From the NCBI RefSeq assembly GCF_026571515.1, contig NW_026857358.1:186001-250000 (forward strand): a stretch of 64,000 nucleotides of DNA, given 5' to 3'. The stretch comes from Ruditapes philippinarum (taxonomy: Eukaryota). The notes beneath the pieces were generated by a model, which made no database searches, was not told the DNA's origin, and saw only the letters and a list, made by a program, of their open reading frames with translations. How positions within the stretch are numbered: position 1 is the first letter of the stretch; each line of letters opens with the position of its first letter. A program made the position numbers and the translations under genes. Shown here piece by piece: positions 1 through 64,000 of the stretch.

Positions 1-297
1 GCTCACTCGGTGAAATATATTCCGATCTTACACTAAACTAAACAACTTTTATTTATATACAAAGAAACGTTTAAAAAGACATTTTAACCCAATACTAAAC
101 GAAAAGCCGCCAACGTGACGTCATTTACTTCATTAATTTAAGTTGGTACGCTGGTATATCACTGAAACAACGTAATGGGCTAAAATTTAAAACAGTGAAA
201 AAAAATCAAATTGATATTTTCACTGTTTTAAACAATGAAATATCAGTTTTATATTTTACTGATATATTTCTTTAAACCACCGAAAAGCATGTAATAA
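1..297. mobile_element. End of a probable non-autonomous DNA element with internal palindromes
   Basis: Perfect 16-bp inverted repeat TTTAAAACAGTGAAAA (186-201) / TTTTCACTGTTTTAAA (217-232) and a second imperfect one (ATATCAGT..ACTGATAT); truncated by the window edge. Confidence 0.35.
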
Positions 298-329
298 TTA
301 TTCGTTTACAATATCCTTCTATAAAATTC

Positions 330-635
330 ATAGACAAAATTAATACACACATTTCATACACAATATCCCTATACATGTACATTATTTATTCACAGTTTTC
401 TTTGACAATCTTTATTTACAATATAAAATAATAAATATTTATTCACAAAATTTATTTTCAATATTCATTTTCAATATACATTCACATTTTTCATTTTCAA
501 TATATCCTTTCACTCACAATATTCATTTACAATATTCATTTTCAATATCTATTCACAATATTCATTCACAAAATCACAATGTTCATTTTCAATAATTTTT
601 ATGGAAACACAATGTTCACTTACAATAAATCAATA
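330..635. repeat. Low-complexity degenerate TTCACAATAT-type repeat
   Basis: Recurring ATTCAC/ACAATATTC motifs, almost no G. Confidence 0.6.
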
Positions 636-776
636 TAATATTATTGTTAACCAAATATATCATGATAATTATCATAAATGTGATATGTTTAATTAGATTG
701 AAGTTTCTGATAATAATTTTCTAATAGAAATCTATGATATTATGTCTCATACTAAAGTAACCGAAAATCAATCAAC

Positions 777-975
777 TAGCTCGATGACTTCTAATCCAGT
801 TACCTCTCTGGCATGGGTTCGATCCCCGGGAGATGCTTTGGTAGTTTAGCGCGGAGGAAGGTAGTCTAGTACTGGTTTAACTCTCCAGGAACGATGGTTA
901 GGAAACTACCCGCCTATATGACTGAAATACTGTTGGGAAAAGGCGTAAAAATGAAACAAACAAACAAACAAAAAC
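777..975 (+). mobile_element. tRNA-derived SINE remnant
   Basis: Pol III B-box GGTTCGATCC (816-825), 3' ATATGACTGAAATACTGTTG...GGCGTAAAA and (AAAC)n tail. Confidence 0.65.
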
Positions 976-1110
976 TAGCTATTTTTTTAACTCTTACAAA
1001 ACGTTAAATTTCGAACCAGCTTCAAAGATTTGGAAAATAATTGTTTTAGGTTTTTGACATTTAATCTAACTTCTTTGTTTATTGGATTTTGTGGTTTGCA
1101 CTTCTTACAG

Positions 1111-1265
1111 ACATGATTGCTATACCAAGCTTTATATCTGGTGCTATGGAACACTGGGGTTTGATTGGGTTCCGTGAGGTAAACATGCTGTATGATGAAA
1201 CACAAGCGTCCGCCGCTAACAAACAACGTGTCGCTGTGGTAGTCGCACATGAAATTGCTCACATG
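1111..1265 (+). CDS. ENPEP: ENPEP-like exon a ([17 protein letters not shown]...HEIAHM)
   Basis: cttcttacAG acceptor, GTccgt donor; exopeptidase motif and HEXXH zinc motif. Confidence 0.93.
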
Positions 1266-4200
1266 GTCCGTATATTAAGCAACACTTAAACTTTAAATTT
1301 ATTTTTATAGCTATAAACATTTTTATTTTAGTTGGATTGTTATAAATGCTTACACTGTGTCGCGTGGCCAGCCTCTTGAATTAACCAGTTTCATAATATT
1401 ATGTGGAAACATGATTTATGATTGCAGTACAGATCGAACTCATAACCGCCAGACACCTTAACTAAAAGGCTTACAGCTTCCTTTTAACATTTTATTAAAG
1501 ACTACATTTGCTAAAAATACCATTTATTTTATAAACTACCAGCATATAAAGAACAATTTAATTACATTTTTTGCTGTTGCTGTTTTTTTATTATTATTAT
1601 TCTTAAACAAATTGAAGGTTTGTGCTTTTATAAGTAATTCTTGTCATGTTTACATTTTAANNNNNNNNNNNNNNNNNNNNNNNNNNNNNNNNNNNNNNNN
1701 NNNNNNNNNNNNNNNNNNNNNNNNNNNNNNNNNNNNNNNNNNNNNNNNNNNNNNNNNNNNNNNNNNNNNNNNNNNNNNNNNNNNNNNNNNNNNNNNNNNN
1801 NNNNNNNNNNNNNNNNNNNNNNNNNNNNNNNNNNNNNNNNNNNNNNNNNNNNNNNNNNNNNNNNNNNNGTTTTAAATGTATATGTTATATATCAGTGGTT
1901 TGGAAACATAGTAACAATGGATTGGTGGGATGATTTATGGCTGAATGAAGGGTTTGCAAGTTTTGTGGAATATATTGGTGTTGATGAGACTGAACCAGAC
2001 TGGGAAATGGTAATAAATTGTTCAAATCATTCGCTTGATTCATAATCCTTACCCTCCTGCATTTATGTAATGAACAACACATTAAAAAATCAGGGATCTA
2101 AATATTTCACAAATTCTGAGCTACCAACATAATAGCTTGGTCAGCGGATTTCATGCTATTCACTTTCGGCTCCAGCAGGTTAAAAAATTTAAATTGTTCA
2201 ACATATTTTTTATTTACACTTTAAAATATGAATATTTGTTTAAATGAAACTTTGTTTGTTTTATTTTGCCACAAACTAGTTTATAGAAATATTTTCTGAA
2301 CTCATGTTATTTCAAATCTTCAAATGATTCTTATGTAAGCATTTCTTTCTGAACCCTTTTTAGTGAACCCCCAATTCTGTTTTATGTATGTAATTGTAAT
2401 GTTTTGTCAATCATGCAGTCATATCGTTAACATATAGATCAGATGGTAGTTGATGTAATGCTTTGTTAATCACGAAGTCATATCGTTAACAGATAGATCA
2501 TATAGTAGTTGATGTAATGCCTTGTTAATCACAAAGTCATATCGTTAACAGGTGGATCAGATAGTAGTTGATGTAATGCTTTGTTAATCACGAAGTCATA
2601 TCGTTAACAGGTGGATCATATAGTAGTTGATGTAATGCCTTGTTAATCACGAAGTCATATCGTTAACAGGTGGATCAGATAGTAGTTGATGTAATGCTTT
2701 GTTAATCACGAAGTCATATCATTAACAGATAGATCAGATGGTAGTTGATGTAATGCTTTGTTAATCACGAAGTCATATCGTTAACAGATAGATCAGATTG
2801 TAGTTGATGTAATGCTTTGTTAATCACGAAGTCATATCGTTTACAGGTGGATCAGATGGTAGTTGATGTAATGCTATGTTAATCACGAAATCATATCGGT
2901 AACAGATATAGCAGATGAAAGTTGACGTAATGCTTTGTAACAGATAGATCACATAGTAGATGTTGTAATGTTTTGTTACTCACGAAGTCATATCGTTAAC
3001 AGATGGTAGTTGATGTAATGCTTTGTTAATCACGAAGTCATATCGGTAACAGGTGGATCAGATGGTAGTTGACGTAATGCTTTGTTAATAACGAAGTCAT
3101 ATCGTTAACAGGTGGATCAGATGGTAGTTGATGAAATGCTTTGTTAATCACGAAGTCATATCGGTAACAGATAGATCAAATGGTAGTTGTTGTAAGGCTT
3201 TGTTAATCACGAAGTCATATCGTTAACAAATGGATTAGATGGAAGTTGATGTAATGCCTTGTTAATCACGAAGTCACATCGTTTACAGATATATCAGATG
3301 GTTGTTGATGTAATGCTTTGTTAATCACGAAGTCATATCGTTAACAGATATATCAGATGGTTGTTGATGTAATGCTTTGTTAATCACGAAGTCATATCGT
3401 TAACAGGTGGATAAGACGGTAGTCGATGTAATGCTTTGTTAATCACGAAGGCATATCGTTAACAATGAATCAGATGGTAGTTGTTGTAATGCTTTGTTAA
3501 TTACGAAGTCAAATCGGTAAAAGGTAGATCAGATGGTAGTTGATGTAATGCTTTCTTAATCACGAAGTCAATTCGTTAACAGATAGATCACATAGTAGAT
3601 GTTGTAATGTTTTGTTACTTACGAAGTCATATCATTAACAGATGGATCAGCTTGTAGTTGATGTAATGCTTTGTTAATTTCGAAATCATATCGTTAACAG
3701 ATAGATCAGATGGTAGTTGATGTAATGCTTTGTTTATCACCAAGTTATATCGTTAACAGGTGGATCAGACAGTAGTTGTTGTAATGCTTTGTTAATCACG
3801 AAGTCATATCGTTAACAGGTGGATCAGACAGTAGTTGATGTAATGCTTTGTTAATCACCAAGTTATATCGTTAACAGATGGATCAGATGGTAGTTGTTAT
3901 GCTTTGTTAATCACGAAGTCATATCGGTAACAGGTAGATCAGATGGTAGTTGATGTAATGCCTTGTTAATCATAAAGTCATATCGTTAACAGGTGGATCA
4001 GATAGTAGTTCTTAAAATGCTTTGTTAATTACGAAGGCATATCGTGAACAGATAGATCAGATGGTAGCTGATGTAATGCTTTGTTAGTCACGAAGTCATA
4101 TCGGTAACAGGTAGATCAGATGGTAGTTTATGTAGTGCTTTGTTAATCACAAAGTCATATCGGTAACATGTGGATCAGATGGTAGTTGATGTAATGCTTT

Positions 4201-7200
4201 GTTAATCACGAAGTCATATTGTTAACAGATGGATCAGATGGTAGTTGTTGTAATGCTTTGTTAATCACAAAGTCATATCGGTAACATGTGGATCAGATGG
4301 TAGTTGATGTAATGCTTTGTTAATCACGAAGTCATATCGTTAACAGATGCATCAGTTTGTAGTTGATGTAATGCTTTGTTAATAACAAAGTCATATCGTA
4401 AACAGATAGATCAGATGGTAGTTGTTGTAATGCTTTGTAAATCACGAAGTCATATCGGTAACAGATAGATCAGATTGTAGATATTGTAATGCTTTGTTAA
4501 TCACGAAGTCATATCGTTAACAGGTGGATCAGATAGTAGATGTTATAATGCTTTGTAAATCACGAAGTCATATCGTTAACAGGTGGATCAGATGGTAGTT
4601 GATGTAATGCTTTGTTAATCACGAAGTCATATCGTTTACAAATAAATCAGATTGTAGATATTGTAATGCTTTGTTAGTCACGAAGTCATATCGTTAACAA
4701 GTGGATCAGATAGTAGTTGATGTAATGCTTTGTTAATCACGAAGGCATATCGTTAACAATGAATCAGATGGTAGTTGTTGTAATGCTTTGTTAATCACGA
4801 AGTCATATCGTTAACAAATGGATCAGATGGTAGTTGTTGTAATGCTTTGTTAATCACGAAGTCATATCGTTAACAGGTAGATCAGATAGTAGTTGATGTA
4901 ATGCCTTGTTAATCACGAAGTCACATCGTTAACAGATATATCAGATGGTAGTTGTTGTAATGCTTTGTTAATCACGAAGTCATATCGTTAACAGGTAGAT
5001 CAGATAGTAGTTCTTGTAATGCTTTGTTAATCACGAAATCATATCGTTAACAGATGAATCAGATAGTTGTTGATGTAATGCTTTGTTAATCAGGAAGTCA
5101 TATCGTTAACAGATAGATCAGATTGTAGTTGATGTAATGCTTTGTTAATTACGAAATCATATCGGTAACAGATAGATCAGATGGTAGTTGATGTAATGCT
5201 ATGTTAATCACGAAATCATATCGGTAACAGGTAGATCAGATGGTAGTTGATGTAATGTTTTGTTAATTACGAAATCATATCGGTAACAGGTAGATCAGAT
5301 GGTAGTTGATGTAATGTTTTGTTAATTACGAAATCATATCGGTAACAGATCGATTAGATGGTAGTTGATGAAATGCTTTGTTAATTACGAAATCATATTG
5401 TTAACAGATCAGATGGTAGTTGATGTAATGCTTTGTTAATTACGAAATCATATCGTTAACAGATGGATCAGATGGTAGTTGATGATGTCAAGCCTGTCAT
5501 GGTTACAGACGCTGGAGTCAACTCACATCCTATTGTAGTACCAGTCAGCCATCCTAACCAGATCACTGAAGTTTTCGATGCCATTTCTTACAGCAAGGTC
5601 AAATACATGTGTATAAACTTACCGCGTGAAACGTTCAACCATTTACTTGTTTATCTAATCTATACTCGACTTCTCTTTCCTTCATATCAGTGAAGACTTC
5701 CAGATTCTGTGATCGAACATACATCCAATGTTTTCAGATTCTTGTGCATTAAGTTCGGCACTGTTCAGTGTTTTTTTTACTTGGATTTCATATGCATATT
5801 TAGTTTTTTATATAACTGAATTACTGATGTTTGTTAATAGAATTGCAACACATCATTTACAAGGATTAGTTTTGGTGTTTAGGTTTAGTTCGTTTCTTCA
5901 TGTATTTATTGACAAATAATGGATATGTTTTACAGACAACATTTATTTCATTCCTCAGAGTTCATGTGTGCCCAAGACGTCACAGATTTATGTTTTTCAT
6001 TAAGCGTTGTATCTCTGTATATTTTAATCTCTTCTTAACTTTTCAGGGGGCATCGATTCTCCGAATGTTACAAGAGATGATGGGGAGCGGGGTGTTTTTT
6101 GATGGTATATCAACATATTTGAAGAAGTACGAATGGTCAACAGCCACTACTAATGACCTCTGGGACGACCTCGGACAGGTTAGCAAATGCTTATCTGTAA
6201 CTATCTGTAAAGTCATTAGACAATGTTTAGGGTTTCCCGTTCCATAACATATTTATGTAACCCTTTTTGATAGGTTTACATAATGTTGTATAGTTTTTAT
6301 GCGTGTAAACTTTATTTTTATCATATGTTTAACTACAGAAAGTAATAGAAACTATATGAATCGTTAAAGATAGAACAACAAAATGATCAGAGCAATAACA
6401 AAATATTATTTTCAAATTTGGACATGAATGTTACATGCGGAATAAAAGTATGGAAGAAATTACGCGATTCATGTACCTTTATAAGCTTTATACGCCTGTT
6501 TGACCTGGTAAGAGCTGTAAGTAGGTTGGTGGTGTAAATGCCACGTTATAAGATGTTCAACCGTTTTTCAACCCGCCACGTGCAGACTTCGCTACTAGAT
6601 AAGTTTTTGTTAAGAAAAGAACATTATCTCTAAATTATTAGGTGCCCGTGGCTGGATACAGTGTGAAGGAGGTCATGGACACATGGACCTTACAGATGGG
6701 TTTACCTTATATAAACGTGACCTATGTAAATAGTGGTAGCAAAACACGTGTCACAGCGTCTCAAAAACGTTTCCTGGCAGATAAAAACATGAACTACGAC
6801 GAAAATGAGTCTCCTTTTAGGTAATTTGAAATATAAATAGTGTATAAGTTTGTTTTCAATATTGTTTTGTTATACTTGGTTTTCATTAACGTTGAACAAA
6901 AACATACATAAGAACCCAAGGTCGCTCCCTACCGGTCGCTTCCTTTTAGGTTATTAATTGTTAAATTCACTTTATAAACACTAACATGTACGTATTTCAT
7001 TCCATGGTACGGTTTCTATTTGTAAAAGAACTAATAATAACAGCTCATATCTGAGTATTTTCTGATTCCTTTATTAAATCAAATCATGAGAATGCAATAA
7101 AAGGGTACAGATTACATTAAATGAGTACTTCTGATTTTTCTTTTATTTTAATCATCGCTGGTGTGTGCATTAGGCTGCTATCAGAGAGCTCCAACGAAGC

Positions 7201-10200
7201 CAATCTGTACTTTAACCTCCATTTCTTTGTCTGGGTATCTTCTACATGTTGCCTTTGCTTTTCACATTTTCCTTCTCCCTATTGGGTGTACACCTCGTGA
7301 CAACTTTGGGGATGACTGTCTTTTCCATCTGCAGTACATGACCAGTCTAACAATGCATTCTGCATTTTATCTATTTTGAAAGTGTACTAATATGTACTAA
7401 TATGTTTTGTTAATTGTTAACAGATATAAATGGTTTGTACAGCTGGATTATATAGACAATGGTGAATATAAAATAAAGTGGATCACAAAAGATGACGATT
7501 CTGGTAAATATTCATTTTCTTTTATCACAGAGCTATTATATAAGTCTCTGCTTTTACATCTTAAAAATCATTATTTGTAGGTGTAGGTAACCACAGGCAT
7601 TTTATATCTTGTAATATTGATAGGAAAGTTTTTAAGTATCAATCAATGGTTAATATTTTGTATATTTTCGATGTACATAACTTTAGGTATTTTCATATCC
7701 TCTGACATTTGTAGATAAAGGGAGGAACCCCTTGGGTTTTTCCTATCACATTTTAAGTCAAATCTTCAAAAGCTTCTAGATTTACATTTTCATGATAATG
7801 ACGATGCTATTTCATGATGATTTTATGCGTTAGTTGTAGTTATACTCGTATTCTTAATACATTGCAATTCATCGTTTTCCCAACATATACAAATGTATGT
7901 ATTAATTTAGTTTCATTTGATGTGAACACTGACATGAGCCAAGGGAACGCTTTAATCAAGTTCAATGTGAATGACACCGGTTTCTACAGAGTGAACTATC
8001 CCCCGGATGTTTGGAGAAGAATAGCAGACGCTCTGGAATCTCAAGGACCAGCAGCTGTGTGTATAGTTTATCATTGATTGCTTTTTTAGAGACAAAAACA
8101 AACAAAACACCAAAGAATCAATTTACATGTTGAGAAACATATTTACATGTTGAGAAAATATAGACATTGTGACGAAAAACAATTCATCTGCTGAATTTCT
8201 TAAATGGACATGTGCAGTATGCATGTTATCCATATAAAGGGACGAACTTTAAAGTTAATCAGCTAACAGTATAGAGCCTGGTCAGACTTCACGGATGTGC
8301 AAGATGGCGTGGCTCCATATTTTGGCAAAGGTTACACTTTTTGGTCAGCATGGTGAGGGCTAATGTACATCAAAGATTAATAATAATGATTCTCTCATCT
8401 TCTAGTAATCGATGTAATTATTAACGATTTCCAATGTACAATTCAGTTCATCTCACGTGCCATCAACTTATAACTCGAGCTTTTTTACAATATCATACTT
8501 TATGTTAAACAGAAGATTATATAGCACAATCTTAAAGAAATTAAAAACTAATGAAAGATGAACTTGAAAGACAGCAGTGGACCTGTTTTGTGCATTATTT
8601 ATCCTTCTCTTTCATATTCTCTAACCTTCAGATTTCTACAACGGATCTTTTCTGTCATAAAAGTTATACTTGAGATACCGTCTTATTTTTTTTCTTCAGA
8701 TACCTTACCCTGCTGATAGGACAGGTCTTGTAGACGATGCGTTCAATCTAGCTCGTGCTGGATATATCAGTTATGAATTAGCGTTAGAAATGACCAAGTA
8801 TTTGGACAAGGAGTACCATCATTTACCATGGGACTCCGCTTACAGTGGTATAACATATATAAAAGATATGTTCATCACCAGCGGACATTTTGACTCTCTA
8901 AGGGTATGTATACAAAGAACAAATGCACAAAAAATGAATAGTAAGTCGTCAAATTTTGTACTGAATGTAAGCTGGATCATTTCCGTTTATTCTGATCCAG
9001 AAGTTGCTTCATGAAGTTTGAAATAGGCAATTTATATTGTCTGATAGTTTCTGATTATTCTTATGCATCTAAAACTTGCTGGTCTCTTTTAGAAATATTT
9101 TGCAAAGAAAGTACGTCCAGTGATGGATCGGCTTACATGGGAAGATGGTGATTCACATCTTGACAAGTGAGTTTATATACTATTTAACCCTCTAACAGTC
9201 TATAGTTAGTTAAACGATTTAAATAAAAAAAGCCAGAAAGTGAAGTTTGGCCTCGTTGTAGATTGTGGCACGAATCTGCTATAATTGTGACAAACGCTCA
9301 GGGGGTTAAATTTGAAATGTTTTTTTTTAGTTTTCTTGTTCGAAATGTTTTCTTTTTGTTGCTTATCTATATTAAACAATGCCGAGTTCCAGTATTTCTG
9401 ATTTAATCGGGCCAATCATTTTTCACTTAAATAACTTTAATGTTTGTTTTGTACAGTTTAGATCAAAGGCTTGACTGTTAAACGTTTATATTTTTGAATA
9501 AATGGAATGGTATGAGTTTTAAAATGTATGTATCGATACAATGTAAAATGTTTTCTAATTTCAGATTAATGCGATCTAATATAATACAACTAGCGTGTGA
9601 ATTTGCAGATACATATTGTCTTGGAAATGCAACTATGAAGTTTAGAGGATGGATTGACAATGGCGAATTGTATGTCAATCTATAATTTGAGATTTTGTTT
9701 CAATATTTAATCTTCATATTGGTATATTACAACGATCGGTTCAAATGGAAACATTTGTTAAAATGTAACCTTTAAGGCTTTCGGACCTCAGTTGAGTTCT
9801 CCTTATATGATAAGAGGCTGAACGGGTAGTGGGAGAAAAACCAAATGCAAGAGAAACTTAAATCAATATATTTATCATCATCTTTAATGGTTTCATTTCT
9901 TTTCATATCCGAGTAAACCATTTGTTTTCTATATTTCAGCATATCTCCTAATATAAGGACATACGTATACAAGTACGGCATGAGTTCAGAGGGTACAGAA
10001 TCAGACTGGAACTTTATGTGGAACAAATATTTACAGGAAACTGTACCTCAGGAAAAGATCAAACTGCTGTATGGTCTAGCCAATACCAAACATGTCTGGC
10101 TACTAAACAGGTTAGAATTTTTTTTTTATAAAGAACAAGAGTGTCACTTTATCAAAGAATATCCGTCACAGATACTCAGTCCTACCAGACTGAATATTTA

Positions 10201-13200
10201 CAATAAAATCGCACAATTTATGATGACGAGATATTTACAAAGAAACCTAAATTCTGTACACATCACTATACCTCTCTATGTTTTCCTCACTCACCAATAT
10301 TGCACACCTCTAATTTGTTAATACCTGCTCAAATGAAAATTTGATTGGCATCATTTGTACATTACAGATACCTTGAATTCAGCAAAAATACGACGATGAT
10401 TGGCTCACAGGATTTCTTCACGGTTGTCACGTATATTTCGAGGAATCCAGTTGGAAATCCACTAGCATGGAACTGGGTCAGAGCTAATTATGACTATATT
10501 GTGAATAGGTAAGAATGTTCGAAACATGTGACCCTGGTTCATATAGATATGGCGATGTCATGCGGCCGTTCGTTCGACCGTCTGTCAAACTTTTGTATAA
10601 GCATAAAACTGAAACTATTTGAGTCATTAATTTAAAATTCATTTGAAGTTACAACTCATTGAAGACACGTGCATTGTCGAAAGAACCATAACCCTCTAGT
10701 TATTGCCCCGGCATTTCAACTTAAACATATACATAGATCTCATTAGGGAAAAGTGCAATGCTTAGAACCATAACACTCTTTTTCATAATTGTGACCCCTT
10801 GTTGTCGTCATACTTAATTTTTGTAAGTGGGGCACAGTTCAAAAGGTATTAACTTGAACCTTCATAGATTGATAGATCACATATAGCCAGAAATGTTGCA
10901 GTGCTTAAAAACAGAACATTTTCCATAATTATGAAGTAATTGCTCTTTGTATTTTTCATACTGAACTGAAAAAGGGATGTAGCAACTTGAAGCTTCATAT
11001 CAATGAGGAAATTTGAATTGTTTAAGGACCATAACTGTCTTTTGTATTTTTTTAAATAATTGTCCTTTGTAATTTTTTCTTGTTTATTTTTTTGGTTAGG
11101 AGCATAGCTAAAAAAATATCTAAAACAATCATATCCTTTTCTTTTTCTGTTCTCTTTTCTGTAAATCTAGCCTAACCTGTAATCCTGTTATTTAACATAA
11201 TCAAATTTCTATCAATCCTGAATATTTTACTTGTAGAATGATGATAATGTCAGTGTATGCACATGCTGATCGTGGTTAGTCTCTTTCTAGCTCCTGTCAG
11301 CGATAAAATATTGAGAAACCTGTCCCTCCATGATCGCACATTTTGATAGCCAAAGGAAATTATCTTTATTCATGCATATCACTGTACTACTTCCCATCAC
11401 GCCTAATAATTACATATTTAGTGTTTTCTCAACTGATAATCGAAGCAAACACAATATTATGTACCTTACTCCCCACTTGCACTTTCACCAGACATTTTAT
11501 GCTTGCTCTTTCAGTCTCTGATTATGTCTGTTGGGTATTGTGCCATATAGACAGAGCAACATCCATCTAAACCCAGGTCCAGAGATTCAACATCCACTAG
11601 TTTTATTTCTTTATTTCTTTCGTTTATATCTAATACAATGTCAGAAATATCAGTATTAATTGAGAACAAGAATAAGGATAAGATAACGACAAGATAAACA
11701 ACTTGGGAGCTGAGTTTGGTATGTTTGAAGTCCTTGCTTTTAGTGAAACGTGGCTCAACTCTTAACATACCTTGTAATGAAATAATACTCAAAAACTTTC
11801 ATGGGCCGATAGGACAGAGAATTGTTATGGTGATGTCAGTTTTAATTAAAAAAAAATACTTTACACTACGTTAGAAGGTTTGATCTTGAAAATAGAAGTT
11901 TTTAAACACCGACTGGAATCAGTTGAAAACTGATGAAATCAACAGCTACATTTCCTATTTTAGTAACAAACTCCTAGAGCTATCTAAATCGGTCATCCTA
12001 ACGAGACAAGTAACTGTTAAGCCAAACGATGTGCCACGGGTTATAACAGATATAAAGAAACTAATACACTAGCAAAACAAATAAAGCACAAAAGGCGCTG
12101 AATTTGTTTGGGTCTTAGAATGTCAGGAAGGTGAAGGTTGTGAGAATATAATCCAATTTGTTTTTGTATAGTGCCACCAATGCTGTTTCTAGTGTTATAA
12201 ATGTAGTAAATTGGCTATAAGGCTAATTGCAACACTGATATTCAATGTTTATTTGGCTTAAACAATTTATAATAAAAAAAACGAACAAAAAAAACACAAA
12301 AAAATATGAGTTGCCTTAACTGGGATTTAAACTCCAGACTTCTGGCTTCCTAAAAGAGCGTGTAACCCCTCGACCACGGGGAAGTTATAAGATAACAACC
12401 TGTAGAAAACCACATTATTCTAGATTAAGGTTTGTTACCATATTAATTTCGAGATATTTTGTTCACGGTAAACCTGTTGTTTAACACTGATGTAAATAAT
12501 CACGGACCTTAATATAAGCATTTATATCTGTAAAGAATTACACAATATTAGAAATCTTCGACCAATCGGGAACTATTTCCCCAGGAAGGCTTGAAAAATT
12601 AATGCGCCTGTCATTTGACAATCTTTACGCAGTGATCTCACCTTAATTTTTCGGCGTTAGTGTACTTATAAAGGGAAGTAACCGCTTCGTGGAGTTCGGA
12701 CTTCTTTCGGTATTTGCAAATAAGCATATTAGGGTCTGAAATTTCGCTACTAATATTTGTTTGGTCTGACGACCCAAACAAATATAAACTACCATCACAA
12801 GAATTCATACCACTGGTACAAAATTCAGATTACTCCGTAATGAAGTACTCACACTTATATACACGCACGGTTAAACATACATAATTACTTCTTACAAATG
12901 ACCGCCAGATTCTCTCACGTCAGACTCAACTATACATGACTGGTAAAAACTTGTCAAATCTTTCATCTGTCCGACTGACTGACAAAAAAAAAATTCGCTT
13001 ATATTTTTATCAACAATGAAATACCTGTGTTTTTTACTTCCACCTACTGTAGGTGAAACTTCCAGGTTCAAACTACGCAATGCTACGAATATTCAGCTTA
13101 TTTGAAAAACGATTATCTCCTTTTTTTAATCTAAATGTTTTCCTACCACCTGCCCTGATACAATGGAACGCCCTTCCTTAGTTAAACAAATTCACTTTCA

Positions 13201-16045
13201 AACCCATTTGAGACGAAAAAAGCTCTAAATGTCCCATATATTACCATGAAGGGGATCATACTGGACTTCGTACTGAATGTAGTTCTCTAAAAAAAACAAA
13301 TATTTCTCTATCTCCTCTTTGTCATGGTGGCATAGAGGTAAGTAATCACACATTTTGCTTTGAATATCAACGCTATGCTGACAGAAGGGCGTGTTTTCTT
13401 TATATTATATCTACCATTTGTTCAGTAACTCTCTTAACTTTGTTAAATGGAGATCCAAAACTTAGTGATGACACAAACATATGACTGAAGCTGTTTATAC
13501 CTACATCCGAGATTATCTCGTATTCACATCAACTGTTTGCGTCCTATTCAAACTGTCAGACTACCCGGATGAATCCGCATATTAGTTAGTTCTTCATTTA
13601 TTTCTGAAAGTTTCTTTCCCCTGCCATGATTAGTCCCCTACTGGTTTAACCGGAAGGGACTTTAGGTTTACCATCCGTCTGTCCTTACGCCCGTCCGTCC
13701 GTCCACAAAACTGGATCCCGTGATAACATAAAAGTACTGAAATAATTTTTCTATGAAACTTGAAATATGAATAGATGGCAGGCTGGGGATTATGCACGCC
13801 TTTTTTCTTACTATGTTGAAAATTTGGTTATCACGGCAACAAATCGGCTTAAAATATTGCGAATATAACACAGAAACTGTGATAACGCAAAACGTATTGG
13901 AAACTTAAAGATCCTGTAACACAATTTCTTATGGTTTTAAATCATAAATTTGATGCTCAAATTAAAATTTATCAATATTGTAGGTTCCAAAAAACATTAT
14001 TTATAAAGAATTTAACGTGTCATGTTAATAAAGGGAGGTAATAAAACATTTATTTTCTATAAAGTTTAAGTCAAATTTTACAATAAGAAATGAATACATA
14101 TATTTTAATGATAACATATAATATCCACAAATATTTGCAGTACACATTTTACATATTCTTCGATGTTTGTAAATTGTTTTTTTTGCATAATTATGCACAT
14201 ATATATAATTTCACTTAGTGTGGTTTACCACTTTGATCACAACATACAGGATCTTTAATATACGGGTAGATGGCAGTCTGGACATCTTTTTTTTTTAATT
14301 ATTATATTAAAAAAGAATTGGTTCCTATGGCAACAAATATACTTAAAATATAGCAAATATAACACTATTTGTGATAGCTCGAAAAGTACTGAAAATATTT
14401 TTATGACACTTGAAATATGGATATATTGCAGTATGGAGATTATGCACATCATAATAAGCTCAACTCTATATCGTATATTGAGAGCTGTCCTACTCATCCA
14501 GCGCCGGCGACTGCGTCAAGTTTTCTGATTAAAGTTTTTATGTAGTATTTACTTTAAACTAAAAATATATGTTTCTGATTATCAACCACATCATACGTGA
14601 CAAGGTTCGCAACTCTAGCACCAAGAATTACCACCATGAACTTAGAATGTTCATGAAGAAATGTAATTTTTTATAAGTTCTTTATTTCTCAATGTATCTA
14701 CTTCAAACTTCAAATATATGTCTTTATCATCACTCACACACATTTATGGTAAAGTTCATAATTCTAGCACCTATATTATTTGAATTATCATCATTGAACT
14801 AAAAATTTTCTTAAAGAAAATGTTGTTTGTTTTCTATAACTTCTTTCTTTCTTAAGGTATGTACTTCAAACTTCAAGCATAGGTTCCTTATTATCACTCA
14901 AATCATTCAGTGCCCTAGCTTGACTATTTCCAGAATCCCTCTGTCTGTCAGCCCGTCTGTCTGTCAGTCCCTAAAACTGTTTCCTGGGGTCACTTTTAAA
15001 GAAATTGGAACTTTTCCAACGAATTTACTTCTCAATTATCCCTATATATCAACTAAATCTAATTTTCAGTACAATTTGTAACTTTTTACTGTTTGAGAAT
15101 TGACATATTTTCTTTTATCGTTCCGACAAAGGTTTGTATCTAAATATTCTTCTACCGATAAAAAAGTTTAATATAAAAAGAGTGAACGTTCCTGTCAAGA
15201 ATATGTTATCATCAGATAAATATGTCGGCATAACTTGCTTGTGTTATGAGGCTTTACCTCCCTTTAACCGTAGTATTATAATTTTCAGATTCTCGTTGTA
15301 TAATCGGTATTTAGGGCGACTTGTTCCGAGTATCATCAGCAAGTATAACACCCAGTTTAAGCTACAAGAGGTAAGTTTAACATAGTTTCCTGCAAATGAT
15401 AGAAAATGTTCCAACTTCACAGACAGAGAATTCATATTAACCCGTAGTCTGCTGGAGGCAACAAATTCTACCAATATGACCAGTGCAGACTTACATCAGC
15501 CGCATGTATCTTGGTTTGCACTGTTCGCTATTTCCTCCATACATAATTTGAAATTTTCCCAAATAAAAGATTTTGTCTAGATTAAAAGATGGACAAGTAT
15601 ATAACATATTTATCATGGTAAAAGAAATGTAGAATATGAACGGGATAAAATGCTAACAAGTTTTCATTTCATTTTTTTAAGATTTTAAGATGAATAGATA
15701 GAAATAAATACAAGTATAAATGATACTATTGAAAGTTTATTTTTATATTTTATTGGTTTCATTCTCTCAGTCGATTGACTGATACATGTAAGACGGTGGT
15801 TCTACTGATGTTCGTAGTGGCTTTCCTCCATCAGCCACTCAATCAGTACTTGTGAACATTTTGAAGACTTGAAATTAAACCCGCATAAATAATATATTTA
15901 GGCTGACGAATTTTTTAACAAGTATCCGGATGCGGGTGCTGGATCTCGCGCCAGAATACAAGCAAGGGAGAGTATCCAAAACAACATCGACTGGATGACG
16001 AACAATGCAGACAATATCAAGAACTGGCTCCAGCAGCAAGTGTGA
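1111..16045 (+). CDS. ENPEP: M1-family zinc aminopeptidase, glutamyl aminopeptidase (aminopeptidase A)-like; 5'-partial spliced gene, 14 coding exons in window
   Basis: Exons join in phase: 1111-1265, 1896-2009, 5463-5597, 6047-6178, 6642-6820, 7424-7503, 7911-8056, 8700-8903, 9093-9166, 9565-9669, 9940-10110, 10368-10508, 15289-15370, 15902-16045(TGA). Motifs GAMEHWG, HEIAH-x18-E (WLNEG), ISYSKG (catalytic Tyr), [16 protein letters not shown]-terminal NRYLGR and [11 protein letters not shown] closely match the mammalian ENPEP sequence as I recall it (NNRNLGR, FFAKYPQAGAG). Orthology is by recognition, not by search. Confidence 0.9.
1661..1868. other. Assembly gap (N-run) in ENPEP intron
   Basis: N bases; flanking exons are contiguous in protein (HEIAHM|WFGN), so no constitutive exon is lost. 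Confidence 0.99.
1896..2009 (+). CDS. ENPEP: ENPEP-like exon b ([23 protein letters not shown]...DWEM)
   Basis: atcAG acceptor, GTaata donor, 114 nt; third zinc ligand Glu in NEG. Confidence 0.94.
2396..5483 (+). repeat. 59-bp tandem array (~52 copies) built from the ENPEP intron/exon-c junction
   Basis: Consensus GTAATGCTTTGTTAATCACGAAGTCATATCGTTAACAG (38 nt) + ATGGATCAGATGGTAGTTGAT (21 nt); the last unit runs into coding exon c. Confidence 0.97.
5463..5597 (+). CDS. ENPEP: ENPEP-like exon c ([11 protein letters not shown]...FDAISYSK)
   Basis: ttaacAG acceptor (last unit of the 59-bp array), GTcaaa donor, 135 nt; SHPI and ISYSK motifs. Confidence 0.9.
6047..6178 (+). CDS. ENPEP: ENPEP-like exon d (GASILRML...LWDDLGQ)
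   Basis: ttttcAG / GTtagc, 132 nt, phase 0-0. Confidence 0.92.
6642..6820 (+). CDS. ENPEP: ENPEP-like exon e ([22 protein letters not shown]...SPF)
   Basis: ttattAG / GTaatt; M1 'MDTWTxQMGxP' motif. Confidence 0.9.
7424..7503 (+). CDS. ENPEP: ENPEP-like exon f (YKWFVQLDY...KDDDS); not in ORF track
   Basis: ttaacAG / GTaaat; phases 2 and 1 bridge the flanking exons; YKW motif typical of M1 domain III. Confidence 0.85.
7911..8056 (+). CDS. ENPEP: ENPEP-like exon g (VSFDVNT...GFYRVNY...GPAA)
   Basis: atttAG / GTgtgt; [14 protein letters not shown] motif at the start of the ERAP1_C domain. Confidence 0.88.
8185..8365. mobile_element. Short dispersed MITE-like repeat, copy A
   Basis: Shares CACGGATGTGCA..TGG..TGGCTC.ATA core (8290-8301) with 46480-46491; weaker relatives near 11200-11320 and 15470-15625. 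Confidence 0.45.
8700..8903 (+). CDS. ENPEP: ENPEP-like exon h ([21 protein letters not shown]...DSLR)
   Basis: ttcttcAG / GTatgt, 204 nt; DRxxLxDDAFxLARAG motif. Confidence 0.92.
9093..9166 (+). CDS. ENPEP: ENPEP-like exon i ([24 protein letters not shown]); not in ORF track
   Basis: ctcttttAG / GTgagt; phase-compatible with neighbours. Confidence 0.88.
9565..9669 (+). CDS. ENPEP: ENPEP-like exon j ([11 protein letters not shown]...C...FRGWIDNGE)
   Basis: atttcAG / GTatgt; conserved Cys pair. Confidence 0.88.
9940..10110 (+). CDS. ENPEP: ENPEP-like exon k ([14 protein letters not shown]...[10 protein letters not shown]...LLNR)
   Basis: atttcAG / GTtaga, 171 nt. Confidence 0.9.
10368..10508 (+). 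CDS. ENPEP: ENPEP-like exon l (YLEFSKN...QDFFTVV...[21 protein letters not shown]); not in ORF track
   Basis: ttacAG / GTaaga, 141 nt; QDxF and AWxW motifs. Confidence 0.9.
10550..11120 (+). mobile_element. Decayed HINE-like element with degenerate internal ~120-130-bp repeats
   Basis: CCGTTCGTTCGACCGTCTGTC head followed by recurring ACCATAAC...ATTG(C/T)CCTTTGT and AACTTGAA(G/C)CTTCATA motifs. Confidence 0.45.
12312..12384 (-). pseudogene. Degenerate tRNA-derived sequence (SINE head or tRNA pseudogene)
   Basis: Minus strand TGGTCGAGGGG (A-box-like) and GAGTTTAAATCCC (B-box-like) at tRNA spacing, followed by T-runs; no intact cloverleaf. Confidence 0.35.
13020..13530 (+). mobile_element. 3' fragment of a CR1/L2-type LINE ORF2, frameshifted
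   Basis: Broken frames read ..KLRNA.., [52 protein letters not shown], resembling the C-terminal region of invertebrate CR1/L2 ORF2. Confidence 0.55.
13630..14460 (+). mobile_element. Degenerate HINE/Helentron-type non-autonomous element in ENPEP intron
   Basis: TTAGTCCCCTACTGG...CCGGAAGGGACT imperfect hairpin, (GTCC/GTCT)n microsatellite, internally repeated blocks (ACTTGAAATATG...GATTATGCAC at ~13760 and ~14410; GGCAACAAAT...AATATAACAC at ~13835 and ~14330). Confidence 0.6.
14500..14990 (+). mobile_element. Decayed HINE-like fragments with ~150-bp internal repeats
   Basis: Recurring ACTTCAAACTTCAA...ATCACTCA...TCTAGCACC blocks; (CTGT)n microsatellite at ~14940. Confidence 0.4.
15289..15370 (+). 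CDS. ENPEP: ENPEP-like exon m ([14 protein letters not shown]...KLQE)
   Basis: ttttcAG / GTaagt, 82 nt. Confidence 0.88.
15902..16045 (+). CDS. ENPEP: ENPEP-like terminal exon ([32 protein letters not shown]...QQV*); not in ORF track
   Basis: atttAG acceptor, TGA at 16043-16045; candidate AATAAA at 16324-16329. Confidence 0.9.
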   Translation, partial: ADEFFNKYPDAGAGSRARIQARESIQNNIDWMTNNADNIKNWLQQQV

Positions 16046-18923
16046 CGTATGATCACGTGATCAACATACTTGTGACAAAACAAAATATTTAAATAGTGTG
16101 TGTATATAGGACTATGCATGTGTGTTTTAAAAAATAATACATTTTATAAAAAAAAAGGCCATTCATTTCAAAGTTTGAATGTAAACGTATTAACATGGTA
16201 TATGAACACTAATATAGCCAATGGAAACTAAGCATTTTGATATTGATATGATTTGAATAATAATCATTAAACATGGTGTAATTCCGATGATGTAATTTAC
16301 AGATTACCTTTATATATTTAGACAATAAAAATAACAATAATATATATATTGATATATTGATAAATATATATATATATATAAAGTGTATATCAGTGCTGTA
16401 TTCATAATACATGTATCCATGTAAACTATTGAAGGTTGTTTTTTTCCTCTTTTATCTCCTAATCTGCACAATAGATTCAAGTTGTTTATAAAATTCTAAT
16501 TTTACACATGTTTCTAATATGAAAGTTTCATAACAGGATAATAATGATAGTTTACCCCTAATTTGATACACCTTTTCGGGGATTTAAACTCACTGTTTAT
16601 TGCATACCTGCGATACATTTCGTAATTTTAAAAGCAATAAGTTGGCCATGGATTCCGTCATGCTCGTGTTGTCCCAATCTATGCGCAGTTATTTTATTGT
16701 GATGAATGGATATTGCAGAATTGTGAAACTCCGTAATGGGTTTTCAAAGGCTTAAATGGAATTACGTGGATACTTTTCAGATATCTCCTGATAATTTCAA
16801 TTTTAAGGAACAAATCGGAAGGGTCTAAATCACTCTTATATTTGTAACATTTTCACAGAAATCGATTAAGATGTCACTGGACTATTGATAAATGACATCG
16901 GGGATCAAAATTTGACATTATTTTGTTCGCAATAAATGGATAGAACGAATGGGGGATTATGGAAGGAACAATTTACGCTCCCTTGATGAAATGGTTTTCG
17001 AATCGTTCATTTTAAGGTGTTGTACCTAATGTTTGTCACTTGTTTCCTCGTTGCTGTCTACATAAATATATGTTTTGTGAAAAGCATAGAGAATGTATGC
17101 ATCACCATTGGCTTAAGTAAAGATAAGCTGATTTAAAATGATATACAATTCGCCGTTTACCTGTCCGAATATTAGGTTGATTTTATTTTCAAATAAAAAC
17201 GTATCTGACCATTTTTTGTCTCCTGATTAGTATTTAAAAACAACTATTTTATATGTATACATATATACGAAGTGTGTTATCGGTAATTTTGTACAATATC
17301 ATACAACTGTAAAATTCCAATTATAAGAACTAAGTTGAAATTTTTCAGGCATTATAAATCAGAATTGTTACCAGACTCTATGAAAACAATGTATATGAAG
17401 TAAGACGACAGTGAAGTGGTCACCTAGTTTTTAGGGTCTGTCTCTCAACTAAAGTAACTTTCGGAACGATCCCTATGGGGGCCTCGACCGCTTTTTCTGA
17501 TATGACGTCAGTACTTACAAATTCCAGAAAGCGAACTCTACAATGCTTTAAATACATTTAAAGTTTTATTCTCAATTGAGCTAAAATAAAAATAAAATGT
17601 TGTCTTTCCTTGAATTAATGTTATGAACGCAACATGAATATTCTGGTCGACATTTTTGAAAGCCATAATGTGATGTTATGCTGGAAGAGGCTACCAGGCA
17701 AGCTGTTATATATGTCCATAATTCTGTAATCCCCCTCTATTGACCATTTTATCACCATTCTATTGATGTATATTGTTCGTTTGCATTTGATTGTTCCTCA
17801 CCTGTTATGTGTCCGAAATTCCAAAATTGTTTAATAGTCTATGTAGCAACACCGTCATTTATCCAATTTGAGCGGTCATGTGATGAAAGAGAGTGGAATT
17901 TTAAGGATTTGTAAGTTAAATTGTGGTCAGACAATCTCGTCTGATGTACATCTTAATCCTGCTTTTATCTTGGCGATTTATGAATAATGTATAGACATAT
18001 ATTCAAGTATTTTGTAGGATTTACTGTAAGTCGTGAGAATAATTCTTGCGTAAGAATAGCCCAGCTGTTTCATGTTAAACAGTGAAGTGATCTATCTAAA
18101 CAAAGACTATTTAAGCCAAAATTGGACAGATATAAGGCATAAAGACTAACTCGTAATTCCGGTAATTCTTGAGAAGAAGAAAATATTCATTTGATATGAT
18201 AATGTCTCCTTAACAATGTATGATTTTTACAGATTCCTATCAAGTCTACAGTGCACTTGATTTATATATAAATACAATTATACTAAATCCTTTTCATGAT
18301 TCGTAAGATAAAACGAAACATAATATATAAACATGTCTAGCAAATCAATCTATACAGCTATATATCATTAAATGCACTATATGTGCACGATGTTATTACA
18401 TGTGCTCTTTGTAAGGTCACAAGAGATTTATCCGGTGACATGATACCCTAAATATGCTGAACATTCTGATATCGAAATATTCTTCTGGGAAAGATTTTTA
18501 TGCAGACGACATTGGAAATATTGATGTTGACAATGGTCAAACATTTATAAACAAACTATTTAGATATTAACGAGGTTCAGTCATGATACTAGCTTTATTT
18601 TTATTGTGTGTATCATGAAAAAAGAATTACATTTTAAAACAAAAGATCTGGTAAGTTTAAACATTATAGTTTCCTAGATATATTTGAAATTGTGTCCGAT
18701 AATGTGCTTGTTTTTTGGTATCTGAATGGTGTTTTTAAGGTAGCACAGGAAATTTAAAGATGGTTGAGATGACCCGTCCTAGTCAGCCCAAACCTACTGC
18801 TACCAAAGGTAACGTTGATACTGAAGAAAATCTAATTAAACAAGGATTAAAAAAACTAGCTAAATATACCGATATGTCATCGGGATCTGTTCATTACATT
18901 TACACAACAAATTAATACCTTTG

Positions 18924-19631
18924 TTATTCCCTGCGGTCTGGAGACCGCAGGGTATTGGTACGCGTTTAACTTTTGAGGCATGGAGGAGCACGTGACCTGT
19001 TTTCGGTACATGGAGGAGCATGTGATCTGTAAACCGTACATGATTGGTTAATTGACCTTTTCGAAAACCTAGCTAAATACCGTTTGCCGGTACGTTACGG
19101 ATTTAAGTCCGAATTACAGCTTATCAAGAACAAAAAACTATTACGTGATATTTCTAATTTTCTATAATTATTTTACCGTTTAAGGTGGAAAAATTTGAAT
19201 GATGTGTTTGAAAATTATCAATATTTCTTTAATATATATCTCAAATTTTACAAACAATGAATTGTTTATACTGAAAATTCACAGAATTAAAATATTCGTA
19301 GGGGCATCTGCCATAATAAATAGAGATATTTTCTGCGTAAACTTGTGTGTTTACGTTATCTATTTTTTGCTCGGAATTATTCATAAAATGGTAGGCATAT
19401 TTAATCATTTTCTTAAAAAGAAATAATTGTTTTATGTTCGACCTTCTCCGGTCTTCAACGGTCACCAGTTTCCAAAGACCTTATTCTATATTGGTCGTTT
19501 ATTCAATTGTCAACTATATTCCTGATACAAACGTTTATTTATCCCCCCCCCCCTCCAAAAAAAATGAAAATAGTTTAATGAAATATCTTTATATCATTAA
19601 AATGTTCACCGCAGGAAACCATTTTACTTGT
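18924..19631 (+). mobile_element. Non-autonomous Helentron/HINE (DINE-1-like) element, copy 1
   Basis: Starts TTATTCCCTGCGG with a perfect 11-bp hairpin (CCCTGCGGTCT-GG-AGACCGCAGGG, 18929-18952); subterminal inverted match CCGCAGGAAA near 19609, ending CTTGT; second copy at 22120. Confidence 0.65.
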
Positions 19632-22119
19632 AACAGTATAATTATATTGGTTAAAGTATCACCGTATGGTGTGTGTAATAGTCCAAAACGATGTAAATTG
19701 TATTTAAAAATATCACTTATCATACAGCACCAACATCCACCAACTTTCTGCAACAGATACGAAGCCAAAAGATTATAGTTGGTGTTCGAATAGGGGAAAA
19801 TATGCTTCCTCAAATACAATCCTTTAGATAAAAAAAATAAACCTTATATTGGCTTTATGCATTTTAATATTCTCATAATTTTTGTTCATATAGATGTTTT
19901 TATTAAACGATAAATCTACTACAATGTGTCAGCTTTTATTTAACTCAAGGGATACACGAGAGTTTTATCATTGCCTTAACCCCAGCTTATATATGTTCAA
20001 TAAAAAGCGAGACAATCTCGCTCGTGGTATTTCCATAAACGTGTCAATTGCTGGGTAATTAATGTTGTTAAATCTTACCTACTGTCCTCCAGCTATTGAT
20101 CAGCGTGTCAGTTGACAATGTGTGTTTATAATGTACGAGGAGAAGCGCCAACAGCACCGTATATCCAGGATTGAACTTTTGATCCGCCGTACATCCCCGA
20201 TATCCGGGTAGCTTAGCCGTGCTCGTATTCAGTGAAGGAATGTGTATATTTATCAATTTCTCTGGCAAGAAATTTCATCTGAATAAACAGATGCGCCATG
20301 ATAGATTGTGTTTTAAACAGATTTCACGAGTAATGACGCGAACCTTGGCTTCATACAATGTCACAAAATGGTTTATTGTGGGTCTTATTTCCTTTTTGTT
20401 CAGTTTTAATTTTGTTTGGAATGGTTTTGAAATTAATCCAATGAGTATGCGTTATACACGTCAATAAGAAATTATTTGGTACATTATTGCTTATAAGTAT
20501 GTGTTTCAGTTGGGTATTTAATGCCACAAAATTTAATAAAGTAGTTTGAAACTTAATATATTATTTTGAATATTTTGACATCTTTCATACTGTCAAGCAG
20601 ATTTTGTATTTCATAATATTCATAGCAACAAATTATCTAATTATATTTTGTTTTGCAATTCTTAAACACTTTTACAAAGGATGGCGTGATTTAATGAGAC
20701 CAAATTTGCAAACGATATCTTTCGAATTATCTCTTCAGGTCGACATTGATATTTTATTTTAGTTTTTAGCATACCGATTATTCATAAGCATGACATTCTA
20801 TTTCTGCACATGTTTGCAAATCTAAATGATTGTGTATGTAAATGGTTCGGACAGAATTAATCTCTCCTAAACGAAACATGATAGAAATATAATATCTCTT
20901 TTACTTCAATATAGTCCACAGATGACCTTACAAAATGAGCAAATGCACGCTGACTACAAGCAATCATATTGAGAGAATATACAAAAATCAAGTCATTTGT
21001 AATGGTAATCAGAATTGCAATACAAATATATATTTCTATTTATGACATGCTAGATAAATTACGATTTTCTATTCATGATGTGGTTATTGGCATTCGTTTG
21101 AAGAATTGTTGTCTGCAGCTGTGTTGTATGTCCAGTGTAAGTTAGGACTTACTTCTAAGAAAAAGAAACTTTTCTTGGATGCCTTAATACATAAGAATGT
21201 TATAAAGCATATACTGTAATATGTTTAAGTTGTGGTACAACATCATTTAAATATTCTTTATCTATAGAAATGACAGTATTTCACAGTTCAAATATGTTTT
21301 TATTTAGCGAGAAAGGTGCGCAATAGGCTTTTAATTATGATATTGCAGGTATAAATGAAACATTTCTTTTCTGTTTAATTAAGATGTGCACCAAAGGCTT
21401 TGAAGTGCACTTAAAATGCCTATTGGAACGCGATTTGTAAAATAAAATTCAAAATATGATAAGGTTGTATTTAATCTTAAGATCATTTGTGGACGGACGG
21501 ATTTAGTCTGTCAGAGAAGGTCAAAGTCTCTGACATACAGATTCGTCTTCGAGATACATAGCCGAATAAACACACAAAATATCGTAACATTCAAACAGAA
21601 TGACTCCGTAACTATAACATAGCAAGTATAAAGCTTTATTAATAATTCCACATTTGACAGATTTTGAAGTTTCAAATTTCCTGCCCTGAATTTTATTGAT
21701 TTAGAGATAAAGCTATTAAGTAATGGCATTAAATTGTATACGTAGTTTGACAGTTTCCACTATCATCGTTTTTAAGTTTTTCAAAATCAAGAAATTATCT
21801 AGAAGTAGTTTGTACAAAAAAAGAAACAATTACAATTCGTATGCACGAAATATAAAAAAAGGCAAACACTCCAACGAGAGCCTTTTTTGATGTTTGAATA
21901 AATTGTGTGTGATAATTTTAGAATCAATCTTTATCTTTTAAGAAGTTATGGGATGAAATAACAGAGTTAAATATCTATAGAATTACTCGACAAGACCTGA
22001 TGACTGTAATATTTCCCGGTTTAAGTAGAATATATGATGCTCTAGGGACTGTTCTAAACAAAACCTACCTCGAAATATAGAACTTCTGCATTTGATTGCG
22101 TCTTGCTTTAGCGCTAAAT

Positions 22120-22888
22120 GTCATTCCTTGCGGACTGGAGCCTGTGCCATTAATTTTAGAGGCATGGAGGAGCACGTGACCTGTTTTCGGTACATGGAGG
22201 AGCACGTGATCTGTTAACCCCGTACATGATTGGTTTATTGACCTTTTTGAAAACTTAGCTAAACGCCGTTTTCCGGTACGTTACGGATTTAGCTCTGGAA
22301 AATAACACCCGATATTTCTATTTTTCTATCATTATTTTATCGTTTGAGGTGGAAAAACTTGAGGTGTTTGAAAATCATTTCAATGTTGCTTTAATATATA
22401 TCTCAAATTTTACAAGAAATAAATTGTTTATATAATGAAAATGTATGAAATTAAAACATTCGTAGTGCATTTGTCATAATAATAGAAGATATTCTGCGTA
22501 AACTTATGTTTTTCACTTTATTTTTATTTCCTTTTTTGATCGGAATTATCCATACAATGATATTTAATCATTTTATTAAAAAGAAATAATTGTTATTTCA
22601 CTTAAATACAAAGAAAATACCAAAAACATAGGATCGTTATTACACGCCATTTTTATGAATGATACAGACGGTCGACCTACTAATCGTCTGCTCCGGTCTC
22701 AGATGGTCACCGGTCTCCAATGACCTTTTCCTATTGATCGATTTTTGTCAACTATATTCTCGATACAAACGTTGTTTTTGTTGTTGTTGGTTTTTTTGTT
22801 GATTTTTTTTTAACAATTTTGAAAAGAGTTAAATAAATATCTTTAAATTATTAAAATTTTCCCCTGCAGAAAACCATTTTAACTTGTA
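22120..22888 (+). mobile_element. Non-autonomous Helentron/HINE-like element, copy 2 (same orientation)
   Basis: Collinear with 18924-19631 throughout (e.g. GAGGCATGGAGGAGCACGTGACCTGTTTTCGGTACATGGAGGAGCA); right arm of the 5' hairpin is missing. Confidence 0.65.
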
Positions 22889-25800
22889 ATTATCTTGGAG
22901 CGAAAATAAGAAAATAAAAACTGACGTATCAGTATGAAATATACAGAGTGTTTTGAAAGGTACCTTGCTTTGTGCGGTAATATTTCGCAAGGAAAGAAAC
23001 AACTGTATGGCATAGCAATATCTTTAGTATCTTCAACTCAAGTTTCATGTCATACATTTTACATGCTCAACAGAATAGATGCATTGGTCATTTGACATAT
23101 AATGTTATTTTTTAAATAACAACATGCCTGAATAACAGGAAACATGAGATATTTGAACTTTATAATTATAAATGTGTCTATCGTATGTTTCAAGATATTG
23201 TTTTGATGCAATTACTTGTTTGACTCATAACTAGTTGCCGCAATATGGTACAAATAATAAAAACAAATCTTAAGTGCAATGTTACTTCAAAAATATTTAC
23301 TTCCACACAAGTATATAAGTACATGTATATAAATTTGTAGTTTAATCTTTAAATGTTTTAATTATGTCAATAAAACTCCTGTCTAATAAAAACTCTCACG
23401 GCAAACAAAGTGGATCGAAATACCCTCGGATAAATTCAAGTAGGCTAAAATTCAGGGTTATCAAAATAACATATCAAGCGGCGAAATGATATTTTAAAAC
23501 ATATCCCTTATATGTACAACTTATCCTCGTTTTTCTTATCTCCCTAATTACACGAAATTTCCATTCTCTGGGTGAGACGGTGAATATTAGAACGGGTTTT
23601 CCTCGCACAGAGGTATGTTGTTTACACGGAGAGCCCAAATTTCAACACGAAAGGCTTAGCTAGAGTACTCTGCTATCTTTCATGTTGCACAAAAACGGGG
23701 TTGTCTCAATGTTGTGCCATTTTCTCGCGTTAAGGGGGGATTGCTGTGGCTAGATAACAGTAACGATACAAACTAAAAGTCTAATACCGATAAGCAATTT
23801 GGTATATATATAGATAAATCAATGATCTGTTTGCAGTGATACTATATTAGGTGACATTGATTGCAATTAGAAAAGGTTTTAACACACAGTGCGATATGTT
23901 TGCGCTATGACACTGCAAGAAAGATATGAAAATGCAATATTTGAATAAAAGATTTAATGTTTACTGAACTATTGAAATAATATACTAGAAATAATTAAAA
24001 CATTGTTATGAAGACTTTCCTTCTTTGAATCGTTTACTATTTCTTATAGTTATTTAACAGCTACTCTAAAATAACTTTAAAAAATATCTGTCTTACATCT
24101 GTTGGCTTAGCAAATGGAATTCTATATTCTTATATAAAACAATTATGAAACCTACAACACATACAAAAGTTTTAAGTTAAACTTAAAGAAAGTTAAAATA
24201 TAACAATTCGTATTTCAAATTCGAAGTCTTAAATTTCTATAGCTGGTATTCAAAGAAATTGCAGCTTACCATTTTATGCTGCTTGTTGTTTTCTGTTTTC
24301 AATCATCATTGCAAATTCTAGATTTAGTTTAATACAACATTATTAAATGTCCGGTTGAGTGATACATTTAGTAAGCATCTTTCCTAAGCAGTTAAGAGGC
24401 GGAATGCGACTGAAATAAATATCTGATCTGATACGGTAAGTGAAAATTGAATTCCATGCATGGGAAGATTAAACCAATGTTAAATCAAAGTCAATTGTGA
24501 TCTTGTGTCCCTTTAGTAAAATTAATTGATAGTTTTTATGACATTTAGTTATTTAACTTGAACGGGATTTCCCTATTCAACGTTTAAAATATCATCTATT
24601 TATGCCTACATATTTAAACAGACTATGCCATGCCAGATACAATGATTGATAGCTTCCTATGATAATATTAATGCGAAAGAAGAAAATCAGGTGGGATATA
24701 GGCATGGATCAAGCGGCTCACGGGGTTAATTCTCGGATATAGAACCCTCCAAGAGGTCCTTAGCGTTTCCTTGGTGTCGAGTGTGGTGATCTACATACGT
24801 TTAATGTATGTGAATTCAATGGAGGGATATGTGAAACATTAATTTTGAATCAATTGACACTTTTAAGAATAGAAAGATCTTGGTTAACTAATAATGTTGT
24901 GCGAAAGTGATTTGAACTTTTACAGCATATATCTATCAAAAGCATCAATTTAAACTTTTATCGGCTCGAAGTTTTTTATTTAAAATTTGGAAGCCAATTG
25001 ATTGAAATTAGAAAACATTTATCATACGGTGTCTTTCCGTTACATAAAATTACTATAAAACTCGCACTTTAGTTGAAGAAATGTAAATAGATTGCTAAAA
25101 ACCTTTTGATAAATACTAGCACAGATGCCTTTCTTGATTTTTATTGACAGTGGCTACATTTGAAATACAATAAAATATTTTGTAAATATATTTCGATTGA
25201 CTCACTGTTTGATAGAATACACGGAGTCGGTCAGATCACACATGCTATGGACGGCTGTACAAAAGAGCTTGTCATCATGTAAGCAACACGCCAATACCCG
25301 TTGCTCTGCTGCTTTATTTACGTGTAAGTTTTCTAATGAAGGTTACGAGCGTAATCGAATTTTAAAAATAAATTAAAGGTAACAGGTGATAGCCATGATT
25401 TGTGTGTTGTCGACATTCCACATGGGAACATGAAATATTTCCCCTGACGATGTTTATAAAAATTATTTCAATGAACACCTGGACATATGAGGTCGAGTGT
25501 GTTTTTATCGGAACACTATTTGTTCTTTTTATCGTAAACTTTTCGTCCTTCTGCGCCCATCTGGTTGACATACATGTACATACATACTCGCTGTAACACT
25601 AGCAAATTGATATCAATGATAAACGAAAATAACCTCAGAAAGTATATATATTGGAATGATGATGTAAAATATGTTTATTTAACCGCTTTAGAATGAGCAA
25701 TGTTGATACTATTACGGACACTTTGGTTCCAGAAATTTGAGTCGGAAAGGGAAGGGGAATGAAAACGCATGCATGTATGCGAGAAAATTTTAAGAATATA

Positions 25801-27419
25801 TTTGTTAACTTTCTTTATTTTACTTAGAAGAGGGAAGTAAATGGCAAATTTAATGAATCAAATGAAGTAGATAATATTGGTATTGTTTATATTAGTAATT
25901 GCTTCATATCAATTATCAGACTTCTAATTAATTTTCACAACTCAACACCTATCGTTAAGAGTTTCTTATATTATTAGATATACTTTGAATATTTGCATTT
26001 GAGTTACTAACAGCTAGTTTGATTTGATGGTTTGTCTGTTTCACCTCCGTTTGCCAATTTGTCAGACAAAGTGACAATTTAACTCATATATGTGCTTGTT
26101 CCAATGCAAACATGTTTTTAAATTAAATTTTCCCAAAGTGTTTTTTTTTCCCAAAAAAATTTAAAATTTGGGCAACCATTCCAATTTTAATTTTTCGGAA
26201 AAGGAAATAAAGTTAAACACTTAAATTTGGTTTTTCCAAACACCCCAAAAATTTCTATATCGGGGGTTCTAGTCTTTAGAGCAGCCCCGTTGTTATATTC
26301 TGTCCATTTTTCGCTTTTTTTGTAAAAATTATTTGGTATTCAATAAGGCACTGTATCTTTTTCAGTTCAAACTTCAAATACCCCAAAACACGTCAAAACT
26401 TTTTTAGGAAATGAATATTTTGAAAAACAAAGTAGTGCGGGTTTAAATTTTTTTTTAAATTTTCCCCCGCAATTTTACAGGGCCGCCCCATTGTTGATAA
26501 GATCCCCTTAAAACAGGACGCCCAGTTTGGGTCACCGCCTCTCCGTGATAAGGGTCACCAATGATATGTGATGTTTACTTACACTCGGGCATCATTGGGG
26601 CATCTTATCTCTTTGGGTCACGTGAAACTAATTTTCAATATGGCGTCAAAAAGAAAAACAAAATACATGATTATTTATTTGCATTTTAATAAGACAAAAT
26701 GACATTATTGATTTCGCATTTTTGTTTACGCAATTCAAAACATGTTGTAATAAATTCTATGAGCAAAATTTTTAGATATTCCAACACATTAATGTTAATG
26801 TTTTATTATATAATCATGAAATTTCATGTTAATAGAAAAAGGTTATAAAACTTGATTGTTTATGAAAGCATTGGAATCTAGATTTAATAAGCTCTAATTA
26901 AAATAGGTCTAAGAAAATTGTCTTATTTTTTTTGTAATAAATGAACTCAAAACTATCATTTCATCGCTTCTAAAAAACAATGCACGTGCATTGTTTTGTT
27001 TTTAGTTGAAAATGAAAAAAGTTTGTTCTTTTGATAATGATTTTGTTCGTACTCATTTCATATTGCAACGTTACGTAGATACTCCTAATTACATAGAGTT
27101 TATGGAATGTTGCAAAAACCCCTAACTGCAAAAATACAGAAAAGAAAATTAAACTACGTAAATATAGGAGTTTTTTTAATTAAAGATTTGAACTTTTGTA
27201 AATGTTTTTTTTTTCATGGGCTGAAATTTAACGTTTGTACCCTCACAAAATCCTTTATTTTTCTAACTTTGTTCTTTTTTGGCCAGGTTGCTGCATAATT
27301 TTGGGGGCCTTTAGCTAGTTTTTTAGTTTTTTTCATAACCCCTAATAAGGGGAAATTTTTAGATTAATAGTTTTTTTAAAATCCAAAAAATAAAAAAATT
27401 TTTGATTAAAGCACCTGTA

Positions 27420-30118
27420 AAGGGTTGTTTTGTCTTTTTTTTTATATTTGGATATTTTGGAACTAATTTTTTCAAACCTTTTGCCTGTTTATTTTGCACT
27501 TTTTTTTATTTAGATATGTTGGGAGACTAGTTTTTTTCCAAACAATGTTGCCTAGTTGTTGTTTGTCTTGTTGTATATTTGGATATGTTGGGAGACTAGT
27601 TTTACAAAATCTGTTGCCTAGTTGTTGTTTGTCTTGTTGTATATTTGGATATGTTAGGAGACTAGTTTTTTCAAACTCTGTTGCCTAGTTGTTGCTTGTC
27701 TTGTTTTATATTTGGATATGTTGGGAGATTAGTTTTTTTCAAACTCTGTTGCCTAGTTGTTGTTTGTCTTGTTGTATATTTGGATATGTTAGGAGACTAG
27801 TTTTTTCAAACTCTGTTGCCTAGTTGTTGCTTGTCTTGTTTTATATTTGGATATGTTGGGAGACTAGTTTTTTCAAACTCTGTTGCCTAGTTGTTGTTTG
27901 TCTTGTTGTATATTTGGATATGTTAGGAGACTAGTTTTTTTCAAACTCTGTTGCCTAGTTGTTGTTTGTCTTGTTTATATTTGGATATGTTTGGAGACTA
28001 GTTTTTTCAAACTCTGTTGCCTAGTTGTTGTTTGTCTTGTTTTATATTTGGATATGTTGGGAGACTAGTTTTTTCAAACTCTGTTGCCTAGTTGTTGTTG
28101 TCTTGTTGTATATTTGGATTGTTGGAGACTAGTTTTTTTCCAAACAATGTTGCCTAGTTGTTGCTTGTCTTGTTGTATATTTGGATATGTTAGGAGTACT
28201 AGTTTTTTTCAAACTCTGTTGCCTAGTTGTTGCTTGTCTGTTTTATTATTTGGATATGTTGGGAGACTAGTTTTTTCAAAACTCTGTTGCTAGTTTTTTA
28301 GCTCTGTTGCTTGTCTTGTTTTTATATTTGGATATGTTGGGAGAACTAGTTTTTTCCAAACTCTGTTGCCTAGTTTGTTGTTTGTCTTGTTGTATATTTG
28401 GATTTTGTTAAGGAGACTAGTTTTTTTCAAATTCTGTTGCCTAGTTGTTGTTTGTCTTGTATTGTATATTTGGATTTGTTGGGAGACTAGTTTTTTCAAA
28501 ACCCTGTTGCCTAGTTGTGTTTGTCTTGTTGTATATTTGGATTATGTTTGGGAGACTAGTTTTTTTCAAACTCTGTTGTCTAGTTGTTGTTTGTCTTGTT
28601 GTATATTTTGGATATGTTGGGAGACTAGTTTTTCAAACTCTGCTTGTCTAGTTTGTTGCTTGTCTTGTTTAATATTTGGATATTGTTGGGAGACTAGTTT
28701 TTTCAAACAATGTTGCCTAGTTGTTGCTTGTCTTGTTTTATATTTGGATATGTTGGGAGACTAGTTTTTTCAAACAATGTTGCCTAGTTGTTGCTTGTCT
28801 TGTTTTATATTTGGATATGTTGGGAGACTAGTTTTTTCAAACTCTGTTGCCTAGTTGTTGCTTGTCTTGTTTTATATTTGGATATGTTGGGAGACTAGTT
28901 TTTTTCAAACTCTGTTGCCTAGTTGTTGTTTGTCTTGTTGTATATTTGGATTTGTTAGGAGACTAGTTTTTTTCAAATTCTGTTGCCTAGTTGTTGTTTG
29001 TCTTGTTGTATATTTGGATTTGTTGGGAGACTAGTTTTTCAAACCCTGTTGCCTAGTTGTTGTTTGTCTTGTTGTATATTTGGATATGTTGGGAGACTAG
29101 TTTTTCAAACTCTGTTGCCTAGTTGTTGCTTGTCTTGTTGTATATTTGGATATGTTAGGAGACTAGTTTTTTTCAAACTCTGTTGCCTAGTTGTTGCTTG
29201 TCTTGTTGTATATTTGGATATGTTGGGAGACTATTTTTTTTTCAAACTCTGTTGCCTAGTTGTTGCTTGTCTTGTTGTATATTTGGATATGTTGGGAGAC
29301 TATTTTTTTTTCAAACTCTGTTGCCTAGTTGTTGCTTGTCTTGTTGTATATTTGGATATGTTGGGAGACTAGTTTTTTTTTCAAACTCTGTTGCCTAGTT
29401 GTTGCTTGTCTTGTTGTATATTTGGATATGTTTGGAGACTAGTTTTTCAAACTCTGTTGCCTAGTTGTTGTTTTTCTTGTTGTATATTTGGATATGTTGG
29501 GAGATTAGTTTTTCAAACTATGTTGTCTAGTTGTTGCTTGTCTTGTTGTATATTTGGATATGTTAGGAGACTAGTTTTTTCAAACTCTGTTGTCTAGTTG
29601 GTTGCTTGTCTTGTTGTATATTTGGATATGTTTGAGACTAGTTTTTTTTTCAAACTCTGTTGCCTAGTTGTTTGTTTTTTTCTTGTTGTATATTTGGATA
29701 TGTTTGGAGATTAGTTTTCAAACTTATGTTGATCTAGTTGTTGCTTGTCTTGTTGTATATTTGGATATGTTAGGAGACTAGTTTTTTCAAACTCTGTTGC
29801 CTAGTTGTTGTTTGTCTTGTTGTATATTTGGATATGTTGGGAGATTAGTTTTTCAAACTCTGTTGTCTAGTTGTTGCTTGTCTTGTTGTATATTTGGATA
29901 TGTTTGGAGACTAGTTTTTTCAAACTCTGTTGCCTAGTTGTTGTTTGTCTTGTTGTATATTTGGATATGTTGGGAGATTAGTTTTTCAAACTCTGTTGTC
30001 TAGTTGTTGCTCGTCTTGTTGTATATTTCGATATGTTGGGAGACTAGTTTTACAAAATCTGTTGCCTTGTTGTTGCTTGTCTTGTTGTATATTTGGATAT
30101 GTTAGGAGACTAGTTTTC
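27420..30118. repeat. ~67-bp G/T-rich minisatellite (~40 copies)
   Basis: Unit CTAGTTGTTGYTTGTCTTGTTGTATATTTGGATATGTTGGGAGACTAGTTTTTTCAAACTCTGTTGC with a variable T-run. Confidence 0.96.
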
Positions 30119-32095
30119 GTTTGTGATAGTTTCTATAAGAAGAGTACAAAAAGCAAACACATTATAAAAATCAGAAAAGGGAGGTTAATTCACAAATTTA
30201 TATTTGATCACGTGATACTTAAAAAAAAAATAATAATAATAATAATAATAATATTAGTTGTTGTTGTTGTTATTGTTTACAGAATATATGTGTTTTATTT
30301 TGGAATTTTGTTTTCGATCCTTTTTTAAAGTCCGCCCATGTACGGCATAGATTACACGGACGATAATCCTTCTGTAGTCCTTTTCTTTGATTACATTGCT
30401 ATTATAGCTCTATCAATAGTTATCACGTACTCTCGTCAAATTCTCGCGATAACTCCAAAATATGGCGCGACAAGATTTCTCAAACGTAGATTTATTTCCG
30501 TAATTTATATTTCAAATAGCAGCAAAATATTCTATGACTCAACGCTAAAAAATTAATAAATGAGGAGACTTGCTTTCGAATTTTTCTAAAAGTAATGTCA
30601 TCTGACACGAATTTGAAGTTTTGAAAACACAAATCACAAACGAGCACATTTACCCCTATTTTTTTCTTTTAGCGAATGTTTGTTTTCTTTGCGATGAAAA
30701 ATTGTATACTGAAAGCTGCAAAATGAGATGAAAAAATATAATACGCAGACAATAATAAAATATTGGCGATAAATCAAAACAAGTGAGATATGGTAGTACA
30801 CATTATCATTTAAGAAAATACTTGTCTTATTTTCCTTCTTTGAGTTTTTTTTAGCTTAAACGTGTATATTATAAATTTTATAAGAAATATTGCAGGATGG
30901 CCTTATAAAAAAGATAAAAAAGGAGATGATGACGTAAACTCGGAACAAAACAAAGAATTAATGCCAGTGGGGTTGAAATATTTTGTAAATGAGTATAATG
31001 TAGAAATTCTTAGGTCTCCGGACCTACAAAACTATTTGCTACAAAAATAGAAATTAATTTTGTCTTTGTTTGCACGAAGAATCAGTTCAGAAACTTTGTA
31101 CAGGTGTGTTGAAAGAAAGTGCATAAAATGTCGAGCGAGTATTGTTGAATAATTATATGATACAAAAATGAGGTTTCAAAAAAATAACTATGAAATTCAG
31201 TTTGACCTGATATACATTAAATATGGTTATAAATGTATTATGAAAATAGGGTAAAATAGTATGATCACATGCGACAATACCAATGCGTCCAAATTATCGG
31301 CGGCTATTTTAATCATATTTAATATGAAAATTCTTTCAAGCATACGAGCAACAATTTGTATGTACAATTTTGATACCTCATAGATTATACTTCTTTCAAG
31401 AATTATTCTGTGTGAAATTCCTTTTCAAACAAATAAAAATAAAGAAAAAAAGTTTATTTCATGCGGTATTTAAATAAATTATTGTGTCTTTATCAAAATA
31501 TAATTTAAAAAAAACAGTTTCATATGTTTTAACACCAAATAAGAATGATATTGGTAAGCTACCCTTTATGAAGAACATGCATTAAAAAACTTCCATTAAC
31601 CTGTAGATGACCAAACATAGCTTCATTATTGTTTTAACGCATTTTGTTTTTGGATATTGCTCTCCTTTCAACTTTATAAAAATACAAGAATTAGTATTTT
31701 TTATTTAGATGATGTTAATGTATATCAATGTCATAACTTATAATGTATCTTTATAATTACCTTAGTTGTAAGAAAACAGTGGTAATAAAAGTCACATGTA
31801 TAAATATACATGTTATAACTAAATTATATAGCATTGATATGATATGAAAACAAAATAAATTTGATATTTCTCTTGTTTGACATCTGCTTTACAACATTAA
31901 CCTTCTTTCATAATGTAAACAAAATATGATTCAAACGCATAAATAAAGTTATACTGTTAAAATCGTAAATTTCGCGCAAACAAATATGATTTTGAAAAAC
32001 GAGTAAACAATTATTATCTGATAAGTGGTTGAAAGTTCCTCATTAGTAATAAAATATCATTGAATGAAAACTGTGCCCGCCAGAGTTTAAATATT

Positions 32096-32290
32096 AACAG
32101 GCACTTTTTGAAGAAATAAAAAAATAAAAACAGGCACTTTTTGAAGAAATAAAAAATTAAAAACAGGCACTTTTTGAAGAAATAAAAAATTAAAACAATC
32201 ATTTTTGAAGAAAAAAAAATTAAAACAGCACTTTCTGAAGAAATAAAAAATTAAAACAGGCACGTGAAATTAAAACAGGCACTTTTTGAA
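32096..32290. repeat. ~32-bp short tandem array (~6 copies)
   Basis: AAACAGGCACTTTTTGAAGAAATAAAAAATTA repeated with decay. Confidence 0.88.
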
Positions 32291-35200
32291 AGACCGAAAT
32301 CAAAGTGTGACGTTTTATTTGACGTCAAAAGACATGCCTAGCTCTCTAGTACCACCAATATTTTACTATTTATGCCAAAGATTTTTTAGCAATATATATA
32401 TTTCATCTGTATCAGTTTCCCCAAACTGTGCAGCAAATTTTCATTCAGTCTATGCGCTAAATTTTAGAAAATCTGTATGTATTAATTATAATTTCATTCT
32501 CATGTATGTTTATTTCTTCTTAATTTTATCAAAATTTGATAAAGTTCGCTAATTTTGAATAATTAGAATTTTTGTTAAAAGTTTTACTTAAAATTTACGT
32601 ACATTACATGTATTTAGAAAAGCTATTTGTAATCTTATACAAATTCATATGAATTTATTTAATTTTTTATGTTACTTTTGTACGGAATAGAGTGTCTTTT
32701 GCATTTATGTATATTCTTCACAGTTTAATGAGATTTGTTTTATGTGTGATTGTAGAAAAAAATGCTATTTTTTAAGTATTTGCATTTCGGTTATCATTTT
32801 TGTTTCCATATTCATTTAAATTTAAATTCTGGCGCAGTTCACTTGGAGTATGTTATTTCAATTCTACAGAAATTTGAATTAAAAAAAATTCTTAAAATGT
32901 GTTTCATTTTTTATCATTTTATTTATATCAGTATTTGGTTTAATAATACTTATATATCAATGTATAAAGTCATTATTGTTTCTGCCGACAGCAAACAAGT
33001 CAGTATTTAGAAGTTACTGCTATAACTTATTGTCTAAATATTCTGTTCATTTTTAAAAGTATTTTTTCTAAAAAGATGTTAAAATTATAACCTAAAATTC
33101 AGATTTCGGAACTTTCAAAAACAAGAGTGACTTTTCAGTGATTATAAAGAAAAAATATTAAGAAAACATTATTAGGAAAACATTCTGAATGAATTATTTT
33201 GCGATAGAAATGAAAATATTTAAATAAAATCTAGTCAAAATAAATGAGATTAGGAAAAAATATCCAAGATAAAAAAACTCAATAATTTACCAAGACACTC
33301 TATTTTGTCTTTTAAGAAAATATCGACTGAGCTTACCCATCTAATGTAAATAATGAATCAACGAAATTTCTACAATAAATGACTTTAATTAACTCACTTA
33401 ACCCGTCCAGACCAAAAATTTGATAAAATAAGGGTCAATATAGTGTATTGTGGGGTCTGCGGTAAATTAAATTAAAACGTATTTGAAAACAAAATAGATA
33501 ATCCATAGTTCCATTTTTATTTGAAATGTAAACAAACAATCCCGGACGTTGAAGAGAACATGTTTACAGTGTATTCATCAACGACATTAAAAGTCATACA
33601 AATTGCAATTAGCACGTCCGACAACTGTTTCTGGTGAAGAAATGTACATAAATAGCAAACCACAAGCAAACTCGTTCATTATAACCGTATCAAAGTCCCA
33701 GTATTGTCTGCTGACCGAATTTGTTTCTCTAGAACCACAATGAACTTTGTTCTTCATGTCCTGGTTGTTTCCAATCAAATATCTCTTAATCTCCAACAAC
33801 ATCAACTGTTGACAACATTAAACTTCATTAAATAGTAAAACTGTCTATTTCATTGATTAAATTCCGCACACTTTATTAAGTCATGAAACAAAAACAATTG
33901 TCTAAACTTTCATAAACTGAGTTTAGTTTTGAGTGTATATCTTTGTCGGATTTTGTATCAACTATTTTATTACATTTTCCACTTTACAAAATAAGCAACG
34001 TAATAATTGAAAACATTGAAATGTATGGATTGTACATCTTTCAAGATGTTATATAGTTATGGATTAATCTCTCTCGACGCCGTCTTTAAGCCATGATATC
34101 ATTATTTAAGCATATGAAAAACTGCCGGCTTACGGGCTTTAGACATATCCTTGGAGTCTTCATCTAAAGTTATGCAACATAGTAATTTTTCTAAGTGTTA
34201 AAATGCTCAAAAATAACTATTCTTCTACAGTATTGATACACATTGATAGTTTCGTATATGAAGTTGGAATATCAACTCTCTTAAATTACAATACTTAAAG
34301 AACAGTTTTAAAATATTTTAAATCATTGGTCCTATATTTGTTTGACATTATTTTAATAAATAATTGCAACGACATTTTTGGCCCAATGATAGAACTATAT
34401 TATGTTCTTTTAACATGTATATTTTCTTTTTCCGGAAAATGTATAACCAAAAAGATATCTCGATTCTCGTTTGAAAAATAATATTCTGATAATGGTTCAG
34501 CATTGGCACAAAAACTTTAAAATAACAAAAACAAGCGTCGGAAAAACCTGTACGTAGACGTCCAAAATTTTACATTATTTACAGCTTTTAGAGTGGTAGT
34601 GACGTGTTTATATAAAAAAAAATTTAGTCCTTTTTGAAAAAAACTAGTGGGAGTTTTAAAGGCAATTATAGAGCTAATATTTGTACCAATCTTCAAAATT
34701 GTTCTTGTTGCAATTCCAGCCTAGTAACCCAACAATTTATCATTCTATATTTCTTTTGAAATACAATACTGACTATTGTAATAAATGCATCGGGTTATAT
34801 ATATCATGATTCGTAAAATGAACCCCTGTTACGGACATGTCAGGATCTGATATATTCTAAGCTCTGGATATTTGTTTCAATTGCTCGGATTTAATTTTGT
34901 TTAATATGTATCCGCTGGTATTTAGCAGAAACATTAATCGTTATTGTGTATTTAATAACTATTTATGACATTTTTTTTTATTTCAAGTATGAAGCACAGA
35001 ACATGATATATTGTTCACTATTAAACAAGATATATTAAAATAATATTTGTGTATGTGTTGCATTTTTATGTTTTGCTTTTATGAAAACAAGCATGTTACA
35101 TTCACCGTTGCACACCAAGACTACATTTTATAAATTCCAAAACGAACATATCAATTTAGTTTCATTTCTTTTTGGTATATTTATACATGATTACCATCTG

Positions 35201-36952
35201 TAGAAGATTTTAAGCTTCGTGAAAAAGCAGACATTAGCTCATGTAAATGCACTTACAAAACATAATCTTTGCTCCAAATGACTCTAATATCAAATTTTAT
35301 TTTAGGTTAATGCGCAATCGTACAAATGCAGAAAATAGCTCGCAATTAGTATAAAAATCTTTCACAATTTTTTCCTATTATACTTAGCATTTTACTGATG
35401 GGTGATGCTCCTGGTTTGACTGTGAGGATTTTAATATAATTGATTCATACCGGGACTGTTACTGTTTGATACGAACATTATGGTCCATTTGTCGGGTAAA
35501 AGAATGTTAAATTGCTGCATTCAATATAAGTATCTTAAGTTAAATAAAGATAGTTGGAGTGTTTTAGTTACTTCCAAGCTTCACATTATGCGAAAACATA
35601 AAAAGTAGAAAGTAAATACTTGAAAAATAATACTAAAATAAAAAGACACGTTATTAAATTATTGTAAAATAATCAAACATTTCTGCTTAAGAAAAACTCT
35701 TTTATACATTGTATTTTTTATTTGTATGGAAAGACAATTACGATAACATGTGCTATAACCATGACTTTTTTGTGATTCCAGTGTAAGAAATTCTTATTGA
35801 ATAACTTCGCAATTTTACAAAAGGGTGACAATTATTTATTGATTATAAATGTGGCATATACAATAAATTTAAATTGTCGTGGAGTCACTCAAATAAGATA
35901 TGCTACGGTATGTCACCTTGGTGTAATTCTGAGCTATACCAAGCCCCACTCTAACAAATACATTCATACATTTATTAATAGATATACTTCTCCTAATTAT
36001 AAATATGTGTTTCAATATCTTATATTTCATACATATGAACACATTCAAATACATGTACCTTTGCAATATTCTTCAGGAAACACGTTAAAAGCAAATGCTT
36101 CTGCAACAATCGGAAAAAACTGCCACAATGAAAGAAACTATTTACTTTCTATAAGGCAATTTCGATGACGTTTATTAAACAGAGATAATAAGGTAAGGGA
36201 CGACAAAAGGTTATGATTTCTATGGATATACGTATCGTATTATGACAGACGTTCAATTCATCTCTAAACACAATAAATGTATATCAAGCAGGCAGATCAC
36301 CTTTTTTCAAAATGCATTTATCTTATTGTACTAAGTTAAGATATAACTGTTTCAATTAACATGAGATCAACTTTCATGATACAGTTAGAAGCAAATATTT
36401 AAAATAGCACGAAGAAGCTGATATCTATCTGGCAGAAATGATACAAAATTTGCAAAGGAAGCAAATCGGTTTTACCTTTCTACTGCGAGATATCGTGAAT
36501 GTATAAAGCCTGACTTAATGTATAAAACACATAAATGCAAGACATTTTTATATTTATAGATAAAGTAACATTATATTAGAAATTTATGGAACCATACAAC
36601 ATCTTTATTTACAAACTGTCTCGTGCATTAACATTCTCAAGCAAATCTTTCATAACACACTAATTGCCTGCGCGCGTGTAAACAATATATTAAATGTACA
36701 TAAAGAAATTTAGAGAGTACATAAATTCTTTTTGTAAATTGACATAATGTACAACTATAGAAAAAAAATCTGCAAAATGCAAACTGTGTTTTTATTTGAA
36801 TATGAATATTTTGTAAGAACTAACTTCTACAGTGGGAAGAACGATCCAGATGGCCCTTCATAAAGTATAATTATTTAATTTTCTCATTGCTGTTCAAAGC
36901 AATATGTTCTTTCTTTATCTTGTATTGCAAGAATATGTCGTCTTCTGCAAAT

Positions 36953-37761
36953 TTGTTTTGCATGATGTCGGTATATAAGATTGTTTTTGCATGATGTCGG
37001 TATATATTAAGATTGTTTTTGCATGATGTCGGTATATAAGATTGTTTTTGCATGATGTCGGTATATAAGATTGTTTTTGCATGATGTCGGTATATAAGAT
37101 TGTTTTTGCATGATGTCGGTATATAAGATTGTTTTTGCATGATGTCGGTATATAAGATTGTTTTTTTCATGATGTCGGTATATATTAAGATTGTTTTTGC
37201 ATGATGTCGGTATATAAGATTGTTTTTGCATGATGTCGGTATATAAGATTGTTTTTGCATGATGTCGGTATATAAGATTGTTTTTGCATGATGTCGGTAT
37301 ATATTAAGATTGTTTTTGCATGATGTCGGTATATAAGATTGTTTTTGCATGATGTCGGTATATAAGATTGTTTTTGCATGATGTCGGTATATAAGATTGT
37401 TTTTGCATGATGTCGGTATATATTAAGATTGTTTTTTTGCATGATGTCGGTATATAAGATTGTTTTTGCATGATGTCGGTATATAAGATTGTTTTTGCAT
37501 GATGTCGGTATATATTAAGATTGTTTTTGCATGATGTCGGTATATAAGATTTTTTTTGCATGATGTTGCGATGTATATAAGATTGTTTTTGCATGATGTC
37601 GGTATATATTAAGATTGTTTTTGCATGATGTCGGTATATAAGATTGTTTTTGCATGATGTCGGTATATAAGATTGTTTTTGCATGATGTCGGTATATATT
37701 AAGATTGTTTTTACATGATGTCGGTATATAAGATTGTTTTTACATGATGTCGGTATATAAG
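36953..37761. repeat. 29/32-bp minisatellite (~27 copies)
   Basis: GCATGATGTCGGTATATAAGATTGTTTTT with a periodic +3-nt variant (..TATATTAAG..). Confidence 0.96.
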
Positions 37762-40700
37762 AAAAGCATTGATCACAGTGACTTACATTATCGAGCGACT
37801 AATGATTTGGATGATTTATGGACTTGAGAATAAAATTAATGCATTATATTAGTTTGTTTTCGACGTTGAACCAAAAAAACTTTAGTAAATGATTCAGATA
37901 TCTTCAATGTTTTAACTGGGATTTGAATTAATTTTTTTATAGGAATTTAAGTCTCAGAATGGAGAATGGCGGGAGATCTTGTTAAAGACTTGCTATCACG
38001 CTGAAAGTGACTCAGGAAGTTAAGCTTCAAGCTACCGTTAGAAACAAAGCAACATGGTTGATATAAGCTGAAATTTATATGAATCTCTTGCTGTAAAAGA
38101 TAATCAAATTGTAGATATAAAATTCGTATTTACGCAATAAAAGCATAAATAAATTATGTCTACTATCAAACTTTGGTAAGCAGATAAGGCGTTGTCACAC
38201 GGCGTTGGATATAAATTGCATCAGATAAATGAAGCAAACAGATTGCATACCAGATAGTGGCATGCATACTGGGCGTCATTGTCTTGCGAAATATCAATCT
38301 TTAGTACATTAATATTTGTCTTGTTAGATTGTTATCAGAACCCTCATAGCTTATTGTGTCGTGGGTTCACTGTAAATCCATTATTGGGCTCGAGTGTGCC
38401 AATATGGATTACCGTCTGCAACAGTTTCTCGGTTCGGCAGACGACACGGAGGGAAAACAGGCGTGAACATCACAGGTCTTCCATTATCCTTCGATATATG
38501 TAATACTACAATCAAACGTTTTTACACTGTTCTAAACCCATTTGATAAAACTTGCAGCCTAAGGATTTAAATAAAACCGCTTTAGTGATTTGGTCTTTAG
38601 GAGCAGACGACACAATTTCAAAGTCATTAGACAAGAAGAGAGATTGGAAATAAAGGTTTCGGAAACATCAGAGACTAGTGGTGTAATTAAGTATGATAGA
38701 TACGTAGAATATCAGATATTTCACAAATACACGTCCCGTACCAGACGACATCTAGACCTTGTGCTATCACTAGTTACACAGTGTTTCCATAGCTAATTGG
38801 CGGATCTGTATACCTTATTATGCATCAAAGGGTTTTCTTATTACAATTCGAAGTAGACGGGCGACTCTTGAGAAAAGAGTATTTTCAAGTGTATAACATT
38901 AAGGTTTTATTTGTAAATGGGTAATAAACAGGTTGTTTGTAAGTACTTTCGAATAACTTGCATAAAAATAAAAACACTTCATAAGTATGAAGCAATGATT
39001 AAACACCTTTGTGTTAAAATTGGCGGGAAAAAAGAAATGCAGAAAATATATGGCGCTAATTATTACCAGGAATTAAATCACTTGAAAACGTCTACAAGTT
39101 TTGTAAGTGCCAAGAGTCTTTTAAAATGTAATTCTAAAAGAATCCATTCATGTTCTCTTGAAATTATTACAAATTAGCCGAATAAACAACCGAACAAATG
39201 ACTTTGAAATTGCCGTGACTTGCTGAGATATGAAGAAATGTTATATTTTAAAATGTTTGAAATACTAAGATGTGGTGGGGTAATTATGTAAGACCAGTCT
39301 TTATTTTTCCCCTATTTTGCATATTTAATGATCTCACAACTTCATTATTTTATATGACAGGAACGAAGCGGACGGCAAACAAATAGAAATCGTACTGCTA
39401 AGGTACCAAGTTATGCACTATAGTTGTTTTAAAATTCAAACCAAGCAGCTATGGACCTTGAAACGAATCATTTAACAAATCATTGTCATTCTTCTGCCCC
39501 TTTTAGTTTACCTTTGTTTTTGTGTAATAGATGGTAGCAGACGATAGAAGATGTTACAACTTTTATGTTGGTATACTGCTCACATCGCTGAAAATACTTG
39601 TCAAAAAAGTGGCGTGTTTCTTTTTTTTTTTCTCTCTTTTTTTTTTTTTTTTTTTTTTTGAGAGCAGACTTGCGAAGTTGTAGAAAGTAAGTGATTTTGA
39701 CAGCAGACATGGCGTCCTGTGGTCAAACATGGAGCTTTCAACACACCCCTCTCAAAAAGTTGTAACTTTAGCAGTTAAATGTATAGAAAAATTAGCCAGT
39801 TATTCCAGCAGTTATAAACCTGTCCTGTTGAATATATGCCAGATTCATCATTTCAAAACGCAGAGAAAAATGATAAACATACTTAGACGCTTACAAATTG
39901 GAAAAAACGAGCTTTGATTCAGCAGTGATATTGTCGGAAATTATTGATTTAGTTATATTATATCATAATTAACATGAATCATATTTGTTATTATCTGTCT
40001 GTTAGTAATGGTATTTTACAGACAAATTTAATACTTTTTTACGTTATTTTCAAAAATGATATAAGTTTAATATAGACATACAGCAGCATGGTCCATAAGT
40101 CATTTAAAATGTTAGAATGAACATATAAAACTATATTCTACTATTACACAAGATAACATAGACACATGATTGAGTTTTCCAGTATGCCCACTATAGAAGA
40201 GTTACAAATCAGGATTTGTGAAGGTGTATAGATTAGCCCAATGATATTCTCTGATAACACACAGATAAAATATTTGAGATAATTCAGGCAAACATGGATA
40301 AAAGACAATCTCAAAGTTTCATTCATGGCTTGAAATATTTTCAGTAACGTTTCAGCGTTCCTGGATTAGTGCACGATGAACGCTAATCCCTCGAGTCAGT
40401 TATAAACTACAATTTAACAGAATTCGACAATCGCTATGAAAACATTGGTTTATGCTATATGATAGATCGGGATTAAGGCTAAAATTGACCGTGACAGTTT
40501 TGAAATTAATAATATCAGAATTTGTTATCGCGAGCTCCTTGTCCACACCACAGTTTCCGGTCAGTTTTGACACTCATGTTGAAGTGGCCACTATGCTAAC
40601 CTGCCCTATGTGTCTGTTTGCTTCATATAGATTTACATTAATTTTGCAATTACTTCAAAATAAACCTATACACAATTCAAAAACATGCTTAAAAATGTCT

Positions 40701-41496
40701 TTTATTAAGTTTTTATATAGATAATTTATGTAATGTCCAATAATAACAACATTCTTTGATTCTTGTAGTTGTTGTTTTTGTATTGGATATATTTTCTTGA
40801 TGTATGCCTGTATTATTTTTGATTGGTAACAAATACAAAAATACAGTAGCGTAGCTTTCCTCTAGAAATGTTTCCCATATTGTAATAATTAGAAAATAAA
40901 TGTAAAACTTCATTGAAAACACAAGTTAAGCCATCAAACAATTAGAGTTTAATGATTAAATGCAGCAGAAAATAATAAACAATTCATTTAAGCATATATC
41001 TTTATTTTATGATGATTAATAATGCGGAAAATACGGATATTTGAATCTTGCAAAGTTAAAAATCTAGACTGCCGGAGGCCCTCTGAAATTGCCTAAGGCT
41101 ACAGCACAATGGCATTTCACAGCAATATTCTTTTTCCCACGCCGATTAAAAAAAAAAACGTTAAAAACTCATCTTCTTTATTTGTGATTTAACCCCCAGA
41201 AAAAAAAAAAAAAGTATTTTATAATTATAAGTCAATCATGGGTAAAGTCATATCATAAAACGATACTTTGTGGAGTTTTTTTTTAGGTTTTTTTTATTTA
41301 CAGAAAAGAATAGCAATGAATGTTTTTTAAACTATGTCTAATTAAACATTTAAGATTAGCTAAGACTGTTTTAAGAAAAAATAATGTTGATGGCGGGCAG
41401 GGCAATTTTTCTTCTGATCAGATTAGATGATGAAATTTAATGATACCTATAACTTTCTTTTTTACATTGTGACAATATATACTTAATTGTTTCTTT

Positions 41497-41530
<34 letters not shown>

Positions 41531-43875
41531 ATGAACTCATTTTTAGTTTACTTAGTAGTAGCAATTGTTTTTTGTTCTTAAAAAAATCAAAAGTTTCATG
41601 TGAATATTTACCACACATGTCTTACCAATTTTAATAAAAAAGTAATCCAGTTTTATGATACCAAAATGTGCTTTAATTTTATATGATTTCTATGATTTCA
41701 TTTACATATTTGTTATATTATATCGTGCAAGGCACAGACAAGACATTCAAGATATTACAAAATAAAGTTCGAAACTAGAATCGAATTCCTTCATCAGAAA
41801 TGTTTATCTTTTACCGAACATAACCGCTGTAAAATTCAATCTTGAGTTGATTGTATGTAACAACATATGATGCAGGAATAGTGTTGAAGTTTCTGTCGTC
41901 GTCCTGGGAAACCCCGCATGTACTTACCGGCCTTGTAAGAAAACTCTCCCGTGAACCTCGATTGTACCGCAAGGTTGTTATAATACGAATTCTTATGTTT
42001 AACATTTAATTAAAACATTAGCGTGGAAATGTAGTTCGCGCATATTGTGTAACATAGCAGACTTGTGATTAGTGTTGTATTTCTCAATGTTTATTGTGGT
42101 AGCCTACCGAATTCGTATTGCTTACAAAACAAGGATATTACGTTGCACCGTTTTGTTTATTTTTCAACATAGAGAGTACTGCTGTAACAACAATTCCTCG
42201 TTATTTTATTTTTAGTTTATTGAGAACACTATGTACATATTCAAGTTTCATTTTTTTTATCTGTGAATATAGGTCATGCCGCCCTTCGCCTGATATTAAA
42301 GTAACTTTTATGGTTATGAATTTCATATGTTTGACGTGCTATTAGTGGTATGTAATTGTTAATGTATGTACATGTCAGTTTTTATATCAACACTGCACTT
42401 CTGGCTTAAAAAATGAATTTGATTTTATCAGCTATCCGATAATGAGCTCAATAGTGTTATAGATTTTAAGCTGGATACATATAGCTATTTAAGAATGATA
42501 TTTCTATTCTTATTCGGTTCCATCTCAAAGAAATGACCTGCCTTAATTCGCATTAAAGATATGTTAATGCTATACTAAACTCTCAGAAAAAATGGACATT
42601 TTTTGTTAATTTTGTAGAATAAATAAAACAACATTATCACAATAAACAATAAAATGAAGTAATCAAGACTATTGATTAATCTTGATAAACATATGATCAA
42701 CAAAGCTTGGTATCTGCTGACAAGAAGATGGTAAGTTTAATTATAGTAACGTCCACATTTTATTGTTAATTGCCAAAGGCAAGAATATTGGCGACATGCT
42801 GAACTAAACTTGTATTGTTGGTATCAATAAAACAGACACTATCAAGACAGAACTGTATGCCAAAATTCTTTATTTATTAATCGTTATTGTATTCCTCAAT
42901 GTGATATTAAGTAGATTAATTGTGTGTTGTTCTTAAGCAAATTTTCTACGACATACTTTAATTACCATATGCATATGAACTGTATGTTGGAACGATTCTC
43001 ATAAAATGTTCTTGTAAGCCAAATTTCATTTGTTGCATACTTGAATTAATTACAAACTTAACCTGTATTAAAAAAAATATTCAGGTTTGTAATTGCCGTT
43101 GTGTAATGCCGGGATTTTAGCCACGTCACGAAGAAATAGACTAAAACTATTTCATTGCACATTGCATTGAAACCAACAGCTGGTATTTTTTCAAAGACTT
43201 AAACACTTTCGGCATCATAAAAAGCTATTTAACAGGTTTTAAAGGCACTTTCAGCACTTAATGTATAAGTAAAGCTGGGAAGATTCTGAGGAGAAACTTG
43301 TTTAGTGTAATGTACATGCTAAATTATCACATTTAGAGAGTAAATAAATACGGTAAGTATTATGGATTTTTGGCTATGACCTGGAGTGTTAATACACTTA
43401 ATATGATGGATCTAGATTAGTATAATCTATGTAGAAATCCATTGGCACTGTGGTAGTCCACAGTGAGTTACACTTGTGTCAGTAATGGCAATATATTTGC
43501 CATTCTCTTCATGAACATGTCATTGGAAATTATCAGGTAATTCCTCCATGTCAGACATATTCCATCAGTGGTCAGACATATAAATGAATTTTGGATAAGA
43601 CAAGGGGGTGAAAAGGTTGCATTTAATTAATATACATTTATACTAATTTCAAGATCAAAAGAAAATACAATTTTTGATACAAAGTGTCTTGAAAAGTACT
43701 TTCTTACCTACTGAGGTGGATTTTTGAAACAATAAATAGAAACATCAGGATTCGTGGTTATGATGAAAACATTTTTAAAGAAATAATACAGAAAAAATCT
43801 TGGTTCGTTTTGCTCTTGATTTTGTTATTGAAATTTACCACAAAATAACAAATAAAAATACGTCAATAGATCAAA

Positions 43876-45842
43876 ACATAATTCACGTTCTCTACGACAT
43901 GATTCACGTTCATTACGACATGATTCACGTTCTCTATAGATCATGGCATGATTCACGTTCTCTAAGACATAATACACGTTATCTACGACATGATTCACGT
44001 TCTCTTCGACATGATTCACGTTCTCTACGACATGATTCAGGTTTTCTATAGATCATGACATGATTCAGGTTATCTACGACATGATTCAGGTTCTCTATAG
44101 ATCATGACATGATGTACGTTCTCTACGACATGATTCACGTTCTTTACGACATGATTCAAGTTCACTACAATATGATTCAGGTTCTCTAAAGTTCATGACT
44201 TGATTCACGTTCTCTACGACATGATTCACGTTCTCTGCGACATGGTTTACATTCTCTACGACATAATTCACGTTCTCTACGACATGATTCACGTTCTCTA
44301 CGACATGATTCATGTTCTCTACGACATGATTTACATTCTCTACGACATGATTCACGTTGTCTACGACATGATTCAGATTCTCTACGACATGATTTACGTT
44401 TTCTTCGACATGATTCACGTTCTCTACGAAATGATTCACGTTCTCTACGACATGATTCAAGTTCTCTACGACATGATTCAAGTTCTCTACGACATGATTC
44501 ACGTTCTCTACGACATGATTCACGTTTTCTATAGATCATGACATGATTCACGTTCTCTAAGACATGATTCACGTTATCTACGACATGATTCACGTTCTCT
44601 ACGTCATGATTCACGTTCTCTACGACATGATTCAGGTTTTCTATAGATCATGACATGATTCAGGTTCTCTACGACATGATTCAGGTTCTCTACGACATGA
44701 TTCAGGTTCTCTATAAATCATAACATGATTCACGTTCACTACGACATGATTCAGGTTCTCTATAGATCATGACATGATGTACGTTCTCTACGACATGATT
44801 CACGTTCTTTACGACATGATTCAAGTTCACTACAATATGATTCAGGTTCTCTATAGTTCATGACATGATTCACGTTCTGTACGACATGATTCGCGTTCTC
44901 TAAGACATGGTTTACATTCTGTACGACATGATTCACGTTCTCTACGAATTGATTCAGGTTCTCTACGACATGATTCAGGTTCTCTACGATATGATTCACG
45001 TTTTCTACGATATGATTCACGTGTTCTACGACATGGTTCACGTTCTCTACGACATGATTCAGGTCCTCTACGACATGATTCACGTTCTCTATGACGTGAT
45101 TTATGTTTTCTATAGATCATGGCATGATTATTCACGTTCTCTACGAATTGATTCAGGTTCTCTACGACATGATTCACGTTCTCTACGAAATGATTCACGT
45201 TCTCTACGTCATGATTTACGTTCTCTACGACATGATTCACGTTCTCTACGACATACATATGTTTTCTACGACATGATTCACGTTCTCTACGACATGATTC
45301 AGGTTCTCTCTAGATCATGACATGATTCAGGTTCTCTACGACATGATTCACGTTCTCTACGACATGATTCACGTTCTCTACGACATGATTCACGTTCTCT
45401 ACGACATGATTCACGTTCTCTACGACATGATTCACGTTCTCTACGACATGATTCAGGTTCTCTACGACATGATTCACGTTCTCTACGACATGATTCACGT
45501 TCTCTACGACATGATTCACGTTCTCTACGACATGATTCAGGTTCCCTACGACATGATTCAGGTTCTCTACGACATGATTCAGGTTCTCTATGACATGATT
45601 CAGGTTCCCTACGACATGATTCAGTTTCTCTACGACATGATTAAGGTTCCCTACGACATGATTCACGTTCTCTATTACATGATTCAGATTCTCTACGACA
45701 TGATTCAGTTTCTCTACGACATGATTCAGTTTCTCTACGACATGATTCAGTTTCTCTACGACATGATTCAGTTTCTCTACGACATGATTCACGTTCTCTA
45801 CGACATGATTCAGGTCTTACGACATGATTTACGTTCTCTACT
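43876..45842. repeat. 21-bp minisatellite (~85-90 copies) with periodic 10-bp insert
   Basis: CTACGACATGATTCACGTTCT; insert TAGATCATGA; source of the MIHVLYD / NHVVENV / RESCRRE ORFs. Confidence 0.96.
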
Positions 45843-46419
45843 ATTTTTTTTTGTATTAAGAACATATCGTTCTGTCTAAGAAAACAATTTAGAAAATATA
45901 TAAGCCAAGAAAATAGACCATTACTTTTGAAAGGTATACTCTTAATTTGCTCGTTTACTAATACATGTATTTACATGGAAACATAATTTTCTAGTTTACT
46001 AATACATGTATTTACATAGAAACATAATTTTCTGTGTGTGTCTATTTACATTAATTGCAATTTAAAATGATGATTTGAAATCATAATTTTTTTATCGTCC
46101 AATCAAAAGCACATTATGTTCAAACGAAAATTTCCTTCTTGGATGTAACAGTATGTAGTATTGACTCATATAAAAACTAATCCTATGAGTTGTACATTTG
46201 CAATAAAACATAGACGAAAGCAAGGATGGTCCAGGTATAATTGGCCAATGAGCAACTTCTTGGAAACTATAACGGGACATACACAATAATAAAACGCTTT
46301 TGAGAAAGGAAAGCATTTCTGGGAAATAATGGGCCTTTAAAAAGTATACATTGTATGTTGTTCTATATCTAAATTGGGTTTTACGCTAAACCTATTAAAT
46401 TTCTTATATGTGCTTCCAT

Positions 46420-46552
46420 TTCCGGAGCTGTCCAGTATTAATTTTTGAATATCAAGATGAAACTATGAAGTTAGTCAGCCACGGATGTGCAGGCTGGACT
46501 GGCTCTATACTGGTAGCAGAAGCTAATCCGTTCCATCAGGTAAAGAGTTCAA
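46420..46552. mobile_element. Short dispersed MITE-like repeat, copy B
   Basis: CACGGATGTGCAGGCTGGACTGGCTCTATACTGG core shared with the 8290 region. Confidence 0.45.
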
Positions 46553-47140
46553 ATATATTGAGTAGATTGTCACCAATTATAGTGCACATTGTATATACTT
46601 TGTGTAATGGATTTGTTTCATGATTTTTATTATAAATTAAGTATGCACTAAACAGAAAGTTATGTGATCGTGTAGAGAAACATGTGATTATTTATGACTC
46701 TAGAAGCTGATATCAACTAAACGTGTTGTATATTTATGTTACAATTTGTAGTACTATACTATATATTCTAAAGTGTATAAAGCTATATATCTGCGACAAA
46801 AAATATTATTTGAATTTTGAAAACTTATGCTTGTATGAAAGAAATATGGAAGTATGTTGCCTTAACAACGAATGGCGTATGCATGAAATCATTAATAATT
46901 GGTTAAAATCCTACTTTAAAATAGCAGCATTATATTTTGTTCCGGATCGTTGAAGTCTGTTCACGCATAATATTCATGTGTGTAAAATGTGAGAGATTAT
47001 TGAAACAATAAAATTCTACTTATGATAAATTATATGAAAAGTTTTCATACCCTTTAACCATGATTCTAGAAAATATTTTACATAGTAATGATAACAATAC
47101 GTCAGCTTTGTTTTGAAATTTAAACTAGACTAAAGCCTCA

Positions 47141-47181
<41 letters not shown>

Positions 47182-47230
47182 TGTAACTGGAAAATGATTG
47201 GAAAATGATTGGAAAATGATTGGAAAATGA
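47141..47230. repeat. (GTT)n microsatellite followed by (GGAAAATGATT)x~4
   Basis: Direct reading. Confidence 0.9.
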
Positions 47231-47275
47231 GTATGTAGCAATATTATTTTACAGATTTATCATAATGAAAATAAA

Positions 47276-47414
47276 NNNNNNNNNNNNNNNNNNNNNNNNN
47301 NNNNNNNNNNNNNNNNNNNNNNNNNNNNNNNNNNNNNNNNNNNNNNNNNNNNNNNNNNNNNNNNNNNNNNNNNNNNNNNNNNNNNNNNNNNNNNNNNNNN
47401 NNNNNNNNNNNNNN
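47276..47414. other. Assembly gap (N-run)
   Basis: N bases. Confidence 0.99.
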
Positions 47415-48152
47415 GGAAATTGCTGTGGTGATTTTTTTTCAAATTTGAATCTGTATTCAAATTGTCCAATATGATTTTTTGCTTCAGCAAAATAAATGAC
47501 AATTTAAAAAGTTTTTGTTTCAAGTGATGACAATATACTATTAAAATAGATATTCATTATGAATCGATAACAGTTTCTTTTACAAATAAAATAAATATAT
47601 TGAAATTGTTTTTTGTACGTTTCTATTTTTTCTTGTTGAATCTATCCCTTCTAGAATGAATACAACTGTTCAATACATTATCGATTACAGTATACATGTT
47701 GTACAGTTAGTTGCGTTGCTTTCATCATTTTAAGCGTGTTTTAATGTACATGTATTTCAATAAAATTTTCAGAAAGACTAGCAGAACCATCTTTTACCGT
47801 CTATAAATACATATTAATTACAGCGAAATTATTGATATAAAAAGAGCATTTACTCATAGTGAACTAAGATTTCCTAAATTAACTTACTAAAATAAATGTT
47901 TCCCATTGATAAGAGACAAAAAATACAGTGCTTTTTTCTACTGGCTCAGATTTATTGAAAAATCGACTTGCCCGCCGGCATAAAGACCCAAGTCGGACAA
48001 GTCGGGCAACGGGTTTCCGCACCCCTGATAATTTAATACCTGTAAGGGAGAACATGTGAACATTTGTGTCGGACAAATGGACCATATTTTTCATGATTAT
48101 ACTTCAGAGAGGGCGGTTACTAAAAACTAAAATATCATTGTTCTAAAAAAAA

Positions 48153-49147
48153 TTTATTCACAGTCGCAGTCGTATCTATACAAAAAACAAATAAATATCA
48201 TGTTTAAAAGCACTAATACAAATAATTTTACATTATTATTATTTATATTTTTTGCCATGCATTACATAAAATTTGTATAAGTGCTTTATTCTTTCGTTAA
48301 ACTCTAATAATATATATGTAAACGTTTACCTTGACAGATAGTGCTGTTTGAATAATATCTACACATCTTAAATGATTTTAAATCAAACTTTGTACAGTAA
48401 TACACTTATTTATAAAAAAAAAAGACTTTTACAGCAAAAGCTATATAGAATGATATTTACGTATGGGTTGCTTAGCTATCTTTCAAATATTTCAGATTAA
48501 AGTAAGCAATTTTTTGTATTCGTATATACATCTCTGGAAAAAAGAATTTATAAAGTTTAGAAGCCTTTCTAATTATATCTGCACAGTTAATTGGCAAATA
48601 ATATGGTTGTGCAACTATAACAGAAACACCGTTCAATCAATTCTTTCTGTCTTTAAATGCATAACAAAGTTTCTTCTTAAAAGCACATTTAATAACATCT
48701 ATAAATCAATGTACGATAACAAGAATATACAAATAGTCTACCTTACGGTATGTTATGGAAACCCAGGTTTGATACAGTCGTCACTCTAGCAGTGGAAGAC
48801 GCACCAATAATCTAAATTAAATCGTCATACAAATTTCCACATTGCACGCGTACACATACACTGTTCTATCTTACCCCTCATCACTGAAAATATTTCTATT
48901 TCAGTTAAACTTTATATTTATCATACAATGTTTAGCATGTGATTCACGTGTCACTGTTTTATTCAGTTCGCATTCAAAACATAGTATAAATAAATCTTCC
49001 TCATTTATAGAAATGTTAGTAAACGTAGAAGATTAGAATCCAATCAGATCTCTTTTCATACAGTTCAGATCTTTTGCACCTTCGAGCAATTTGATTAGGT
49101 GTATGTATATATATATATATATATTACACATTTCGACATGATCATCA
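48153..49147 (-). other. Probable Pitx 3' UTR with polyadenylation signals
   Basis: Minus-strand AATAAA at 48153-48158 (U-rich sequence downstream) and 48285-48290; end not demonstrated. Confidence 0.45.
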
Positions 49148-56826
<7,679 letters not shown>

Positions 56827-57089
56827 TTACTACACGAAGCCAGTTAAGGGGTTCGATCCTTTAGCAACGTGTTGATATAATCCGCTCAAGTGTTCCTGCA
56901 TGTGAATTTTCTCGTTAACAACTTGTGAGAAAATAATATCTATCCACACTATGTATTCATGAGTCTCTCTAGTTTTAAGTAGGTAGTTCTCAGCTTTAAT
57001 TGTTAATTGCCCCTTGAAATTTCACTTTTCCCTAAAGAGCGCTTGATTCCAAGTAATAAAAAGAATTGCCACAGACAAAAACACTTTCC

Positions 57090-57350
57090 TGTATAAGTAT
57101 ATAAAACTGACGACGACTCGAACTTGTGAAATATGTTTACAGAAGCTTAAAATGCGATCAGCCGCGGATAAATCAGCACTTTATCGAAACGTTACAAATT
57201 TCAACCATTATCATTCACGAGGATTTGTGACGTCACGCGCTCAGATTTGAAGAGCGTATATATCGGACAGCCCACTGCGGCGGTTAAGCCAATAACAGTT
57301 CACTGCGTCTTTATCTGCGGAGCTATCTAAATAAAAATTTGCATAATTCA
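57090..57350 (-). promoter_or_regulatory. Candidate Pitx proximal promoter region
   Basis: Locally CpG-richer segment 260-520 bp upstream of the ATG with perfect CRE TGACGTCA (57228-57235), TATATA (57257-57262), CCAAT (57289-57293) and octamer ATTTGCAT (57337-57344); TSS unknown. Confidence 0.5.
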
Positions 57351-57850
57351 GAGTGTCCTAGCGCATCTAAGGTCTTAGAAGAGAATCTTTTTATCCTAAA
57401 GTTGTAATATCACGATACCGATAATTACTTGGAATAATACAAAGAATATTTTGTAGTAGGCCATGTTAAAGCCCTAAGCGTTGAAATTATTTAGTAATAA
57501 GACTGTTTCAATGCCACCGCTTAAGAAGCTATTTCATATTAACACTCCAACAAATTAAATAGGTTTATACGGTTTATGTAACGTTTGTTATTTCATGTAA
57601 TTCAAAAATGTCTACAAAATTACAAAGGCATTTTTTTCTGTAATTTTGACAATCTAGTTAATCGTGTAGACAAAAAGTGCAACATCATAATACAAATATT
57701 TTTTAATTAACATTACGGTTTTTTTAAATTGTATGACGTACAACGTCAAAATATATTAAAAAGATAAAAACATATTTTATTGTGATATCCATAATTTACG
57801 GATGCTCGGGATAAAACAAAAATAAAATAAAAACAATAATGTCATTGTAC

Positions 57851-57895
<45 letters not shown>

Positions 57896-57911
57896 TGCGT
57901 GTGCGTGCGTG
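57851..57911. repeat. Compound (GT)n(GTGC)n microsatellite ~1 kb upstream of the Pitx ATG
   Basis: Direct reading; alternating purine-pyrimidine tract. Confidence 0.92.
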
Positions 57912-59540
57912 AATTGCACTTCTTTAGATATATACAGGGTAAAATAGATACGTCAGTGCTTTATCGTAGTAAAACTAATAGTTTTCTCGTTTTTCCGGTC
58001 CATCTTTTGTATAACTTAATATGTTTATACAAACTATTACATGTGACTGTATCTGGAGTAATATACACGGAATATATATTCGGAAGCCACAAACACATTG
58101 CATCAAAATAGGTGTCGATTACATTATTCACGTGTAAAATGGCACGGTTAAGGTGACGTGAGAATAGCTTTTAAAAAAACTAGAGGATAAACGTATTTCC
58201 ACTGCGGATTACGATAATTCAATCAGAAAATGCGTTTGACCTGACCGCGGTACTTTTTAACTGAGCGCAAAGACATTTAAAGTAAATTGCCCGAGGTGTT
58301 TACACTGGCGGATTAATCTGGGCAATTGGACTGTCTGATTGCAATTAGGGACCTCATCACCCAGGTACGAAACGGTAGTTCTCCATGTTGACAAATTTTA
58401 CCCGAGGATAACATCCAGCACCACACACTTGTGCATTATCTTTGTTGAGATCACGTAATTATCTTTAGTGAGATTATATCTAAACACGCGTACAATGTTA
58501 CTGGGTCTTATAGTAAGTTTTGCCGCACAATTCTTTTGGCAGAAAATATAAACTTGTCATAATTTATGACAAAAGTTCCAAATTCAGATTAATCATTTTC
58601 ATTTTAATATCTTTATCAGGGTAACAAAAAGTTCTTGTGTATTGTCCTAGTTACACAAAATTGATTGCTAAAAGGCCGTGTGGATATTAACCATATTGTG
58701 AGCATTATTAAATCAATTATCGACAATGTTTGCACGGGGATTTTGACATTATTTATATATTTTGACATTGGTCATGCCCTCGTAATATATTGGTTTTCGT
58801 AAATTTATAAAAATCGATTTAGAGTAACCAGGGATTTATTTTTACACATTAGGGTTTATAGTAATGATAAGATAGCGTGAACTGATTATCAATATTGATA
58901 TTTGACAAGAACCAATGTAGTAAAGCATGAAAGAAACATAATAGAAATTAAGCGCATATTTAAAGAGTTTTAGATGTCAACAACATTTTATGACCATACT
59001 TAAAAAAAGATAAGACCCACTTTTTAATTTCATATTTTTACTTTTTTTCTACATTTTCGTTAAATTTGATTTTTTTTTGAGAAAAAAATACAGAATGCAG
59101 ATTATTTAAAAAATGTTATTCAACTTTTAACAACAATAATATCTAATTCTTATTTGAAAATATATGTAAGAAGAACAAGTTGTTGTTAAAGAAAGTACAC
59201 ACCCAAGTGACAGGAATTTCCGGTAATCAAAAACAATTTATTATAACAGTGAAAATATCTTGATATAATATTGGTTTTATCTGATCCATCGATATATTTT
59301 TTTACTTTTTTATGTTGACATGTATGTCATCAAGATAATACAAAAGTAGAAAAGTGTTACTGCAAGTTTTCGGCGGTCCGTCCATTTAATATCACATATA
59401 TCACACAAATAAATTGCAACCAGTAAATAAAATATATATAAACAAATAATTATGATTTGAAAAATATACTAGTTTTTGGAAAATATCAAACCGAAACAGA
59501 GAGTAAATAAAAAATTGAAAGGGAAAATGTTAAACGAAAC

Positions 59541-59556
59541 GAGAAAGAAAGAATGA

Positions 59557-59596
<40 letters not shown>

Positions 59597-59625
59597 AAAA
59601 AGAAAAAAAGAAAGAAACAAAGAAA
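59541..59625. repeat. (GAAA)n microsatellite
   Basis: Direct reading. Confidence 0.92.
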
Positions 59626-62600
59626 ACGGACAGTGTAAAGGGACATCAAAAAGACTCCACTGACGAGGCGAATGATATACTTTATCAATTAAAGTTATTA
59701 TATTCTTTATATGTCAAAAATACAGGTGATATAATAAATTTGTACTTTATCAAAATAAAGAAATTTTCCTCGTCAGAAAATGTTCATAATTTAATTAAAA
59801 TTACTAACATCTTAAAATATAATTTATATTTTAGTCAGTATTTTTGCATATGTCACAATGTAACAATGACATATTTGAAATTAAATCTACGTCACCCACA
59901 GAATATTGCCAAATATATTCTCGTCAGACGAAAGATACGTTGAAAACAAATAATATGAGCTGAATAATCATAAAAGTCTTACATATTAGAATATATGTAG
60001 AGACTCAAACATACATGTATATAAGTGTGAAACATGTTAGGTTGTCCAACACTGCCTGATGAAATCTGAAAAGTTAGAGACTTGAGGGAAAATAATAGCA
60101 ATTTCGTGTCATTTCCCAATTGGCATTGCCGGTGTCTAAGTCTTATTTCTGTAACTAATCATCACTAATAAATCATAGCTCAGGGACTGGACAGATTGCG
60201 ACATCTAAGAAGAAATTGGGTAGAACAAATCGAATAACCAACACACGTTACACTCTGCTGGGACATTGAACATCGCATTAACAGCATTATATCAAATAAA
60301 ATTCTACTTTGTCTAAATTAAATACTGTCAATGAAAATTTGGGATAAAAACAACAATTCATTGTAATCATTTCATTATTCTATATCCTTTTAAAGAATAT
60401 TGAGCTTATCCGAATTTAGGAATTGTCCGATTTTCAATATGACTGAAACATAAGTGAATATGTGTCTATGACACCGGTTCGTAGGTGGGGTAATAAGAAG
60501 CTAAATATGCTGTTAGTGTGAACAAAGGTTAATAATATTAAACAGCTCATCTGTTAACTACAATAGTCAAGCGGTGAAAATAAATCTCATCAAACGGACC
60601 CCTACCATGAAAAATATTTATTCTGATCGTCCAATGTCACATATTTGCATTTAGTAAATTAATACACTGAAAAAATAGGAAGAATTAGCCACGCCGTTCA
60701 TGGCGAAAGTTTAATTTTGGAGTCGTGTCGACCCTTTCATGATTTATCCGATTAACACAAGCCGCATCTCATTGTACTGAGGTCGAATTGATACTTGCTT
60801 TTTAAAGTTACCAAAGGGGGGATTAAATAAAGGAATGACAGTTGAAATGCCTGCAGTAGCTATGATCATTTTTTATTAAATTCAATAAGAAAATAAATTG
60901 TTTGTTTGAGCGAAACGAATCGACAATAATCTTGGCATACGATGGCATTTACAAACTCATTATTTGTGTTCGGGATGCAGAAAATGTGGTCAGAAGTTGT
61001 CAATTGAAGATGAATGGACAATTCCCATGAGGTCACGTGATGAATCCAGCACGCGTCTTGCACGCGCTAAAATCTCGGGATATCGTTATGAGACAATCAA
61101 GTTGACTAACAGTCCATGGGACCGAAAATTAACTACAGATTGAAAAGTTGCACCAATTTGTCAATTATCAAAAGCAAGATCATCGATAGAGAGATGATAA
61201 TTATACGATTAGTTTGTCATCACATGTTGTGCTGTGTAACTGTAAATGTTTGTATTTTGTCCAATATTTGTATTACAAGTGACACTAATTAGTATCGGTT
61301 TAAACATAAACATTTCAGAGACAATACAATTGCTCATAAAGTAGAACAATAGAAATGTCATAAACTAATTGTAATAGTGTTGAGATAACATCAACAAGAA
61401 CGGTTGAACGTCCAAGAAGCTGGAATTATTGTATTCATTGACAACACTAGCCCAATAATCTCTGATTAGGCAATGCTGAAATGTGACACTAACTAAACAG
61501 CGCGCAACTCGTAACCAATGTCGTTATCGTCCGTATTAAGAAAATGTAGAATATTGTCGGAATAGGTATATGTTATCAATACAAATGCGTGAATATGTTT
61601 AGATAAATACATGATAATTCAGCAAATAGTTACTATGGATATGTTATAATCAAGACAGAAAGTCCAGACCAACCTGGTATGGACAAGTATGAAAGATTTG
61701 GTGTTAATTACAGTTTACTAATAATAATGAGAGAAAAATGATATTTTTGTAAGAAGATATTTCTCATTTGTGTCACTTGTGCTTTGTGTCTATTTCTTAT
61801 ATTTCTTTAAAAATAATTGTTAAACAGTCAACGTCGTAGAAGGTGTTATACTTTAAGAATCACATTGAACGAAAACATTTCTCAATTTCGTGCGATATTC
61901 CCCTCAAGGTTATTGGCATTTTCGCTCCTATTTATTTACGAAAATACTGGCATAATCAAAACAATAAAAGAATATGTTAACTGTAATTGGTCTTTTTTCT
62001 TTAATTGTGCGAAAATATTTGTCGTATTTTATAATGTATGTTACGCTATTAAACTTGCAGACGTAGTAAAATCACATTCTCTCCTGTTATTAACAGTAGA
62101 GAATCGGAAACTTCCGTCAAAGACATTAAGCATTGTAGCGACAGATTTTTGGCACATTCAATCCGAACCAAACATCCTTAGTTGACATTAAATCTGTATT
62201 AGTATGCAGAAAAGATTTAAGTAGGCTCTCAATTGAGCAGCATTTTATTCCATTTTACAATTGAACACTCGTGGCGACTTTTTCCAACGTCTGAAAAATT
62301 AGCATAACAAAGGCGGTTAAAGTGGTCCTCCTTGACGAGCCCCTTGGTCTCAAAGGTTTACACTTTAACGAAACAATTGTCAGTCAGATCTGTTACGTTG
62401 TGGTTCCGAAAAAGTTTGCTTATTTCCTACGCAACATTTAGAAAATTGACAAAGAATGGGAAAATTATTCACTTCTTGACATAAACCAATCAAACGTAGA
62501 ATAACATCCTTGTTATTTGCGGATGAAATGTAATACTGTGCAAACGCTTTCAAATGCAAGTAGCTTTTTCAAACAGAAAAACGAACTTGATTTTATGTCT

Positions 62601-64000
62601 TTTTTTACTGGAAATTGCCATCATACTATATATCACAATCAACACAAATGCTGCTTCTTTTCGAAACCTGAAAAGTTCACCAATTACTTTCTTGAACTTT
62701 AGATATGTACTAGTAAAACGACACAAAGTACAATAATAGCAACTTTTCAAGTAGCGGTTTGGGCATTAAAGGTATATAACTGGACCAAGAAATCTCCTTA
62801 GAAACACGCTGCTAGGAGAGAAAATTGAGTTAGTAAATCTGTAACCGTAACAATTAATGTGGGAAAAACACTTGTAAAATATATGACCACGTTCGTAAGT
62901 ACCAGTAAATCCATTATGACCAGTGTTTATGAATATCATTTACCTCTATAAAACATTTATGTTTTCTCTCATTTGTGTCCGCGCCTCAACGGGATACTAG
63001 TTCCATAAGGGTGCTTAATGCGGTTAGATGAAAGAGAGTAACCGTTAATTTATTATTTAACGTTAAAACATATATACCATTGATGTAAGGGTGAAACCCA
63101 CGGCGCCGACATGTCTTCAATTTCTTGGTCAGAAAAACTTTCAACAATTTTAATGATAATCTGAACCTGGTAAGTTTAGACATAATGGACGCCGGTCAGA
63201 AATGTTTACTACCTCATATAGATTACTATCGGGATATTTTAAAGTCACCTACATTCTGTTGTAATGGCAAATCTCAAAATCTGATATACAGTCCACTCAT
63301 TTCTAGAATCCCTATTGCGTTTATTACAAAAAAATAAGTTATACATTGTACTGGATATATTCTATCAACGTTTTTATCAAAGAAAATAGAATTTGTGGAA
63401 TTTTAAAAGGAACCAGCGAAACATTAGAGTAGGAAACGCAGCCGACACGATATCAAGCGGAAAATAAAATAGAATAAAATATGAAGGAAAAAAAAGGAAA
63501 AAAAAAACACTTTTAAAAAATTTAAGCTCGTTGTAAAGCTCAGAGAAATTACGCACTAACAGAGGGAAGAGATTTAAACTCTTAAAAAACTCTGACGATT
63601 TTTAAAGTATGCTGTAGGAAATAAATACTGTTTGACTGTGAAAAATGACGCCAACCACAAAATACCACTTTGTCGTCTGCTACAACAGTTTTATTGGTAT
63701 ACTTATACTCGTATACACAAATGGAAGGCAGAAAAAGGTGACGTTCATTTGAAGACTTCTCGCCAAAAGGCAGAATGTAATTTAAAACATAATTGTCTTA
63801 AGTGATGGCATCAAAACAAATTACATAAAGTGAAAACTGCACCTGTAGCTTGTTGTTTTACAACATTGAAATGTAAAAACATTTGTAAAAGCATCAATTT
63901 AATTGCCAACATCCCTTTTAATTTGAATGTTTCTCCCCTATAATGAAAGGAACGTAAAACTAGCATCTAAGATGTTACTTCAACAATCTAATTACTCCAG

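What the first reader, a model, noticed from the sequence alone, without database searches (positions are those of the whole stretch)
2396..5483. A satellite made of a splice junction: ~50 tandem copies of acceptor + 21-nt in-frame microexon + new donor in front of an ENPEP exon
Seen: the 59-bp unit is the last 38 nt of the intron (GTAATG...TTAAT...TTAACAG, with a branch-like TTAAT ~25 nt before the AG) plus the first 21 nt of coding exon c (ATG GAT CAG ATG GTA GTT GAT = MDQMVVD). Each unit junction reads GAT|GTAATG, a plausible 5' donor, so most units look like a complete phase 0-0 seven-codon microexon. Copies are diversified ([35 protein letters not shown]) and only the final unit continues into the real exon. 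Reading through a unit without using the donor hits GTA ATG CTT TGT TAA, a premature stop. Established: tandem duplication across a splice site is a proposed route to intron/exon gain, and a 38-nt intron is below the usual animal minimum, so adjacent units probably could not both be included. Inference: this is either a large set of decoy acceptors skipped by exon definition, a source of variable 7-aa insertions just after the zinc-binding helices, or a copy-number-tuned NMD rheostat on ENPEP expression.
Basis: partly seen in the sequence, partly recalled or inferred. Interest (0 to 1): 0.85.

Follow-up and report, generated by a model that had tools for sequence, protein, structure and literature searches.

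The report
Splice-junction minisatellite ("mirage") in aminopeptidase intron
A 3.1-kb tandem repeat made of about 52 copies of an intron end plus the first 21 bases of the next exon really sits in a mollusc aminopeptidase gene, but the assembled mRNAs skip all of it, so it is a large example of a known kind of repeat ("mirage") and not a new splicing device.

Summary
Window 2396-5483 is a 59-bp tandem array of 53 units in register. Each unit is the last 38 nt of an intron plus the first 21 nt of the next exon of an M1 (APN/ENPEP-like) aminopeptidase gene. The array occurs only at this locus in the 1.4-Gb mollusc genome.

Public DNA from other runs covers both array borders and several internal pieces. 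Copy number could not be verified.

Transcript contigs from two independent RNA studies join exon b (ends 2009) directly to the last acceptor (5463). They remove all 3,453 nt as one GT..AG intron, and no contig uses an array acceptor or donor.

The units look unconstrained:
- 12 of 52 have lost the AG and 5 have lost the GT.
- 3 carry in-frame stops.
- Only 9 keep the exon's ATG codon.
- The exon-derived part varies about twice as much as the intron-derived part.

This is the known "mirage" class of exon-boundary minisatellite, described in amphioxus Adh3, globins, PGBD5 and TnC. It mirrors the human F7 intron-7 VNTR. This scan had already filed six such arrays elsewhere in the same genome. 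I found a further one, of the donor type, in a paralog.

Rare NMD-sensitive use of the decoy sites is not excluded. Interest is low to moderate: it is an unusually large natural test case for 3' splice-site choice.

The parts
1107..1265 (+). Exon a of the M1 aminopeptidase gene. It carries GAMEH (in place of GAMEN) and the zinc motif HEIAH, and ends ...AHM|gtccgt.
   Evidence: PF01433 positions 26-78, 55.5 bits; translation; the loose ends of the RNA contigs at 1895 read ...GCACATGAAATTGCTCACAT.
1896..2009 (+). Exon b ([38 protein letters not shown]), which holds the third zinc ligand in NEGFA. Its donor is gaaatg|GTAATA.
   Evidence: PF01433 positions 76-121; RNA contig pieces 1895-2008.
2010..2395 (+). 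Unique 5' part of the b-c intron, 386 nt. This is the ancestral intron apart from its last 38 nt.
   Evidence: Paralogs have an intron of 257-1248 nt at the same position.
2396..5424 (+). 52 non-final units of the 59-bp array: decoy branch-like TTAAT, AG acceptor, 21-nt exon-derived piece, GT pseudo-donor. All of it is spliced out in the assembled mRNAs.
   Evidence: the joint 2008->5462 skips 3453 nt in X15 and X19.
5425..5483 (+). Final unit, the authentic junction: the last 38 nt of the intron (5425-5462) and the first 21 nt of exon c (5463-5483).
5463..5597 (+). Exon c, 45 codons, phase 0-0, [45 protein letters not shown]. Its donor is agcaag|GTCAAA.
   Evidence: Gapless match to human ENPEP 363-406; RNA contig pieces 5462-5595 and the joint to 6045.
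6047..6178 (+). Exon d ([12 protein letters not shown]...).
   Evidence: RNA joints 5595->6045 and 6176->6640; PF01433 positions 153-209.
6642..6820 (+). Exon e. Further exons with ERAP1_C matches follow, to about 16039.
   Evidence: RNA contig pieces 6640-6820; tblastn map; PF11838 matches at 8670-9014 and 9980-10321.

Best explanation
This is a 'mirage': an intronic minisatellite born when a 59-bp segment spanning the 3' splice site of an M1 aminopeptidase exon was duplicated in tandem. Slippage or unequal exchange between the short direct repeats ATGT(A/C)A at its two ends is the likely cause. Ordinary minisatellite turnover then expanded it to about 52 copies. Because every added copy lies upstream of the authentic junction, the whole array is intron. 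The spliceosome pairs the exon-b donor (2009) with the most downstream acceptor (5463) and removes all copies in a single 3,453-nt intron. The likely reason for that choice is exon definition. Only the last AG is followed by a full 135-nt exon with a real donor. Each decoy AG is followed by 21 nt, a weak GAT|GTAATG and a 38-nt gap that is too short to be an intron. Any use of a decoy AG with read-through meets a stop within 15 nt and shifts the frame, since 59 is not a multiple of 3, so such products would be removed by NMD. Shown: the anatomy, single-locus occurrence, the dominant splice, and the lack of constraint on the units. Inferred: the origin by slippage, exon definition as the reason for the choice, and neutrality.
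For: Array and register. The exon-derived 21 nt are ancestral coding sequence: exon c aligns without gaps to human ENPEP, and seven loci of the genome (six intron-bearing copies and one intronless) carry homologous sequence, the six intron-bearing copies with an intron at the same position. The first look of the own-genome search found one candidate region, this locus, and all 13 matches lie in its array. RNA: a 3,297-nt contig in X19 (study P9, depth 23.6) and a 1,397-nt contig in X15 (study P6, depth 195.5) both join 2008/9 to 5462/3 with GT..AG ends. No other joint was listed among the 44 X15 contigs laid. No constraint on units: AG kept in 40/52, GT in 47/52, ATG first codon in 9/52, three in-frame stops, three deleted units. 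The minor-allele fraction is 0.119 in the exon-derived part against 0.052 in the intron-derived part, and the G of AG is among the more variable intronic positions. Typical minisatellite behaviour: the edge unit is the most diverged, and there are local subfamilies (units 48-53, and the pairs 2/4, 3/5, 31/33). Background: this genome is full of minisatellites, with three other arrays of 0.8-2.7 kb in this window and about a dozen in 60 kb of paralog loci. One of those (L017, 40 bp x 30) spans the donor of the homologous exon. Precedent: PMC3087553 and PMC3902484 report that mirages do not disturb splicing; PMC1557585 shows silent pseudo-donors in the F7 VNTR.
Against: Contigs show only the dominant isoform, so rare or NMD-degraded products from decoy sites would not be seen. 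In X15 the b-c intron and the array have somewhat more contig depth (about 4-25) than the next two introns (about 0.6-4). That could mean slower removal, though summed depths over a repeat are unreliable. The pseudo-donor GAT|GTAATG is as close to consensus as verified donors of the same gene (ATG|GTAATA, TAG|GTAATT), so the decoys are not obviously dead. The only raw-read 'RNA' run laid (X22) behaved like genomic proximity-ligation DNA, so no read-level junction counts exist.
Confidence: 0.75

Rival explanations
1. Unproductive-splicing decoy array. A fraction of pre-mRNAs use an upstream AG, with or without the pseudo-donor. This yields frame-shifted or stop-containing transcripts that NMD removes, so array length tunes aminopeptidase output or slows intron removal.
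For: 40 decoy AGs share the branch-like TTAAT and the tract of the true site. The pseudo-donor resembles verified donors. Read-through meets TAA within 15 nt. Intron and array depth in X15 is mildly higher than in the neighbouring introns.
Against: No contig in two RNA studies carries such a joint, even though intronic contigs at about 2% of exon depth were assembled in X15. The units decay freely, the AG included. Published mirages and the F7 VNTR leave splicing undisturbed (PMC3087553, PMC3902484, PMC1557585).
Confidence: 0.15
2. Microexon cassette. Array units are included as 21-nt phase 0-0 microexons and add variable 7-residue inserts after the zinc-binding region.
For: Most units have AG, an open 21-nt frame and GT.
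Against: No inclusion is seen in the mRNA contigs. Adjacent units are 38 nt apart. There is no coding constraint: the exon-derived part is the more variable one, stops occur in 3 units, and 12 AGs are lost. The insert would fall inside a conserved, gaplessly aligned stretch of the catalytic domain.
Confidence: 0.03
3. Recursive-splicing ladder. The 19 units that read AG|GT act as ratchet points, so the intron is removed stepwise.
For: 19 of 52 units read CAG|GTG or CAG|GTA. An earlier first-stage note on this same stretch made the same point.
Against: The intron is only 3.4 kb. The tract before the AG is 50% pyrimidine, and the regenerated donors GTGGAT and GTAGAT are weak. No intermediates can be seen in contigs. 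The A/G variant at that position behaves like the other subfamily markers.
Confidence: 0.03
4. Assembly artefact. The array exists, but its length or unit order is a product of mis-assembly.
For: The assembly has 15,874 contigs. Short-read DNA contigs of X1 leave several array bins uncovered, and many reads differ from the assembly by 1-10%.
Against: X1 DNA contigs span both borders (1869-2518; 5411-6900) and three internal pieces match perfectly. X22 reads cover 28 of 30 bins. Fourteen DNA(?) runs, from four samples of three studies, hold 0.44-0.53 of the sampled words, more than the 0.39 that the non-array part could supply. Units differ by about 12%, which makes collapse or inflation less likely.
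Confidence: 0.04

Closest known systems
'Mirage' minisatellites of amphioxus (Adh3: Canestro et al. 2002, cited as ref. 68 in PMC3087553; globins BflGb6/BflGb9: PMC3087553; PGBD5 and TnC: PMC3902484)
   Same: They are tandem repeats whose unit spans an intron/exon boundary. BflGb6 duplicates the 3' end of an intron plus the 5' part of the next exon, exactly as here. Many units keep AG/GT signals, normal mRNA splicing is not disturbed, units are 81-100% alike, and edge units escape homogenisation.
   Different: This one is in a mollusc, not a cephalochordate. It is far larger: about 52 units and 3.1 kb, against 3-6 units in the globins. Its units are older, with a mean identity of 0.88. Length polymorphism and somatic instability, shown for Adh3, could not be tested here.
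Human F7 intron 7 37-bp VNTR (PMC1557585)
   Same: It is a minisatellite whose terminal unit contains the authentic splice site, so identical pseudo-sites follow in tandem and stay silent. The site next to the real exon is the one used.
   Different: F7 repeats the 5' splice site (5-9 copies), and the most upstream site is chosen. Here the 3' splice site is repeated about 50 times and the most downstream is chosen. The donor-type counterpart is present in paralog L017. The F7 pseudo-sites were shown by mutagenesis to be functional; here nothing has been tested.
Intron gain by tandem duplication across AG|GT proto-splice sites (Rogers' model, as discussed in PMC3087553)
   Same: A duplication that includes a splice junction creates new AG...GT pairs that could define a new exon or intron.
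   Different: No new intron or exon has been recruited here. The copies lie inside the pre-existing intron and are removed with it.
Intronic VNTRs that affect splicing (e.g. ABCA7, PMC5954066; title and abstract only)
   Same: Both are large intronic minisatellites inside a gene.
   Different: The ABCA7 VNTR is reported to affect splicing, with a disease association. No such effect is shown here.

Membership tests
Mirage (exon-boundary minisatellite) | Head-to-tail tandem repeat with a minisatellite-sized unit | tested here: met
   Period 59, 52 copies, 82% matches; 53 units in register.
Mirage (exon-boundary minisatellite) | The unit spans an authentic intron/exon boundary, and the real junction is the terminal unit | tested here: met
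   The last unit (5425-5483) holds the acceptor used in RNA. Its 21 exon bases encode residues that align to human ENPEP.
Mirage (exon-boundary minisatellite) | Regular mRNA splicing is kept despite the duplicated splice signals | tested here: met
   Contigs of two RNA studies join 2009|5463 only. This holds for the dominant isoform; rare isoforms are not excluded.
Mirage (exon-boundary minisatellite) | Length instability or polymorphism between haplotypes or individuals | tested here: inconclusive
   Base differences between runs are seen inside the array, but no copy-number joints were listed in DNA runs X1 or X22. Short contigs cannot size a 3-kb array.
Mirage (exon-boundary minisatellite) | Concerted evolution inside the array, with diverged edge units | tested here: met
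   Unit 1 is the most diverged complete unit (0.85 to the final unit). Units 48-53 share the TTACGAAATC variant with the true junction. Neighbour pairs reach 0.97-0.98. There is no higher-order period.
M1 zinc aminopeptidase (gluzincin; APN/ENPEP-like) | Peptidase_M1 catalytic domain and ERAP1-like C-terminal domain | tested here: met
   PF01433 exon matches over the cut-off at window 1107-1265, 1887-2024, 5454-5618 and 6020-6199. PF11838 matches at 8670-9014 (over the cut-off, 56.7 bits against 38.2) and at 9980-10321 (33.9 bits, below the cut-off).
M1 zinc aminopeptidase (gluzincin; APN/ENPEP-like) | HExxH...E zinc site and the GxMEN exopeptidase motif | tested here: inconclusive
   HEIAH and WLNEGFA are present, but the exopeptidase motif reads GAMEH, not GAMEN. 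The effect on activity is unknown.
ENPEP (glutamyl aminopeptidase) orthologue | One-to-one orthology with vertebrate ENPEP | not tested
Only exon c was compared: the best solved match is 4kx7 (2e-9), against APN at about 1e-6. The genome holds many M1 paralogs.
Recursive splice sites | Juxtaposed 3'/5' splice sites (pyrimidine tract, then AG|GTRAGT) in a long intron, with detectable intermediates | tested here: not met
   AG|GT is present in 19 units. But the tract is 50% pyrimidine, the donors would be GTGGAT or GTAGAT, and the intron is 3.4 kb. Intermediates are not testable with contigs.

The most novel reading that the evidence does not exclude
The array is not neutral. Its roughly 40 intact decoy acceptors capture a share of splicing events, or delay intron removal, so that array copy number sets the output of this aminopeptidase through unproductive splicing and NMD. 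The many mirages of this bivalve genome would then be a common, heritable, length-variable way of tuning gene expression.
Probability: 0.1. Interest if true: 0.6.

Novelty: new member of a known kind. Interest (0 to 1): 0.3.

Why it matters
It shows that exon-boundary minisatellites, so far described in the papers I found mainly from amphioxus and from single human loci, also occur in a mollusc, repeatedly and at large scale. With about 40 near-identical intact acceptors upstream of the one that is used, the locus is a ready-made natural construct for asking how a spliceosome picks a 3' splice site among equals. In that it is the counterpart of the F7 VNTR, which was used for the same question about 5' sites. 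It also warns annotators that gene predictors may place false microexons or acceptors in such arrays. No new mechanism is needed to explain it.

Tried and rejected
1. Dispersed satellite or transposon origin: rejected. The own-genome search found the unit at this locus only, with the caveat that the tool skips very common words.

2. Raw-read RNA evidence: X22 is labelled RNA-Seq, but it shows no exon enrichment, reads on both strands, no splice joints, and loose ends that start at GATC sites. I treat it as genomic proximity-ligation-like DNA, not as RNA evidence.

4. RNA structure of the last four units: z = -2.3, which is unremarkable for a repeat.

5. Higher-order repeat or distance decay: none found.

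6. The original mirage paper (PMC117041) is not held. It is cited only through PMC3087553.

Exons were searched one by one, by reference.

8. N runs (1661-1868 and others) were left as they are.

Full report
OBSERVATION

The sequence at 2396-5483 is as described. Tandem Repeats Finder gives one array at 2395-5484: period 59, 52.0 copies, 82% matches, score 3385.

A wrap-around alignment to the 59-nt unit yields 53 units in register. Each unit is 38 nt identical or near-identical to the last 38 nt of the intron (GTAATGCTTTGTTAAT.ACGAA.TCATATCGTTAACAG). This is followed by 21 nt like the first seven codons of the next exon (ATGGATCAGATGGTAGTTGAT).

Only the final unit (5425-5483) runs on into the exon. 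The unit junction is GAT|GTAATG. Read-through gives GTA ATG CTT TGT TAA, a stop. Because 59 is not a multiple of three, each unit also shifts the frame.

THE GENE

The exons are those of an M1 zinc aminopeptidase.
- Peptidase_M1 (PF01433) matches over the cut-off lie at window 1107-1265, 1887-2024, 5454-5618 and 6020-6199.
- ERAP1_C matches follow downstream.
- A tblastn map with an intronless paralog of the same genome places exons as far as about 16039.
- Exon a carries GAMEH and HEIAH. Exon b carries WLNEGFA.
- Exon c (5463-5597) aligns without a gap to residues 363-406 of human glutamyl aminopeptidase: DQMVVDDV against DQMLLEDV, E 2e-9. Aminopeptidase N comes next, at about 1e-6.

So the 21 repeated exon bases are ancestral coding sequence, and the array was copied from the junction rather than the reverse.

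'ENPEP' is only the best solved match of one exon. The genome has many M1 paralogs, and I did not test orthology.

All six intron-bearing paralogs examined have an intron at exactly this position, 257-1248 nt long. Here the intron is 3,453 nt, of which only 386 nt are unique sequence.

IS IT REAL DNA, AND IS IT UNIQUE?

The first look of the search of the window's own 1.4-Gb assembly found one candidate region, this locus, and all 13 matches lie within its array. It is therefore not a dispersed satellite or a transposon.

Fourteen DNA(?) runs, from four samples of three studies, hold 0.44-0.53 of the sampled words of 1869-6900. The non-array part could supply only 0.39.

When reads were laid:
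- DNA contigs of run X1 cross both borders (1869-2518 and 5411-6900).
- Three internal X1 pieces match perfectly.
- Reads of X22 cover 28 of 30 bins.

Copy number cannot be confirmed with short contigs. The best DNA holder may also be the sample the assembly came from.

X22 is labelled RNA-Seq. It shows no exon enrichment, reads on both strands, no splice joints, and loose ends that begin at GATC sites. I read it as genomic, proximity-ligation-like DNA and do not use it as RNA evidence.

WHAT THE RNA DOES

In run X19 (RNA, study P9) a 3,297-nt contig of depth 23.6 joins 2008/9 to 5462/3. In run X15 (study P6) a 1,397-nt contig of depth 195.5 does the same. The joint skips 3,453 nt with GT..AG ends. 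Both contigs then join 5597 to 6047 and 6178 to 6642.

No other joint was listed, although 44 X15 contigs were laid. Those included intronic and array contigs of depth 4-25, which I take to be pre-mRNA. So the dominant mRNA removes the whole array as one intron and uses the last acceptor.

Intronic contigs at about 2% of exon depth were assembled in X15. An array-using isoform at that level might therefore have been seen. This is a rough inference only: contigs drop rare variants, and NMD would hide such products.

The b-c intron has somewhat more depth in X15 than the next two introns. Summed depths on a repeat are a weak measure, so I treat this only as a hint.

STATE OF THE UNITS

Of the 52 non-final units:
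- 40 keep AG and 47 keep GT.
- 19 read AG|GT.
- Only 9 keep ATG as the first codon. ATA occurs in 18, GTG in 15 and GTA in 7.
- Three have in-frame stops and three have large deletions.

The exon-derived 21 nt are more variable (mean minor-allele fraction 0.119) than the intron-derived 38 nt (0.052). The G of the AG is among the more variable intronic positions, at 0.82. Nothing suggests selection to keep coding capacity or splice signals.

Mean pairwise identity is 0.878, with no decay over distance and no higher-order period. There are local subfamilies. Units 48-53 share TTACGAAATC with the true junction, and several neighbour pairs reach 0.97-0.98. The 5' edge unit is the most diverged complete unit. 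This is the usual picture of minisatellite turnover.

The pseudo-donor GAT|GTAATG is no worse than verified donors of the same gene (ATG|GTAATA, TAG|GTAATT). The acceptor tract is only 50% pyrimidine. The decoys are therefore not evidently dead. They are simply not chosen.

HOW IT MOST LIKELY WORKS

Origin (inferred): the array ends sit in short direct repeats. The unit junction reads GAT|GTAATG, the array end reads GAT|GATGTCAAG, and the left flank holds ATGTAAT. This fits slippage or unequal exchange as the first duplication, followed by expansion.

Choice of the last acceptor (inferred from the exon-definition model, which PMC1557585 discusses):
- Only the last AG is followed by a 135-nt exon with a real donor.
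- Each decoy is followed by 21 nt, a weak donor and a 38-nt gap, which is below usual intron sizes.
- A decoy AG used with read-through gives a premature stop.

The mirror case is human F7 intron 7. There a 37-bp VNTR repeats the donor, the pseudo-sites are functional but silent, and the site adjoining the exon is used (PMC1557585).

WHAT IS KNOWN

Minisatellites spanning intron/exon boundaries were named 'mirages' in amphioxus Adh3 (Canestro et al. 2002, cited in PMC3087553). They are also reported in globins BflGb6 and BflGb9; BflGb6 duplicates the 3' end of an intron plus the 5' part of exon 2, as here. Further cases are PGBD5 and TnC. The stated result is that they do not disturb normal splicing, although many units hold AG/GT (PMC3087553; PMC3902484).

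My searches found no mollusc report. That is only an absence in the library held.

IN THIS GENOME

This scan has found the same thing before on other DNA of this genome. Two earlier follow-ups (s1-793113, s1-803853) filed six acceptor-type arrays as mirages. An earlier first-stage note on this very stretch pointed out the AG|GT variants, which I confirmed.

I add a donor-type case. In paralog L017 (C6556), a 40-bp array of about 30 units starts 9 nt before the end of the homologous exon c: TATGACAAG|GTAATTTATTAC. Later units read TATGACAAT|GTAATT. So the phenomenon is not specific to acceptors.

L019 has a 30-bp x 4 repeat that starts 5 nt after the exon-b donor. It is a possible weak third case.

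The background rate of minisatellites is very high. Three more arrays of 0.8-2.7 kb lie in this window, and about a dozen lie in 60 kb of paralog loci. With one exon boundary per roughly 800 bp in this gene, a random 59-bp seed would span a boundary about 7% of the time. That is my own rough estimate, but it means chance plus tolerance is enough to explain the array.

VERDICT

The functional readings are not supported, except 'decoys that are skipped'. This is a large new member of a known kind, of low to moderate interest. Its main value is as a natural model for 3' splice-site choice and as a warning for annotation.

Not done:
- Long-read sizing of the array.

Noticed in passing
L017:5064-6270 (G000:C6556, paralogous M1 aminopeptidase): A second, independent mirage of the donor type. 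It is a 40-bp array of about 30 units whose first unit spans the 5' splice site of the homologous exon c (TATGACAAG|GTAATTTATTAC). 24 of the 29 segmented units keep GTAATT. The next exon starts near L017 6313.
   Followed up: partly
L019:7305-7430 (G000:C9230): A 30-bp x 4 repeat that starts 5 nt after the donor of the homologous exon b. The unit end (GAACATGTTTT) loosely resembles the exon end plus donor (GAAATGGTAA). It may be a decayed boundary-spanning repeat.
   Followed up: no
L015:5781-5912 and 6840-6974 (G000:C9298): Two tandem copies of the exon homologous to exon c lie within one paralog, at 50% and 56% identity to the query. This could be a duplicated or mutually exclusive exon, or a remnant.
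   Followed up: no
window 27443-30117: A 67-bp x 39 minisatellite (also read as period 202), 90% matches, with strong strand asymmetry (AT skew -0.5, GC skew +0.36).
   Followed up: no
window 43876-45841: A 21/42-bp array of about 90 units, richer in G+C (0.38) than its surroundings. Because 21 is a multiple of three, it has open frames of 140-185 codons on both strands. There is no Pfam match for 45322-45879.
   Followed up: partly
window 36956-37762: A 29-bp x 27 minisatellite, 92% matches, with long open frames on the minus strand. The one faint Pfam hit is below threshold.
   Followed up: partly
window 49148-49897 (-): An open frame of 249 codons with an OAR motif (PF03826, 5e-8) and the end of a homeodomain. 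It is probably the last exon of a paired-class homeobox gene on the minus strand.
   Followed up: partly
window 1107-1265: The exopeptidase motif of this aminopeptidase reads GAMEH instead of the usual GAMEN, next to a normal HEIAH zinc motif.
   Followed up: no
G000:C4333:80165-80830 (L013): An intronless M1 aminopeptidase open frame of 974 codons in the same genome, with a full Peptidase_M1 match (1e-67). It may be a retrogene. I used it only as a tblastn probe.
   Followed up: partly
run X22 laid on window 1869-6900: This public run is labelled RNA-Seq but behaves like genomic proximity-ligation DNA. Loose ends start at GATC sites, coverage is on both strands, and exons are not enriched.
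   Followed up: partly
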